Source of the DNA: Pseudomonadota bacterium
Lineage (GTDB): Bacteria; Pseudomonadota; Alphaproteobacteria; UBA8366
Length of the DNA stretch: 64,000 bases
Direction of reading: 5' to 3'
Assembly (NCBI GenBank): GCA_036339585.1
Contig: JAYZAS010000004.1
Coordinates: 318,773 to 382,772, forward strand
A program made the position numbers and the translations under genes. Of this stretch, positions 1 to 64,000 are shown in pieces. The notes beneath the pieces are model-generated. The model had not been told where the DNA came from. It searched no databases and was given only the letters and a program-made list of their open reading frames with translations. The first letter of the stretch is position 1; the number at the start of each line of letters is the position of its first letter.

Positions 1-1693
1 CTGTATCACCATGGTCATCGATCATTGCACGCACGCGACCCCATTCGGTTCCAGCCACAAAAATATCGCCAGTCCGCAGGGTGCCTCGTTCTACGAGCAC
101 GGTTGCAACGGAACCACGCCCTTGTTCCATTTTTGCCTCAACCACAACCCCCTGTGCGGGGCGGCTGGGATTTGCTTTCAATTCCAGTATCTCTGATTGC
201 AGGAGGATTGCTTCTTCAAGCTTCTCGATATTAGTTTTTTCCTTGGCTGACACTTCAACGTCTAAAACATCCCCACCCAAAGATTCCACAACTACCTCGT
301 GGTTCAATAATTCATTTCGGACTTTAGCCACATCAGCCCCAGCTGCATCAATTTTATTGATCGCAACTATTATGGGTACCTGTGCCGCTTTTGCATGAGC
401 AATAGCTTCAGCAGTCTGGGGCTGCACACCATCATCAGCAGCAACCACTAAAATAACAATGTCGGTTACACTGGCGCCACGCGCACGCATTTCTGTGAAG
501 GCTTCATGCCCCGGAGTATCGAGAAAAGTTATTGTTGCACCAGCAGGAGTGTTAACTCGGTAAGCTCCTATGTGTTGAGTGATACCCCCAGCCTCACCAC
601 CGGCCACATCACTTGCACGCATCACATCTAATAGAGATGTCTTGCCGTGGTCCACATGGCCCATCACAGTAACAACTGGTGCGCGATCCTCCAAGTCCGT
701 CTCTAGATCCTCGTTGCCTTCAAGTCCAATCTCAACATCTGCCTCAGAAACTCTCTTAACTTTATGACCGAGTTCATTAACAACAAGTTCTGCAGTGTCT
801 GCGTCGACCGTCTGATTTGCTGCCGCCATTACTCCCATATTCATGAGAATCTTGACTACATCCGCCGCTCTTGTTGCCATTCGGTTGGCTAGGTCAGAGA
901 CAGTTATAGTCTCAGGGATTATTACCTCACGAACCTTAACCTGAAGTTCACCCTTTTGTAATTCTGCTCTCTGCCGTTTTTTCTCACGCTCCTTTGCCCG
1001 CCGCATTGCCGCTAAGCTCCGCACGCGGCCATCGTCTCCATCTTCCGCCTGCCGCAATGCATCACCAATCGTCAGTTTTCCTTGCATGCGGCGACGCGGC
1101 TCATCCTTAGACCGTCGTGGCCTTTTTGTTTCAGGTTTAGTTCTTCGCTGAGCCTTAGTAGCATCAGGCTCTCTATTCTCTGCCCTCTTTGCGTTTAGCT
1201 CAGCCTCGGCAACAGTTTGTTGTAGGTCTTTTTCCGCAGCTTTATTCCGCGCTTCTTCTTCCGCTTTTTTCTTGGCATTGTCCTCAGCTCGGCGACGAGC
1301 CTCCTCTTCCTCTTGCGCACGCCGCTTGTTTTCCTCTTCGATTTTTCGACGCTCGTCTTCGAGTTCGGCTGTGCGCCGTTTATCAGATTCCTCGGCGGCA
1401 CCGTGAACAGCCCGAAGCCGCGCTGAACGCTCTTCAGCGGTCAAATTATCTAGACCTGCATCCGCCTCTAGTGTCTCCACTTTAGCTGATTGTTGTTCTT
1501 CAGCAACCGCCCGCATGCGGCCCGCAGAGTCGCGACCAAATGTGCGCTTCTTCTTAACTTCAACCATCACCGATTTTGATCGGCCATGACTGAAACTTTG
1601 GCGTACTTGGCCGGTTTCTACAGTTTTTTTCAGCTCTAGCCTCCCGGGTCGGCTCAGGCTGAGCTTGCCTTCCTGTTCAGATTTTTGCGTCAT
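1..1693 (-). CDS. infB: translation initiation factor IF-2 (3-prime end cut by window edge)
   Basis: Absent from the ORF track because it has no stop inside the window. My minus-strand translation from ATG 1693-1691 gives [52 protein letters not shown]. The same frame at the window edge reads [19 protein letters not shown] (IF-2 C-terminal half). It follows nusA as in the conserved rimP-nusA-infB operon. Confidence 0.93.
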
Positions 1694-2303
1694 GCCTACC
1701 CTCGTCAAGAGAACCCTTGTTACGAAATTCCGCTAACCGGCGACCGTCAATTTTTATTAATTCTGCAAGCCCACCCACAGACACCGCCGCCTGAACTGCC
1801 TTAGGCTTTGAAAACGCAGCTCCTAACTCATTTGAAGTTAGTACCCGCAAACAGTCAACATTTTGCGCCAATGCAAAAACTTTTGAACGCGCATTTACAG
1901 AAGCATCACGCGCAACCAAAAGTAAAGCGCACCTTTTTTTTAATGCCAATGACACTTTGGTATACCCACATACAGCCTGTCCTGCCTTTTTTGCTAAGGA
2001 TAAACCATTTAGCACACGCTCACAAAGCTGTTGATCCACTAATTCCACTAGATCACACCTAACCTTAACATTCGTCTTTGCCGCTCGCCTAAAGAGATTC
2101 TGTTGGATGGCTTCTTCCAAAAGCCCTCGCTTTATGCCAACCCACATTCCACGGCCACCCAATTTGCATTTTATATCTGGCACTACACTACTATTAGGCC
2201 CTACAACGAACCTAACCAATGCCTCTTTGGTTAGTGACTTGCCACTGACTATGCAACGCCGTAATGGCTTAGCCGTGTTTAGGGTTTCGGTAAAGGCAAT
2301 CAT
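1677..2303 (-). CDS. YlxR/DUF448-type RNA-binding protein with L7Ae-like C-terminal half
   Basis: 208-aa ORF between nusA and infB. The N-terminal [12 protein letters not shown]...RFVVGP...GRGMWV matches the YlxR pattern. Its TGA stop (1677-1679) overlaps the infB start by 17 nt. Confidence 0.8.
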
Positions 2304-2321
2304 TGTATTTATTCCAAAAAC

Positions 2322-3974
2322 CTACCCACTCTGCGTATCAGACTTCTTTTGGGATACTACAGCCGAAAACTCTGCTTCCGGAGCACTATTCACCTCCATC
2401 CCATCGTTTCCGTTCTCCTCTAGAACTAAGGCACTTGCCATGTCCTCTTGAGAAATCCAACCAGCCGCGACCCGAGCGCGCAGGATTAATTCATTTGCAA
2501 CGGCTGGCTTAACGCCATATTCGCGCAATATCCCATCGTCGGCACCTATAAGTTCATCACTGGCAAGGTCTGCAAAATCTTCAAGAGTTTTGATCTCGCT
2601 CTCGCCAAGAGTAACAACCATCTCAAGCGTAAGCCCATCAAGTGTTTTCAAATTATCATCAATGGCTAGCTCTGACACGCGTGTTGCTAAACGTTCAGTC
2701 TCCAGAGTCAAGTAATTGCGCGCCCTGAGACGGAGCTCTTCTGCTACCTCCGCGTCAAAACCCTCAATCGAGGTTAACTCTTCCTCTGGAACATATGCGA
2801 CTTCCTCAACGCTGGTAAAACCCTCTGAAACTAAAAATTGAGCAATGACATCGTCTACATCCAAAGCATCAATGAATGTTTGGCTTCGTTGCTGTACTTC
2901 CGCCTGTCGCCGTTCAGACTCTGCTTCCTCCGTAAGTATATCGATCTCCCAGCCAGTCAGAGAAGACGCAAGTCGCACATTTTGCCCGCGCCGACCAATC
3001 GCAAGACTAAGTTGTTCATCTGGAACCACCACCTCAATTTTCTGCGCATCCTCATCAAGCACTACTTTGGCCACTTCAGCGGGTGCCAATGCATTCACGA
3101 CAAAGGTTGCCGGATCTTGGGACCACGGAATTATGTCAATTTTCTCGCCCTGCAGCTCAGCCACTACTGCTTGTACTCGGCTACCTCTCATGCCAACGCA
3201 GGCGCCTACCGGATCTATACTACTATCATGCGATATCACTGCTATTTTAGCGCGACTTCCCGGATCACGAGCGACAGATCGGATTTCAATGATTCCATCA
3301 TAAATTTCCGGCACCTCTTGACCAAATAACTTGGCCATGAATTGAGGGTGCGTACGTGACATGAAGATTTGTGGGCCCCGCTGTTCTCTCCGAACGTCAT
3401 AGATGTAACCCCGGACCCTGTCGCCGCGCCTGTATTTTTCCCTCGGCAACAACTCTTCGCGACGTATTACGGCCTCACCCCGGCCTAGGTCTACGGTAAC
3501 GTTACCAAAATCTTCACGTTTAACGAGACCGTTAACAATTTCCTCAACCCTGTTCTTATACTCCTCAAATTGTTGCTCACGTTCCGCCTCTCTCACGCGT
3601 TGAACAATCACTTGTTTTGCAGTCTGCGCCGCGATCCGCCCAAAATCAATCGGGGGAAGCGGGTCAATCAAAAAATCGCCCAATTTTAGGTCAGACTGCC
3701 GACGTTGGGCTTCAGCTAACGTCAGTTGGGTGGACTCATTTTCGATCTCTTCTGCAACCTCCATGTAACGTGCAAGCCTTATTTCTCCGCTTTTCCGGTC
3801 GATCTCCGCACGAATATCATTTTCTTGACCGTATTTTGATCGTCCTGCTTTCTGAATAGCCTGCTCCATCGCTTCGAGCACTTCTTCGCGCTCTATGCCT
3901 TTTTCTCTTGCCACCGTATCGGCTACATTCAGTAACTCGGCTCTTGGCATTGGCGTCGCGCCTACAGTCTCCAT
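2322..3974 (-). CDS. nusA: transcription termination/antitermination factor NusA
   Basis: Contains EVLEAMEQAIQKAGRSKYG plus S1 and KH regions (DPVGACVGMRGSRVQAV, LAIGRRGQNVRLASSLTGWEIDI). I set the start at ATG 3974 (AAGGGA 7 nt upstream) rather than the TTG at 3995 used by the track. Confidence 0.95.
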   Translation of the reverse strand: METVGATPMPRAELLNVADTVAREKGIEREEVLEAMEQAIQKAGRSKYGQENDIRAEIDRKSGEIRLARYMEVAEEIENESTQLTLAEAQRRQSDLKLGDFLIDPLPPIDFGRIAAQTAKQVIVQRVREAEREQQFEEYKNRVEEIVNGLVKREDFGNVTVDLGRGEAVIRREELLPREKYRRGDRVRGYIYDVRREQRGPQIFMSRTHPQFMAKLFGQEVPEIYDGIIEIRSVARDPGSRAKIAVISHDSSIDPVGACVGMRGSRVQAVVAELQGEKIDIIPWSQDPATFVVNALAPAEVAKVVLDEDAQKIEVVVPDEQLSLAIGRRGQNVRLASSLTGWEIDILTEEAESERRQAEVQQRSQTFIDALDVDDVIAQFLVSEGFTSVEEVAYVPEEELTSIEGFDAEVAEELRLRARNYLTLETERLATRVSELAIDDNLKTLDGLTLEMVVTLGESEIKTLEDFADLASDELIGADDGILREYGVKPAVANELILRARVAAGWISQEDMASALVLEENGNDGMEVNSAPEAEFSAVVSQKKSDTQSG

Positions 3975-3998
3975 TTCTATATCCCTTTTGTTCAAGCC

Positions 3999-4505
3999 CT
4001 AATGTAAGCTAATTTCTGCACTTTTCTTTCTGTGCTCCTCAATTAAGTCGTCGGATAGCAGCAAACTTGCCGCAGCTATATCAGAAATAGGTAACTCTTC
4101 CTCACCTTGCTCAGTCTGTATACTAACTATTCCCCTGTCACAACCAACTAACCGACCACGGAAGCGTTTACGACCTCGTATGGTTTTCTCTAATTCTACT
4201 TTGGCTGTGAATCCTAAAAATCTCTCGAAATCACGCTCTTTCACAAGAGGACGAGCGATACCGGGCGAGCTTATCTCAAGGTTGTAGTTACCACTGATCG
4301 GATCCTCCACATCGAGAACGGCTGAAAGTTGACGACTCACGATCGCACAATCTTCTAAAGAAACAGGCGTTTCGTCAAAACGATCTATCATGATTTGTAA
4401 TACTCTCTTTCCAAAACCGCCCCTTAGCCTCACGCGGACAATTTCATACCCTAAGTTACTTAAGCTGGGTTTTGCCAGGGCTTTCAATTGATTTTCTATA
4501 GACAC
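3999..4505 (-). CDS. rimP: ribosome maturation factor RimP
   Basis: 168 aa, directly upstream of nusA. LGYEIVRVRL and LEISSPGIARPL are typical of RimP. Confidence 0.9.
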   Translation of the reverse strand: MSIENQLKALAKPSLSNLGYEIVRVRLRGGFGKRVLQIMIDRFDETPVSLEDCAIVSRQLSAVLDVEDPISGNYNLEISSPGIARPLVKERDFERFLGFTAKVELEKTIRGRKRFRGRLVGCDRGIVSIQTEQGEEELPISDIAAASLLLSDDLIEEHRKKSAEISLH

Positions 4506-4563
4506 CGTATTTTATTATCCTATTCCCCTAAAGCACATTTTAGCTTTTCTCGCGTGGTGCATG

Positions 4564-4588
4564 AAAAAGGGCGGGAACGAGCCCACCC
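4564..4588 (-). terminator. Rho-independent terminator ending the metK-trmB unit
   Basis: Minus-strand sense reads GGGUGGG-CUCGUU-CCCGCCC followed by UUUUUC. That is a 7-bp GC-rich stem (one G-U), a 6-nt loop and a U tract. It lies about 130 nt after the trmB stop and upstream of the rimP start. Confidence 0.6.
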
Positions 4589-4717
4589 AACACTTGCCTG
4601 TATTTTTATCGTGCGCACATAGATATAATCATGTTATTGCACTTGGATACCTATAATATATATGCCCTTTTTTCTATTTCCACAAGTTTAATATAAGAGA
4701 GTTGACGCCTAGGCAAT

Positions 4718-5413
4718 TTAATATCGTCGTCGAAATGTCAGGTATACGCAGGAAGCCCCCGAGGAAAGGGCCTTGCTTTCATAGCGTGTTTTGATTGATT
4801 CTTCGAAACGAAAACGCCAATCATCAGGGCCGTCGGCGAGCCAATCGAAATCGGAGTGTTTACACAGCTGCTGCAGCGTCCAACGAACATAGCCCATATG
4901 GTCACTTGCAAAATAAAAAAAACCCCCAGGGCGTAAAAGCCGGGATAACTGGTCTAAGTTTTCCGAACATATTAGTCGTCTCCTATGATGGCGTTTTTTA
5001 GGCCACGGATCTGGGAACAGCAAATAAATTTGATCAACAATCGCTGAAGGCAAATAAGGCAGTAGAAGTCGCGCATCGTTGGGAAAGATTCTTAAATTTT
5101 TTGGGCGGACCTGTATATTTCTGGACTGAGTCCTAGCAAGCAATGCTGCCACGCCATTAACGAATGGTTCGCAACCAATAAAACCTACCTCTGGCTTTTT
5201 AACAACCATGTCTGCTAGGTGCTCACCAGCACCAAAGCCAATCTCTAAACAAAGTTTTTTTATTGACGGGTCAAAGATTTTATTAATGGTGGCCGCAGCT
5301 TTACAAGTAATTTCCATTTCCGGCAGTACATTCGAGATAAGCTCTCTACGTGCATTGCTTAATGGACGACCAAAGCGGCGACCAAAAAAACGGTGCGTGC
5401 TTCTCGGCCCCAT
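4718..5413 (-). CDS. trmB: tRNA (guanine46-N7)-methyltransferase
   Basis: Motifs EIGFGAGEHL and FPDPWPKKRHHRRR. Confidence 0.9.
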   Translation of the reverse strand: MGPRSTHRFFGRRFGRPLSNARRELISNVLPEMEITCKAAATINKIFDPSIKKLCLEIGFGAGEHLADMVVKKPEVGFIGCEPFVNGVAALLARTQSRNIQVRPKNLRIFPNDARLLLPYLPSAIVDQIYLLFPDPWPKKRHHRRRLICSENLDQLSRLLRPGGFFYFASDHMGYVRWTLQQLCKHSDFDWLADGPDDWRFRFEESIKTRYESKALSSGASCVYLTFRRRY

Positions 5414-5434
5414 GCGAACATCCTTAGCTAGCGA

Positions 5435-6637
5435 TTAACTAAGTGCAGCCTTCAAGTCATCAGCCAAGTCTGTGCGCTCCCAAGAGAACCCGCCATCTGA
5501 ATCGGGCGCGCGACCAAAATGCCCGTAAGCCGAGGTTCTTGCATAGATTGGACGGCTCAATACAAGGCGCTCACGAATACCACGCGGACTCAAATCGATC
5601 ACTTCAGAGATTGCCGCGGCCAGCTTTCCCTCATCAACCTTTGAGGTTCCTAGTGTATCAACATAGATACCCAACGGCTTTGCAACCCCTATTGCGTACG
5701 CAAGCTGTATAACGCATTTGTCAGCCAACTCTGCAGCAACAACATTTTTTGCAACATATCTAGCGCCGTATGCAGCTGAACGATCTACTTTAGAGGGATC
5801 TTTTCCAGAAAATGCACCTCCTCCGTGAGGAGCAGCCCCGCCGTAGGTATCAACGATGATTTTACGCCCGGTCAATCCCGCATCACTGTCCGGACCACCA
5901 ATTACAAATCGGCCGGTGGGATTTACATAAAACTCGTCATCACTACACATCCAGCCACTGGGAAGACATTCTTCCACAAAAGGACGAACGATTTCTCTGA
6001 CATCATCTTGACTCAAATCCTCATCATGCTGAGTGGAAACGACCACTGAACTGCACCCCGCCGGCCTTCCATTCTCATACTTTACTGTCAGTTGGCTTTT
6101 AGAGTCGGGACCCAGACCAGAAATTTTTCCGGCACGACGTGCTTCAGCCATATGGCGCAAAATCTGATGACAATATTGAATTGGTGCTGGCATGAATTCT
6201 GGGGTCTCGCGACAAGCATAGCCAAACATTAAACCTTGATCGCCTGCACCCTCATCCTTATTACCCGAGGCATCCACGCCCATTGCAATGTCTCTGGACT
6301 GGCTATGGATCAAACATTGAACACCCATTTCTTTCCAGTGAAAATTATGCTGCTCATACCCAATTTCCCGTACTGCCTTTCGCGCCAGCTCAACCATCTG
6401 TTCAGGCTCTATATCACGTGGGGACCGGACTTCTCCCGCTAGCACTACTTGGTTAGTAGTTACTAGAGTTTCCACGCCCGTGCGGATTGTTTCGCCTTGG
6501 CTCAAAAACAGGTCTACTATTTCGTCAGATATTCGATCACAGATTTTGTCTGGATGCCCTTCAGAAACAGACTCGCTGGTAAACAGATAATCACCTTGTG
6601 GCACACTCATACCCCTTTTCAACCTTTCAATATTCAT
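5435..6637 (-). CDS. metK: S-adenosylmethionine synthetase
   Basis: Motifs [30 protein letters not shown] and [19 protein letters not shown]. The alternative start ATG 6610 ([13 protein letters not shown]...) fits usual MetK N-termini better. Confidence 0.95.
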
Positions 6638-7012
6638 GACGCCGGAGTGCTCAACCTGTCATTGCTAAAGTTGAACACACGTCACGGTATTTGGGTTGTG
6701 ACAATGTTTGGGCTACCCGTCAAGACGCTGTTGCATATGTAGCAAAATACAATGTCAAGGTTATGGAGTACTTCCTAGAGCTTTTTACCTATCTTACACC
6801 TCAAATGCGCTAAACCTTTTCGGAAACGATCTGAAAGAATCTTGTGCCCTCTTATTATCAACGAAAGATAGACTGCAGCATAACGCCGATCTTTCAATGG
6901 ATAATACACTTTAAAGATTTTTGAAATCTTCGCCTTCAAACTCCGCTAAGCCGATGTGTCCGCAATTTTGAGTATGCTTTATAAACAAAATTTCGCGCAA
7001 TTCGACTTACGG

Positions 7013-8626
7013 TCACTTCTTCTTTGCTTTCATCCCGGGATGAGGAGATGTCCTTTTTACGCCCTTTCTCATTAAAAAAGCTAAGAAGCTCAAGGATGTG
7101 AATATGATTGTTGAAATTTGTGAATTTTGCGCCCAAAAAGAATAAATTCTAGATGAACTCGGGAGCCGCGTGTCCAAGACCCCAGTCTTATCGAGCTCGA
7201 TCCGAGACCACTCACGCCCATAACCATCGAAAACTGCTGAAATTCCCGTGCTGGCTGCACGAACAACTGTTAGTCCCTCCTCAGCAGCTCTAATTCTGGC
7301 GATAGAAAGGTGTTGATACGGGCCAGAAGAATTTCCATACCAGGCATCATTGGTTAGAACTAAAATCCAATCCGCCCTTTGATCTACAGGAGTAACTGTC
7401 CCAGAAAAAATTATCTCATAACAGATCAGGGGACTAACAGGCGGCAGCACCCCCAAACGCCAGATGCTTGGTCCTGGCCCAGCACTATAATCGAGGCGCC
7501 CTTCTGTAACCTTTTTGAGCGATAGCCATTTCTTTCCCGGAACATACTCTCCGAAAGGTACTAGATGGCTCTTATCATATTTTGCAATAATTTTAGCCCT
7601 ATCGTCGAGTGCGATAATTGAATTCCATATCTTCTTTTCTGAACCTACCTGACGACGTATCATTCCCGTTATCAACGCTCCTTCTCTGGGAACAATTGCT
7701 GAGGCGGCAGCACGCGCCCCATCATTATTATCAAGTGGGAAAGGACTAGCAGTTTCAGGCCATATTACGTAATTTATCCAGTCTGGCCGGTCACGATTAC
7801 TAAGAAATATGTGTTTTTTGAAATTTCGCACAAGATACCTTCGATCCCATTTTTCCTTTTGTGGGATACCTCCTTGCACCAAGCGTATACCGACACCCTC
7901 TACCCAATCAGCACCAACAACAGGCGCATGCGCTAAACGTATCGCTCCATAGGTCGCAAAACTAATGGGCAGCATCAGAGCAACCGCGAAAATCGCTAAT
8001 GTGGCCTTTGACAGCTCCTGCGCTAAAACCGCCAACAAAAATCCTGACAGGAGTGCAAAAAACGTCATGCCGTATATCCCAACTAACGACACACCCTGCA
8101 GCAAAGTATCATGACTAGCCCATGCCTGACCGAGCAAATTCCAAGGGAATCCAGTTAGAAAGTTACCACGCGTCCATTCAGCAAACCCAAGTGAAGTTGT
8201 TAAAATTAACGCACGTGAGAAATGATCGTTTCCAAACCTAACAGGCAATACGGATAGACCGAAGAATAGCGAGAGGAATGCGGGCAGACCAACCGATGCA
8301 AGGGGAATCAACCAGGCGTTTTTACTTGCGTCGACTAACATCGCGCTACCAATCCAATAAAGACCAGAGACGAAATAGCCAAACCCAAACCACCACCCTG
8401 TAGCAAAAAGGCACCATGGCCTAACCTTGCCAGACACTGACCAAATAAAAACGGGCAGCGCCGCATAAAAAGCGGGAAGGAACTCAAAAGGAGGGAGCGA
8501 AAGGGTGACAGAAATACCAGTGAGAAATGCGGTGCCGTAACGCACCAAACCTCTTGAATCGCCTAGATAGGCCGCAAATCGACTAATGTTGGCAGAAAAC
8601 CTTTGTTTAGCATTACAATCATTCAT
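7013..8626 (-). CDS. lnt: apolipoprotein N-acyltransferase
   Basis: 537 aa with a multi-TM N-half and a CN-hydrolase C-half (LICYEIIF, NDAWYG). Last gene of the miaB-phoH-ybeY-corC-lnt block; overlaps corC by 8 nt. Confidence 0.9.
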   Translation of the reverse strand: MNDCNAKQRFSANISRFAAYLGDSRGLVRYGTAFLTGISVTLSLPPFEFLPAFYAALPVFIWSVSGKVRPWCLFATGWWFGFGYFVSGLYWIGSAMLVDASKNAWLIPLASVGLPAFLSLFFGLSVLPVRFGNDHFSRALILTTSLGFAEWTRGNFLTGFPWNLLGQAWASHDTLLQGVSLVGIYGMTFFALLSGFLLAVLAQELSKATLAIFAVALMLPISFATYGAIRLAHAPVVGADWVEGVGIRLVQGGIPQKEKWDRRYLVRNFKKHIFLSNRDRPDWINYVIWPETASPFPLDNNDGARAAASAIVPREGALITGMIRRQVGSEKKIWNSIIALDDRAKIIAKYDKSHLVPFGEYVPGKKWLSLKKVTEGRLDYSAGPGPSIWRLGVLPPVSPLICYEIIFSGTVTPVDQRADWILVLTNDAWYGNSSGPYQHLSIARIRAAEEGLTVVRAASTGISAVFDGYGREWSRIELDKTGVLDTRLPSSSRIYSFWAQNSQISTIIFTSLSFLAFLMRKGVKRTSPHPGMKAKKK

Positions 8627-9557
8627 CGCTCAGGAAACGTGCCCCAAGATTGCTTATTTTGATCCGACGGATACGCCTAGGGTCTGCTTCGCGAACCTCA
8701 AACTCGATCCCCGAACTATCGTGTCTAATAATCTCACCGCGAACTGGCACCCGCCCAGCAATTCTGAAGACAAGCCCACCTAAAGTATCAACGTCATCCT
8801 CCCTATCTTCAAGTGTAAGAAATTCTCCAACCCTGCCCTCAAATTCTTCAAGGGTAACTCGAGCATCAGCCAAGACCGATTTGTCATCGAGCGCCCTAAG
8901 CTTAGGGCCTTGGTCAACATCGTGTTCATCCTCGATTTTTCCTACAATTTGCTCAACAAGGTCCTCAATGGTTGCCAACCCGTCAATTCCCCCGTATTCA
9001 TCTACAACCAAAGCCATGTGCGTGCGGGCTACCCTCATCTGCAGTAACAAGTCGAGCACGCGAATGCTGGGAGCAACGAACAGCACCGAGCGAACAATAT
9101 CGCTGAGCTTCGTGTTTTTTTCACCGTTAGTGGCCGCCAGAACGTCCTTAATATGTACCATACCAATCGCATCGTCGAGGGTATTACGATACACCGGCAA
9201 CCGGGAATGTACTTCAGCCGACATCAAGCCAACAATTTCATCAAGTGGCATATGTCGCTCAACCGCTATAATGTCAGCACGCGGAACCATCACATCGTTA
9301 ACTGTCAACTCTCCTATGGTGAGTACTTTTTCAAGCAATGCACGTTCACGATCATCAATCGGCAACTCACGTTCTTCATGCTGTTCGATCAGTTCTTCAA
9401 ACGTTTCGCGTATATTCGAGCCATTCCGGCCGTTCCTTATGGAACGAACCCAGCGCCACATCCTGCCAAAAAAACCTATTTCACAGTAGGACCCAGAGTG
9501 TGCATTTCCATCCACATTTGATATGTTTTTACCAGTCATAACTGCCCATCGATCCAA
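8619..9557 (-). CDS. corC: CBS-domain CorC/TlyC-family (YbeX-like) protein
   Basis: CBS pair plus CorC/HlyC C-terminal domain (TVNDVMVPR, MALVVDEYGGIDGLATIEDLVEQIVG). It follows ybeY as ybeX/corC does in E. coli. Confidence 0.85.
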   Translation of the reverse strand: MDRWAVMTGKNISNVDGNAHSGSYCEIGFFGRMWRWVRSIRNGRNGSNIRETFEELIEQHEERELPIDDRERALLEKVLTIGELTVNDVMVPRADIIAVERHMPLDEIVGLMSAEVHSRLPVYRNTLDDAIGMVHIKDVLAATNGEKNTKLSDIVRSVLFVAPSIRVLDLLLQMRVARTHMALVVDEYGGIDGLATIEDLVEQIVGKIEDEHDVDQGPKLRALDDKSVLADARVTLEEFEGRVGEFLTLEDREDDVDTLGGLVFRIAGRVPVRGEIIRHDSSGIEFEVREADPRRIRRIKISNLGARFLSDE

Positions 9558-10042
9558 TTGATATATGGATCGCCAATCCCGCCCTCGGCTAATATGGAAA
9601 TTTCAAGCGCTCTCATTTCATCTGCTTCATCCCTGCTTTTATGATCATATCCAGCCAAGTGGAGAACTCCATGAACAACAAGATGACACATATGATCAGA
9701 AAAAGATTTTCCGTGTACAGTTGCCTCTCGCGCAATAACACCGCAACCAAGTACAACATCACCCACCAGAACCGGTGCCCCGCCCGCACTTAGCGTCGCA
9801 TCATTATCACAGACAAACGAAAGTACATTTGTTGCCCGGTCGATGTCGCGATAGCGCTTATTCAACTTGCGTATTTGTACATCATCCGTGATCAATAGAC
9901 TTATTTCTGCTTTAGGAATAGTGTAGTTTACGCTAGCCCATGCTCGGCGGGCAACTGCCGAAAGCTCTGCTATAACTTGTTCCGACGGTGTTTCCCCCGA
10001 CATTTGATCTACGCTAATATCGACAACAAGGTTATTAGTCAT
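9536..10042 (-). CDS. ybeY: rRNA maturation endoribonuclease YbeY
   Basis: Metal-binding motif HLVVHGVLHLAGYDH. 168 aa, between phoH and corC. Confidence 0.92.
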   Translation of the reverse strand: MTNNLVVDISVDQMSGETPSEQVIAELSAVARRAWASVNYTIPKAEISLLITDDVQIRKLNKRYRDIDRATNVLSFVCDNDATLSAGGAPVLVGDVVLGCGVIAREATVHGKSFSDHMCHLVVHGVLHLAGYDHKSRDEADEMRALEISILAEGGIGDPYINWIDGQL

Positions 10043-11027
10043 CTTTTAAATTCATATTCAAATTCGACTCACGCTTGGCATAAGCCCTTACAACGCCTGC
10101 AACTAGTGGATGACGAACCACATCAGCATCAGAAAATTCAACAAAACTAGCTTTATCAAAATGCTTTAGCGTCTCGACCGCATCGGATAATCCCGAGGGT
10201 AGACGAGAAGGCAGGTCTACTTGGCTAAGATCACCTGTTATTACCATACGACTATTTTCACCGAGCCGTGTAAGGAACATCTTCATTTGAATTGGTGAAG
10301 TGTTTTGCGCTTCATCAAGAATAACGAAAGCGTCAGATAGTGTGCGTCCCCGCATGAAGGCCAAGGGTGCTATCTCAATGTCACCATTCTCAATACGCTT
10401 TATAATCTGATCCGAGGGCATCGTGTCATGAAGTGCATCATATATTGGTCGCAAATAGGGATCGACCTTGTCACGCATATCACCGGGCAAAAACCCAAGG
10501 TGCTCTCCGGCCTCCACTGCCGGCCGAGACAGAACTATCCGTTTTACCTCCCCTCTCAAAAGACGTTCCACAGCGAAACAAACGGCTAAATAAGTTTTAC
10601 CGGTGCCAGCGGGGCCGATCCCAAAAACCAACTCATATTTCGTCATCGCCTTGATGTAATGAGCCTGAAGCGGCGAACGCGGAGTGATGCGTCGTCGTCT
10701 AGTAATTATGGAAGGGCCTTCCGCACCCCTTTGAAACTTAGGATGACGGGCCATACGTAAGGCTGCGTCTACCTCAGCCATACCGACATGCTCACCTCGC
10801 TGCAAAAATTTGTAAAGCTGATTCAATGTTTCACAAGCAGTCCGCACTGCATCAGTTTTTCCAGTTACGGCTACCCGGTTTCCTTTGCTAATTAACGTGA
10901 CACAAAGTTCTTCTTCAATCCTCGCCAAATGCTTATCATATTCACCAAAAAGCGAGACAAGTAGTTTATTATCGTCAAAAAAGAGTTGGCGAGCACTCTC
11001 TGCAGCTATTCGAGGACTTTCGCTCAA
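10035..11027 (-). CDS. phoH: PhoH-family ATPase (YbeZ-like)
   Basis: Walker A GPAGTGKTYLAV and ILDEAQN. Overlaps the miaB stop by 4 nt. Confidence 0.92.
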   Translation of the reverse strand: MSESPRIAAESARQLFFDDNKLLVSLFGEYDKHLARIEEELCVTLISKGNRVAVTGKTDAVRTACETLNQLYKFLQRGEHVGMAEVDAALRMARHPKFQRGAEGPSIITRRRRITPRSPLQAHYIKAMTKYELVFGIGPAGTGKTYLAVCFAVERLLRGEVKRIVLSRPAVEAGEHLGFLPGDMRDKVDPYLRPIYDALHDTMPSDQIIKRIENGDIEIAPLAFMRGRTLSDAFVILDEAQNTSPIQMKMFLTRLGENSRMVITGDLSQVDLPSRLPSGLSDAVETLKHFDKASFVEFSDADVVRHPLVAGVVRAYAKRESNLNMNLKDD

Positions 11028-12436
11028 AGAGATTTCCCCGCTGCGGCTGCCGTACTACTGATAATTCTCTTTTCCAAATCTACCTTGCCTGAAAGGCTAT
11101 TTGTCATAACTCCCGCGATGTGAACCTCTGCAATTTTACCCAAAAAGCTGTCCGGGGCATGGGCGTGTACCGGGTGCATATAAGGAGATCGCCCCCAAAT
11201 TTGCCCAACTTGTCTACCCTGTCTTTCGAAAAGAACTTTGAGCTTTTTTCCCTTCTGCGCCGAGAGGAAAGCATCCTGCTGTGCACGCAACAATTGCTGC
11301 AAGCCGGCAAGGCGCTCCGCCGCCACACTATCCTCAACCTGACCAACAATGTCCGCGGCTGGCGTGCCAGGCCTGGCACTATACTTAAAGGAATAAGCCT
11401 GCGCGTATCCAACTTCATTGACCATTTTTATGGTTCTAGCGAAGTCTTTGTCCTCTTCACCGGGGAAGCCAACGATAAAGTCGGAGGAAAGAGCGATTTC
11501 CGGACGTGCTTTACGCAGCTTTTCTACTGTGTAGTAATAGTCTTTGGCATTATGGCGCCTATTCATTGCTGCGAGTATTTTATCGGAGCCAGACTGCGCT
11601 GGTAAATGAAGAAAAGGCATAAGCTGGGGTACTGCCCGATGAGCGTCTATTAACTCATCATCAACATCCTTAGGGTGACTTGTCGTATAGCGAATACGAT
11701 CAATACCCTCGATCTCGGCCAAATAACAAATCAATCTACCAAGCTTCCATTCTCCCCCAGAAGGGGACTCTCCGTGCCAAGCATTTACATTCTGTCCCAA
11801 AAGAGTAATTTCACGCGCACCATCGGCCACTAAACGACGAGCCTCCTTCGCAATTGAAATTGCTGAGCGAGACTGCTCGGCACCCCGGGTGTACGGAACA
11901 ACGCAAAAAGTACAGAACCGGTCACACCCCTCTTGTATTGTGAGGAATTTTGATGGGCCACCATGTTGCCTCCCCTCGACAAGATAGTCGAATTTATCTT
12001 CGACAGGGAAATCTGTATCGACAATACGTTTGCCGCTTGCAATGATGTTCTGGATCATAAACGGCAATCGGTGATAGGTTTGCGGCCCAAATACTAGATC
12101 CACAGTTGGCGCACGCTCAAGTATCTGCTGGCCCTCGGCTTGAGCAACACAACCTGCAACAGCAATCAGTATTTTTGAGCCCTGCTCTTTCCTTTTTGTT
12201 TTTAACTTTGTAAGGCGCCCAAGCTCTGAATAAACTTTTTCTTCCGCCTTTTCGCGAATGTGACACGTGTTCAATATAATTAGATCGGCACCACTCAGAT
12301 GCTCAGTTTTTGAATAACCTGCAAGCTTCAATAAATCTACCATCCTATCAGAGTCGTAGACATTCATTTGGCAGCCATAGGTTTTGATGAAAACCGATTT
12401 GCCCAAGTTCACCCCCCCACCAGGCATGCACCACAA
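11024..12436 (-). CDS. miaB: tRNA-2-methylthio-N6-dimethylallyladenosine synthase
   Basis: N-terminal FIKTYGCQMN, radical-SAM CDRFCTFCVVPYTRG, and a TRAM-like C-terminus. Confidence 0.93.
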   Translation of the reverse strand: MWCMPGGGVNLGKSVFIKTYGCQMNVYDSDRMVDLLKLAGYSKTEHLSGADLIILNTCHIREKAEEKVYSELGRLTKLKTKRKEQGSKILIAVAGCVAQAEGQQILERAPTVDLVFGPQTYHRLPFMIQNIIASGKRIVDTDFPVEDKFDYLVEGRQHGGPSKFLTIQEGCDRFCTFCVVPYTRGAEQSRSAISIAKEARRLVADGAREITLLGQNVNAWHGESPSGGEWKLGRLICYLAEIEGIDRIRYTTSHPKDVDDELIDAHRAVPQLMPFLHLPAQSGSDKILAAMNRRHNAKDYYYTVEKLRKARPEIALSSDFIVGFPGEEDKDFARTIKMVNEVGYAQAYSFKYSARPGTPAADIVGQVEDSVAAERLAGLQQLLRAQQDAFLSAQKGKKLKVLFERQGRQVGQIWGRSPYMHPVHAHAPDSFLGKIAEVHIAGVMTNSLSGKVDLEKRIISSTAAAAGKSL

Positions 12437-12632
12437 ATAATTCTTATCATATACAAGACGTTCAGGGTGGGGCGCATCATGATCAAGCCACTTCCAAATT
12501 TAAAACAAGTTACCGTAAAAGGCTTCATACAATAAAAATCCTAGACTTTCACATGTAAGATTGGCTTGCAAGCAAACCTTATCATTAATTACTTGCAAAG
12601 AAGGGCCGCGCATACAGCAAACAGCGCGTCAA

Positions 12633-13415
12633 CTAGAGTCTCCCCGACAGCGCATCTGAAAGGCCGTTCGCCACTCTCTGTTCACAATGTTCTGACAGTT
12701 CCTTACGCGAGCCAAAATTCGTCAAACGGACAGGCGGATGAAAAATAATATCCACGCCAAGACGCCCAGAACCCAACAGTGACCAAAAGTGGTTAAACAT
12801 GACCATATCGCCATACCAAGCGAACAGAGGGCGCAGGCGACGACCCAGCGTTATGCCATTAAGTGTAGTGTAAGCAATAGTGATTGGTTGTACTGCAACA
12901 CCCTGACCATTCAGGGTCCAGTCAGCAGCACTGAAAAGAGCGCTCTTAAATTGTCGGGTGAATGTTCCGTTGTTACTGGTCCCCTCGGGGAAGAGGATTA
13001 GGCTGTCTCTATCGTCCAACCGTTTGTATAGCTGTTTTCGTTGTACTAGTGCTTTCCGCCAGTCCCGGTCTATAAAGATTGTTCGCTGAAGGCTGCATAA
13101 AAGTCCAAACATTGGCCAATTTTTAATCTCGGATTTAGCAATAAAAGTAGCATCGATTAGAGAACCTAGAGCTGGAATATCAAGGTACGATGTGTGATTG
13201 GCAACAAAAAAAGTTGGCGATTCCGATGAGATGCTTCCATGATGACACACTCTCATCCCTATTGCCCAACGACATAACTTGTGCCACATGTGACCCAACT
13301 TATAACCCGAGCGAAAACCGATAAGTCGCAATGGCCCTTGAACTAATACAATAATAGCAAAGATGACCAATAAACTGGCCGATCGCCGTAGCGCAAGAAG
13401 ATGGGACGTTGCCAT
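12633..13415 (-). CDS. olsA: lysophospholipid (lyso-ornithine lipid) O-acyltransferase, PlsC family
   Basis: HX4D motif NHTSYLD and FPEGT box, with an N-terminal TM helix. It starts 20 nt downstream of an OlsB-like gene. The symbol rests on this pairing. Confidence 0.65.
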   Translation of the reverse strand: MATSHLLALRRSASLLVIFAIIVLVQGPLRLIGFRSGYKLGHMWHKLCRWAIGMRVCHHGSISSESPTFFVANHTSYLDIPALGSLIDATFIAKSEIKNWPMFGLLCSLQRTIFIDRDWRKALVQRKQLYKRLDDRDSLILFPEGTSNNGTFTRQFKSALFSAADWTLNGQGVAVQPITIAYTTLNGITLGRRLRPLFAWYGDMVMFNHFWSLLGSGRLGVDIIFHPPVRLTNFGSRKELSEHCEQRVANGLSDALSGRL

Positions 13416-13435
13416 AAATACCTTTTCCTCCTCGT

Positions 13436-14293
13436 CTATATCGCCTGAAAATTAGAGCCACGACGTTCGAAATATCGAGCATATTTCTCTTTTATAAGTT
13501 TGGTCTGAACGACAATACAAACATCCGTTGTCTGAAATTGCTCGTCAATAACTGCCCCATCACCCACAAATCCCCCTATCCTGAGGTAACCTTTGATCAG
13601 CGGTGGCACCGATTTGAGGCCTGTCTTTTGGTCAATTTCTCCGATCAGACTCTGGTTCATCTCTATGTGCCGCTGAGGTAGGGCGCGCGGTCGTATTTCT
13701 TCGGGTGCCAGATGATAGTGATAAAGATACGACAGTGGAATTTTAAGAGTAGTCGGGTCACAACCAGGAATACTTCCACACCCGAACAAAAATCGGATAT
13801 TATGGGCAACACAGTAAGCCGTTATCCCTTCCCACAAAAGATTGATTACCCGCCTGTCGCGATAATCTGCATTGACACAAGACCTGCCCAGCTCAAGTAT
13901 CTCGTCGGGCAATCTAGTTAAGACGTTGATGTCGTATTCACTTGCCGAATAGAAGCCTCCGCATGATTTTGCAGCACTCCGGCGAATTAGACGGTAAGTC
14001 CCAACGACCGCTTCAGGACCCCGCCCTAATTCACTATCAAATACTAATAAGTGGTCAGCAAAGTTATCATATTCGTCAAAGTCCCGTTTCCGCATAGCCA
14101 TTTCCATTGTGGGGCGTGCTTGCATTTCTTCATAGAAAATCCGGTAACGAAGCGCGAGTGCGGCATTTATTTCCCCCATATCGCGTGCTAATCGAACCGA
14201 AAGACTTCCCTTTACGATCTCAAAATCAGAAGAACAACTCTCGTGGGTTGCAGAAGAAGCATTAAAAGTGGACTGGGGAATGGATTGGGTCAT
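13436..14293 (-). CDS. olsB: GNAT-fold ornithine N-acyltransferase (OlsB-like)
   Basis: 285 aa; LRYRIFYEEM..., FDEYDNFADHLLV and GTYRLI resemble OlsB/hemolysin-like acyltransferases. Paired with a PlsC-family gene. Confidence 0.65.
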   Translation of the reverse strand: MTQSIPQSTFNASSATHESCSSDFEIVKGSLSVRLARDMGEINAALALRYRIFYEEMQARPTMEMAMRKRDFDEYDNFADHLLVFDSELGRGPEAVVGTYRLIRRSAAKSCGGFYSASEYDINVLTRLPDEILELGRSCVNADYRDRRVINLLWEGITAYCVAHNIRFLFGCGSIPGCDPTTLKIPLSYLYHYHLAPEEIRPRALPQRHIEMNQSLIGEIDQKTGLKSVPPLIKGYLRIGGFVGDGAVIDEQFQTTDVCIVVQTKLIKEKYARYFERRGSNFQAI

Positions 14294-14378
14294 CTTACAA
14301 CGGTAATTTCAAACTACCCTAGCTTAGGCTATTTAATTGTGTCATTTAATGGAAGATTTTGCCTAATGCCCTCTATTT

Positions 14379-14795
14379 TTATTTTTTTATTTTGAGCGGC
14401 CTCGCATACAATTCTAAGCGATGATCAACGAGCTCATAGCCCAGAGATTTAGCAAGTTTCTCGCGAAGTTTTTCCATCGCAGCATCATGAAAACAAAACA
14501 CCTCACCACTTTCCACATCAATTAGGTGATCGTGGTGATCATCTGAAGACTCCTCGTAACGTGCTTTGCCGTCACCAAAATCACGACGTGTAACTATTCC
14601 AGATTCTTCAAACAACCGAACTGTTCGGTAAACGGTAGCCAAACTTATCCGTGGGTCCACTTCGGAAGCTCTAGAAAAAACCTGGTCAACATTGGGATGA
14701 TCGTCTGATTCCGCCAAAACTTGCGCAATTATCCGCCGTTGCCCCGTCATTTTAAGGCCCTTTTTCTCGCAGAGCCGCTCTATTGGTGCGCCCAT
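14379..14795 (-). CDS. fur: ferric uptake regulator, alphaproteobacterial type
   Basis: Contains RLCEKKGLKMTGQRRIIAQVL, ISLATVYRTVRLFEESGIV and HHDHLIDVESGEV. I set the start at ATG 14795 (AGGAAG 4 nt upstream) rather than the TTG at 14834. Confidence 0.85.
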   Translation of the reverse strand: MGAPIERLCEKKGLKMTGQRRIIAQVLAESDDHPNVDQVFSRASEVDPRISLATVYRTVRLFEESGIVTRRDFGDGKARYEESSDDHHDHLIDVESGEVFCFHDAAMEKLREKLAKSLGYELVDHRLELYARPLKIKK

Positions 14796-14895
14796 GGGCT
14801 TCCTACTCTCCGAATATCGGCCAAAACCATGCAAGGGTGGCCGGCAAACTGAATATGCACCGAAGTATTTGTTGCACGATGCGAAAAACCTACTC

Positions 14896-15327
14896 CTACA
14901 TCTCTATACGCCTACGTGATCTAGTGCCAAGACCAATTTCTTTTGCCAAACGACTACGCTGTTTTGCATAATTGGGGGCCACCATGGGATAATCTGGAGA
15001 CAAACCCCAACGCTCCCTATACTCTTCTGGCGTCATGTCATAGGCCGTTTTAAGGTGCCGTTTGAGCATCTTTAGTTTTTTACCATCTTCCAAACAAACG
15101 ATATAATCAGGTGTGATTGACTTTTTAAGCGGCACCGCCGGCGTTGGACGGTCGCCAGCGCTCAAATCAACCCCACCAATAGACGCCAGTGTCCGATATA
15201 TCTGCTCAATCAATCCCGGAAGGTCTGAAATAGCCACAGTGTTATTTGACACATGTGCGGCTACAATCTCCGAAGTATAACCCAGAAGATCCTCCCGCTT
15301 TACTTCGGTGGCCGAAGACTCGGTCAT
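14896..15327 (-). CDS. mucR: MucR/Ros-family zinc-finger transcriptional regulator
   Basis: Contains ITPDYIVCLEDGKKLKMLKRHLKTAYDMTPEEYRERWGLSPDYPMVAPNYA, the Ros/MucR signature region. Confidence 0.9.
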   Translation of the reverse strand: MTESSATEVKREDLLGYTSEIVAAHVSNNTVAISDLPGLIEQIYRTLASIGGVDLSAGDRPTPAVPLKKSITPDYIVCLEDGKKLKMLKRHLKTAYDMTPEEYRERWGLSPDYPMVAPNYAKQRSRLAKEIGLGTRSRRRIEM

Positions 15328-15561
15328 TTTTGTTTGCCCCTGTTCTTGTTATTACCACGTGTGTGGCTGCCATCGGCCAAATACCAAACGGCGTGTGTTG
15401 TCGAATTATTGATCTTTCGACTTAAAACCCTTGTTAAAGACTATAGACTAAAAAATGTCACTAATCATCAAGAAATATTACTAACTATCGTTGTAACAAT
15501 CAAAGACTTCAAACATCAAAAGATTGTTACTTTTTTTATTACCATACACAACAATCTAATT

Positions 15562-16026
15562 TCATAGAACTATTTTCATCACTAAAGCGTCAACTTGGGA
15601 ACGGTCAGCGCGTCGATAGTACCCCTTGCGGCGAGCGATCGTTTTGAAATTCATCTTCTTGTAAAAGGTTAAAGCAGCGTTGTTATCAATTCCAACCTCT
15701 AGATACAAAGAAGCTGCACATTTATCCCGCGCACAACTCAACACCTCTTGCATTAAAGCTTTAGCTACACCGCGCCGACGAAACCTAGGCGAGACTCCAA
15801 GGCTAAGAACTTCAGCCTCATCACAAACAATACGCGCCAAAGCGAACCCAGCGGGTATTATTAAATCGCTATCTGAAATTTCTGCCAACAGAGCCCAGCA
15901 TCCTGGGGGCCGAAGCAAATTTTCAATGGAAACAAGAGGCCAAGGTTCATCAAAACATTCACGATAGAGATCCGCCAAAGCCGGCCAAGACGCTTGCTCA
16001 GAAGGAACCACTACGATACCAGACAC
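15562..16026 (-). CDS. rimI: ribosomal-protein-alanine N-acetyltransferase
   Basis: GNAT fold with RRRGVAKALM. It follows tsaB directly (8-nt gap), as in the conserved tsaB-rimI pair. Confidence 0.8.
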   Translation of the reverse strand: MSGIVVVPSEQASWPALADLYRECFDEPWPLVSIENLLRPPGCWALLAEISDSDLIIPAGFALARIVCDEAEVLSLGVSPRFRRRGVAKALMQEVLSCARDKCAASLYLEVGIDNNAALTFYKKMNFKTIARRKGYYRRADRSQVDALVMKIVL

Positions 16027-16033
16027 AAACCCG

Positions 16034-16723
16034 CTACTTTCTGGCCAAAACAGTTACGCTAGGCGCTCGCAAATACAGTGGTTCGGGGTCGGCGTAAACG
16101 CCACTGTCAAAGCGCTTGCTGGCTAATTCAGCAAATTCCATGGCTACCGGTTCCACATCGCCAAAAAGACGCGAGGGCTCCCGGCCAAAGTCGACTAACT
16201 TTTGATCTAAACGTTCTGCTCCATCACCAATGAGTGTTATCGGTTCATCTGGCAATCGTATCTGGATTTCTTCCGCTGTCAGTGCCATTGGGCCCTGAAC
16301 TGGCTCTTTGTTTTCTGAAAAAATCTGGGCATAAAAGTCCTCTCGCTTGGTCTCAAGTACAACTAATGTTGGTCCTTTGCTTTTAGGTGCCTGCCAGAAA
16401 ACAACGTCAAAGTTTGTCAAACCGATGACGGGTAGCCGACGAGGTAATGCTAGGGCTCTAGCCATTGCGAGCCCTATACGTATTCCCGTGAAGGTGCCAG
16501 GCCCAATTGTTACTGCAATCGCACTTAAGTCACCCGCATCAATATCGCTGCCATCGTATTTCTCAAAAACCTCTGATATCATGGGAGCGAGAGCCTCAGA
16601 GTGGCCACGTGACATTACCTGAAAACACGAACAAACTACTTTTCCGTTAGCCCAAAGCGCTACTGAGCATGCATTTGCAGACGTATCAAAGACAAGAATT
16701 TTTTTGGATTTATCCAAACTCAA
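16034..16723 (-). CDS. tsaB: tRNA t6A37 synthesis protein TsaB
   Basis: Contains ILVFDTS...CSVAL and GPGTFTGIRIGLAMARALA. The start is non-ATG (TTG) and uncertain by a few codons. Confidence 0.85.
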   Translation of the reverse strand: MSLDKSKKILVFDTSANACSVALWANGKVVCSCFQVMSRGHSEALAPMISEVFEKYDGSDIDAGDLSAIAVTIGPGTFTGIRIGLAMARALALPRRLPVIGLTNFDVVFWQAPKSKGPTLVVLETKREDFYAQIFSENKEPVQGPMALTAEEIQIRLPDEPITLIGDGAERLDQKLVDFGREPSRLFGDVEPVAMEFAELASKRFDSGVYADPEPLYLRAPSVTVLARK

Positions 16724-16810
16724 AAATATCCCATAACTAATATATCCGTTCTAATATTTTAAACTTGACACACTTGTTTAAACAGATTTTTTTGCTAAAC
16801 GGTATCGGCA

Positions 16811-17863
16811 ATGAACCTTTTAAGAAAAATTAAAAACAAACTTTATCACGGACTGTTGTGTTCGATTTTAATGGGGCCCATTTTATTTGTCTCGCCTTCG
16901 GATGTCCTTGCTTCGAATTCTGCGATTGTTCTTCTTTACCACAGGTTTTCAAGTCCCGTTCAATCTGGAACTTCACTCAGTAAAGACAACTTTTCTGACC
17001 ACATCAGAGAGCTATCGTCGGGTAATTATGCCGTCTTGCCGCTCGCTCAACTGATAAAAAAGTTAGATGTAGGTACAACGCTGCCAAAACGCTCTGTTGT
17101 TATCACAATTGATGATGCATATGAGTCTTTCCTAAGTATTGCTTGGCCATTGCTGAAAGAAGCAGGCCTACCAGCAACTCTTTTTTTGACAACTCAGCCT
17201 ATTAACTCTGGGAAAAAGGGCTACTTAAACTGGTCTCAAATTAAAACATTGACCAAAGAAGGCGTTTCGATCGGATTGAAGGCACATAGTCAGAGGCGCT
17301 TAGCAACGCTCACACCGCAGGAGGTGGTACGTGAAATTAGAACTGCTCGCGCTCTCATTTCTAAAAATCTTGGTGTAAAACCCATAGCTTTTGCATTTCC
17401 TTACGGACTGGCCAGCGAATCAGCGCAAAAAGTAGTGCGAGCGGAGGGTTACAAAGCAGGCTTTGGTCAACACTCTGGCGTCCTGCACCGAAAAACCTAT
17501 CGGTATTACCTGCCGCGCTTTTCTTTTACAGATGCATATGGTGATATTGACAGATTTAAAACAGTTGTAAATGCACTGGAATTGCCAGTTGTCGACCTTA
17601 CGCCAAGTAATCCATTATTATCACCTGATATAAACCCACCGAACATAGGTTTTACCATTCTACCAAAAGTCAACAATCTCGACAGCTTAGCATGCTACCA
17701 TTCAAAATTTGGTAAGATTAAAACACAGAAACTTGGATCAAGCCGAATAGAAATTCGATTTGGGGAACCGTTCTCAAAAGGACGTTCTCGTATTAATTGT
17801 ACTATTCGAACTGAAGACGGCCGTTGGCGTTGGTTTGGAATGCAATATTACCTTCCAAAGTAG
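16811..17863 (+). CDS. polysaccharide deacetylase (NodB homology) family protein, secreted
   Basis: N-terminal signal-like segment and a NodB-type VVITIDDAY motif. An extra C-terminal region of about 110 aa has no similarity I can recognise. Confidence 0.8.
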   Translation: MNLLRKIKNKLYHGLLCSILMGPILFVSPSDVLASNSAIVLLYHRFSSPVQSGTSLSKDNFSDHIRELSSGNYAVLPLAQLIKKLDVGTTLPKRSVVITIDDAYESFLSIAWPLLKEAGLPATLFLTTQPINSGKKGYLNWSQIKTLTKEGVSIGLKAHSQRRLATLTPQEVVREIRTARALISKNLGVKPIAFAFPYGLASESAQKVVRAEGYKAGFGQHSGVLHRKTYRYYLPRFSFTDAYGDIDRFKTVVNALELPVVDLTPSNPLLSPDINPPNIGFTILPKVNNLDSLACYHSKFGKIKTQKLGSSRIEIRFGEPFSKGRSRINCTIRTEDGRWRWFGMQYYLPK

Positions 17864-17888
17864 ACGCGCTGCTGACAGAAAACTTTAT

Positions 17889-18461
17889 TTAGAAACCAAC
17901 AGCCCTCACCTCTACCACCTCTGGAATATAATGCTTTAGCATATTTTCAATCCCCATTTTCAAAGTAGCTGTTGAACTTGGGCAACCGGCACATGCGCCC
18001 TGCATCTGAAGGTAGACTATTCCTCCATCGAAGCTGTCAAATACAATATCTCCACCATCCATAGCCACAGCTGGACGCACTCTTGTGTCAATCAACTCCT
18101 TGATTTGTCCTATAATTTCTACATCATCCCCTTCTGTTTCCGCAGCAGCATCATGATCTTGCGATAGCGCGCTTTCATTTAAAATTGGCAAACCTGCCGT
18201 GAAATGCTCCATGATAGCGCCTAAAACTGTGGGCTTGAGGACATGCCATTCTTTTGAATCGCTTTTGGTAACCGTTATAAAATCTGACCCAAAAAAAACG
18301 CCTTCAATCCCGTCAATATTGAATATACGTAAGGCTAAGGGTGATTTTTTTTCAGCGTCGGTAATCGTCGTAAAATCAGCAGTGCCGCTATTGATTACCT
18401 CTCGCCCAGGCAAAAATTTCATTGTTGCCGGATTGGGAGTTTCTTCGGTCTGAATGAACAT
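17889..18461 (-). CDS. NifU/Nfu-family Fe-S cluster protein
   Basis: Nfu N-domain (MFIQTEETPNPATMKFLPG) plus a NifU C-domain with CAGCPSS. Confidence 0.85.
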   Translation of the reverse strand: MFIQTEETPNPATMKFLPGREVINSGTADFTTITDAEKKSPLALRIFNIDGIEGVFFGSDFITVTKSDSKEWHVLKPTVLGAIMEHFTAGLPILNESALSQDHDAAAETEGDDVEIIGQIKELIDTRVRPAVAMDGGDIVFDSFDGGIVYLQMQGACAGCPSSTATLKMGIENMLKHYIPEVVEVRAVGF

Positions 18462-18564
18462 AGCTAGTCTCCTTTAGCATTTTTAGCTATCGATTTTTGA
18501 CAGGTTTGTTCTGTAACAGAGATGGGCTTTCCGCGTGGCGGGGTCAAGCAAAAACCTCAATCCA

Positions 18565-19569
18565 TCAATAGGACCGAAATCCCACCGCTCGAAAAACCTT
18601 TTCCATCACTGGTCTCGAAACATCTATCGCGCGTTCGCTTCCATTAGCAAGGATCCCATCAATATGCTCTGGTTCTGAGAGCAGTTTACTCATTTCTTTG
18701 TTGATTGGCTCGAGGACAGACACTGCAAGGTCGGTCAGATCCCTCTTAAAATCTGAAAATTGCTTGCCGGAATTAATTGATATAGAATCTTCTCTGCTTA
18801 TGCCGGCAAACGCAGCATAAATGCTGATCAAGTTGTCGGCTTCTGGCCGCCCCGATAGATCTGCAATAGAATCGGGTAAGGGGTTTGGGTCAGTCTTTGC
18901 CTTGCGAATTTTTTGAGCAACTGCGTCTGCGCTATCACTCAGGTTGATCCGACTCAAATCTGAGGGATCAGATTTGGACATCTTCCTAGCACCGTCTCGA
19001 AGGGACATTACCCTTGTTGCCTCACCCATGATTAGCGGTTCTGGTAGCGGAAAGAAATCAGACCCATAGTCACTATTGAATTTTTGAGCGATGTCACGGG
19101 CTAATTCTAAATGTTGTTTCTGGTCCTCCCCAACCGGTACGTGAGTGGCTCGATAGACTAAGATATCCGCAGCCATAAGGTTAGGATATGTGTACAACCC
19201 TACCGAAGCATTCTCTCGATTTTTCCCAGCCTTTTCCTTAAATTGTGTCATTCTATTAAGCCAGCCTAACCTAGCAACACAATTGAGTATCCAAGAGAGG
19301 TTCGCGTGGTCTGGGTTACTGCTTTGATTGAAAAGAATTTGAGTTTTTGGGTCAATACCGGCAGCAATAAGAGCTGCCGCAACCTCTCGTGTATTTTCAG
19401 CAAGCACGCTTGGATCCTGCCAGACCGTTATGGCGTGCATATCAACGATGCAGAAAATGCATTCAAATCTTTCCTGTAACGCAATCCAATTACGGACTGC
19501 TCCTAAATAATTACCAATGTGTAAATTTCCAGTTGGCTGGATACCTGAAAATACCAGTTTCATTTTCAC
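18565..19569 (-). CDS. trpS: tryptophan--tRNA ligase
   Basis: Class I signatures [15 protein letters not shown] (HIGH) and KMSKS. Confidence 0.95.
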
Positions 19570-19659
19570 AGCTTTCAGCTCTTAGGTGTTAATACGATGT
19601 ATTTTTAAAGACCCTTTTGACCTCAGGAAACAATACGCAAAAATCACAAAACTTGAATT

Positions 19660-20880
19660 TTAGTCATTAAGCCTGTGTTCTTGTGCCCTTGGTACAAGCT
19701 GTGTCTTACCAACGTGCCTAATACCTTTATCCTCATGCTTGATGCATTTTGAGTGCAGATCAAGAAACAATTTGCCTGCATTTGTTTCTCCCCAAAACCA
19801 ATCGGCTGCTGACCGGCTATTTCGAACATTAGATTTTGCCGTAGCAGCTTCAAGATACCACATCTTTACGTCCTCACAAGTAAAGCGAAAAACCTCGCCC
19901 AAAGCCATATCTTCCCTAGGATTTTTCGGAGTTCCTTGAAGAAATCCAGCCAAAAACTCTACGGCCTCTTTGATGTTCAATCCACTAAGCCCGAAGGTTG
20001 TCCTTCCTCGCTCATCAAGCGCGAGATTGTACCATGGTTTCATCAAATCAATTTCTGTAAAAATCTCTTTTAACACTTCATTGTTGCTTTCGACTGCTGG
20101 CTTCGGGAAACCGACCGGGCAAAAAATTCCCGATTCTTCAAAAGAATGACCCCCGGGTGGATCTTCATCGAAATCTTCTAAAATAACCGGTCCATCCGTG
20201 CGCTCTAGAAGAGACAACAGTGAAGAGAGTACCTTTGTCTGGAATTCAGGCTCATTTGGAGCTCCAAACGGCCGACCAAGCTCAAATGGCACCCAAAGTG
20301 CCCTTGGTGGCCGAATGCGCTCTGTATTTTCGCGTACCAAGCTAATACCGGCCGTCGCCAGTCCTTTTTCCTCAATGTAATGCCCAACCGCGCCGACCGC
20401 ACGGGTGCAATTTGGTCAAACCGGCACCAATAAAACTGCGTTCACATTGTCTTCACGAAGCAAACCCGCAAGCTCATGACAAGTGGGCTTAATCTCATGC
20501 GGAAGCCACCCTGCCCCCATCAAAGAATAGTGAAACTTGCCAATAGATCCAATTTTTCCCTCGTCCTCAAGTTCGCGCAATCTATCAAGTGGGAAAACAA
20601 CGTTAATATCTTGCTGAAATCCGGTACGGTCGTAATTCACGGAAGTGTGGGTCATTACGATATCGTTTAGATCTATGTCTCCAGGGATTACCCTGTACCC
20701 CGTATCCTGTAGGAGAAAGTTTTTGTCCTTTCGCCTGTGAAGCCCGGCCGTTGTAACAATCGCCACTCTTCGGTCCTCGAGAGCGGGGCCCGAAACAAAT
20801 GGCTCGTTATCGAAAACGGGACACTCCTTTTCACGCAAATGCTTGGCGTCAAGTGCGGGAATGTCTTTCAATCGAACCAT
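19660..20880 (-). CDS. GrdB/PrdB-family selenoprotein B-like protein, copy A (in-frame UGA = Sec at codon 155)
   Basis: Track ORFs 20416..20931 and 19660..20340 share one frame. They are separated only by TGA (20416-20418) plus 25 open sense codons. Read-through gives ...NAVLLVPV-U-PNCTRAVGAVGHYIEEKGLATAGISLVRENTERIRPPRALWVPFELGRPFGAP... I set the start at ATG 20880 (MVRLKDIP..., matching the paralog's MVRLTDLS...), 4 nt after the paralog's TAA. RVAIVTTAG, SVNYDR and FPLDRLRELE resemble the GRDB family. Confidence 0.75.
20383..20418 (-). other. in-frame UGA (20416-20418) with candidate SECIS-like hairpin 11-33 nt downstream
   Basis: mRNA reads UGA-CCAAAUUGCA-CCCGUGCG-GUCGG-CGCGGUUGGG. The pairs are CCC/GGG, G-U, a 2-nt bulge, then UGCG/CGCG, closing on a G/U-containing 5-nt apical loop. 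Folded by hand only. Confidence 0.45.
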
Positions 20881-20884
20881 TAAG

Positions 20885-22105
20885 TTAACCTTTAGATCGA
20901 TCAATAAGGTGCTGAAATCCTCTTGGGACAATTCCCTTTGTCCCCATTATTGTCAAGCGCTTTTGGTTCGACAACGCCATCAAAGATGCAAGCTGAATCA
21001 AGGTTGCGCCAGCTGCTGTCTCACACCAAAACCATTCAGATATTTCTTCGCTAATCGTTCCCGGTTGCAGGCTAGCAGCTTCGTAGTACCAAACCTTCAA
21101 ATCGTCGGCTGCAAATTTAAGCTTTTGCGCCAATAACTTATCTTTTCCTGTATCAGTAATATCGTGATCAGCAATAAACCCGTCTATGAAAGTAGCGATC
21201 TCGCCTATATCTAGGCCGCTAACCCCAAATACTGTTCGGCCTGTCTTTGCGTTATTCGAAATTCGGCATGGCGCAAGCAAAGATATTTCTTTCGCTAATG
21301 CTTTGCTAGGATATTTTATCCACCTTGCGCGCGGCGGAAGGTTCACCGGACACGACCAGCGATCAGTTTTCTCGTTTACGGCCCTATAACCCTGATCCGA
21401 AAAATTCTCTAAAACCGGCACATCCGAGCGCACCAAGAGGCCTAGCCCGGCCTCGAGGACACGGCGTTGCAAGCTTGGTGAATCCGGTGCCCCCATTGGC
21501 CTTCCCAACGGAAACGGAACCCAAAGAGCACGAGGGGGATTTATTTTTTCTGAATGTTCACGCACAAGACTAATTTGGACTGTTGAAATTCCTTTATCTT
21601 CAATATACCTTGCTAATCCGCCAACGGCGCGCGTACAATTCGGTCATACTGGCGTTAGAAAGACGGCATTAACCCGATCTTCTTTTAGCATACCTATCAT
21701 ATTCTCGGCGCTCTTCTTCAGTGCTCCCGGCTCTGTTGCGCCCATAAAAGAGTAATGTGATGAGGCAATCGATCCTATTGTTTTCGCCTCTTCTAATTCT
21801 CGGAGTCGATCAATTGGAAAAACAGTATTCAGGTCTTGTACAAAGGCGCTGCGGTCATAGTTAACCGATGCATGGCTCATTATAATGTCACCGGCATCTG
21901 CAGAGCTCGGAATAACGCGGTAGTCACTAGATCCAGCTGAAAAAGTTTCATCATCTTTCATTGAGATGCCAGCCGAAGTGATGAGCGCAACCCGAGCAGT
22001 CCCTAAATCTGGAGCAACAGAAAGCGGGGATCCATCAAACTGCGGACATGGAAGCCGCAGTAAATTCTCTGCTTCACCTTTCGATAGATCAGTCAATCGC
22101 ACCAT
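20885..22105 (-). CDS. GrdB/PrdB-family selenoprotein B-like protein, copy B (in-frame UGA = Sec at codon 154)
   Basis: Track ORFs 21644..22105 and 20885..21565 share one frame. They are separated only by TGA (21644-21646) plus 26 open sense codons. Read-through gives ...NAVFLTPV-U-PNCTRAVGGLARYIEDKGISTVQISLVREHSEKINPPRALWVPFPLGRPMGAP... Total length is 1221 nt, identical to copy A. Confidence 0.75.
21610..21646 (-). other. in-frame UGA (21644-21646) with weaker candidate SECIS-like structure
   Basis: mRNA reads UGA-CCGAAUUGUACGCG-CGCC-GUU-GGCG-GAUUAGCAA. There is an inner 4-bp GC stem with a GUU loop and a possible outer UUGU/GCAA helix. This is clearly less convincing than copy A. Confidence 0.3.
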
Positions 22106-22160
22106 AAATTTACTACAAAGTAATGACCTAATAAAAAGTAATCAAGTCAGGAACGCCATG

Positions 22161-23708
22161 TCAGACATCCCCTTTTTTATCTCGAAGATCTGAGAACCGA
22201 AATGCTCCCGTAACTTGAATAGCTAACAAATAAATGCTCCCTCCACAAATAATGAGACCCAAGAGAGCGCTTGATCGACTTAACTCGCTACCAGCAAGAG
22301 GGCTAGATAACACATCAACCCCGGCTAGCAAACCCGCCGCCATAAATACAGTCGAAAACACAATCCGGGGCAACCTAGCTAGTAGATTAGTATCAAACCG
22401 AAAGTAACCACGCCGGATGAGCAAAGCAGCGAGCGCAAAAACGTTTATCCAAGCCGTTAATGACGTAGCAAGCGCAATACCTACGTGTCCAAGATATTGC
22501 ATCAAAAAAACTGCCAAGATAACGTTGAGAATCATAGAAATAGCGGCGATCTTTACCGGCGTTATAGTATCTTTACGAGCAAAAAATCCAGGGGAGAATG
22601 CTTTTATAAGAACAAAAGCTGGTAACCCATAGGCAAAAGCAGCGAGGGCTTTTGCCGTAGCCTTTGCATCAATTGGCATAAATTCGCCACGTTGAAACAA
22701 AACCACTGCTATTGGCTCAGCCAGCACCAAAAAAGCGGCTGAAGCCGGTATACAAAGTACCAAACAAAGTTCTATCGCCCTGTTCTGAATACTTATTGCG
22801 AGCTTCAAATTTCCCTTAGCAATGTTCCGGCTGAGTGCTGGCAAAAGAGCTACACCGATGGCAACGCCAACAATGCCAAGGGGAAATTGATTAATTCTAT
22901 CTGCATAGTAAAGCCACGAAACGGACCCTTCAGATAATAAAGAAGCTAATATTACATCCACAACCAAGTTTATATGAACCACCCCAGCCCCAATAACTCC
23001 TGGCAGCATCAATCTAAGCAACCTTTTTACTTCTGGGGAGAGCTTGGGGTATGGCAACCGAAGCAATAATCCAGCCCGGCGACATGCAAATACCAGCCAG
23101 AGAAATTGAACTACTCCGGACAGACAAACACCCCAAGCTAGGGCATGAGCAGTTGAAGATACCACCCCTTCGCGGACTAATAGTAGCACCGCGATCAAAA
23201 TAAGATTTAATCCGATGGGGGCGGCGGCCGTTTCAGCAAAACGATCCAATGCATTCAGCATTCCACCCAACAATGATAGCAAAGCCATGAATAATAAGTA
23301 CGGAAAGGTAATCTGGGTTAACTCAATCACCAGCTGAAATTTTTCCGGCTGTTCTTTAAAACCCGGGGCTACCAAAATCATCAGCCACGGCATGAGAAGC
23401 AAAGCGAGAAGTGTAAATCCAGTCAACACGCTAACCATAATTGCGTTTACCTGCGCGGCAAATTGTTTGGCGGCAGCAAGACCATTTTTTGCTAAATGCT
23501 CCGAAAACAACGGAACAAATGCAGAATTAAATGCTCCCTCGGCGAAAATACGGCGAAAAAAATTCGGGAATTTAAAGGCGACGAAGAACACGTCTGCCAC
23601 CAAGCTCGCGCCAACAACGCTTGCAATAAGCACATCTCGGACGAAGCCCAATATTCGACTTGCCATTGTCCAGGAGCCGAGAGTGAGGAAAGCACGATAA
23701 ATTGCCAT
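22161..23708 (-). CDS. murJ: lipid II flippase MurJ (MviN)
   Basis: 515 aa, polytopic, with N-terminal SRILGFVRDVLIA. Located downstream of glnD. Confidence 0.92.
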   Translation of the reverse strand: MAIYRAFLTLGSWTMASRILGFVRDVLIASVVGASLVADVFFVAFKFPNFFRRIFAEGAFNSAFVPLFSEHLAKNGLAAAKQFAAQVNAIMVSVLTGFTLLALLLMPWLMILVAPGFKEQPEKFQLVIELTQITFPYLLFMALLSLLGGMLNALDRFAETAAAPIGLNLILIAVLLLVREGVVSSTAHALAWGVCLSGVVQFLWLVFACRRAGLLLRLPYPKLSPEVKRLLRLMLPGVIGAGVVHINLVVDVILASLLSEGSVSWLYYADRINQFPLGIVGVAIGVALLPALSRNIAKGNLKLAISIQNRAIELCLVLCIPASAAFLVLAEPIAVVLFQRGEFMPIDAKATAKALAAFAYGLPAFVLIKAFSPGFFARKDTITPVKIAAISMILNVILAVFLMQYLGHVGIALATSLTAWINVFALAALLIRRGYFRFDTNLLARLPRIVFSTVFMAAGLLAGVDVLSSPLAGSELSRSSALLGLIICGGSIYLLAIQVTGAFRFSDLRDKKGDV

Positions 23709-23918
23709 TTAAACCCTAGTAATCAACAAGAAAAGAATTTTCCTACGTCATCAGCCTCATAAATGAACACCTATCCTGCCGTTGAGGTTGTATTTGTTCG
23801 TGATAAGTCTAAAGAGCTCTAAACCAGCTTTATCTCTGTGTCATCACGACCACATCAAGTTCGAAAAACCTCCTGACAAAATTAAAGGGTCGTCCATATG
23901 ACCCGAACAAATCCTAGA

Positions 23919-26702
23919 TCAACCTGCGGAAACATTAGAATAGTTGGCGGTTGATTTTCCCAAACTTGTATCCGCCAAAGGGTCTTGTAGGGTGGCCATT
24001 AAAACCTCTGTAACTTGCGCCATCTTTCCAGATTGATCTATTTTCGTGCCGAACAAATCCTGCAAATAAAAAACATCGACTACCTGCTCACCAAATGTAG
24101 ATATTTTTGCTGAGTAAACTTGCAAACTGAGTTTATATAGAGCTTCAGATAACGCAAACAATAAACCCGGCCTATCACGTCCGTTGACTTCAATGACTGT
24201 GTAACGGTTTGAAGCCTTGTTATCAATAATCACACGTGGCTCGACAGTAAAAACAGACGTTCGTTTCGGCTGACCTTGTCGCTTGCTCAACTCGCTCGCA
24301 ATGTTTAGCTCTCCAGCTAAGGCTTTATTTATGAGTTCAGATAACCGGGCCATTTTTTCGTCTGGCCGGGGAAAAGCGCCTCCCGTCGAGTCCTGGATAA
24401 GAAAACTATCAAGACCTTTCCCATTGTTCAGAGTATTGATTTTAGCCTCAACAATATTTACTCCCGACAATGCCATAGCACCACTTATTCGACTAAATAG
24501 GCCAGGATGATCACCGGCATAAATCGTCACTTCGGTAGCGCCTTTTCCACGATCAATATCCGTATCCAAGACGAGTGGTGTACCAAGGCTTTCAGCTTCT
24601 TGAATCAATAAAGCTTGATGATACAGTGTTTTCAGACTGTAGGCTGTCCAATACCCGTCATGACCGCGAGCAATATGGGCATCAATGTCGCGCACGGGCC
24701 AATCTTTGAGCACTTTTCGCAAACCGGATACAATGACTGCAGCGGCAGAGTCTCTACCATCTTCTTTAAGGCCACCAGATATAAAAGCCTCCGCGCGATA
24801 GTAGAGATCTCGCAACAGACTTGCCTTCCAATTATTCCATCGACCTGGCCCAACGGCACGGATGTCCGCAACAGTCAAGCACAAGAGTAATCTCAGCCTC
24901 TCCGGTGATTGAACAATGTCAACAAAGTCGATAATGGTTTTGGGGTCGCTAAGGTCGCGTTTTGCAAAGGTTTCACTCATGAAAAGATGATGCCGCACTA
25001 ACCACGCAACGGTTTCAGTCTGCTCTGGCGACAGTCCAAGTCTGGGGCAAAGCTTTGTTGCAACCTCAGCTCCTAACTCAGAGTGGTTCCCTCCTCTTCC
25101 CTTAGCAATATCATGCAACAAAACGGCCACATACAAGACTTCCCGTGATGCAATCTCATGTACGACCCTACTTTCCAAAGGGTGCTCCGCAACTAATTCG
25201 CCTGCCTCGATTCGGCTCAAAACCCCAATCGCACGGATAGTATGTTCGTCGGTAGTATAAACGTGATACATATCGTACTGCATCTGTGCCACCACCCGGC
25301 CAAAATCGGTCACAAATCTGCCAAACACTCCTGCCTCATTGAGCCTACGTAATGTAGTCTCAGGATTATTTTTTGACGTCAAGATATCGAGGAAGATTTT
25401 GTTAGCAGCGGAATCATTGCGGAGTTCGTTATCTATGCGGGCTAGGTCGCGCGTAATCATTTGCAACGCTACGGGATGAATGTCCAGCCTAAGACGCTGG
25501 CTCACCTCGAATAATCTCAACATATCTATGGGGCACATTTTGAAATGCTTACGTGATGATACTGTTAGGCGACCGCGGTTAATGACGAAGCCCTCGATCT
25601 CACGATTGAAAAGTGTCGGCATTCTAAAAATGCGAGATGGCTGATGGCGGGCCTCAAGTGCCGCGCAAAAAATTCGAGTCAGGTCACCCACGTCTTTGGC
25701 GATTAAAAAATAGTGTTTCATGAAACGTTCTACGCCAGACGTTCCAGCGTGATCTCGGTATCCCATTCTATTTGCAAGCTGAGGCTGAACATCGAATGTA
25801 AGACGCTCTTCTGCACGACCCGATAAATAGTGCAAATTGCAGCGGAGAGTCCAAAGGAACCCCTGTGCCTTGGCAAACACTTTGAACTCCTGAGAGGTTA
25901 GCACCCGTTTATCAACCAACCGGCCAATATCAGTAACTTTATAAAGATACTTGGCTATCCAAAATAAGGTCTGCAAATCACGCAAGCCGCCCTTACCTTC
26001 TTTTATGTTAGGCTCCAAAACATATCGCGAGTTACCCACCCTATCGTGCCGTTCATCGCGCTCTGCAAGTTTTGCCTCAACGAAATCGGGCCCCGTTCCC
26101 TCGACTACTTCACCGAAGAATCGTTGGCGTAATTCTTTAAATAATGATTTGTCCCCGCAAACGTAACGAGATTCTAACAAACCTGTCCGAATGGTTATGT
26201 CATCTCTGGCCTGCCGAATGTTTTCATCGATTGAACGGGTTGCATGTCCAACCTTGAAATTTAGGTCCCAAAGTGTGTAGAGAATTAATTCTACAATCTG
26301 CTCCCCACGTGGTGTTTGTTTATATGGTTGGACAAACAGCAGGTCCAAGTCGGATTTTGGGGCTAATTCTCCACGGCCATAACCTCCGAAAGCCGTTATA
26401 CAAAGGTGATCCGCCGCTGTTGGATTGGGAGCCGGATAAAAATATTCGACTCCTATATCATATATCACTCGAATAAGCTGGTCTATCAGAAAACAATAAC
26501 CCTGCACTGCAAGGGCGCCATCTTGGCTTTTGTTGAACTGACTCTCAATTTCTCCAGAGCCACGCTCGATCTCTTTTCTGTAAAGCCCAAGCAAAGATTT
26601 CCGAGCTTGTTCACCCGTTCCATTTTTGTGCACAACCGTCCGGGCCCTTTTCAGAAGGGAGTTGCGGCTGATTATCTTCGAGTACCTTTTAACTTCATCC
26701 AT
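23919..26702 (-). CDS. glnD: [protein-PII] uridylyltransferase/uridylyl-removing enzyme
   Basis: 927 aa with a nucleotidyltransferase motif GGYGRGELAPKSDLDLL, an HD domain (LLHDIAKG) and two C-terminal ACT-like repeats. Confidence 0.95.
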   Translation of the reverse strand: MDEVKRYSKIISRNSLLKRARTVVHKNGTGEQARKSLLGLYRKEIERGSGEIESQFNKSQDGALAVQGYCFLIDQLIRVIYDIGVEYFYPAPNPTAADHLCITAFGGYGRGELAPKSDLDLLFVQPYKQTPRGEQIVELILYTLWDLNFKVGHATRSIDENIRQARDDITIRTGLLESRYVCGDKSLFKELRQRFFGEVVEGTGPDFVEAKLAERDERHDRVGNSRYVLEPNIKEGKGGLRDLQTLFWIAKYLYKVTDIGRLVDKRVLTSQEFKVFAKAQGFLWTLRCNLHYLSGRAEERLTFDVQPQLANRMGYRDHAGTSGVERFMKHYFLIAKDVGDLTRIFCAALEARHQPSRIFRMPTLFNREIEGFVINRGRLTVSSRKHFKMCPIDMLRLFEVSQRLRLDIHPVALQMITRDLARIDNELRNDSAANKIFLDILTSKNNPETTLRRLNEAGVFGRFVTDFGRVVAQMQYDMYHVYTTDEHTIRAIGVLSRIEAGELVAEHPLESRVVHEIASREVLYVAVLLHDIAKGRGGNHSELGAEVATKLCPRLGLSPEQTETVAWLVRHHLFMSETFAKRDLSDPKTIIDFVDIVQSPERLRLLLCLTVADIRAVGPGRWNNWKASLLRDLYYRAEAFISGGLKEDGRDSAAAVIVSGLRKVLKDWPVRDIDAHIARGHDGYWTAYSLKTLYHQALLIQEAESLGTPLVLDTDIDRGKGATEVTIYAGDHPGLFSRISGAMALSGVNIVEAKINTLNNGKGLDSFLIQDSTGGAFPRPDEKMARLSELINKALAGELNIASELSKRQGQPKRTSVFTVEPRVIIDNKASNRYTVIEVNGRDRPGLLFALSEALYKLSLQVYSAKISTFGEQVVDVFYLQDLFGTKIDQSGKMAQVTEVLMATLQDPLADTSLGKSTANYSNVSAG

Positions 26703-26760
26703 AATGAAAGATGTGCGCTTACACCATCTTCATTGCAAGAAAAACTACGTCCAAAAACAT

Positions 26761-29484
26761 TTAGTGGAGATCCCTTTTCAATTGATATATTAGTTCCAGC
26801 GCCTCACGCGGCGTTATCTGATCCGGATCAATATCACTTAAAGCCGACTCTGTAGGCGATACAATTTTTGAGGGCGGCTTGTTATTAGCTTTATCAAAAA
26901 GGGGCAAATTGTCTGCTAATCCCGTTAAAGAACAAGATTGCTCCCCTTGCTCTAAAATCGAAAGGACCTCCTCTGCGCGAGCAATAACCGCGGATGGTAA
27001 GCCGGCCAGCTTGGCGACATGAATTCCATATGATCGATCAGCAGCGCCTGCGACAATCTCGTGCAAGAAAACTACATCACCCTGCCACTCTTTTACCCTC
27101 ATCGTGAAGGGTTTTAATGAGACCAAACGTGTCTCTAGTGAAACCAACTCATGGTAATGGCTCGCGAATAATGCTCTGCAGCAATTTTTGTCGTGCAAAT
27201 GTTCAATCGCAGCCCATGCGATTGACAAGCCGTCGAAAGTCGCTGTGCCACGGCCAATTTCATCCAATATAACGAAGGAGCGCTCAGTCGCTTGATTTAA
27301 AATTGAAGCCGTTTCAACCATTTCGACCATAAAAGTGGAGCGGCCGCGCGCCAAGTCGTCCGCGGCGCCAACTCGGCTGAATAGTCGATCCACAATGCCG
27401 ATTTGAGCTTCCGATGCGGGAACAAAGCTTCCAATCTGCGCCAAAATTAGAATAAGTGCATTCTGGCGCAGAAAAGTGCTTTTACCTGCCATATTTGGAC
27501 CTGTAACCAGCCAAATTCGTTGATCTTCACTGAGTTTACAATCGTTCGAGACAAACGGTCGATTTTCCGATAGCCCTAATGCAGTCTCGACAACTGGGTG
27601 TCTGCCCCCAATAATCGAAAAAACACTCTCATCGACGACGGTTGGCCTACAGTATTGTTGCTCGTCAGCCAATTCGGCCAAGCCTGAAGCAACATCTACC
27701 TCGGCCAACGCAACTGCCTCACGATTGATGGTATCACTTTGTTTGGTAATCTCATTTATTAAATCTTGAAACAGTCTTAACTCCAAATCTAAAGCAAGCT
27801 GTCCGCATTCTGACGCCTGTCTTGCAAACCTTGCAAGTTCGGGCGTGGAAAACCGCACAGCATTGGTCATAGTTTGCCTATGAATAAAATGGTCATCAAG
27901 TCTGTCCGACTGCCTTACAGAAACTTCAACGAAGTACCCCAGAACATTGTTTTGTTTGATTTTAAGGGTCTCAGCACCAGTTGAAGTTTTGTATTTTGAC
28001 TCTAGGCTCGCTATAAGTTTCCGACTTTCGCCGCCCGATTGCCTAAGCTCATCTAATTGGCGCGAATAGCCCTCCCTAAGAAAACCGCCATCCCGGGCAT
28101 TAGCTGGCAACTCATCGTTCAATGCTCGACCTAAAAGTTTTGCCAAAATCTCATGGCAGTCGAGTAGAGTGATCGCGGAATTGATAGCTTGTGGCAGTAG
28201 TTCTCCTTTCTTCGCTAGAATTGTCTTAATTTCTTTTGCAACCGCTAGACCATCACGGACCGAAGCCACGTCACGGGGGCCGCAACGATTCAGCGTCAAT
28301 CTTGATAATGCTCGCTCGAAGTCTGGGCACTCGCGCAAAACCTCCCGTACCCGTGCTCGTGAAGCTGATTCCGCAACGAAGTATTCGATCGAGTCGAGTC
28401 GAGCCCTTATTTTTTGCACTTCCGTTGATGGAGAGTTTAGACGGGAAGCTAGAAGTCTAGCGCCTGACGCACTCACAGTCCGATCGATTGTCGCTAAGAG
28501 ACTGCCCTTTGTCTCACCAGACAACGTTCGTGTTAATTCAAGGTTGCGTCTGGTGGCAGCATCAATCTCTAAAAATGTACTGTCAGAAATCTGCCGAGGT
28601 CGATCCAAATGCGGCATATTGCCAACTTGGGTAAGCTCGATGTAGTCGATTAATGCCCCGGCTGCAGAAAACTCGGCGTTGGTGAAAGACCCGGCCCCAT
28701 CCATCGTTGCTACGCCAAAAAATGCTTCCAACCGTTTGCGGGAATTTGTTGGGTCAAACCGAATATCCGGCAAAGGCACCAATTCCTGTACCCATTCACC
28801 ACAAACCTGCTGAAATTCTTGACTAAGATGTAATTTTTCCGGCAGTAAAATCTCGCCCGGCTCTATGCGTGCCAATACAGCGGCCACAGACCCTGGTGTA
28901 TAGGGACACATACATTGAAGGAAAAATTCTCCTGTAGATATGTCTAGCCAGGCAATCGCACAATCTCCGGAAACACCGCTGATAGCGGCGAGAAAGTTAT
29001 TGCAACGAGAGTGCAACAAGGTCTCCTCAGTCAGAGTACCTGGCGTTACAAGTCGCACTACATCCCGTTTAACAAGACTTCGGGAACCGTCGCGTTTCTT
29101 AGCTTCTGCAGGATTTTCTAGCTGCTCACATATTGCTACTCGAAACCCCTTTTTTATCAAACGAGCCAAATATACGTCAGCCGTATGTGCCGGAACCCCA
29201 CACATGGCCACGTCCGCTCCTTTGTGCTTTCCACGTTTTGTAAGCGTTATATCAAGGGCTTCAGCTGCCATAATGGCGTCATCAAAGAACATCTCATAAA
29301 AATCTCCCATACGATAAAACAACAAACAGTCTGGGTACGCTTCTTTTATTTCAAGGTATTGCGCCATCATTGGCGTAGCGCCTATGCGGAACCCGGCGTT
29401 AAACTTGACCCCTCGAGATGTTTTTATCAGTTCATCACGGTTCCCTGGCTTAGCCATTGGGTTAGTTGTTTTCTGTGTTGGCAT
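26761..29484 (-). CDS. mutS: DNA mismatch repair protein MutS
   Basis: Contains MMAQYLEIKEAYPDCLLFYRMGDFYEMFFDDA and Walker A GPNMAGKSTFLRQ. Confidence 0.96.
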   Translation of the reverse strand: MPTQKTTNPMAKPGNRDELIKTSRGVKFNAGFRIGATPMMAQYLEIKEAYPDCLLFYRMGDFYEMFFDDAIMAAEALDITLTKRGKHKGADVAMCGVPAHTADVYLARLIKKGFRVAICEQLENPAEAKKRDGSRSLVKRDVVRLVTPGTLTEETLLHSRCNNFLAAISGVSGDCAIAWLDISTGEFFLQCMCPYTPGSVAAVLARIEPGEILLPEKLHLSQEFQQVCGEWVQELVPLPDIRFDPTNSRKRLEAFFGVATMDGAGSFTNAEFSAAGALIDYIELTQVGNMPHLDRPRQISDSTFLEIDAATRRNLELTRTLSGETKGSLLATIDRTVSASGARLLASRLNSPSTEVQKIRARLDSIEYFVAESASRARVREVLRECPDFERALSRLTLNRCGPRDVASVRDGLAVAKEIKTILAKKGELLPQAINSAITLLDCHEILAKLLGRALNDELPANARDGGFLREGYSRQLDELRQSGGESRKLIASLESKYKTSTGAETLKIKQNNVLGYFVEVSVRQSDRLDDHFIHRQTMTNAVRFSTPELARFARQASECGQLALDLELRLFQDLINEITKQSDTINREAVALAEVDVASGLAELADEQQYCRPTVVDESVFSIIGGRHPVVETALGLSENRPFVSNDCKLSEDQRIWLVTGPNMAGKSTFLRQNALILILAQIGSFVPASEAQIGIVDRLFSRVGAADDLARGRSTFMVEMVETASILNQATERSFVILDEIGRGTATFDGLSIAWAAIEHLHDKNCCRALFASHYHELVSLETRLVSLKPFTMRVKEWQGDVVFLHEIVAGAADRSYGIHVAKLAGLPSAVIARAEEVLSILEQGEQSCSLTGLADNLPLFDKANNKPPSKIVSPTESALSDIDPDQITPREALELIYQLKRDLH

Positions 29485-29679
29485 TATTATTTCTTCTTGA
29501 CGATCACTTTATAACGCGCCTGTTGTCATAATTAGCAATGCTTCAAATATTTTAAACAAAAATAAAATACTTCCCAAGCTGGTCATGTGTCTCACTTCAT
29601 GTCAAACTAATTAGAAGTTTTTTTGCTTTACCAACGCGGCATAAAGGAAAAATCGTTTCGTTAGGGGGATTTCAGCATA

Positions 29680-31941
29680 ATGTCCAAAACTAAGATTAGT
29701 CAGCAAGATGCGCTGGATTTCCATGTTAGTGGTCAACCAGGAAAGATCGCACTACGAGCAACAAAACCGCTCAATACCCAGCGAGATCTATCGCTTGCCT
29801 ATTCTCCGGGTGTCGCTTATCCCTGCCTCGAAATCGAGAATGCGCCTGACACTGCTTATGACTACACCTCCAAAGGTAACATGGTTGCGGTGATATCTAA
29901 TGGAACTGCAGTCCTCGGTTTGGGTAACATTGGCGCGTTGGCTTCAAAACCAGTCATGGAAGGCAAAGCAGTCCTTTTCAAAAGATTTGCTGACATAGAT
30001 AGTTTCGATTTAGAGGTAGAAACTGAGGACGTGGATGAATTCATTTCATGCGTTCGTGCGATTGGCAACGGATTCGGTGGAATTAACCTCGAGGACATCA
30101 AAGCTCCAGAATGTTTCATTATTGAACAAAAACTGCGCGAAATATTGGATGTTCCAGTATTTCATGACGACCAACACGGCACTGCAATTATTTCTGCAGC
30201 TGGAATGATAAATGCCCTCGAGCTAACAAATCGAAAAATGGCTGACATCAAAATGGTAGTCAACGGTGCTGGCGCGTCAGCAATTGCTTGTATTGAGCTT
30301 ATCAAATCAATGGGTGTGCCGCATGACCAAATCACACTTTGCGATTCTAAGGGTGTTATATACAGAGGCCGTGAAGAAGGGATGAACCAATGGAAGTCAG
30401 CTCACGCAATATCCACCAATGACCGATCATTAAAAGACGCTGTAAAAGGCGCCGACGTCTTATTTGGCTTATCGGTTAAAGGAGCCGTTTCTGGAAGCAT
30501 GATAAAGTCTATGCGTGCAAACCCTATTATTTTCGCAATGGCCAACCCAGACCCAGAAATAACCCCAGAGGAAGTTGCGGCCATCAGAAGTGACGCGATT
30601 GTTGCGACGGGCCGCTCAGATTATCCAAATCAAATTAATAATGTACTCGGCTTTCCATATATTTTCCGCGGCGCGCTAGATGTTCGTGCTTCGACTATTA
30701 ATGATGAGATGAAATCTGCTGCAGCTTATGCCCTTGCCGAACTCGCGCGAGAGGATGTGCCCGATGAAGTGGATGCTGCATACGGAGGCAAACGCCTTCA
30801 ATACGGTCCAAATTACATAATCCCAGCACCATTTGACCCACGCTTGATATCTGCGATCCCACCCGCGGTAGCAAAAGCGGCTGTAGCCAGTAATGTTGCG
30901 CGCAAACCCGTAAAAGACACGGATGCATATCGGCAACAATTATCCGCTCGCCTTGACCCTGCCGCTGCAAAATTACAATTTATTTTTCAACGTGTACAAT
31001 CGGAAAATAAGCGTATCGTTTTTGCAGAGGGTGAAGACGAAAGAGTTATCCGCGCGGCGATCGCCTTCCGCAACGCAGGCTACGGCGAACCTATTCTTTT
31101 AGGGCGTGCCGAACACGTGGAAAAGACTATGAGTAGTCTCGGTATTGCAGGAACAGCAGACCTTGAAATACACAACGCAGCTCTCAGCTCTGATAAAACC
31201 ACATATTCGGATTATCTTTATAACCGGCTTCAGAGACGTGGGTTTCTATTTCGCGATTGTCAAAGGTTGGTTAATCAAGACCGTAATATTTTCGGTTCCT
31301 GCATGGTTGCATGTGGTGATGCAGACGGCATGGTAACAGGGGTGACTCGGCCTTTCGCGGTAGCCTACTCAGAGGTTACACGTGTGATAGACACAAAAAA
31401 AGGGGAGTGTCCCATGGGAATAACTATGGTGATGGCACAAAAACGCACGATACTGATAGCTGACAGCGGCGTACATGAGCTTCCTACAAGTGAGAATTTG
31501 GCAGATATTGCCTGTGGAGCAGCAACTTATGCCCGGAAGTTGGGTCAAGAACCGCGCGTAGCAATCCTATCTTTTTCGAACTTCGGTCAACCGAAACGTC
31601 GTCAAATGGAACGTGTCAGAAGGGCCGTAACACTATTGGACGATCGCAAAGTCGATTTTGAGTATGACGGCGAAATGACCACCGATACCGCTCTCGACTT
31701 TGATTTAATGCAACGCATTTACCCGTTTTGTAGATTAACTGGGCCCGCAAACGTGCTAGTGATGCCGGACTTACATAGTGCCAGTATTTCCTCCAAACTT
31801 CTACATGCGCAAGGTGATGGGGGCGTTATTGGCCCTATTCTAGAAGGACTTTCAAAGCCGGTCCAAATTGTCCAGTTGGGTTCACGAGTAAGTGATCTCA
31901 TTAATGCCGGAGCTATTGCAGCGTACGATGCAATTGCATGA
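29680..31941 (+). CDS. maeB: NADP-dependent malic enzyme (malic enzyme + PTA-like domain)
   Basis: 753 aa. The N-half has LSLAYSPGVA, FHDDQHGTA and NGAGASA. The C-half resembles phosphate acetyltransferase. Confidence 0.95.
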   Translation: MSKTKISQQDALDFHVSGQPGKIALRATKPLNTQRDLSLAYSPGVAYPCLEIENAPDTAYDYTSKGNMVAVISNGTAVLGLGNIGALASKPVMEGKAVLFKRFADIDSFDLEVETEDVDEFISCVRAIGNGFGGINLEDIKAPECFIIEQKLREILDVPVFHDDQHGTAIISAAGMINALELTNRKMADIKMVVNGAGASAIACIELIKSMGVPHDQITLCDSKGVIYRGREEGMNQWKSAHAISTNDRSLKDAVKGADVLFGLSVKGAVSGSMIKSMRANPIIFAMANPDPEITPEEVAAIRSDAIVATGRSDYPNQINNVLGFPYIFRGALDVRASTINDEMKSAAAYALAELAREDVPDEVDAAYGGKRLQYGPNYIIPAPFDPRLISAIPPAVAKAAVASNVARKPVKDTDAYRQQLSARLDPAAAKLQFIFQRVQSENKRIVFAEGEDERVIRAAIAFRNAGYGEPILLGRAEHVEKTMSSLGIAGTADLEIHNAALSSDKTTYSDYLYNRLQRRGFLFRDCQRLVNQDRNIFGSCMVACGDADGMVTGVTRPFAVAYSEVTRVIDTKKGECPMGITMVMAQKRTILIADSGVHELPTSENLADIACGAATYARKLGQEPRVAILSFSNFGQPKRRQMERVRRAVTLLDDRKVDFEYDGEMTTDTALDFDLMQRIYPFCRLTGPANVLVMPDLHSASISSKLLHAQGDGGVIGPILEGLSKPVQIVQLGSRVSDLINAGAIAAYDAIA

Positions 31942-32035
31942 GGTTTTAGCACAAAAACTATCCAAAAAATTTCGACCCTAGATAGCTTCATAAGGCCGAT
32001 TGTCCGATATTTACCGATGCAATGGTGTAGTGCGG

Positions 32036-33268
32036 CTATTTCCAACATTTTTTATTTCCATTTTTTGTCTGGGTCAGCTCCGCTAAATAAATACAAAGAA
32101 ATATTGCCGGCAATCCGAGCGATGCTACATACCCGAAAAAAACCATATACCCTACACCATCGACAACCATCCCTGAAAATCCACCAATAAGCTTTCCTGG
32201 AAGTGTCATAAGCGAGCTTAACAGCGCATACTGTGTGGCTGTGTATGGAGATCGGGTTAGGTTCGATAAATATGCAATAAATGCGGACCCAGCAAGACCA
32301 CCACTCACATTGTCAGCACTAACCACCGCAATGAGGAGGTTTATATCGGGCCCAATAAGCGCCATGAAAGCAAACACAAGATTAGTCAAACATACAAGAA
32401 CCGCTCCGGCGAGCAGCGGCCCCATAATACCGTAATGAGTGACTAACAAGCCACCCAAGATGGTTCCGGTAATGGTCATAGTAAAGCCAAATATCTTTAT
32501 AACATTTGCAATCTCAGTTTTCGTAAATCCGAGGTCAACGTAAAAAGGATTGGCCATCACACCCATCGATATGTCACTAATTCTGTAAACAGCAACAAAT
32601 AGGAGTATGGGGATGGCAAGCCTTCCGAACCTCCCGAAAAAATTGCTGAATGGCCTCAAAAACGAGCCACTTAACCACTCATTAATCTTTACCGCCTTTG
32701 GCAGATCATTTTCACTAACAGGCTCTGAGACAATCAGAACAGTAGTGATTCCCACCCCCATCAGCGCTGCCATTATGCAGTAACTCCACGCCCAACCAGC
32801 ATACTCTGAAATGTAAAGCACACCGGCCCCAGCAACCAACAGGGCTATACGATAACCAAGTTGATACGCTGCGGCCAATGCCCCTTGCATTTCAGCCGGC
32901 GCGCTTTCAATCCGGAAGGCATCAATAGAAACGTCCTGTGTGGCTGAAAAAAGTGCAGTGACGAAAGCAAAAATTATCAACAAGTGCGTTGATTTAACTG
33001 GATCAACAAAAGCCATTCCTAATAGGCCGAAAGCAATGCCAACCATTGATATTAGCATCCAAGAACGACGACGACCGAAAATAGAATTCAAGCCGAATAG
33101 GGAAGCGCAATCAATCACTGGCGCCCAAATCACCTTTATAGAATAGGTAATGCCAATCCAACTTATTAAACCGATTGTTGTTCGACTAAGCCCTAATTCA
33201 CGAAGCCAAATAGAAAATGTTGAAAACACTAGAAGGAACGGCAAACCCGCAGAGAATCCCAAAAACAA
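32036..33268 (-). CDS. ampG: AmpG-family muropeptide MFS transporter
   Basis: LGFSAGLPFLL near the N-terminus and a 12-TM-like profile. The only start candidates are TTG 33268 or a rarer codon further upstream, and the frame stays open to 33361, so the start is uncertain. Confidence 0.82.
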   Translation of the reverse strand: MFLGFSAGLPFLLVFSTFSIWLRELGLSRTTIGLISWIGITYSIKVIWAPVIDCASLFGLNSIFGRRRSWMLISMVGIAFGLLGMAFVDPVKSTHLLIIFAFVTALFSATQDVSIDAFRIESAPAEMQGALAAAYQLGYRIALLVAGAGVLYISEYAGWAWSYCIMAALMGVGITTVLIVSEPVSENDLPKAVKINEWLSGSFLRPFSNFFGRFGRLAIPILLFVAVYRISDISMGVMANPFYVDLGFTKTEIANVIKIFGFTMTITGTILGGLLVTHYGIMGPLLAGAVLVCLTNLVFAFMALIGPDINLLIAVVSADNVSGGLAGSAFIAYLSNLTRSPYTATQYALLSSLMTLPGKLIGGFSGMVVDGVGYMVFFGYVASLGLPAIFLCIYLAELTQTKNGNKKCWK

Positions 33269-33351
33269 AAGTGCAAGGACTTGCCCCTGACAAAAAACCG
33301 CAATGGACGTTTTCCAACTTCGTTTGGGGGGTTTTTCGTCGCTAAGGTGTG

Positions 33352-34338
33352 TCAGCCTAACCTACCTGCCACTAATGCTGCTAGATCCTTTTCAGGACGT
33401 GCTCCATAATGACTTATAACTTCAGCAGCAGTAATTGCCCCGATCCGTGCACACTTTGTAATGTCTTCCTCTTTACAAAGCCCAAATAAAAACCCGGCAG
33501 CAAACTGATCTCCAGCTCCTGTAGTATCGATCAAGCTATCAACAGCTTCTGGTTTTACCTCAATTCTTTCGGTCTCGCTCAAAATAACTGCTCCCTTTTC
33601 CCCCCGGGTAACACATGCTAACTCACATTTACCACTATTCAACTCGATAGCCTGTTCAAGATTCTCTGCCTGATAAAGGCTTATAAATTCATCTTCGTTG
33701 GCAAATAAGATGTCTGTATTGCGCTCGATAAGCTCTATGAAGGAATCTCGGTGGCGCTCAACACAAAAAGTATCTGATAATGTTAAGGCAACTTTACCGC
33801 CAGATTTATTGGCCACGCCTGCCGCCCGCACCATTGCTTCTTGTGCTACCGGCTGATCAAAAAGATAGCCTTCCAAGTATATTATCTTACTTTTAGAAAT
33901 AACGACTTCATTGAGGTCCTCAGGCGCCAACAGAGCTGCAGTACCTAAATAAGTACACATTGTGCGTTGCGCATCTGGTGTAACAAAAACTAAACACATT
34001 CCAGTTGGCAGGCCCTGCTCCGAAGGAGCAGCTGCAAATGAGCAACCAAGCATTTTCATGTCAGCCTGAAATGCTTTGCCGGCGCTGTCATTTTTAAGTT
34101 TCCCGATAAAAGCGCCTCTACCTCCAAGTGATGCAAAACCAGCCATTGAATTTGCGCATGAACCACCCGAAGCTCTGTGTGGCGTGCTCATGGTGCTGAC
34201 CAAATTATTCGCCTGACTCTCATCTACCAATTGCATACTTCCCTTGACAAGGCCATGCTCGTGCAAGAAGTGGTCATCTACGTTGCAGAGTACATCGACC
34301 AAAGCGTTTCCAACACCTAACAATTCATATTTAGCCAT
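33352..34338 (-). CDS. PfkB-family adenosine kinase
   Basis: N-terminal YELLGVGNALVDVL and C-terminal DTTGAGDQFAAGFLFG (PfkB signature). It uses a TGA stop. Confidence 0.8.
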   Translation of the reverse strand: MAKYELLGVGNALVDVLCNVDDHFLHEHGLVKGSMQLVDESQANNLVSTMSTPHRASGGSCANSMAGFASLGGRGAFIGKLKNDSAGKAFQADMKMLGCSFAAAPSEQGLPTGMCLVFVTPDAQRTMCTYLGTAALLAPEDLNEVVISKSKIIYLEGYLFDQPVAQEAMVRAAGVANKSGGKVALTLSDTFCVERHRDSFIELIERNTDILFANEDEFISLYQAENLEQAIELNSGKCELACVTRGEKGAVILSETERIEVKPEAVDSLIDTTGAGDQFAAGFLFGLCKEEDITKCARIGAITAAEVISHYGARPEKDLAALVAGRLG

Positions 34339-34470
34339 AGTTCCCTCTCAGCCCATTAGAAGACTAACTTGCAGCCTTAACAGAGCATCAGTATACCGAC
34401 CTTCCGCAAAGCAGCAAGCTGACCTATTGTTTGCCTTGCTTAGAATATTTGTTGTCTGTAGTTATCCAGC

Positions 34471-35184
34471 ATGATTAGGACCCTTTTTGAAGCAACTACT
34501 CAACTAACAGATCCACTGCTCAGACGAATTATCTATTTGAGCATTTTAGGGTCCCTAATAATAATGGGATTCTTAGCAATTGGCATTTGGTTACTTCTAA
34601 GTCAAATTCCGCTAGAGAGTATCCCATACCTTATTCAAGTCCGTGAATGGATGGGTATTTGGTTCAACTGGCTTTCTAGTTCGTTTTTTGCAGGTTTAGT
34701 GGGAGTACTGACATTCCTCCTGTTTCCTGGTGTTGTTTCATTAACCTTAGGGTTTTTTTTCGATGAGATTATTAGTTCGGTGGAAGCAAAATATTATCCG
34801 GGATTGCCACCTCGACGACATCAATCATTTGGAGAGGTTACAGTTTCCACACTAAAGTTCGCCTGCATAACTTTGATTGTTAACATCGTAGCACTCCCAC
34901 TCTATATTCTCTTGATATTTTTCCCACCAATGAATCTGATTCTTTTTTATGTAGTTAATGGGTATTTGACCGGACGCGAATATTTTGAGCTTGTAGGTCT
35001 ATCGCGCCACCAACCCGTCGAGGTTACCATGCTACGCAAATGCAATCGAAGCCAAGTCCAAGTTGCTGGAATGTTAATCGTCTTCCTTATGACGATACCA
35101 CTCGTAAATTTGCTGGCACCGGTTATTGCAACTGTCTTTATGGTTCACCTTTACAATTCACCAAAGTTCAATGGCCAGCTATAA
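34471..35184 (+). CDS. EI24/CysZ-like integral membrane protein
   Basis: 237 aa with 4-5 hydrophobic segments. Recognition of the family is weak, although the ORF itself is long and non-overlapping. Confidence 0.45.
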   Translation: MIRTLFEATTQLTDPLLRRIIYLSILGSLIIMGFLAIGIWLLLSQIPLESIPYLIQVREWMGIWFNWLSSSFFAGLVGVLTFLLFPGVVSLTLGFFFDEIISSVEAKYYPGLPPRRHQSFGEVTVSTLKFACITLIVNIVALPLYILLIFFPPMNLILFYVVNGYLTGREYFELVGLSRHQPVEVTMLRKCNRSQVQVAGMLIVFLMTIPLVNLLAPVIATVFMVHLYNSPKFNGQL

Positions 35185-35292
35185 ATATACCTGCATTGAG
35201 GTTTAGTTGACACATTGCTGTCGTGCATTAAATTACTGGAAACTTGTTATACTTAATATTCAATCAAAAACTTATACGATTGGGCGTTATTC

Positions 35293-35742
35293 ATGGCTGC
35301 AAATATCAAGTCACCATCAGGATTGCCAGATGGTTTTGCTAAGCGAGTAGTAAGCATACCAGGGCAAATAGCCACCTCGGAAACCGGCAAAAAATTAGTT
35401 GTGGGGAAAGATATTTGCCTATCTGGTGAAATAACTGCCTGCGATACGCTCGTTGTTGAAGGGCAGGTAGAAGCATCCTTAAAGGATAGCAGAGTATTTG
35501 AAGTTGCAGAATGCGGTGATTTTAAAGGCAAAGTAGAAATTGAGATCGCAGAAATCAGAGGAAAATTTGAGGGTGAATTAGTAGCAAATTCGCGTCTGAT
35601 TATCCGCCGCTCGGGATTTGCAACTGGCAATATCCGGTATCGTGAATTGGAAATCGAACAAGGCGGTAAAATTTCTGGCTCAGTGGAATTTCTGCCTGAG
35701 ACCGGGGAAGACTCGCCCAAGGAAAGTACGGAGGATACATAG
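35293..35742 (+). CDS. bactofilin (polymer-forming cytoskeletal protein)
   Basis: 149 aa with a beta-helix repeat pattern (LVVGKDICLSGEITACDTLVVEGQVEASL ... GKVEIEIAEIRGKFEGELVANSRLIIRRSGFATGNIRYRELEIEQGGKISG) and disordered termini. Confidence 0.8.
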   Translation: MAANIKSPSGLPDGFAKRVVSIPGQIATSETGKKLVVGKDICLSGEITACDTLVVEGQVEASLKDSRVFEVAECGDFKGKVEIEIAEIRGKFEGELVANSRLIIRRSGFATGNIRYRELEIEQGGKISGSVEFLPETGEDSPKESTEDT

Positions 35743-35752
35743 GCTGTTTCAG

Positions 35753-36325
35753 GTGAAAATTACGGGCTCATTAGCAACCTATACATTCCTAGCGCTTATT
35801 ACGGTTTCGTGTGATTTGGCCACTGAAAGAGAGCACGCCAGTGTATTTGGCATAAACTTTTTAGCAGGTGACAGTACCGCTAACAGCCGCGAGATACGCC
35901 TTAGCGCCAGTGACATACAAGAATTAAGAAGCATGCTCGGAAAAAAGAAACCCTGGAAAATCGGATTTCCGGCTCTGAAAAACAAACATCCAGACGCTAT
36001 TCTTAGAATTCTCGGCAGCCCTGATTTTATTAGACGGGACGGGAAGACACAAATCTGGCAATACCGTTCGAGCGGCTGCATCCTAGATATGTTCATCCAC
36101 GGACCGCAGAAAAACCTCAAGATAATTCACTTGGAAACACGCGGGCGCACCGTCGGCACATTCCCAAGCGACAGTTGTGTCACCAACCTCATCATCAGCA
36201 AAGTAAAACAAAAGTATGCCCTCGTTGTACCAACGAAAAAAGTTGGCTCAATTGATAAAGTTCCCAAGGATTGTTTCGGTGGACTTGCGTCAAAAAGTCC
36301 ACCCGTCTTGATTAAAACAATCTAA
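35753..36325 (+). CDS. putative lipoprotein of unknown function
   Basis: I trimmed the track ORF 35618..36325 to GTG 35753. This removes the overlap with bactofilin and gives VKITGSLATYTFLALITVSC, a signal peptide ending in a lipobox-like Cys. Confidence 0.55.
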   Translation: MKITGSLATYTFLALITVSCDLATEREHASVFGINFLAGDSTANSREIRLSASDIQELRSMLGKKKPWKIGFPALKNKHPDAILRILGSPDFIRRDGKTQIWQYRSSGCILDMFIHGPQKNLKIIHLETRGRTVGTFPSDSCVTNLIISKVKQKYALVVPTKKVGSIDKVPKDCFGGLASKSPPVLIKTI

Positions 36326-36342
36326 AATTTTAAAAACTTGGG

Positions 36343-36837
36343 ATGCTCCCTTCTGTATCTAATCTAAAGCCCACGAAAGGCATTTTTTTTTCGGCCTCCC
36401 TCACGCCTAATCGCAGTTTGAGCCGTTTTGGTTTTTGGGTCCTTTTTGTGGTTGTCTCCTTGTCAGCGTTAGTGGTGGGAATAAGCTTTATGCAGATGGG
36501 TGCATGGCCTGTTCTCGGGTTTTGCGGCCTTGAGATTTTGATTCTCTACATAGCTTTTCATTTCAATTATATTAGCGGCCAAAAAAGCGAGGAAGTAGAA
36601 CTCACCGAAAATATCTTAGAGATAAGGAAAATTTCTCCTTTAGGCCACGTCTTACATTGGCGTTTCGAACCCACATGGCTGCGGGTTAAAATTGATGAGC
36701 CCCTGCAGCATGACAGTAAGCTTCATTTGGCAAGTCAAGGACGATCCATCGAGATAGGTGCCTTTTTGACCCCAGAGGAGCGATTACAGCTAGCTCGCGC
36801 TCTACGTTGTGCTTTAGATCGTTGGCACAGACGATAA
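36343..36837 (+). CDS. DUF2244-like two-TM membrane protein
   Basis: 164 aa with two adjacent TM helices followed by a soluble domain (WRFEPTWLRV). The family was recognised from memory. Confidence 0.5.
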   Translation: MLPSVSNLKPTKGIFFSASLTPNRSLSRFGFWVLFVVVSLSALVVGISFMQMGAWPVLGFCGLEILILYIAFHFNYISGQKSEEVELTENILEIRKISPLGHVLHWRFEPTWLRVKIDEPLQHDSKLHLASQGRSIEIGAFLTPEERLQLARALRCALDRWHRR

Positions 36838-36849
36838 AGCTTCCAATCG

Positions 36850-37740
36850 ATGACGTTCAGTCTCAAAAAATCTACCCTTAGTGCGCTTTTAGCTTTGGTA
36901 TTATTCTGGAGCTTAGCTTTTGTTATGCTAAAAATATCAGTCATAACCGTCCCACCAGCTAGTGCCGCTTTCATTAGGATCGTAATTGCCGCTACGCTTT
37001 TGTGGGCGATAATGCGGCTAAGGGGAGAACGCTTGCCAGAAATATCGGAACATTGGCAATATTTGTCAGTATTAGGCATAATAGCTAACGTTTTACCATT
37101 TACTCTTGTACTTTACGGTATTAGACATATCGAATCTGGGGTCGGCGCGATTCTCATGGGCATAATGCCGGTTATAACGGTCGTATTAGCGCACTTTTTC
37201 TCTGATCAAACAGAGCAGTTGACACTCCGCAAAAGCATTGGAGTGGGCATAGGTTTCACTGCCATTTTGCTATTACTTGGCCCGTCTACGCTAACGAGAT
37301 TAGGTGAAAAAACCATTGCGGAACTGGCCGTTGTCTGTGGTGCAATCTGCTTTGCGTTCGCAGCAATTATTACTCGAAGAGCTCCAGAATTGCCTATTCC
37401 GTCTTTAAGCACAGGAATCATGATCGCATCAGCAATTTTTTCATTGCCTGTTGCATTAATTCTCGACTGGCCCTTAAACTTTACACCGGATATTCCGGCC
37501 CTTTTAGCATTGGTCTGGCTTGGCATATTTCCAACTGGCCTCGCAACGTTGCTTTATTTTTATGTCGTCCTGAAATCAGGAACGGGCTTGCTTGCAATGA
37601 GCAATTATCTAGTTCCAATAGCTGGAGTTTTTTGGGGTGCACTTTTTTTGGGCGAAAAGCCCTCCTGGCAGAGTTTTATAGCATTATCTATGGTGTTGCT
37701 TGGAACTTGGCTTGTTGGGCCGTCGAAATCGAGGCGCTGA
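36850..37740 (+). CDS. DMT-superfamily (EamA) transporter
   Basis: 296 aa, about 10 TM, with a duplicated EamA-like organisation. Confidence 0.85.
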   Translation: MTFSLKKSTLSALLALVLFWSLAFVMLKISVITVPPASAAFIRIVIAATLLWAIMRLRGERLPEISEHWQYLSVLGIIANVLPFTLVLYGIRHIESGVGAILMGIMPVITVVLAHFFSDQTEQLTLRKSIGVGIGFTAILLLLGPSTLTRLGEKTIAELAVVCGAICFAFAAIITRRAPELPIPSLSTGIMIASAIFSLPVALILDWPLNFTPDIPALLALVWLGIFPTGLATLLYFYVVLKSGTGLLAMSNYLVPIAGVFWGALFLGEKPSWQSFIALSMVLLGTWLVGPSKSRR

Positions 37741-37748
37741 CTGAGTTT

Positions 37749-38564
37749 TTAATCTTCAAAGCCTAGAACGGCCTTCATAGAGTACAACCCGGGTGGTTTC
37801 CCTCGGCTCCAAAGAGCAGCGCGCACTGCCCCAGCAGCGAATATTACTCTAGATGCCGCTTTGTGCGTAAGCTCTATGCGCTCACCAGCTCCAGAGAAAA
37901 CTACAGTATGGTCGCCGACTACATCACCTCCACGTAGGGAGGCAAAGCCAATTTCGCCTGAAGTACGCGGACCAGTGTGCCCATCTCTTATCGTCTTTTT
38001 TACATCACTCAGACGAACAGAACGGCCAGCAGCAGCAGCCTCACCAAGCCCTAATGCAGTTCCTGATGGTGCGTCGACCTTATGCCGATGGTGCATTTCT
38101 ACAATCTCAATATCAAATTCATCATCCAACATACCGGCGACACGCTCAGTGAGAGCGAGTAATAAAGTTACACCCACACTCATATTTGGAGCACGGACTA
38201 TCACGGTCTTGGCTGATGCCTCCAATAGTGCGACCTCATCGCCATCACTGAGACCTGTTGTTCCCGCAATTAATGCGGTACCCGCTCTCATACACAAATT
38301 CGCGTGGGACACAGTCACGGCCGGTGAAGTGAAGTCGATGACTGCATCGGCATCCGCCACAAGCTTTTCGGAATCTGCTGTCAAAGGTACGCCGATATTA
38401 CCGATACCCGACACCTCGCCAGCATCATGTCCTAGTGCCGAGTGACCAGAAACCTCTGTAGCCCCACTGACTGAGCACCCTTGCCACTCAGATACTTGCC
38501 GCACACACATCTGACCCATGCGGCCGGCGGCTCCTACAATGCCTATTTTCATGTCATCAACCAT
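37749..38564 (-). CDS. dapB: 4-hydroxy-tetrahydrodipicolinate reductase
   Basis: Contains KIGIVGAAGRMG and EMHHRHKVDAPSGTA. Start set at ATG 38564 (GAGG 6 nt upstream); the track uses GTG 38576. Confidence 0.92.
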   Translation of the reverse strand: MVDDMKIGIVGAAGRMGQMCVRQVSEWQGCSVSGATEVSGHSALGHDAGEVSGIGNIGVPLTADSEKLVADADAVIDFTSPAVTVSHANLCMRAGTALIAGTTGLSDGDEVALLEASAKTVIVRAPNMSVGVTLLLALTERVAGMLDDEFDIEIVEMHHRHKVDAPSGTALGLGEAAAAGRSVRLSDVKKTIRDGHTGPRTSGEIGFASLRGGDVVGDHTVVFSGAGERIELTHKAASRVIFAAGAVRAALWSRGKPPGLYSMKAVLGFED

Positions 38565-38639
38565 TTTTGACCTCACATTTTTTCGGTAATGATGCCGTGG
38601 GTGAAGTTCTTACAACGGTATTTGAAAAATAAACATTAT

Positions 38640-39782
38640 TTAATCGGTTAGGTCGTCCCAAATTTCTTTTACTTTACTAAGAAAACCCTCTGACATGGGG
38701 CTTTGCGTAGCTTTTTCTCCCGACCCCTCAAACTCTTCTAACAATTCTTTTTGTCTCTTTGTGAGATTGACAGGTGTCTCAACTGTTATCTCGACGTACA
38801 TATCCCCACGCCCTTTTCCATTTAGAATGGTCATGCCCTTGCCTTTGAGCCGAAATTGTTGTCCGGTCTGAGTACCGTCGGGTATATTCATCTTAGCCTT
38901 ATTACCATTAATCGTTGGAACCTCTATAGATCCACCGATAGCCCCAGTAGTCATTGGAATTGGGATACGGCAAAATACATCTGCACCCTCCCGCTCAAAA
39001 ATACGGTGGCTGTCCACACTCAGAAATACATACAAATCTCCTGCTGGTGAACCCTGAAGCCCCGCCTCGCCTTCGCCAGATAGGCGTATACGAGTCCCAT
39101 CTTCGACCCCGGGCGGTATATTAACGGATAGCTTTTTATCCTTATGAACCCTGCCTGAACCTCCGCAGTTGCCACAAGGTTTTTCTATAACTTGGCCTCG
39201 TCCTTGGCATTGTGGGCACGTGCGTTCAACAGTAAAAAAGCCTTGCTGGCTCCTGACTTTTCCGACGCCACCGCAAGTATTACAAACTATTGGTTGGGAG
39301 CCTTCAGCTGCCCCCGAGCCTCCGCACAGCTCGCAATGGACGGTCGTCGGAACACCAATTTCAACTTGGCGACCGTTAAAAGCATCTTCTAAAGATATTG
39401 AGAGGTTGTATCTTAAATCGGCTCCACGCGCTCCAGATCCTTGCCGGCCGCCCCGGCGACCACCGCCCATAAAATCTCCGAACATCTCATCGAAAATATC
39501 GGAGAACCCGCCGGAAAACTCGGGTCCGCTGCCTCCGGGACCGCGGCCATCAAATGCCGCATGACCGAACCTATCATACGCTGCCCGCTTATCGCCATCT
39601 TTGAGGACTTCGTACGCTTCGTTTATTTCCTTAAATTTTGTTTCGGCCTCTCTATCTCCAGGATTTCGATCAGGGTGATATTGCATTGCGAGTTTCCGAT
39701 AGGCCCTTTTGAGACCATCTGGGTCACAATCACGTTGTACGCCAAGCAATTCGTAATAGTCACTCTTATCCATCGCGCTCAA
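38640..39782 (-). CDS. dnaJ: molecular chaperone DnaJ
   Basis: J domain (DYYELLGV...HPDRN), a G/F region and four CxxCxGxG zinc-finger repeats. Confidence 0.96.
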
Positions 39783-39867
39783 CCACCGATAGACCGAGGG
39801 GAAAAACCAGAAAAGGATGCTTGCTTAAGCAACATACCATCTTGTCCAAGGGCTCTGGAGATAACCA

Positions 39868-41820
39868 TCAGGACCCAGTCTTTTTCTCTTTTCCTTCTAC
39901 TTTCTCATCGACCTCCTCGAAATCAACATCAACTACATCATCAGCCTTGGGACCTTCACCGCCGGCGCCTTCCGAACCCTCGCCAGAACTATTAGAAGAT
40001 GCTGCCGCTTCTTCTTGGCTTGCCTTATACATCGCCTCGCCGAGCTTCATCGAAGATTGAGTTAAAGCCTCAACCCCTTTTGTTATGGCATCTACGTCGT
40101 CGGCTTCAAGCGCCTCCTTGAGAACAGATACATCCTGCTCAATGGTTTCTTTTTCAGACTTACCTATCTGCTCACCGAATTCCTCCAAGCTTTTTTCCGT
40201 CGAGTAAACGAGACTGTCGGCATTATTTTTCGCTTCGGTGAGTTCCCGTCGTTTTTTGTCCTCGCCTGCGTGTTCCTCTGCCTCGCTTACCATTTTCTCT
40301 ATGTCGTCATCTGAAAGGCCGCCAGAAGCTTGGATGCGAATCTGCTGCTCCTTTCCGGTAGCCTTGTCTTTTGCCGACACGTTGACAATGCCGTTCGCAT
40401 CAATGTCAAACGTCACCTCAATTTGTGGCATTCCGCGCGGAGCGGATGGAATGCCCACCAGATCGAACTGGCCAAGAACCTTGTTATCAGAAGCCATTTC
40501 GCGTTCTCCTTGGAAAACACGAATCGTAACCGCAGTTTGATTGTCTTCAGCTGTCGAAAATACTTGGCTTTTTTTGGTTGGTATTGTGGTATTTCGATCT
40601 ATTAAACGGGTGAAAACACCACCCAAAGTTTCTATCCCAAGGGATAACGGTGTTACATCCAATAGTAGAACATCTTTTACATCGCCCTGCAAAACACCCG
40701 CTTGGATTGCTGCGCCAATAGCAACAACCTCATCTGGATTTACACCGTGGCTTGGATCCTTGCCAAAAAACTTCTTAACTGTCTCACCCACTTTCGGCAT
40801 ACGTGTCATTCCCCCTACAAGAATGACTTCATCTACCTCGCTGGGTTTCAACCCAGCATCCTTTAATGCCTGCTCACACGGTTTGATTGTACGTTGGATT
40901 AAATCATCGACAAGAGCCTCAAGTTTAGCTCTGCTGAGCTTTATGTTGAGATGTTTTGGACCGGATTGGTCTGCAGTGATGAACGGAAGGTTCACATCCG
41001 TTTCAACTGCACTTGAAAGCTCAACCTTAGATTTTTCCCCCGCTTCCTTGAGCCGTTGCAAGGCTAATTTGTCGTCCCGCAAATCAATGCCATGTTCTTT
41101 TTTGAACTCATCGGCAAGATAATCAACAACACGCTGATCGAAATCCTCCCCACCTAAAAAAGTATCACCGTTGGTAGATTTAACCTCAAAAACACCATCA
41201 CCAATCTCAAGAACAGAAACATCAAAGGTACCGCCACCTAGGTCATACACTGCTATGGTGCCAGCACCCTTTTTATCTAAACCGTATGCCAGTGATGCCG
41301 CTGTAGGTTCATTTATAATACGTAAGACTTCTAAACCGGCGATCTTGCCCGCATCCTTTGTTGCCTGACGTTGAGAATCATTAAAATAAGCCGGTACAGT
41401 GATTACCGCCTGCTCGACCTTCTCGCCTAAGTAAGCCTCAGCTGTATCTTTCATTTTCTGAAGAACAAAAGCGCTTATTTGGCTCGGTGCATATTTTTCT
41501 CCACTACATTCTACCCAAGCATCACCATTCTCACCATCAACGATACTAAATGGCGCCAAATCTCTATCTTTTTTTACCTCAGCATCCGTAAATCGCCTTC
41601 CAATGAGTCTCTTGATAGAAAAAAAGGTGTTCTCAGGGTTTGATACGGCTTGTCTTTTTGCCGCTTGTCCCACGAGCCGCTCCCCAGAGTCAGTAAATGC
41701 TACCATCGATGGCGTCGTGCGGAACCCCTCAGCATTTTCAATGACTTTTGCTTGTTTTCCTTCCATCACTGCCACACACGAATTCGTGGTGCCCAAATCA
41801 ATGCCAATAACTTTACCCAT
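39868..41820 (-). CDS. dnaK: molecular chaperone DnaK
   Basis: Contains [23 protein letters not shown] and [13 protein letters not shown]. Confidence 0.97.
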
Positions 41821-41953
41821 TCGACCCTCGTTTATTTACGATAACAGCGTTATCTAGTGCATATTCGCAATACTACGCTAATGTTTACCTAATCCCATTT
41901 AGACCTAATCAGTCCCAAAAGTTGGTTGCTTAGTGAATTAATTGCGTCTGGGC

Positions 41954-41985
41954 CACATATAGGTATGTGTCTGGTCTACTGCAAC
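41954..41985 (-). promoter_or_regulatory. candidate RpoH (sigma-32)-type promoter for dnaKJ
   Basis: Minus-strand sense reads GTTG-N18-CCTATATGTG. The alphaproteobacterial heat-shock consensus, as I recall it, is CTTG-N17-CYTATNTNNG. The -10 part matches at every specified position and the -35 at 3 of 4. It lies about 130 nt upstream of the dnaK ATG. Confidence 0.3.
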
Positions 41986-42169
41986 CTTCCACCATAAAGA
42001 AAATCATGTTCTTGCCATTATAAATTAGAAACACACCAAGCAGGGGCAACCAACGAGACTTTTGCCTCTAACACCACTCGGGCAGAAACAGGTGTTTTTA
42101 AATCAGATTGTGTGACTTATTCTTTTACCTCAGATAGTTTTGCTAAATATATATACCACCAGTAATCGG

Positions 42170-42820
42170 TTATGCACTGGTATCAACTCGATCAGCCTTA
42201 TCGGATGGATCCTCAGAGGTCTCTTTTGAGACAGCAACCATTGCCGGACGTAGCAGCCGGTCGTGCATGACATATCCAGGTTGAAGTAATTCAACGATGG
42301 TGCCTGTTGGCTGACCTGTGTCCTCGACTTCATACATTGCCTGATGAAAATCATGATTAAATTTCTCACCCATTGGCTGTAACTTTGTTACTCCATGTTT
42401 CTCGAAGACATCTAACATTTCTTTTTCAACCATTTGCACTCCGACCACGAGGTTCTTAACTGTCTCATCTAATTCTTTGACATCCTCACCGACTGCTTCC
42501 AGGGCCCGATGCAAATTGTCAGAAACATTCAGCAAGTCCTTAACCAAATTACTAGAGCCATATTTCCTTGCGTCCATCACTTCGCGCTCTGAACGACGCC
42601 GGGTATTTTCAGCATCAGCGAGTGCACGTAAGCTGCGATCTTTAAGATCAGCTAATTCTCCCTCTAATTCGGAGATGCGCCCCTCCAAACCTTGATCTTC
42701 AGATTTAATAAGCTTCTCTTCCACAGCATCGAGGTTTGCCGAATTATTGTCGGCCTGATCACTCTCCTCTTCAGAGATGGAATTTTCTTTACTTTCTGAA
42801 GGTTCCCTTGTTTTTGCCAT
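42170..42820 (-). CDS. grpE: nucleotide exchange factor GrpE
   Basis: Acidic N-terminus, a coiled coil (RALADAENTRRR) and the C-terminal motif GYVMHDRLLRPAMV. Confidence 0.93.
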   Translation of the reverse strand: MAKTREPSESKENSISEEESDQADNNSANLDAVEEKLIKSEDQGLEGRISELEGELADLKDRSLRALADAENTRRRSEREVMDARKYGSSNLVKDLLNVSDNLHRALEAVGEDVKELDETVKNLVVGVQMVEKEMLDVFEKHGVTKLQPMGEKFNHDFHQAMYEVEDTGQPTGTIVELLQPGYVMHDRLLRPAMVAVSKETSEDPSDKADRVDTSA

Positions 42821-42833
42821 AACTTCTCCTATG

Positions 42834-43868
42834 CTATCCGATCAACCGACTCACAATTTTGGCGGTGTAGTCTACCATCGGTATGATTCTCGCGTAATTT
42901 ATCCGTGTTGGGCCCACAACTCCGATTGCACCAATTATTGCCTCGTTCCGGTTTTTGTATGGAGCGATTACCATGGAACAACCAGCCAGTGAAAACAACT
43001 CGTTTTCTGCACCTATGAAAATTTGCACCCCTTCTGCATCGTCAGCAGCCTCTATGAGACGGAGTAGTGCCTCTTTAGTCTCCAGAGCCTCAAATAATGC
43101 ACGTATTTTTTCTAATTCATCGAGTGCCGTTACATCTTTAAGGAGTTTTGCTTGCCCTCGAACAATTAATACTCCATCCTCACTATCACCGGACCATGTT
43201 GCCAAACCCGCCTCAACAACTTTTTGTGACAGCGTATCAATCTCGGCACGCTGAGTTTTGATTTCCAATGCCACATCGTTAGCTGCTTGCGAGAGGTTAC
43301 GCCCAATAAATTTCGCGGAAAGATAATTAGATGCTTCTATCAAGCTAGACGCAGGCAACCCAAGCGGCAAATCAATAATACGATTCTCTACGGTGCCGTT
43401 GTCAAATACCATTACTACCAATGCATGGCCCGGGCCTAGCCTTACAAATTCCACATGTCTTAGGTTTTCCTCTGATTTCGGCGCCAAAACTAATCCGGCA
43501 CAATTTGAAAGTCCGCCAAGAAATGAAGATGCCTCCTCAAGTACTTGGTTAACACTTCGTCCAGCTCCGACACATTTGGCCTCTATATCGTTGCGATCTT
43601 CAGAGCTAAGGTTACCGACCTCAAGCAGCCCGTCAACGAAGAGCCTTAATCCCTGCTCTGTCGGCAGCCTTCCAGCAGATGTATGAGGTGAATAAAGGAG
43701 ACCCAAGTCCTCTAACTCTGCCATCACGTTGCGTATTGACGCTGCCGACAGCGACAATTCTGATAACCTCGAAATTGTACGCGATCCAATCGGCGACCCT
43801 GTTTCTACATACGCTTCGACCACATGCTGTAAAACAGTCCGTGCACGCTCATTTAAGTCTTCAATCAT
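42834..43868 (-). CDS. hrcA: heat-inducible transcription repressor HrcA
   Basis: Contains PIGSRTISR, SAASIRNVMAELEDLGLL and a GVVGPTRINYARIIPMVDY tail. Upstream of grpE. Confidence 0.93.
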   Translation of the reverse strand: MIEDLNERARTVLQHVVEAYVETGSPIGSRTISRLSELSLSAASIRNVMAELEDLGLLYSPHTSAGRLPTEQGLRLFVDGLLEVGNLSSEDRNDIEAKCVGAGRSVNQVLEEASSFLGGLSNCAGLVLAPKSEENLRHVEFVRLGPGHALVVMVFDNGTVENRIIDLPLGLPASSLIEASNYLSAKFIGRNLSQAANDVALEIKTQRAEIDTLSQKVVEAGLATWSGDSEDGVLIVRGQAKLLKDVTALDELEKIRALFEALETKEALLRLIEAADDAEGVQIFIGAENELFSLAGCSMVIAPYKNRNEAIIGAIGVVGPTRINYARIIPMVDYTAKIVSRLIG

Positions 43869-43997
43869 ACTATTGGTATCTAATTACGTGCCATAGAGGC
43901 GTCAATCTGGGTGTATTTTTTTGAATAATCCGAACAAGCAGCTTTACGGTAGGCCTTTTATCAGGATAGCTTCCCACAAACAACTCATGGAGAATAC

Positions 43998-44708
43998 ATG
44001 CGCCCGTCTAAACGATTATTCAACCAAATGCGACCAGTTAATATTGAGACCGGTGTTTCAAAATATGCTGAGGGTTCTTGCATTATTAAATTTGGCGAAA
44101 CACACGTTTTATGCACTGCCAGCGTCGAAGAGAAAGTTCCGCCATTTCTTCAGAATTCAGGCCGTGGTTGGATAACTGCTGAATATAATATGTTACCGCG
44201 AGCAACCAATTCTCGTTCTAACAGGCGACGTACAGCCCAATCAGGCCGAACTCAGGAAATCCAACGCTTAATAGGCCGGAGCTTACGGGCCATCACAAAT
44301 CTTGAGGGATTTGGCGAGTTGCAAATTATTGTCGATTGCGATGTCTTACAGGCCGACGGAGGCACCCGCACAGCGTCGATTACCGGCGGGTACGTAGCAT
44401 TGCAGCTCGCTTTCCAGCATCTAAAATCCATCGGTCTGGTGAATGAGGTGCCGACAAATAGCCCGGTTGCCGCTGTCTCCTGCGGGATCTGGAGAGGCGA
44501 ATCGATATTAGATCTCGATTACTCGGAAGACTCCACAGCTGATGCTGATGCTAATTTTGTTCTCACTGAAAATGGCAAAATCATTGAAATACAGGGAACA
44601 GCGGAAAAAGATCCGTTCGACAGAGAAAAATTTAACGAGATGCTTGCACTTGCCATGAAGGGAATCGGCGAGCTTTGTGAAATACAAAAGCAAGCCTTGC
44701 AGGCCTAG
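43998..44708 (+). CDS. rph: ribonuclease PH
   Basis: Contains [15 protein letters not shown] and [17 protein letters not shown]. Confidence 0.95.
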
Positions 44709-44716
44709 GAAATAAA

Positions 44717-45313
44717 ATGCAGTTAAGTCAATCTGGTGAAAAGATCGTTATAGCTAGTCATAATGAAGGTAAAGTCGAAGAAATACGGGTGCTATTGAGC
44801 TTTACGGATTTGGAAGTTCTCTCCGCGAAGGAGCTAAACCTTCCAGAACCGGTGGAGGACGGGAAAACATTCATGGCGAATGCCGAAATCAAGGCTAAAA
44901 CATGCGCTGAAAAAAGCGGGCTGCTGTCGTTGGCAGACGACTCTGGGTTAGTCGTGCCTGCTTTGGGTGGAGCTCCAGGAATCTATTCAGCACGTTGGGC
45001 CGGGCCACAAAAAGACTTTTACTCAGCAATGAAACTGGTGGAAGACAAATTGCAACCCGGGGACAATCGTCATGCATACTTCGTCTGTGCCCTATCACTC
45101 GCCCGACCAGACGGTACTTGTTACACATATGAAGGTGAGGTGCATGGACAACTTGTTTGGCCTCCTAGGGGTGACCTTGGATTCGGTTATGATCCAATCT
45201 TTGAACCAGAAGGTTATAACCAAACATTCAGCGAGATTAACCCTGAATTGAAACACAAAATCAGTCACCGCGCTGCTGCCTTCCGGCTTTTGACTGTTTC
45301 CCATTTTGGTTGA
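44717..45313 (+). CDS. rdgB: XTP/dITP diphosphatase (RdgB/HAM1 family)
   Basis: Contains IVIASHNEGKVEE, FGYDPIF and SHRAAA. Follows rph. Confidence 0.92.
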   Translation: MQLSQSGEKIVIASHNEGKVEEIRVLLSFTDLEVLSAKELNLPEPVEDGKTFMANAEIKAKTCAEKSGLLSLADDSGLVVPALGGAPGIYSARWAGPQKDFYSAMKLVEDKLQPGDNRHAYFVCALSLARPDGTCYTYEGEVHGQLVWPPRGDLGFGYDPIFEPEGYNQTFSEINPELKHKISHRAAAFRLLTVSHFG

Positions 45314-46485
45314 TGACTAGTAGGTCAAAACCAACCCTCTCTCTATATATTCACTGGCCATTTTGCGAGAAAAAATGCCCATATTGCGATTTTAATAGCC
45401 ATGTTCGACCAGAAATAAACCAACAGAGGTGGAAGAGAGCTCTGATAAGCGAAATTGCTACGGAGTTCTACCTTTATCCAGACCGCAGGATCTCTAGCCT
45501 CTTTTTCGGCGGCGGTACACCATCGCTTATGGAGCCCGACACAATTGCGGCACTTCTGCAAGCAGTAGACCAATATTGGGGCTTGGAAGATAATGTGGAA
45601 ATAACGCTCGAAGCAAATCCCAGCTCAGTTGAAAAAACTCGATTTAAGAATTTCCGGTCGGCTGGTGTAAATCGGCTCTCAATAGGCGCTCAATCATTTG
45701 ATGACAATGCTTTGAAATTCCTAGGCCGGACGCACAACGCGCGTGAAGTTGTAGAGGCACTAGATCTAGCACGTACCACATTCCCTCGGTATTCTTTTGA
45801 CCTTATATATGGTCGACCAAGACAAAGTATGAATTCTTGGAAAGAAGAACTTACATTTGCGTTAGAGTTTACCAATAGTCATTTGTCGCTATACCAACTT
45901 ACCATAGAACGCGGGACTCCATTTTTTTCTAGTTACAGAAACAAACAGTTCAGAATGCCAAATGAGGATACTGCTGCCGATCAATATGAGTACACGCGGG
46001 ATGTTCTATCCTGTGCTGGGTTGTTCCCTTATGAGGTATCAAACCACGCAATTCCCGGCGAAGAATGCCAACACAATCTTACATATTGGCGTTATGGAGA
46101 TTATGCAGGCATTGGGCCCGGCGCTCACGGGAGGATAAGTGACGGTAAAGATAAATTAGCATATCACCGGATCTCAAATCCGGAGAAATGGCTTCTACAA
46201 ACCGAAAGAACGGGCACTGGGCTGCAAAAAAAAACCAAGCTCGCGCCCAGAGAGGTTCTACAGGAAATGGTATTTATGGGACTGAGATTAAGTGAAGGCC
46301 TCGATTTGGAAGACGTAAAAAAACAAACAGGCAATTCCATTCAAAATTGGGTCCACCCAGATATCCTGACGGTACTGATTGACGAGGGCCTTCTTGTTAC
46401 CACAGAGAACAAACTCCAAGCCACGCAGAAAGGGTTCCTTCGTTTAGACTCCATAACCTCGAAATTGCTTGCGAAATTAACTTAG
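45310..46485 (+). CDS. hemW: radical SAM heme chaperone HemW (HemN-like)
   Basis: Contains LYIHWPFCEKKCPYCDF (CxxxCxxC). Overlaps the rdgB stop by 4 nt. Confidence 0.9.
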   Translation: MMTSRSKPTLSLYIHWPFCEKKCPYCDFNSHVRPEINQQRWKRALISEIATEFYLYPDRRISSLFFGGGTPSLMEPDTIAALLQAVDQYWGLEDNVEITLEANPSSVEKTRFKNFRSAGVNRLSIGAQSFDDNALKFLGRTHNAREVVEALDLARTTFPRYSFDLIYGRPRQSMNSWKEELTFALEFTNSHLSLYQLTIERGTPFFSSYRNKQFRMPNEDTAADQYEYTRDVLSCAGLFPYEVSNHAIPGEECQHNLTYWRYGDYAGIGPGAHGRISDGKDKLAYHRISNPEKWLLQTERTGTGLQKKTKLAPREVLQEMVFMGLRLSEGLDLEDVKKQTGNSIQNWVHPDILTVLIDEGLLVTTENKLQATQKGFLRLDSITSKLLAKLT

Positions 46486-47888
46486 CGACCAAATTCTTGG
46501 AATGTACGCGGCGAACGTTTCAATCTGCGAAATCCGCTCTCGCGAACCTCAAGAATCGAGAATGCGCGCTCAGCAATCCCATCCTCACCTAATCGGAAAA
46601 GTCCATCAACCCCATCAAACCCGTTTGGATTCGTAAGGGCACGCCGGGAAAAATCAGGACCGCGGGGCGAACGCGCCAAAACAGCAGCTAACGCAGTAGC
46701 ATCATACGCAAGAGAAACTAGCCGTGGCGGCGGCTTCCCAAAAATGCGCGAGAAACGCTCTACAAAGGAACGTCGCTCTTGCATTGAGGGCGCCACGAAC
46801 CAAGCTCGATGGAGAGCAGGCTCGCGCTCAATATTGGGAATTTGGTCCCAGTTTCTGAGCCCTAGGTATCTCACTGCCGGCTGATCTACATCAAAAAAGG
46901 CCAATTGAGCCGCAAGAACGCTCATTGAAGGACCTGTATCTGGCAAAAGGATTGCGTCAAAGTTTACCTCTCCGATAGTGTCGAGGTTCTCCAGACGCTT
47001 TAATGCTTGCTTTGAAACTTCATCATCTTTGCCCTCAAGCATAGACCGTTGCTTAAGAAGCGCCTTCCGCCTGGAATCGTAATCGGAAATTGATCTGATC
47101 TCATTGCTAAAATCGTTCGCTCCAGGCTTGTAAAAAGCAGATTGGACTATTTCAAGTCCCTGAACAGATGTGATATTTTGAAGAGTACGGAATACAGTTT
47201 TTCCATATAAGTTATCAGGTGCCATAAGGGCAAGCCGCCTCAGCCCTCGCCTTGCCGCGTATTCCACTATAGTGTTCACTTGTTGGCGTGGCACAAAACC
47301 CATAATAAAAACGTTTTGACCTGCCACAGCGCGTGAATTTGAGAAGGCAACTATATTAATTCCAGAACCACCAACGACTGACGAGACCGCTTGCACCGAT
47401 TGCGCAAGCAATGGTCCCAGAATCAAACCTGCGCCATTTCGTAAGGCTTGCTCCGCGGCCAAGCGAGCGCCCTCGGGTGTGCCTTTTGTATCTAAAGAAA
47501 AAACGGTGAATTGCTCGGTAGCCATTTCAAACATTGCCAGCTGAGAAGCCTCAAGCATTGCATTACCCAGTGCAGCTTGTGCACCAGAAAGGGGCAACAA
47601 CAATGCCACTCTTATGTCACTGGGAGGCGAGGGGAGAGGACTGAGTAAAATTGTTTGAATGCCAATTTTACTACCAAAATTAGTTTCATTAGGAATCTCT
47701 TCTTTTGGTGGCACATGAGGTAAAAGTGGCGGAAACATTGGTGCTTCAGAACTGTGCGCGGTATCAATCGCTGAAATAACAAAAAATGAAAGAATCGGAA
47801 CTAATAGAATCTGAAAAACCGCCGATTTACATTTCGACCAACGTCTATGATGATAAAAACCGTGGCTTTGTAATTTTGATAAGATCAT
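46482..47888 (-). CDS. LpoA-like / periplasmic-binding-fold lipoprotein (penicillin-binding protein activator family)
   Basis: 468 aa with an N-terminal TM/signal segment and a type-I periplasmic-binding-protein-like body. It is divergent from rsmI, as lpoA is in E. coli. Confidence 0.65.
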   Translation of the reverse strand: MILSKLQSHGFYHHRRWSKCKSAVFQILLVPILSFFVISAIDTAHSSEAPMFPPLLPHVPPKEEIPNETNFGSKIGIQTILLSPLPSPPSDIRVALLLPLSGAQAALGNAMLEASQLAMFEMATEQFTVFSLDTKGTPEGARLAAEQALRNGAGLILGPLLAQSVQAVSSVVGGSGINIVAFSNSRAVAGQNVFIMGFVPRQQVNTIVEYAARRGLRRLALMAPDNLYGKTVFRTLQNITSVQGLEIVQSAFYKPGANDFSNEIRSISDYDSRRKALLKQRSMLEGKDDEVSKQALKRLENLDTIGEVNFDAILLPDTGPSMSVLAAQLAFFDVDQPAVRYLGLRNWDQIPNIEREPALHRAWFVAPSMQERRSFVERFSRIFGKPPPRLVSLAYDATALAAVLARSPRGPDFSRRALTNPNGFDGVDGLFRLGEDGIAERAFSILEVRESGFRRLKRSPRTFQEFGR

Positions 47889-47894
47889 TGTTTT

Positions 47895-48791
47895 TTGCTA
47901 GGACATCCAAGTATGAATTTAAATTACGATCTCAAGATTGGAGGTGGCGAAGCCCAACCCCTTGGTGGTTTGTATATAGTACCAACCCCGATTGGCAATT
48001 TACGCGATATTACACTTCGAGCAATCGATATTCTTGCCTCGGCTAACATTGTTGCTTGCGAAGACACGAGGATAACGAGGCGTTTGCTTAATGCCTATAA
48101 TTTACGCCCACGTGTGATTGCTTATCATGAACACAATGCACAAAGACAGCGCCCCCGTATTCTTGACATTTTGGCAACTGGTAAAATTGTTTGTTTAGTC
48201 TGCGACTCAGGAACGCCGCTTATTTCAGACCCAGGTTACAAACTTGTTCAAGCAGCAACCCAAGCCGGTTACTATGTGACGGCACTACCCGGCGCAAGTG
48301 CAGTTCTCACAGGCATCTTAGCATCTGGCTTGCCGACTAATAGGTTTTTGTTTGCTGGTTTTCCACCACCACGAGCACATGCACGGAGAAGGTTTTTAAC
48401 TGAATTCGTTTCCTGTCCTGCGAGCCTAATTTTTTTCGAGTCACCTAAGCGGCTAACTGCCTCGATTCAAGACATGTGGAATGTGTTTGGCGAGCGGCCA
48501 GCAGCGGTGGCGCGTGAGCTCACAAAACGGTTTGAAGAAATTGAGCGAAGTACCTTATCCAGCTTGGCTAAGAATTTAAGGGGCAAGTCAGCATTAAGAG
48601 GGGAGATAGTAGTAATTATCGGCCCTCCCTTACCAAAAATTGTGACAGATATTCAGGTTGATAGAGCGCTTAACGCGAAACTTAAAAAGACCGGAGTGAA
48701 AGAGGCTTCTTCAGCAGTGTCAAAAGCGCTAGGCTTGCCCCGCCGCTCGGTATATCGCAGAGCTTTGGAATTAAAGAACGAAGAGATATAG
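47895..48791 (+). CDS. rsmI: 16S rRNA (cytidine1402-2'-O)-methyltransferase
   Basis: Contains LYIVPTPIGNLRDITLRAIDIL, ACEDTR and SDAG-like CDSGTPLISDPG. Confidence 0.9.
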   Translation: MLGHPSMNLNYDLKIGGGEAQPLGGLYIVPTPIGNLRDITLRAIDILASANIVACEDTRITRRLLNAYNLRPRVIAYHEHNAQRQRPRILDILATGKIVCLVCDSGTPLISDPGYKLVQAATQAGYYVTALPGASAVLTGILASGLPTNRFLFAGFPPPRAHARRRFLTEFVSCPASLIFFESPKRLTASIQDMWNVFGERPAAVARELTKRFEEIERSTLSSLAKNLRGKSALRGEIVVIIGPPLPKIVTDIQVDRALNAKLKKTGVKEASSAVSKALGLPRRSVYRRALELKNEEI

Positions 48792-48902
48792 GTAATATAA
48801 TTCGTCAACTTCAAGCAAATATCATATTATTTTGTCGAGCTTTAAATTACATAAGAAATTTTCGACATACGTAGGTTGTGTTTTTTGGCGGTAATAATTC
48901 TT

Positions 48903-48950
48903 ACCCGGCTACTTTGCCCGAGATATACCCGGCTACTTTGCCCGAGATAT
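48903..48950. repeat. perfect 24-bp direct tandem duplication (2 copies)
   Basis: ACCCGGCTACTTTGCCCGAGATAT occurs at 48903-48926 and again, identically, at 48927-48950. It sits in the 289-bp rsmI / BON-gene spacer. Confidence 0.95.
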
Positions 48951-49080
48951 AACTGTCATACATTAGGCGTTTACCCTCGCTTTTCCCCTTAGTGCTAATG
49001 CCTGGCTCTTTCGCCGAAAATATTTTATCTGATAAACTCGCCGGTTTTGGTTTTGCCGATCGTTATAGGAAAATGTTAGC

Positions 49081-49722
49081 GTGTTCAATCTTTTAAAGAA
49101 CTATTACACCTTGTTCCAGTCCAAGTTTTACACGGTAACTATAATGGCAACTCTATTTCCATTGACTACAACTTGCAGCCCAACCAGCATGCTAATTGGC
49201 GCTGGCGCTGAGGTAGGTTCAGCAACGATGGAGGAACGAAGTTATGGTACTATTTTAGACGATGCTTCGATTGAAACACAAATTAAAGGGAATTTGTTTA
49301 ACTTTTCAACCAACCTTTTCGTTGATGTAAACGTAACGGTTAAGGAGAGATCAGTATTTTTAACAGGATCGGTTCCTACACCCGAATTAAGAATACAAGC
49401 CGTCAGAATTGCATGGCAGTCCGACGGGATTCGCGAAATAAAAAATGAAATTCAAATTTATGATCGTAGCTCTCTTTTAGATGTGGCAAGGGACAAATGG
49501 ATTTCAGCAAAATTGCGTTTTAAGCTGACACTCGACAGGAAAATCCGTTCAATTAACTACAGCATAGATACAGTTAATAGGCATCTATATCTTATGGGGG
49601 TCGCAACTTCCGCGAGTGAATTGAAAAGAGTGTTCGCGTACGCACGCTCAATTAGACATGTTCGGAAAATTGTCAGTTACGTTCGTGTAAAAAACAAGAA
49701 TAATGATAGAGGGTCACCTTAA
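49081..49722 (+). CDS. BON-domain (OsmY/DolP-like) protein
   Basis: 213 aa with a hydrophobic N-terminus ending ...PLTTTCS and two BON-like repeats (VNVTVKERSVFLTGSV..., YSIDTVNRHLYLMGVA...). GTG start. Confidence 0.72.
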   Translation: MFNLLKNYYTLFQSKFYTVTIMATLFPLTTTCSPTSMLIGAGAEVGSATMEERSYGTILDDASIETQIKGNLFNFSTNLFVDVNVTVKERSVFLTGSVPTPELRIQAVRIAWQSDGIREIKNEIQIYDRSSLLDVARDKWISAKLRFKLTLDRKIRSINYSIDTVNRHLYLMGVATSASELKRVFAYARSIRHVRKIVSYVRVKNKNNDRGSP

Positions 49723-50562
49723 ATGAGCATCTCACACGAAAAACATGCTAGAAAAATGCTCCGCAAAATTGGAGATAGTGCCGACGATAGTTTTGATCTT
49801 CTGGCTGGTGCCTTTTATTTCGCTGCGCTAAACAGACCCAGAATTTCAGCAAATAAATATATAGAGCACATGTCGCAAATGGCATGTGCTGCTGCTATTC
49901 CAAGCATGTGGCCATCAATAAGTGCGAAGGGTGCAGCCAAGCACCTAAAAAACATAATAGCCTTAAAATATTGCTACACGGGTGACGTGGAAACCTACGA
50001 TGATTTGCAGAATGCCGATCTCTTTCGAGTGATAGATCGACGCCGCGGCCTGCCTGTCGCGCTTGGCATTATCTATATCGACATAGGGCGACGGTTAGGA
50101 TTGAAAATGAGAGGGCTGTCTTTTCCTGGCCATTTTTTAGTGCAACTAGAAATAGGAGGTCAGCGCGTTATCATGGATCCCTTCACCGAAGGTCGTATCC
50201 TTGACCCAAGCGATCTGCGAGGAATGGTCAAAACAATATCTGGAGTAGATCGTGAATTACAGCCGCGTGACTACGCCCCAGTAAGTGACAGGGTGATCCT
50301 TCTTCGTTTGCAAAATAACGTGAAATTCCGACACATGCAGTTGCGTAATGAAGTTGCCGCACTGAAAACTGTGGAAGAGATGCTTTTAATCGCTCCCAAA
50401 ATGCCTGATCTTTGGTGGGATGCAGCAATGTTAAACGCCGAGATGGAAAACCTAAGCGCCGCATACAGCGCTTTAGAAAATTTTATCCGGCTAGATTCGA
50501 GTAAAATCAAACGGTCTCGGGCTATAAATTTGATGGAGTACATCAAGAAACGGATGAACTGA
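49723..50562 (+). CDS. SirB1-like protein (transglutaminase-like N-domain + TPR-like C-domain)
   Basis: 279 aa. Its start abuts the BON-gene stop. Recognition is weak and from memory of the YchA/SirB1 family. Confidence 0.45.
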   Translation: MSISHEKHARKMLRKIGDSADDSFDLLAGAFYFAALNRPRISANKYIEHMSQMACAAAIPSMWPSISAKGAAKHLKNIIALKYCYTGDVETYDDLQNADLFRVIDRRRGLPVALGIIYIDIGRRLGLKMRGLSFPGHFLVQLEIGGQRVIMDPFTEGRILDPSDLRGMVKTISGVDRELQPRDYAPVSDRVILLRLQNNVKFRHMQLRNEVAALKTVEEMLLIAPKMPDLWWDAAMLNAEMENLSAAYSALENFIRLDSSKIKRSRAINLMEYIKKRMN

Positions 50563-50650
50563 TATTTTAATAAGGCCTAACTAATCAGGGAAAATTACTA
50601 GGCATCTGGTAAATGTACGTAATTTGGATTTTAAAAGGGGAGATAATTTA

Positions 50651-51595
50651 GTGAGCTTAGTCTGTGCAATTCAAATGGACCCCTTAGAGAATATTGACAT
50701 AGATACTGACAGCACTTTCATGCTGGCTTTAGAGGCACAGGTCAGGGGTCACACTTTATACCATTACCTTCCTGAAGACTTGTCGTTGCACGAGGGTAAT
50801 CCCTACGCCATAGGTTGTAACATGAAAGTGATGCGCCGGAAGGGTGATCACTTTAAGGTGGGGCCAAAAAAAAGAATCGACCTAGCTGAGGTGGATGTAA
50901 TCCTTATGCGTCAGGACCCCCCTTTTGATATGTCCTACATCACGGCTACTCATTTTCTCGAACACATTCATCCAAAAACCTTGGTTGTCAATAATCCAGC
51001 AGAAGTACGTAATGCACCAGAGAAGCTTTTTGTTACACTTTTTCGTAGTCTGACGCCACCAACCTTGATAACACGAAATCTTGATGAAATCATGGCATTC
51101 CGCGCCGAACATTCTGATATAATTTTAAAACCGATTTACGGATGCGGTGGGGCTGGCGTTTTTCATATCAAACCGGATGACGAAAACCTCCAATCTCTAG
51201 TTGAAATGTTTACAGAAGCCAAAGCTGAGCCCATCATCGTTCAGCAGTATTTACCTGAAGTCCGAAACGGGGACAAACGCATTATATTAGTAAACGGCCA
51301 TCCTATGGGAGCTGTGAATAGAGTACCACTCAAAGGGGATGCGCGTGCAAACTTCCATGCAGGCGGTTCTGGCATAAAGACGCACCTTACAGAAAGAGAA
51401 ATCGCCATATGTGCGGAAATCGGCCCCGTTTTAAGGCAAAAGGGGCTTATGTTCGTTGGCATAGATGTGATTGGCGATTATCTGACGGAGATAAACGTAA
51501 CCTCCCCAACTGGCATCCAAGAAATCAACGCCCTTGACGGTATCCATTTGGAATCCCGAATTTGGGACGCGATAGAATCTCAGCTAGGCAAATGA
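50651..51595 (+). CDS. gshB: glutathione synthase
   Basis: Start set at GTG 50651 (AAGGGGAG upstream), giving (M)SLVCAIQMDPLENIDIDTDSTF like E. coli GshB. ATP-grasp motifs ILKPIYGCGGAGVF and EINVTSPTG. Confidence 0.92.
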   Translation: MSLVCAIQMDPLENIDIDTDSTFMLALEAQVRGHTLYHYLPEDLSLHEGNPYAIGCNMKVMRRKGDHFKVGPKKRIDLAEVDVILMRQDPPFDMSYITATHFLEHIHPKTLVVNNPAEVRNAPEKLFVTLFRSLTPPTLITRNLDEIMAFRAEHSDIILKPIYGCGGAGVFHIKPDDENLQSLVEMFTEAKAEPIIVQQYLPEVRNGDKRIILVNGHPMGAVNRVPLKGDARANFHAGGSGIKTHLTEREIAICAEIGPVLRQKGLMFVGIDVIGDYLTEINVTSPTGIQEINALDGIHLESRIWDAIESQLGK

Positions 51596-51625
51596 GGGTC
51601 GAGAAGCCGCATTAACGGAAAATTA

Positions 51626-52756
51626 TCATATAGAAAGATCAAAAACCGATGGAGTTGTTAGCGTCAGCGCGCCTCCCTGGTTATTGAAAGCGAGGGTATT
51701 TTGCACGGCCGACTGAAAAAGAAGGTCTTGGCGTTGCTCCACAAACGCCGCTCGGTGTTTCTCAGCCATTGCTTTAGCCTCCACACCAGCAGCAAAATCA
51801 AAACGCTCCCTAATCTTTCCTTCAACGAGCGTTTGCGCTGAACGAATTTTTGCTAACTCACCCTCTAAGAAACCAATGTTAAACCGAAGGGTAGCTGATG
51901 CGGCATCCACATCGGATAGAGCGGTTTCAAGACTGCTGTCATCTTCAAAATTATTGTAAAGAAAAGAGAAAAGTATTCCGAGCCCCTTCCGTACAAGCGT
52001 GCCTTGCAGATATGGTGTTCCTTCATTATTATGCGTGAGTGAAATTTCCCCGGTATTGGTGTTATAATTCACGGTATCGTCGTGATATACGACCTTTCCA
52101 TCCTCTGCAGCTGGATTGGGAAATTTTGTCAAAATAGATCCATATATATCAGGGTAAAAATTATCACCACTTTCATCTGTAATGAAGAAATCACTCTGAG
52201 AAAATATACCCTCCAAAGTCTTGCTTACGGGGCTGTCTGGTTTGATCTGGTAAATTATTTGATCGGGATCAAAATCATCACGAATAGATGTGCCAACAAT
52301 ATTTGTGCCCAAAAAGCCAGCCCCTTTAATACGAATATTCAGGTCTCCTAGAAATCGATCAAACCGATCACCAAACACCCGCCTTTCATCGATGGAAACC
52401 GATGCATCGCTTGCTGTAACTACTTGACGACGCATATCAGAAATATTTTTTTTAATTTCAATTAATCTGTCGAGGGCTTTTTCGATAGTCTTCACCGCAC
52501 GATTTAGCTTATTTGTTATTCTACCAAGGTTTTGCGCCTCTCTTTTTGCAGTACGAGCCTTAGCTTCAATACTCCGCGCATCCAAGTCTAACGCCTTATC
52601 ACGAGCTACCGCTGCCGAGGCTCTTGCTGCCGATTGCAGGCCGCGGGCTGCAGCTGCATCGGGCAGTATAGCAAATAAACCAGTAGCTGCCGTTGGAAGA
52701 CTTCCGACTAAACTGTTTGATCCAATATTGCTACCGCCAAATATACTCATAACCAA
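51626..52756 (-). CDS. hypothetical protein with flagellin-like N- and C-terminal helical regions
   Basis: 376-aa ORF with no competing ORF. The N-part (NKLNRAVKTIEKALDRLIEIKKNISDMRRQVVTASDASVSIDERRVFGDRFDRFLGDLNIRIKGAGFLGTNIVG) follows the flagellin D1 helix pattern. So does the C-part (LETALSDVDAASATLRFNIGFLEGELAKIRSAQTLVEGKIRE...QRQDLLFQSAVQNTL). The middle is non-helical. The family call is tentative. Confidence 0.4.
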   Translation of the reverse strand: MVMSIFGGSNIGSNSLVGSLPTAATGLFAILPDAAAARGLQSAARASAAVARDKALDLDARSIEAKARTAKREAQNLGRITNKLNRAVKTIEKALDRLIEIKKNISDMRRQVVTASDASVSIDERRVFGDRFDRFLGDLNIRIKGAGFLGTNIVGTSIRDDFDPDQIIYQIKPDSPVSKTLEGIFSQSDFFITDESGDNFYPDIYGSILTKFPNPAAEDGKVVYHDDTVNYNTNTGEISLTHNNEGTPYLQGTLVRKGLGILFSFLYNNFEDDSSLETALSDVDAASATLRFNIGFLEGELAKIRSAQTLVEGKIRERFDFAAGVEAKAMAEKHRAAFVEQRQDLLFQSAVQNTLAFNNQGGALTLTTPSVFDLSI

Positions 52757-53015
52757 AATTTCCGGTTAATCGTGAACATTCATAACCAGGCAAATATTGC
52801 CTACTAACCCTTTGTATTATATACTAATTTGTACTGTTTTCAACAGTTCGATTGTAGCGGGGTTTAACCCCAGTTATGACGCTGCAGACAAAAAAACGAG
52901 GCATGATTTTCAGTTTGCCATTCCGTAACTTCCTCCCCGCGACTATATGTTCTCTAGATGATTAACCCCGAAACCGCATATCGTTCTCTACGAACACTCT
53001 GCTAGGTGATTTAAA

Positions 53016-53882
53016 ATGGCAAACTTGGGTCGAAAAATAAAAAGTCCGCGCAAAAGTGAGATGGTGCACGCTTCTAAAGTGAAAAGGAGATCACAACACC
53101 GGGAACAAACCGCTGAAAAAAGCCTAAAGGCCTTTATTGAGTCTGCAAAAACACAGAATTTCATTCTCGGGGTTATTATAGTGAATGCGATAGTGCTAGG
53201 ACTCGAGACTTCTGACAACGCGGTCAAGCACGCTGGTGGCCTACTGGCAGTACTAGACAAAATCGCTATCGGAATTTTTATTTCGGAAATCGCTATCAAG
53301 TTAGTAGTCTATCGCGTCGGTTTTTTTAAAGACGGCTGGAATCTTTTTGATTTTTTTATTGTCTCAGCAGCCCTTCTTCCAGCTGGCGACGGTACTTCAG
53401 TGCTTCGAGCTCTTAGAATTATGAGGGCTTTCCGCCTCATGTCAGCTGTACCATCAATGCGGTTAGTGATCCAGGCCATGTTGAACGCCATTCCAGGCAT
53501 GGCTTCGGTGGTTGCTCTATTAGCACTTGTCTTCTACGTGGGTGCTGTAATGGCGACGGTTCTATTCGGAGAACAATTTCACGATTGGTTTGGGTCCATA
53601 GGCGCATCCCTATATTCATTATTTCAAATAATGACGTTAGAGTCCTGGTCAATGGGCATAGTGCGACCAGTTATGGAAGTATTCCCTTATGCTTGGATGT
53701 TTTTTGTGCCGTTTATCCTTTGTACATCCTTTGCAGTTCTGAACCTTTTTATTGCAATAATTGTAAATGCCATGGATGACGTGCAAAAAACCGAAAACAA
53801 TGGTGCGAATTCAACTGAAGATATTGCCTTAGAATTGAAAAAACTTCGGAATGAAATGATGCGCCTAAAAAAAAGAATGTGA
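53016..53882 (+). CDS. bacterial voltage-gated sodium channel (NaChBac/NavAb family)
   Basis: Single 6-TM domain. S4 has Arg every third residue (SVLRALRIMRAFRLMSAVPSMR). The pore reads LFQIMTLESWSMGIVRPVM with the TLESW selectivity filter. Short C-terminal coiled coil. Confidence 0.88.
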   Translation: MANLGRKIKSPRKSEMVHASKVKRRSQHREQTAEKSLKAFIESAKTQNFILGVIIVNAIVLGLETSDNAVKHAGGLLAVLDKIAIGIFISEIAIKLVVYRVGFFKDGWNLFDFFIVSAALLPAGDGTSVLRALRIMRAFRLMSAVPSMRLVIQAMLNAIPGMASVVALLALVFYVGAVMATVLFGEQFHDWFGSIGASLYSLFQIMTLESWSMGIVRPVMEVFPYAWMFFVPFILCTSFAVLNLFIAIIVNAMDDVQKTENNGANSTEDIALELKKLRNEMMRLKKRM

Positions 53883-53889
53883 CATACAG

Positions 53890-54246
53890 CTAAATGACCA
53901 TCCGTCCCAAATCTCGTCCTCCAAGCACATGCACGTGATAATGAGGAACCTCTTGACGTCCGTTACGATTAGTATTTGAAATCAGCCTATACCCGTTACC
54001 ATGAATTTCCGTCAGCGATACCACTTCACCAACTAGTCTTTGGAATGCAACCAGTTCCTGATCAGCAGCATTCTGTAAAAATTGGCTGGCCGATTCGTAT
54101 GGTCGCTTAGGAATCACTAAAATATGTACCGGGGCCTGCGGCGCTATGTCATGGAACGCAAGAGCATAATCATTCTCTAAAACTTTTTCACATGGTAGTT
54201 CTCCACGAAGGATTTTCGCGAAGATATTATTGTCGTCATATGACAT
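53890..54246 (-). CDS. HIT-family (HinT-like) nucleotide hydrolase
   Basis: 118 aa with the histidine triad HYHVHVLGG. Confidence 0.88.
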   Translation of the reverse strand: MSYDDNNIFAKILRGELPCEKVLENDYALAFHDIAPQAPVHILVIPKRPYESASQFLQNAADQELVAFQRLVGEVVSLTEIHGNGYRLISNTNRNGRQEVPHYHVHVLGGRDLGRMVI

Positions 54247-54319
54247 AGTAAGGCCCTCTTAAATTGGTCTATCAGCGCAGTAGCGGTCTATTTTTTGATT
54301 TTAATATCTTATGAAATAA

Positions 54320-55111
54320 TTAAAAACTTGGTCCTTTGTGAGGCACACGAACCAAAATGCCAGCTTTTGATAAATGTTTTTTGGCGTCACCAATTGTGAA
54401 TTCGCCAAAATGGAAAATAGATGCCGCTAGAACAGCGGATGCGTGACCCATCCGAATACCATCTACCATGTGGTCAAGAGAGCCAACACCACCACTAGCG
54501 ATAACAGGAATATTTACACTATCTGCAACCTTACGCGTCAGGTGAATATCAAAACCCTCGCGAGTGCCATCTTTATCCATTGAGGTTAATAGTATTTCAC
54601 CCGCTCCGCGCGTAGCCATATTCTTGGCCCACTGAACAGCATCGATTCCGGTAGGAGTTCGACCCCCGTGCGTAAATATTTCCCACGTACCTTCTTCGGT
54701 CTGTTTTGCGTCTATCGCCACCACTATGCATTGTGCGCCGAAGCATTCGGCCGCTTCACTCACAAGAGACGGGTTATTTACGGCTGCCGTGTTTATTGAA
54801 ACCTTGTCTGCTCCGGCAAGTAATAATTTTCTTATGTCCTGAGTATTGCGAATGCCTCCTCCAACCGTAAGCGGCATAAAGCATTGCTCCGATGTACCGC
54901 TAACAACATCATAAATTGTGTCTCTATTCTCGTGGGATGCTGTTATGTCTAGGAAGCATAGTTCATCAGCCCCGGCTTTATCATAAACTTTTGCTTGCTC
55001 TATAGGATCTCCTGCATCAACTAAACTTACGAAGTTGACGCCTTTGACAACGCGACCAGCGCACACGTCAAGACAAGGAATAATACGCACTTTAAGCAAG
55101 CTTTGCTCCAT
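54320..55111 (-). CDS. hisF: imidazole glycerol phosphate synthase cyclase subunit
   Basis: Contains [22 protein letters not shown] and [10 protein letters not shown]. Start set at ATG 55111; a TTG a few codons later is also possible. Confidence 0.95.
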
Positions 55112-55835
55112 CTGCTTCCTGTGAGACAATTTCCAAGGCGGTCTCTAACACGATTTTCTTGTCATACAAGGCGCGCCCTACAATTACCCCTGAAATTGGA
55201 GGAGATGCACAAATACGTCTTATATCTTCAATGCCCGATATACCGCCACTTGCTATTATTGGGGTTGCAACACATTTGGCAAGTTTCATGGTCGAATCAA
55301 TATTGGGTCCTTTGAGAAGGCCATCCCTACTAATATCTGTATATATAATCGCCGCAGCACCGGCCTCTTCAAAGTCCTTCGCCAGCTCTTCTGAAGTGAT
55401 ATTAGAAACCTCTGCCCAACCCTCTACCGCAGCTCTCCCTTCAATGGCGTCGATGCCCAACACAATCCTGCTGGACCACCTCGAACACGCTCTCCTAACT
55501 AAACTGGGGTTTTTCACAGTCACGGTGCCTAAAATAACACGCGAAACACCTCTATTAAGCCAGAACTCAATCGTTTCTTCGTCACGAATCCCACCGCCTA
55601 GCTGAACTGGAATATCGACCGCATCGACAATTGCGGTCACAGCATCCGTGTTAACAGATCTCCCAGCAAATGCTCCATTTAGGTCAACGATATGGATCCA
55701 TTCTGCGCCGGCATGTGCAAATGTGCGCGCCTGCTCTGCTGGACTTTCATTAAAAATAGTTGCGCGCTTCATGTCGCCTTGTTCCAAGCGAACACACTTG
55801 CCATCTTTTAGATCTATGGCCGGGTAAATAATCAT
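55092..55835 (-). CDS. hisA: 1-(5-phosphoribosyl)-5-[(5-phosphoribosylamino)methylideneamino]imidazole-4-carboxamide isomerase
   Basis: Contains [25 protein letters not shown] and [12 protein letters not shown]. Confidence 0.94.
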
Positions 55836-56425
55836 TGGGCCTCCGTTTTCCGCAAATCCTTAAAGTAATGATATCCGGCGATCCAGTTGCCATCGACCTT
55901 TGCATAGCGGGGGTGCTTTCCCCATCGGACAAAACCCCGGCTTTCGTAGAATGCTATAGCAGCGGTTTGAGTCTCTCGAACATCGAGATTAAGCACTAGA
56001 AAACCCTCATCAACTGCTGCATCTTCGACCGCCACGGCCAAGTTGCGAGCCAAACCATATCCTCTTGCCCAAGGAGCAACAAAATTCGTCGTAAGTTTGG
56101 CGGCTTCTGACTGTGCTTCATTATTACGAGTAGGCCGCACAAACTGGGTTGCGCCAGCTACGACACCGTCCATGCGCCCAATAAAAAGCGAACGCTCTGG
56201 TACCTGTATTACCCCGCGCCAAAATTTTTCTAGCCCACTGCGAGCCGGCGTAGCTAACCACCCAAAGCCGCCACCCTCTAGAATGGATTGTTCTGTTGCC
56301 TCACACAAGTCCTGCAAGTCGAATTCATTAATTTCGGTTACTTGCTCAACCAACATTTTGGGAGCGAGATCGCCCCTTTTAAAATTCATTGGCTGCTTAA
56401 TAGGGTTTTTATATTTTCCAACCAT
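55832..56425 (-). CDS. GNAT-family N-acetyltransferase embedded in the his operon
   Basis: 197 aa with an acetyl-CoA-binding-like WARGYGLARNL. It starts 10 nt after the hisH stop, and its stop overlaps the hisA start by 4 nt. Confidence 0.75.
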   Translation of the reverse strand: MVGKYKNPIKQPMNFKRGDLAPKMLVEQVTEINEFDLQDLCEATEQSILEGGGFGWLATPARSGLEKFWRGVIQVPERSLFIGRMDGVVAGATQFVRPTRNNEAQSEAAKLTTNFVAPWARGYGLARNLAVAVEDAAVDEGFLVLNLDVRETQTAAIAFYESRGFVRWGKHPRYAKVDGNWIAGYHYFKDLRKTEAQ

Positions 56426-56435
56426 TTCAGGACTT

Positions 56436-57074
56436 TTAGGGGTACCATCGCATAAAATTATTTATAACAGTGAGGCCTGCTCCCTGACTTTTTTCCGGAT
56501 GAAATTGTGTACCGATCAAATTGTCCCTTCCTACCGCCGCCGTGACTGATTCGCCATACTTAACAGTTGCTAGCAAATCAGTATCGTTTTCTGGTTCAAA
56601 ATGGTAACTGTGAACAAAATAAACATCTGCCTCGGGCTCTAGATCGTCGAAGACCGGATGATCAACTGCCGTTTCCAAACCGTTCCAACCCATATGGGGT
56701 ATCTTGAGTGATTTATCTAAAACACTGATCGGCCGCACGACGCCAGGAATCCAATTGAGGCCCTTGTTTTGACAATGCTCTAGCCCAGTGGTGGACATTA
56801 GCTGCATTCCTACACAAATCCCTAAAAATGGCTGGCCCCTCGCAAGAACAGCAAATTCAAGGGCTTCGATTAGGCCATCGATAGCCGACAATCCTTCTTT
56901 ACACTGACCATATGAGCCGACTCCCGGCAAAACCACTCGGTCTGCAGATGCCACCTCATCAGGCTTATCAGTCACTCGCACGCATGCCCCTTTCTTTTTG
57001 ATCGTTTGGCATTCGAACGCTTTTGCAACAGAATGTAAATTACCCGATCCGTAGTCAACAATTGCAACGGTCAT
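56436..57074 (-). CDS. hisH: imidazole glycerol phosphate synthase glutaminase subunit
   Basis: Contains VAIVDYGSGNLHSV, GICVGMQL (catalytic Cys) and FHPEKS. Confidence 0.94.
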   Translation of the reverse strand: MTVAIVDYGSGNLHSVAKAFECQTIKKKGACVRVTDKPDEVASADRVVLPGVGSYGQCKEGLSAIDGLIEALEFAVLARGQPFLGICVGMQLMSTTGLEHCQNKGLNWIPGVVRPISVLDKSLKIPHMGWNGLETAVDHPVFDDLEPEADVYFVHSYHFEPENDTDLLATVKYGESVTAAVGRDNLIGTQFHPEKSQGAGLTVINNFMRWYP

Positions 57075-57096
57075 AAGCTATCCTAACACAAACAAC

Positions 57097-57696
57097 TCAT
57101 AGTGAGCCGCCCAGCACACCTTTTGTTGAGGGAATTGAATTCGCCTGACGTGGGTCAACGCTTATTGCCTGCTTGAGCGCACGCGCAAGCCCTTTATAAC
57201 AAGACTCAACGATGTGGTGATTATTATCTCCATAGAAATTCTCGATATGTAAAGTAATTCCTGCTGATTGCGAAAATGCTTGAAACCACTCATTAAATAA
57301 TTCGGTGTCCATATCACCAAGCTTCGGCCGTGATAGGTTAACTCGCCACACCAAAAACGGCCTATTTGAACAATCAAGCGCTACACGTGTTAGCGTCTCA
57401 TCCATGGGTATTAAACTGCTACCATAGCGATTTATTCCTCTGCGGTCACCAAGCGCTTTTGCTACCGCCTCACCAATTGCGTATCCCGTATCCTCAGTAG
57501 TATGGTGGAAATCGATATGCAGGTCGCCGTGTGCCTTGAGAGAAACATCAATCAAACTGTGCCGCGCAAGTTGCTCTAGCATATGATCAAGAAATCCTAT
57601 TCCAGTGGATACGTTGTACTCACCATTGCCATCGAGGTTAATTTCAACACAAATTTCTGTTTCTTTGGTTTTACGTTCAACGGTGGCTATGCGCAT
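57097..57696 (-). CDS. hisB: imidazoleglycerol-phosphate dehydratase
   Basis: Contains [15 protein letters not shown] and [12 protein letters not shown]. Confidence 0.95.
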
Positions 57697-57830
57697 AAGT
57701 TTTTCCTCAACCGTAAAATGGGTTAATTGTTGTACAACTATGTAAAGACAAAATGGCGGTCTTTCTAGAAATAACGCTGCAAAGAGAATAAAAGAAATTT
57801 AAGATTGAGATTGGTTCGCATAAATCTTCT

Positions 57831-57860
57831 CTTGATCCTGAGGCACAAATTACCACATGG
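57831..57860 (+). promoter_or_regulatory. candidate sigma-32-type promoter for hslVU
   Basis: TCTTCTCTTGAT-N16-CCACATGG, against the E. coli-type consensus CTTGAA-N13-17-CCCCATNT. It lies about 45 nt upstream of the hslV ATG. Partial match only. Confidence 0.3.
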
Positions 57861-57906
57861 TAGGATGATATGACGATATCGCAGTCTTTAAAGGTAGAGT
57901 AGAGCT

Positions 57907-58449
57907 ATGCCAGATCAGTCCATTTTGCATGGGACAACAATACTTGCAATACGCCGAAAAAACGAGATTGTTATGGCAGGTGACGGACAAGTGAGTTTTG
58001 GCCAGACTATCATAAAAGCCAATGCCCGCAAAGTGCGCCGCTTAGGCGATGGCAATGTTATTGCTGGGTTTGCAGGCGCTACTGCTGATGCTTTTACGCT
58101 TTTTGAACGGCTGGAAGGAAAGCTTGAGCAGTATCCGAGTCAACTTACGCGGGCATGCGTTGAGCTTGCTAAGGATTGGCGTACAGACCGGTATCTGCGG
58201 CGGTTAGAGGCCATGATGGCGGTTGCAGATAAGTCCGTTTCATTAACGCTTACGGGAAATGGTGACGTTTTAGAGCCTGAAGATGGACTGATAGGTATTG
58301 GATCGGGCGGACCATTTGCGCTGGCGGCTGCTCGCGGCCTTGTACACTCAAGCGAACTTGGGGCTGAAGATATCGCCAAGCAAGCATTACAAATTGCTGC
58401 GGGCATATGCGTCTACACAAACGAAAACATACTAATTGAGAAATTATGA
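57907..58449 (+). CDS. hslV: ATP-dependent protease subunit HslV
   Basis: Contains HGTTILAIR (the Thr nucleophile after processing) and [11 protein letters not shown]. Confidence 0.95.
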
Positions 58450-59756
58450 CAGCACTTACACCCCGCGAGACCGTCTCCGAACTCGACCGTTACATCATAG
58501 GCCAAAATGAGGCCAAGCGTGCTGTAGCTGTGGCATTGAGAAATCGTTGGAGGCGACAAAATGTCCCAGATGAAATGCGCGACGAAGTCTTGCCAAAAAA
58601 CATCCTGATGATAGGCCCAACAGGCGTGGGTAAAACAGAGATTGCGCGCCGTCTCGCAAAATTAGCGGATGCGCCATTTTTAAAGGTTGAGGCTACAAAG
58701 TTTACCGAGGTCGGATACGTTGGTAGGGACGTGGAGCAAATCGTGCGTGATTTAGTAGACAATGCAATTCACATGACACGAGAAATTCATCGCAAGGAAG
58801 TTGTTGCAAAAGCAGAGTTGATGGCAGAAGAACGGGTCCTTGACGCTCTTGTTGGCGAGAATGCAAGTGCAAACACTCGCAGTTCTTTCAGACAAAAACT
58901 ACGAAATGGTGAGCTCGACGATCGAGAAATTGAGCTCGAGCTCATAGATAGCGGCGGAGGCGGTATGCCCACCTTCGATATACCTGGTATGCCTGGCGCA
59001 CAGATGGGCATGATTAACCTTAATGACATAATGGGCAAAGCTTTTGGAGAACGTACACGCAAGCAGACCATGACTGTGGCGGATTCCTTTAGTGTGCTTG
59101 TTACAGAAGAAGGAGACAAACTAGTCGACGAAGACAAAGTTGTGCGCGCTGCCTTGGAAAATGTTGCTCAAAATGGGATTGTTTTCATTGATGAGATTGA
59201 TAAAGTATGCGCGCGCGCGGAGCGTAATGGAGCCGATGTAAGCCGTGAAGGAGTGCAGCGTGACCTTCTCCCCTTAATTGAAGGAACGACTGTGTCCACA
59301 AAACATGGGCCAATAAATACCGATCATATCCTCTTCATTGCTTCTGGTGCATTTCACCTAGCAAAACCATCTGATTTATTGCCGGAGCTTCAGGGGAGAC
59401 TTCCAATCCGAGTTGAACTGAAGGCTCTTACTCGAAGTGATTTCGAACGCATCTTACAGGAACCTGAGAATAGCCTCATTCGCCAGTATGAAGCATTGCT
59501 TAAAACCGAGAAAGTGACACTTGTTTTTCAAGATGAAGCCATAACAGAATTAGCCAAATTGGCTGCCGAAATTAATGAGAACGTCGAAAATATTGGCGCT
59601 CGGCGTCTTCATACCGTTATGGAGAAACTTCTAGAAGAAATTAGTTTCTCTGCCACGGACAGGCCTAATGAAGAGATACAGATCGATTGCGACTACGTGC
59701 GAAGCAGGGTGGAGAACTTAGCGAAAGACGCCGACCTATCTAAATTCATCCTTTGA
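58446..59756 (+). CDS. hslU: ATP-dependent protease ATPase subunit HslU
   Basis: Contains [17 protein letters not shown], Walker [16 protein letters not shown] and IVFIDEIDK. Confidence 0.96.
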
Positions 59757-59835
59757 TTTCTTCAATATTATCTTTTCTCGGGCTTATGATCTGATTTTTG
59801 AGCTAAGGTAGCTTATGAGAAATCTTATTTTATCT

Positions 59836-60150
59836 TCAGACAGTGTGTATGCCTTTGGCCAATAAATTAGCTAATAAGGTGGCATCTGATGATAAATCCC
59901 TAGTGTCAACAACCACACGCGGCCTTGAAATCGCGGCTAACTTCTGATTTTTTTCAGCATCATCCCAAATAATATTAAAATATGAACAAATTTGATTGAC
60001 CATTGGGACACTTGGCTTACCTCGTTTTCCATGCTCTAGGTCAGACAAATACGATGGCGAAACCTGTAATGCCTCTGCCATGTGAGAGAGTGTGACCCCT
60101 CTTTCGGAACGCATTTTTCTAATTTCCCGGCCAAATGGTGTCATCGACAA
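59836..60150 (-). CDS. XRE-family helix-turn-helix transcriptional regulator
   Basis: 104 aa with the HTH IRKMRSERGVTLSHMAEALQVSPSYLSDLEHGKRG. It lies 42 nt downstream of the Smr gene on the same strand. Confidence 0.8.
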   Translation of the reverse strand: MSMTPFGREIRKMRSERGVTLSHMAEALQVSPSYLSDLEHGKRGKPSVPMVNQICSYFNIIWDDAEKNQKLAAISRPRVVVDTRDLSSDATLLANLLAKGIHTV

Positions 60151-60192
60151 TAACGGTTTTTTTGTAAGGATCTGTTGCAGAAATTTGAGTTT

Positions 60193-60768
60193 TTACAAAC
60201 GTTTGCGCCTCAATAGAATATACAGAGCGCCAGTACCGCCAAGGCGCGGTAATGCGTAATCAAACCCTAACACATGCTTACGCAAAGAGGGCTCATTTAA
60301 CCAGCGAGGAACCGCTTCCTTCAGCACGCCCGTTCCGCCATCACGGCTTCCTTTGCCTGTGATCACTACCACACACCTCTTTCCTGCGGCTTGTTTATCC
60401 AATAAAAACCTTTTCAACGCTCTATATGCCGTAGCTTGGCTCATACCGTGCATATCGAGACGTCCCTCAACTTCCAACTTGCCGCGCTTCAAACGCTCTC
60501 CTGTGCGTTTATCTAGGCCTACGAGCGTGCCATGCGAGAGTGGAACCAGTGGTCCTTTAACTTTAACAAAATCACTTCTAGGGGAATGACAACTTGTCTT
60601 GCTGCCCGTTTGTAAATTACTGTCACATTCTGTTCCAGCAGCAAATGCTGTAGCAGAATTTTTCTTCAAGGGGGTTACATCAGAGACAGCTTGGCGCCAA
60701 AGACCAATACCTTCATCACAGCTTGATGTCGTTGCTGTGGCTCTAATCTGTTGCTTCTTTTTTTCCAT
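60193..60768 (-). CDS. Smr-domain protein
   Basis: C-terminal Smr domain (RLDMHGMSQATAYRALKRFL ... VVVITGKG). Confidence 0.85.
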   Translation of the reverse strand: MEKKKQQIRATATTSSCDEGIGLWRQAVSDVTPLKKNSATAFAAGTECDSNLQTGSKTSCHSPRSDFVKVKGPLVPLSHGTLVGLDKRTGERLKRGKLEVEGRLDMHGMSQATAYRALKRFLLDKQAAGKRCVVVITGKGSRDGGTGVLKEAVPRWLNEPSLRKHVLGFDYALPRLGGTGALYILLRRKRL

Positions 60769-60978
60769 CTTTTTCTGGGAATACTGATTCCCTTCCCCCG
60801 AGTTGTTTTTCAGCTACAAACAATCAATCCCGGTTTTGGAGGTGAATACTAGAGTAATTAACTCAGAATATATTTTTAAGAAAAGTTCTACAACCAGTTC
60901 AACGTAACACTTTTTAATTTCTTTACTTCAGAAATAATTTGCTAATCACACAATCGCGTAGGGAGCGTTCCAGCCGTA

Positions 60979-62124
60979 TCATCGTGGAAGCAAAACAAAA
61001 TAACGTCCGGCACTCTTCATGGTACCTGCAAGCTTGAGCGCTTTTCTACCGAAGCCCCAAAAATAATCGCCACGCACAGGGCCCTTAATTGCGGCGCCTG
61101 TATCTTGCGCTACCAATAATTTCCTAAGTGGGCGCGATTTATCAGTCGGCCAATGAGTAACGATCCATACGGGGGCACCAATTGGAATATAGCGCTTATC
61201 AACCGCCATACTTCTTCCAGCCGTCAATGGAACACCCTGTGCACCAATTGGCCCTCTGCTACCCGTAATACGAAAAAATATAAACCGTGCATTTTCAGAC
61301 AACAATGCCCGAGCCTGATCTCGGTTTTTTTCAATCCAGCGCCGAATATGTGGCCAGGAAGCTTGATTGCGTCCAAGTTGACCGCGTTCTATCAGTACCT
61401 GTCCAATAGAACGATAATCATATCCATTGTGCGCAGCAAAACCGATTCTCATGACCGATCCATCGCGCAACCGCACCCGTCCAGACCCCTGCACATGTAG
61501 AATATAAAGATCGATCAAGTCGTCGGCCCAAGCTATTTGTTTAGCTTTGCCTTTCAGCGCACCTGCAGCAATATCCTCCCGTGTGTGGTATGGAATGAGC
61601 TGATTTTCTTTTGCCATTCCCACCAGCTTTTTGCCCGCTAGTTTTGAGTCAAAACGAGCAAGATCAACGGTAATATGATCATTTGGAACACCGTAGATAG
61701 GCGTCTGAGAGGGGTTCTCACGGCGCAAACTGCCTGTAAGCTCAGCCTCAAAGTATCCAGTGAAAAGCCCTTCCGGCCCATGTGGACCAAAAACTAAATA
61801 GGGTTGGAACCATTTTTCAAAATAATCTTGCGCCTGATCGTCGTTGACATCACCGGCAGGTAATGACGAACAAACTCTCCGCCAAGAATCGAGTTTTAGA
61901 CCTAATCTATTGGACGGACTACCACTGTTTCCGGCCAGAAACTTTTGGCAGGATCCGCGAAATACGCCTAAAGCCTCTGAATGGTTATCATCGCCCCAGC
62001 CTGGAAGGCTTTTGAAATTCACTGGGTCTAATTTAAAAGGTTTTTTCTTCTCCAGCGCAGGGGAGCAACTAATCACACCAAGCGCCACTAATAAAATGAG
62101 CATTCTTAAAGGGTGTGAATACAA
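60979..62124 (-). CDS. mltA: membrane-bound lytic murein transglycosylase A
   Basis: Lipoprotein-like N-terminus (LVALGVISCS), an MltA-specific domain and a 3D domain (LLVAQDTGAAIKGPVRGDYFWG). Confidence 0.88.
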   Translation of the reverse strand: MYSHPLRMLILLVALGVISCSPALEKKKPFKLDPVNFKSLPGWGDDNHSEALGVFRGSCQKFLAGNSGSPSNRLGLKLDSWRRVCSSLPAGDVNDDQAQDYFEKWFQPYLVFGPHGPEGLFTGYFEAELTGSLRRENPSQTPIYGVPNDHITVDLARFDSKLAGKKLVGMAKENQLIPYHTREDIAAGALKGKAKQIAWADDLIDLYILHVQGSGRVRLRDGSVMRIGFAAHNGYDYRSIGQVLIERGQLGRNQASWPHIRRWIEKNRDQARALLSENARFIFFRITGSRGPIGAQGVPLTAGRSMAVDKRYIPIGAPVWIVTHWPTDKSRPLRKLLVAQDTGAAIKGPVRGDYFWGFGRKALKLAGTMKSAGRYFVLLPR

Positions 62125-62143
62125 AGTCGTGAACCGAGATTTT

Positions 62144-62818
62144 CTAATTTGAGCTTCGTGTCTCTACTAACAACCAGTTCGGATCTTTCCCGCGAATATC
62201 TCGTGCAAAGGTCCAAATATCAGTCACTTGATTAACTGCTTCTGGATCTCCATCAATAACAACACCAGATTGGTCACGACGAACACTAACTTGTTTACTT
62301 ACAAATTTGACTGTTACCTGCGCGGTAGAATGAAGCAGACAAGCCTCAATCACCTCCACAGAGTCGATCCCCACAAGCGTCGTTTCTTGTGTCTCACCTG
62401 CTCGCTTCCGGTGGGTAATAGCATGGTCAAAGTTTGCAAAAACGGCCTCACTCAGAAGCGATTTAAGCGTACCGGTATCACCGAGCGCAAATGCCGTGAT
62501 TATCATTTCAAAGGCATTACGGGCACCTGTTTGGAATTCAGCCACATCAAATTGCCTATCTGCAATCTTTATTTTTTCTAAACCGGACTCGAGAGGTGTT
62601 GACATACCTACGTTATCAACCCGAGCGTCTAGTCCGCTTGCTGCTCCAGAGTTTTCAGGATTTTCCTCTCGGTCTGTAATGTCAGCACTACGAGCAATGC
62701 CGAACGGATCACGTGATCCTTCTTGACCTGTGCGCTTGCCAAGCACACTGATCAAGCGAAATACGAGAAATGCAGCTATAGCTGCAAAGATGATTACATC
62801 AACGTAGTCGCCGCCCAT
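62144..62818 (-). CDS. Tim44-like domain protein
   Basis: N-terminal TM helix, a linker, then a Tim44-like fold (FQTGARNAFEMIITAFALGD...WTFARD). Typical alphaproteobacterial neighbour of mltA. Confidence 0.8.
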   Translation of the reverse strand: MGGDYVDVIIFAAIAAFLVFRLISVLGKRTGQEGSRDPFGIARSADITDREENPENSGAASGLDARVDNVGMSTPLESGLEKIKIADRQFDVAEFQTGARNAFEMIITAFALGDTGTLKSLLSEAVFANFDHAITHRKRAGETQETTLVGIDSVEVIEACLLHSTAQVTVKFVSKQVSVRRDQSGVVIDGDPEAVNQVTDIWTFARDIRGKDPNWLLVETRSSN

Positions 62819-63019
62819 TATATAAGGCCTTTCTTTTGTTCAAGGCTCAAATCAGCCTAAACACTGAGCCCAGTAATTTTTATCCAAAACCAAATAGTGT
62901 ATATCTTGCGCAAAGTTATTAGGGACCTTAGGTTAAGGTGGTTGTCGACGCAACCGTTGCTATGGCTTGGACACTATTCCCATAACCTTACATACGGTCA
63001 GCAGAGCCAAAGGACAAGT

Positions 63020-63544
63020 ATGAGGCTTCTGATTCTTTTTATTTTTGTTGGAGTTCCGATTGCTGAAATAGCGATTTTCATTGAGGCAGGGCATTTTTTC
63101 GGGATTTGGACGACAATTGCTTTAATTTTAATTACAGCAATCATTGGCTCAGCAATGCTAAGGCATCAAGGGCTTCGAGCGCTCAGGAATACGCAGGAGG
63201 CATTACATAGGAATGAATTGCCCGTAAAGGAAGTCCTGACCGGCCTCTGTTTGTTATTTGCCAGCGTACTTTTATTAACACCAGGGTTCTTGACTGATTG
63301 CATAGGGTTTTTTTTACTGATCCCAAGATTTCGTTTATTTCTTGGCAACACAATATTCGCTCAAATAAAGAGCCAAAGTTACTCGCGGGTATGGCCATCA
63401 AATGAAAAAACGCGCCACAACAGCGATACCGACGAACGAAATGCGACTGTGATTGATGGGGAATTTCACGAAATTGATAATCCGGCTTTAAATAATCAGG
63501 ATCAAGAGGTTCCCAAAAATAATAAAACCTCTGATTTGTCTTAA
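63020..63544 (+). CDS. fxsA: FxsA-family membrane protein
   Basis: Start moved to ATG 63020 (AGGA 5 nt upstream), giving MRLLILFIFVGVPIAEIAIFIEAG. Contains LTPGFLTDCIGFFLLIP. Confidence 0.85.
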   Translation: MRLLILFIFVGVPIAEIAIFIEAGHFFGIWTTIALILITAIIGSAMLRHQGLRALRNTQEALHRNELPVKEVLTGLCLLFASVLLLTPGFLTDCIGFFLLIPRFRLFLGNTIFAQIKSQSYSRVWPSNEKTRHNSDTDERNATVIDGEFHEIDNPALNNQDQEVPKNNKTSDLS

Positions 63545-63575
63545 ACACTAACCAGTTTGTCTATGTGTGCATCTT

Positions 63576-64000
63576 ATGTATCTATTGCGGCACGGCCAAT
63601 CAGAATTTAATGTGATCTACGGTAAAACCCGCAAGGATCCCGGAATTCGAGACCCAAAGTTGACCCCTCTAGGCAAAAATCAAGCCCTTCATGCCGCAAT
63701 ATCTCTGGAACGATTAGGCCTAAAAGAAATCTTGTCGAGCCCGTACCGACGTGCTTTAGAAACAGCAACAATCGTTGCCCGTCATTTAGACCTTAACATC
63801 ACAGCAACGCCACTAATAGGGGAACACGCGGTTTTTAACTGTGACATAGGATCACCCAAAAGTACGCTTTGCGTCGACTTCCCCCACGTAAACTTTTTAG
63901 ATCCCGTTACAGAAAATTGGTGGCCAGATCTAGAAGAAGACACACTTTCACTAAACCGAAGATGCAAAGAGTTTCGTCGTCTCGCGAGTAATTATGATGT
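63576..64000 (+). CDS. histidine phosphatase (phosphoglycerate mutase-like) family protein, 3-prime end cut by window
   Basis: Absent from the track because it has no stop in the window. My translation from ATG 63576 gives MYLLRHGQSEFNVIYGKTRKDPGIRDPKLTPLGKNQALHAAISLERLGLKEILSSPYRRALETATIVA, with the RHG and SPxxRAxxTA motifs. Confidence 0.8.
   Translation, partial: MYLLRHGQSEFNVIYGKTRKDPGIRDPKLTPLGKNQALHAAISLERLGLKEILSSPYRRALETATIVARHLDLNITATPLIGEHAVFNCDIGSPKSTLCVDFPHVNFLDPVTENWWPDLEEDTLSLNRRCKEFRRLASNYD

Follow-up and report, generated by a model that had tools for sequence, protein, structure and literature searches.

Four genes or two?

The locus raises the question of whether four short, apparently separate genes on the minus strand of the window (the whole 64-kb stretch of DNA that was analyzed) are in reality two longer genes, each interrupted by a single UGA, and, if so, how that codon is read and what kind of proteins they encode. 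The evidence presented below supports a pair of adjacent 406-residue genes, here termed B and A, in each of which the UGA is predicted to be read as selenocysteine (Sec) (Table 1). We consider it highly probable that the products are two neighboring paralogous selenoproteins of the PrdB/GrdB superfamily, with Sec decoding at the UGA and a presumed PrdB-like chemistry.

The ORFs at 21644..22105 and 20885..21565 share a common frame (gene B), as do those at 20416..20931 and 19660..20340 (gene A); between the TGA and the GTG or TTG picked as a start by the ORF caller lie 26 sense codons in gene B and 25 in gene A. A prior sequence-only reading had merged the four ORFs into two read-through genes, and the frames, the TGA positions and the coordinates all bear this out. 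Its placement of the start of gene A at the ATG at 20880 likewise holds, making both genes 1221 nt long including the stop and leaving 4 nt between them, and a recount returned the 16 of 25 identical residues that it had reported for the spacer peptides of the two copies. Over their whole length, the two proteins are 44% identical.

Table 1. Features of the gene pair and their positions in the window
Feature	Coordinates	Strand	Description
Gene B	20885..22105	-	406 codons; ATG start at 22105 (MVRL...), TAA stop 20887..20885; lone in-frame UGA is codon 154
Gene A	19660..20880	-	406 codons, paralog of gene B; ATG start at 20880, TAA stop 19662..19660; lone in-frame UGA is codon 155
Predicted selenocysteine 154, gene B	21644..21646	-	UGA in the motif TPV-U-PNC-TRAVG
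Predicted selenocysteine 155, gene A	20416..20418	-	UGA in the motif VPV-U-PNC-TRAVG
SECIS-like hairpin, gene B	21610..21638	-	Apical stem CGCC/GGCG (21629..21626 with 21622..21619), loop GUU (21625..21623), outer stem UUGU/GCAA
SECIS-like hairpin, gene A	20383..20409	-	Core 20404..20388: 6-bp stem CCGUGC/GCGCGG, 5-nt loop GGUCG
A/B junction	20881..20893	-	SD-like AAAGG (20893..20889) within the end of gene B, TAA, 4-nt CTTA (20884..20881), gene A ATG
Alpha/beta domain, gene B residues 1-230	21416..22105	-	Homologous to entire PrdB and to the C-terminal half of GrdB; AF2 model of the Cys homolog P0012
C-terminal domain, gene B residues 231-406	20888..21415	-	Family-specific, mostly helical; invariant Cys-Pro (C252-P253)

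The arrangement is shared with related genomes: the 4-nt spacing recurs in the orthologous loci L081-L084, in which gene B also retains its length and TGA position, and the distance from TGA to TGA in the loci L001-L003 is about equal to that in the window pair. In a neighbor-joining tree, the tandem copies of L001-L005, L081 and L084 sort by position, B clustering with those that come first and A with those that come second; the paralogs thus appear to be old, with a conserved B-then-A order. Judging from the junction, the two genes are likely to be co-translated, presumably by translational coupling, and their products probably act jointly, perhaps in a heteromer. As a check on chance, all six frames of the window were scanned for TGA codons bordered by stop-free runs of at least 60 and at least 40 codons. 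Just two junctions, those of the gene pair, have extended open frames to either side (176/251 and 165/252 codons), with the remaining candidates being short antisense shadows.

The UGA occupies the Sec/Cys column of the family

The column of the UGA is a Cys in the alignment of all 16 full-length homologs and a TGA in all 80 related genome loci, which come from Alpha-, Beta- and Gammaproteobacteria, Desulfobacterota, Dehalococcoidia and MAGs labelled as Acidobacteriota; in none of these loci is it TAA or TAG. This is the pattern of Cys or UGA in orthologs for which the sequence-only reading had proposed to look. Its related proposal, that the UGA should coincide with the Sec/Cys column of the family, is borne out as well, with the NCBIfam PrdB and GrdB models aligning across the UGA. 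Indeed, U154 and U155 of the window proteins align exactly with the in-frame TGA (U151) of the RefSeq-annotated prdB of Peptoclostridium acidaminophilum, and database PrdBs display either a Cys or a code-4 'W' at this column. Comparison with the database PrdB sequences also proved the clostridial motif VVMTAG-U-GTCHRS, as quoted in the sequence-only reading, to be essentially right.

These observations bear on a first alternative, namely that the UGAs are true stops, such that each gene makes an N-terminal GRDB protein of 153-154 aa and, from a restart at a GTG or TTG, a separate protein of about 226 aa for the C-terminal part, or else that the genes are decaying pseudogenes. Public gene callers do annotate the orthologs as split, in the form of 153+226 and 154+210/242 aa ORFs, just as had been anticipated of automated pipelines. 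A profile of the C-terminal half matches 2146 cluster representatives, and among the best 150 of these relatives 148 are fragments beginning at residue 1, the gene call having opened at the earliest start past the UGA; the sources leave most of the fragments unnamed and label the named ones mostly as "hypothetical protein". A further point in favor of termination is that the Sec machinery of the host genome is one that we infer. However, the homologs with a Cys at this column are continuous, the codon is always TGA among the 80 loci, and the 252 codons that follow it stay free of stops in the two copies as well as in every ortholog. Moreover, conservation along the protein is highest in the stretch from the UGA to the supposed restart, which includes the invariant C157 and R159. 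Using orthologs of about 85% identity as the reference, dN/dS in the 26-codon stretch that follows the UGA comes to 0.09-0.15 in gene B and to 0-0.03 in gene A; upstream of the UGA it is 0.13-0.14 and 0.04-0.06, respectively, and downstream of it 0.22-0.24 and 0.06-0.09, the range outside the spacer codons being 0.06-0.25. The 25-26 spacer codons are, then, under strong purifying selection (dN/dS 0-0.15), and we regard termination or decay as a very improbable account of the locus in comparison with reading through the UGA.

A conserved SECIS-like hairpin follows the UGA

Each of the two genes has the potential to form a hairpin starting 11 nt past the UGA, with a G-U-containing apical loop 18 nt past it; the latter distance falls within the range of 16-37 nt given for the distance of the bacterial SECIS loop from the UGA (PMC10778597). 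The hairpin of gene A is strong: its GC content is 0.80 as against 0.47 for the gene (99.7th percentile), and its minimum free energy is -12.0 kcal/mol as against the -6.2 kcal/mol expected from synonymous resampling (1%). That of gene B is the weaker of the two, with a 4-bp apical stem. Here, 8 of 10 consensus pairs form as against 5.3 expected from synonymous resampling (2%), its free energy is no better than the synonymous expectation (-5.6 vs -5.3 kcal/mol), and the orthologs in L081 and L084 regain one further pair.

When single sequences were folded (71 nt from 4 nt before each UGA), the hairpins were present with energies no better than those of dinucleotide shuffles, and hence the case for a SECIS relies on comparative tests. 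Across the family alignment, 81.6% of the cells are paired, compared with a maximum of 60.7% in slid controls. Covariation is seen at the pair 22:36 (CG 73, UA 8, GC 2, AU 1) and also at 21:37; the observed covariation score was reached by none of 500 shuffles, a count that is not to be read as a probability since the sequences are mutually related. In the comparison that kept both the encoded protein and the codon usage constant, pairing lies above expectation at 94 of 94 sites, and in the apical loop G28 is invariant and U29 is conserved in at least 90% of the sequences. Searches of Rfam, for the window at gathering thresholds and for the locus at E<=10, returned no SECIS family match. What is conserved, then, is a 17-nt core hairpin with a G/U apical loop, features by which a putative SECIS of a bacterial selenoprotein gene would be recognized.

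Selenocysteine machinery and gene neighborhoods

None of selA, selB, selC and selD is found within the 64-kb window, and tRNA genes of whatever type are absent from it as well. ORFs that by their size could have been selA, selB or selD proved to be miaB, dnaK, hrcA and the genes of a periplasmic binding protein and a polysaccharide deacetylase, and a tblastn search of the window with SelA, SelB, SelD and TauD from related loci recovered only a generic GTPase match. The related loci tell us more: a tRNA-Sec gene lies at most 6 kb from the gene in 8 of the 60 loci scanned for it. SelB is encoded nearby in 10 loci, and SelA and SelD in 6 each. In a Puniceispirillum genome, the order is TauD-gene-selC-selA-selB. 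Given that the gene often adjoins the Sec machinery, it may in some bacteria be a main reason for keeping that machinery. In the window, the neighbors of the pair are murJ and trpS, and no neighbor is universally conserved across the 80 loci, the partners being lineage-specific (TetR, TauD, sel genes, murJ/trpS). The hosts of the family are largely aerobic marine and soil Alphaproteobacteria, and the sequences closely related to the window genes stem from marine metagenomes (Tara Oceans, JGI) as well as from genomes of SAR116.

The lack of a tRNA gene in the window would also suit a second alternative, under which the UGA is read through without Sec; a suppressor or near-cognate tRNA, or a local reassignment of the code, would for example place Trp, Cys or Gly there. 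In the same vein, some pipelines give a W at the equivalent column of clostridial PrdB. Against this, TGA terminates 23 other long ORFs of the window, among them dnaK, murJ, glnD and trpS, and the genetic code is therefore standard, in line with the earlier remark that TGA serves as an ordinary stop elsewhere in this DNA. Genes with a sense codon at the column never have Trp or Gly there, the residue in the homologs being Cys, the analogue of Sec. The conserved SECIS-like hairpin with the right spacing and the adjacency of the gene to selC, selA, selB and selD in relatives further speak against such a decoding, to which we accord very little probability. Hence, we retain the reading of each UGA as a predicted Sec codon.

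Homologs of PrdB and GrdB, but not PrdB or GrdB proper

The sequence-only reading had assigned the pair to the GrdB/PrdB family of selenoproteins. In a search with Pfam PF07355, which it had suggested as a check, the two proteins score 48.2 and 43.6 bits, above the GRDB cut-off of 22 bits, with the match ending at residues 151/152, one to three residues before the UGA. The best NCBIfam match is the PrdB equivalog TIGR04483 (E 2e-31). Both proteins possess the U-x-x-C motif at the conserved PrdB column, with C157 invariant, and have in common with PrdB a set of invariant residues that additionally comprises H78, D84, D91, N93, R100, R159 and R192. These features, along with the listing of the marine family as 'proline reductase PrdB' in the selenoproteome literature, are what a third alternative would build on, that of genuine subunits of D-proline reductase (PrdB) or of glycine/betaine reductase (GrdB/GrdH) active in Stickland-type reductions.

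Nevertheless, the scores fall well short of those of the true enzymes: 109.1 and 107 bits against the 300-bit cut-off of TIGR04483, and, for the GrdB, GrdF and GrdH models, 62/53 bits against 602 (TIGR01917), 80/61 against 800 (NF040794) and 70/63 against 775 (NF040795). The broad subfamily model TIGR01918 (cut-off 65.45) gives 65.2/56.4 bits, also below its cut-off. Genes for PrdA-, GrdA-, GrdE- or PrdC-like proteins are absent from the window and do not recur across the 80 loci, the window pair has no grdC or grdD neighbors in the window, and canonical prdB is immediately preceded by a PrdA-like ORF. The extra C-terminal domain of the window proteins, their lack of the N-terminal half of GrdB and the largely aerobic hosts point in the same direction, and we judge it most unlikely that these are Stickland-type reductase subunits. 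Thus, the homology and the Sec column of the original assignment stand, whereas its placement of the proteins in these enzyme families does not, on grounds of scores, architecture and partners. By these sequence comparisons, the window genes are homologs of PrdB and GrdB but are not true PrdB or GrdB.

Domain architecture and a proposed biochemistry

For structural purposes, the Cys homolog P0012 (AF2 model, pLDDT 89.6) stands in for the window proteins. Its model places the [U/C]xxC motif between a strand (149-153) and a helix (157-172). A PDB sequence search yielded no match at E<=1, and a Foldseek search of the model against the PDB none at E<=1e-3, with weak Rossmann-like matches only; the fold, as modeled, offers no lead to function. 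The C-terminal domain has no Pfam or PDB match. We also considered that it might be a fused remnant of PrdA, and rejected this, the profile of the C-terminal half showing no similarity to the PrdA-like ORF. The invariant Cys-Pro lies in a flexible loop that opens this domain and might be a stand-in for the missing partner subunit.

Taken together, we propose that the one UGA of each gene would be decoded as Sec by way of the hairpin within the coding sequence, which would recruit SelB with Sec-tRNA(Sec) to the ribosome and allow translation to go on past the UGA, using Sec machinery presumably encoded in the host genome. By homology to PrdB and GrdB, the U-x-x-C pair would sit where a helix of a Rossmann-like domain has its N-terminus, and there the selenolate could attack a carbon of a small carboxylate-type substrate, leading to reductive cleavage of a carbon-heteroatom bond. 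The nearby Cys would then resolve the adduct to a selenenylsulfide, which cellular thiols would re-reduce. In this scheme, the pyruvoyl partner subunit would be absent, with the family-specific helical C-terminal domain in its stead; given the absence of that partner and the presence of a domain of their own, the substrate is probably neither D-proline nor glycine. The Cys forms of the family are fused or translationally coupled to a TauD-family Fe/2-oxoglutarate dioxygenase. More speculatively, and with odds that we would put clearly against it in this specific form, one may conceive of a self-contained selenoenzyme of two domains that belongs to aerobic bacteria of sea and soil and acts on a substrate yet to be discovered, performing a thiol-driven reductive C-N or C-S cleavage of an abundant small metabolite with its PrdB-type U-x-x-C centre, partnered by the TauD-family dioxygenase in some lineages, acting here as an A/B heteromer and having its Cys-Pro in place of the partner subunit.

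The selenoprotein status of the window genes will come as no surprise to a specialist. For annotation the consequence is that thousands of database entries are halves of one protein, which when joined yield a predicted 45-kDa selenoenzyme. Further, the family bears the name of a clostridial fermentation enzyme and yet departs from PrdB in score, architecture and gene context; a literature search for functional studies of such 'PrdB-like' or 'GrdB-like' proteins found none. What its real substrate may be is a question that belongs to the cycling of selenium, and of carbon and sulfur, in the sea.

Comparison with known systems

As in the SECIS of the Escherichia coli fdhF type, the hairpins of the window genes lie within the ORF just past the UGA and have a G-U in the apical loop, whereas their sequences are unrelated to that of fdhF and a bulged U is not evident. 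The 17-nt core, which starts 11 nt after the UGA, presumably matches the minimal fdhF element.

To PrdB (TIGR04483; for example from Acetoanaerobium sticklandii, Clostridioides difficile and P. acidaminophilum), the window proteins are homologous over its full length with 26-36% identity. The Sec of PrdB, likewise specified by an in-frame UGA and part of a U-x-x-C motif, falls on the very same alignment column, with a local sequence of AG-U-GTC-HRS as opposed to PV-U-PNC-TRA in the window. Unlike PrdB, which is a single-domain protein of about 240 aa encoded beside prdA (for the pyruvoyl proprotein) and other prd genes, the window proteins are 406 aa long, some 175 aa of which form the additional C-terminal domain, and the hosts of their family are not amino-acid fermenters. 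With GrdB, GrdF and GrdH they share the Pfam GRDB domain, the alignment covering model positions of about 200-417 and including the Sec site. In contrast to GrdB (about 430 aa), they lack its N-terminal 200 or so residues and the third Cys of its UxxCxxC motif, the window motif being U-P-N-C-T-R-A, and are not set in a context of grdA, grdE, grdC and grdD.

A further counterpart is a marine family that has been counted under the name of PrdB. In the Sargasso Sea selenoproteome, 'proline reductase PrdB' was represented by 42 Sec sequences and reportedly ranked third in abundance among the selenoprotein families (Zhang et al. 2005, PMC1088965), and in the GOS selenoproteome by 235 Sec and 110 Cys sequences (Zhang & Gladyshev 2008, PMC2398784). 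These reports give the counts and the name only; an architecture of 406 aa in two domains, paralogs paired in tandem and neighborhoods with TauD and sel genes are not described in them. The likeness, drawn from the descriptions rather than sequence by sequence, lies in the pfam07355 domain, the UxxC motif, the abundance in bacteria of the surface ocean and the origin from marine metagenomes; in addition, the Sec forms outnumber the Cys forms both in the Sargasso/GOS 'PrdB' and among the relatives of the window genes. Thus, the selenoprotein family is one already known from the Sargasso Sea and GOS as the marine "PrdB" with UxxC, to which the window pair adds a member.

Two tandem genes, each interrupted by a single in-frame UGA

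Our analysis supports the interpretation of four ORFs called on the minus strand as two tandem genes, B and A, for UGA-encoded selenoproteins of the PrdB/GrdB superfamily. As the sequence-only reading had it, these ORFs form two in-frame pairs, each broken by one TGA, and their coordinates, equal lengths and the intergenic gap of 4 nt were all reproduced. The restarts picked by the ORF caller, a GTG at 21565 in B and a TTG at 20340 in A, lie 26 and 25 sense codons past the TGA, respectively. The conservation claimed for these spacers was likewise recovered (16/25 residues identical), and the two proteins share 44% identity over their whole length. Twenty-three other long ORFs in the window (e.g., dnaK, murJ, glnD and trpS) end normally at a TGA; therefore, the genetic code is not reassigned, again as first read. 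A six-frame scan for TGAs with long open flanks found no other credible TGA junction in the window.

Layout of the tandem gene pair and its in-frame TGA codons
Feature	Coordinates	Strand	Remarks
Gene B	22105..20885	minus	1221 nt including TAA stop; N-terminus MVRL; single in-frame stop is TGA
Gene B TGA	21646..21644	minus	codon 154
Gene A	20880..19660	minus	1221 nt including TAA stop; N-terminus MVRL; single in-frame stop is TGA
Gene A TGA	20418..20416	minus	codon 155

With one genome scanned per species, at least 597 relatives were uncovered, from which 80 loci were kept; the UGA column is TGA in every one of these. The hosts include Alphaproteobacteria (Rhodospirillaceae, SAR116/Puniceispirillum, Reyranella and Hyphomicrobiaceae), Desulfobacterota, Beta- and Gammaproteobacteria, Dehalococcoidia and others. 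Orthologs about 85% identical on Tara Oceans and JGI marine metagenome contigs match the window in synteny (mutS-glnD-murJ-B-A-trpS-nfu), gene lengths and TGA positions. One could alternatively propose that the UGA is a real stop with reinitiation downstream, or that the genes are pseudogenes. However, the dN/dS of the spacer codons against these orthologs is 0.09–0.15 in B and 0–0.03 in A, equal to or below that of the remaining gene, and both proposals are therefore very improbable. Selection thus appears to act on a protein translated through the UGA. The expectation that automated pipelines would split such genes was borne out, with each gene of the marine orthologs called as two ORFs. Moreover, a profile of the post-UGA half matched 2146 cluster representatives (50% clustering; 1162 of them at E<=1e-10), and 148 of the best 150 of these 2146 matches are fragments beginning at residue 1; hence, the split annotation is systematic.

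The UGA falls on the selenocysteine column of PrdB

The two proteins score 48 and 44 bits with the Pfam GRDB model (PF07355; cut-off 22), in a match that ends at residues 151/152, just ahead of the UGA. The best NCBIfam model, PrdB (TIGR04483; 109 and 107 bits), aligns across the UGA, from residue 31–33 to 224–227. Database searches recovered 16 full-length homologs (369–708 aa), all with a Cys at the UGA column, which lies inside an invariant block P-V-[C/U]-x-x-C-T-R when these are aligned with the window pair. In alignments with named PrdB proteins the UGA falls on the PrdB column TAG-[C]-GTCHR. In pairwise alignment U155 and U154 map exactly onto residue 151 of the RefSeq-annotated prdB from the Peptoclostridium acidaminophilum megaplasmid, which is likewise encoded by an in-frame TGA (VFTAG-U-GTCHRS). 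Thus, the placement of the UGA on the Sec/Cys column of the family stands.

Two metagenomic PrdBs display a W at this column, reflecting a TGA translated under another code. The database PrdB entries P0121, P0123 and P0185 show W or R there, the TGA evidently having been translated under another code or otherwise mis-assigned by gene callers; such entries are another route by which selenoproteins get mis-recorded.

A SECIS-like hairpin downstream of the UGA

Sequence comparisons predict a SECIS-like element in the gene pair. An ungapped alignment of 91 sites reveals a core hairpin of 17 nt, starting 11 nt past the UGA, with a 3-bp outer stem and a 3-nt loop in which a G is invariant and a U at least 90% conserved. 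Paired cells amount to 81.6%, versus at most 60.7% with the partners slid. Pair 22:36 is CG in 73, UA in 8, GC in 2 and AU in 1 of the sequences, with covariation also at pair 21:37; the observed covariation score was reached by 0/500 column shuffles, and RNAalifold recovered the same core. Because the hairpin overlaps conserved codons, synonymous codons were resampled under each gene's own usage: pairing exceeds this expectation at 94/94 sites (8.2 vs 5.9 of 10 pairs), and stability is greater than in the resamples at 93/94. Copy A folds into a 6-bp stem capped by a GGUCG loop, with a GC content of 0.80 (0.47 for the gene) and an MFE of -12.0 versus an expected -6.2 kcal/mol. Copy B has an apical stem of only 4 bp, a GUU loop and the outer stem; its consensus pairs exceed expectation, with the caveat that its energy is no better than that of controls, and in its orthologs an additional pair is restored. 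From the UGA to the loop the distance is 18 nt, inside the range of 16–37 nt given for SECIS elements of bacteria (PMC10778597). In a small sample of three Cys-form genes the G-U loop is absent and fewer of the pairs are formed.

Past the UxxC motif, the Cys forms (P0011–P0023) read C-P-N-C-T-R-(A/S/T)-T-(C/S), versus U-P-N-C-T-R-A-V-G in the Sec forms, whose Val-Gly codons encode the G-U loop and the 3' arm of the hairpin. Most Cys forms have instead a third Cys, eight residues past the first.

Selenocysteine machinery and genomic context

The UGA would be decoded by the standard bacterial SelB/SECIS route, and we infer that the Sec machinery is present in the source genome. The 64-kb window itself yielded no tRNA genes, no Rfam families at gathering score, and no selA, selB or selD; it consists of housekeeping genes, namely nusA, metK, lnt, phoH, miaB, trpS, murJ, glnD, mutS, malic enzyme, dnaK/dnaJ/grpE/hrcA, rph, a hemN-like gene, gshB and hisF, in an unbroken series. 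Among its 59 long ORFs TGA is the commonest stop (25), and two ORFs of about 150 aa (35253..35720, minus; 35293..35742, plus) overlap almost completely on opposite strands.

Among the relatives, 8 of the 60 loci scanned have a tRNA-Sec no more than 6 kb from the family gene, and SelB, SelA and SelD are encoded near this gene in 10, 6 and 6 loci, respectively, as expected if the family protein is a principal client of the Sec machinery. A Candidatus Puniceispirillum genome (L015:4894-11027) has the order TauD-family dioxygenase, PrdB-like gene, tRNA-Sec (selC), selA, selB. The family gene is also directly beside Sec machinery in loci L042 (selD immediately upstream), L040, L070, L050, L011, L025, L063 and L058. 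Just upstream of it in L025 (3473-5914) is an 813-aa ORF combining pyridine-nucleotide disulfide oxidoreductase and SelD (AIRS) domains; a predicted tRNA-Sec (L025:3602-3696) overlaps its 5' end, and the ORF therefore probably begins further downstream.

A recurrent hint to the function of the family comes from TauD. In a deep Cys-form clade the family gene is always either fused to a TauD-family dioxygenase or followed by one whose start overlaps its stop, and several glutathione S-transferase genes and sulfatase genes surround these loci. TauD genes also flank the Sec forms in L009, L015, L066 and L068. None was found near the gene pair in the lineage of the window, which has the tight B-A pair instead. 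The Cys-clade loci are L085:8001-10127, L086:7775-9901, L087:8001-10147, L088:2940-5086 and L089:8001-10136, to which the proteins P0010 and P0014 are added; the TauD/TfdA-family fusions are 708-aa proteins, and the stops and starts otherwise overlap or nearly so.

A neighbor-joining tree places B among the first copies in L001–L005, L081 and L084 and A among their second copies, pointing to an old duplication with its order kept, which suggests that B and A function jointly. Tandem pairs in L007, L019, L021, L060 and L069 join clades other than those of B and A; tandem pairing thus seems, from the tree, to have originated, or been rearranged, on more than one occasion.

Relationship to PrdB and GrdB

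The homology and the Sec column of the GrdB/PrdB-family pair initially proposed hold, but equivalence to the named enzymes does not, on scores, architecture and context alike. Equivalogs of PrdB, GrdB, GrdF or GrdH were rejected, with scores far under the curated cut-offs; a broad subfamily model was narrowly missed (65.2 vs 65.45). PrdB ends near window residue 230–255, whereas the window proteins run about 175 residues further, and the N-terminal half of GrdB has no counterpart in them. The extra C-terminal domain has no match in Pfam or among PDB sequences, and a relationship to PrdA was rejected for want of similarity to the PrdA-like ORF. In a confident AF2 model of the Cys homolog P0012 (pLDDT 89.6, pTM 0.88), an alpha/beta domain, whose [U/C]xxC motif is flanked by a strand and a helix N-terminus, is followed by a lower-confidence loop, where the alignment places an invariant Cys-Pro, and then by an all-helical domain; no PDB structure resembles the model at E<=1e-3. 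Unlike canonical prdB, with a PrdA-like ORF directly upstream, the window pair has no such neighbor, and PrdA-, PrdC-, GrdA- or GrdE-like genes are absent from the window and not recurrent among the 80 loci. In the P. acidaminophilum megaplasmid (L090:4714-6477) the PrdA-like ORF is in frame with prdB and open up to its TGA, and is absent from the plasmid gene table; a prdA-prdB fusion or a gap in the annotation may explain this.

Since the close relatives are marine, the window genes very likely belong to the marine "proline reductase PrdB" family (UxxC, pfam07355), the third most abundant selenoprotein family of the Sargasso Sea survey with 42 genes (PMC1088965), and among the top GOS families with 235 Sec and 110 Cys sequences (PMC2398784); in later reviews PrdB is listed with the most widespread selenoproteins of bacteria. 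We found no paper that tests the function of this stand-alone subfamily with two domains or distinguishes it from true PrdB. The selenoprotein family itself is thus already known from marine surveys.

The mechanism of PrdB/GrdB is reportedly established, from Kabisch et al. in 1999 and reviews. By homology, the selenolate of U154/155 would attack a substrate carbon, with breakage of a carbon-heteroatom bond; C157 would resolve the Se adduct, yielding a selenenylsulfide for re-reduction by thiols. The residues common to PrdB and this family (H78, D84, D91, N93, R100, R159 and R192) would fit a related small carboxylate substrate, and the missing pyruvoyl partner together with the new domain argues for a substrate that differs from those of PrdB and GrdB.
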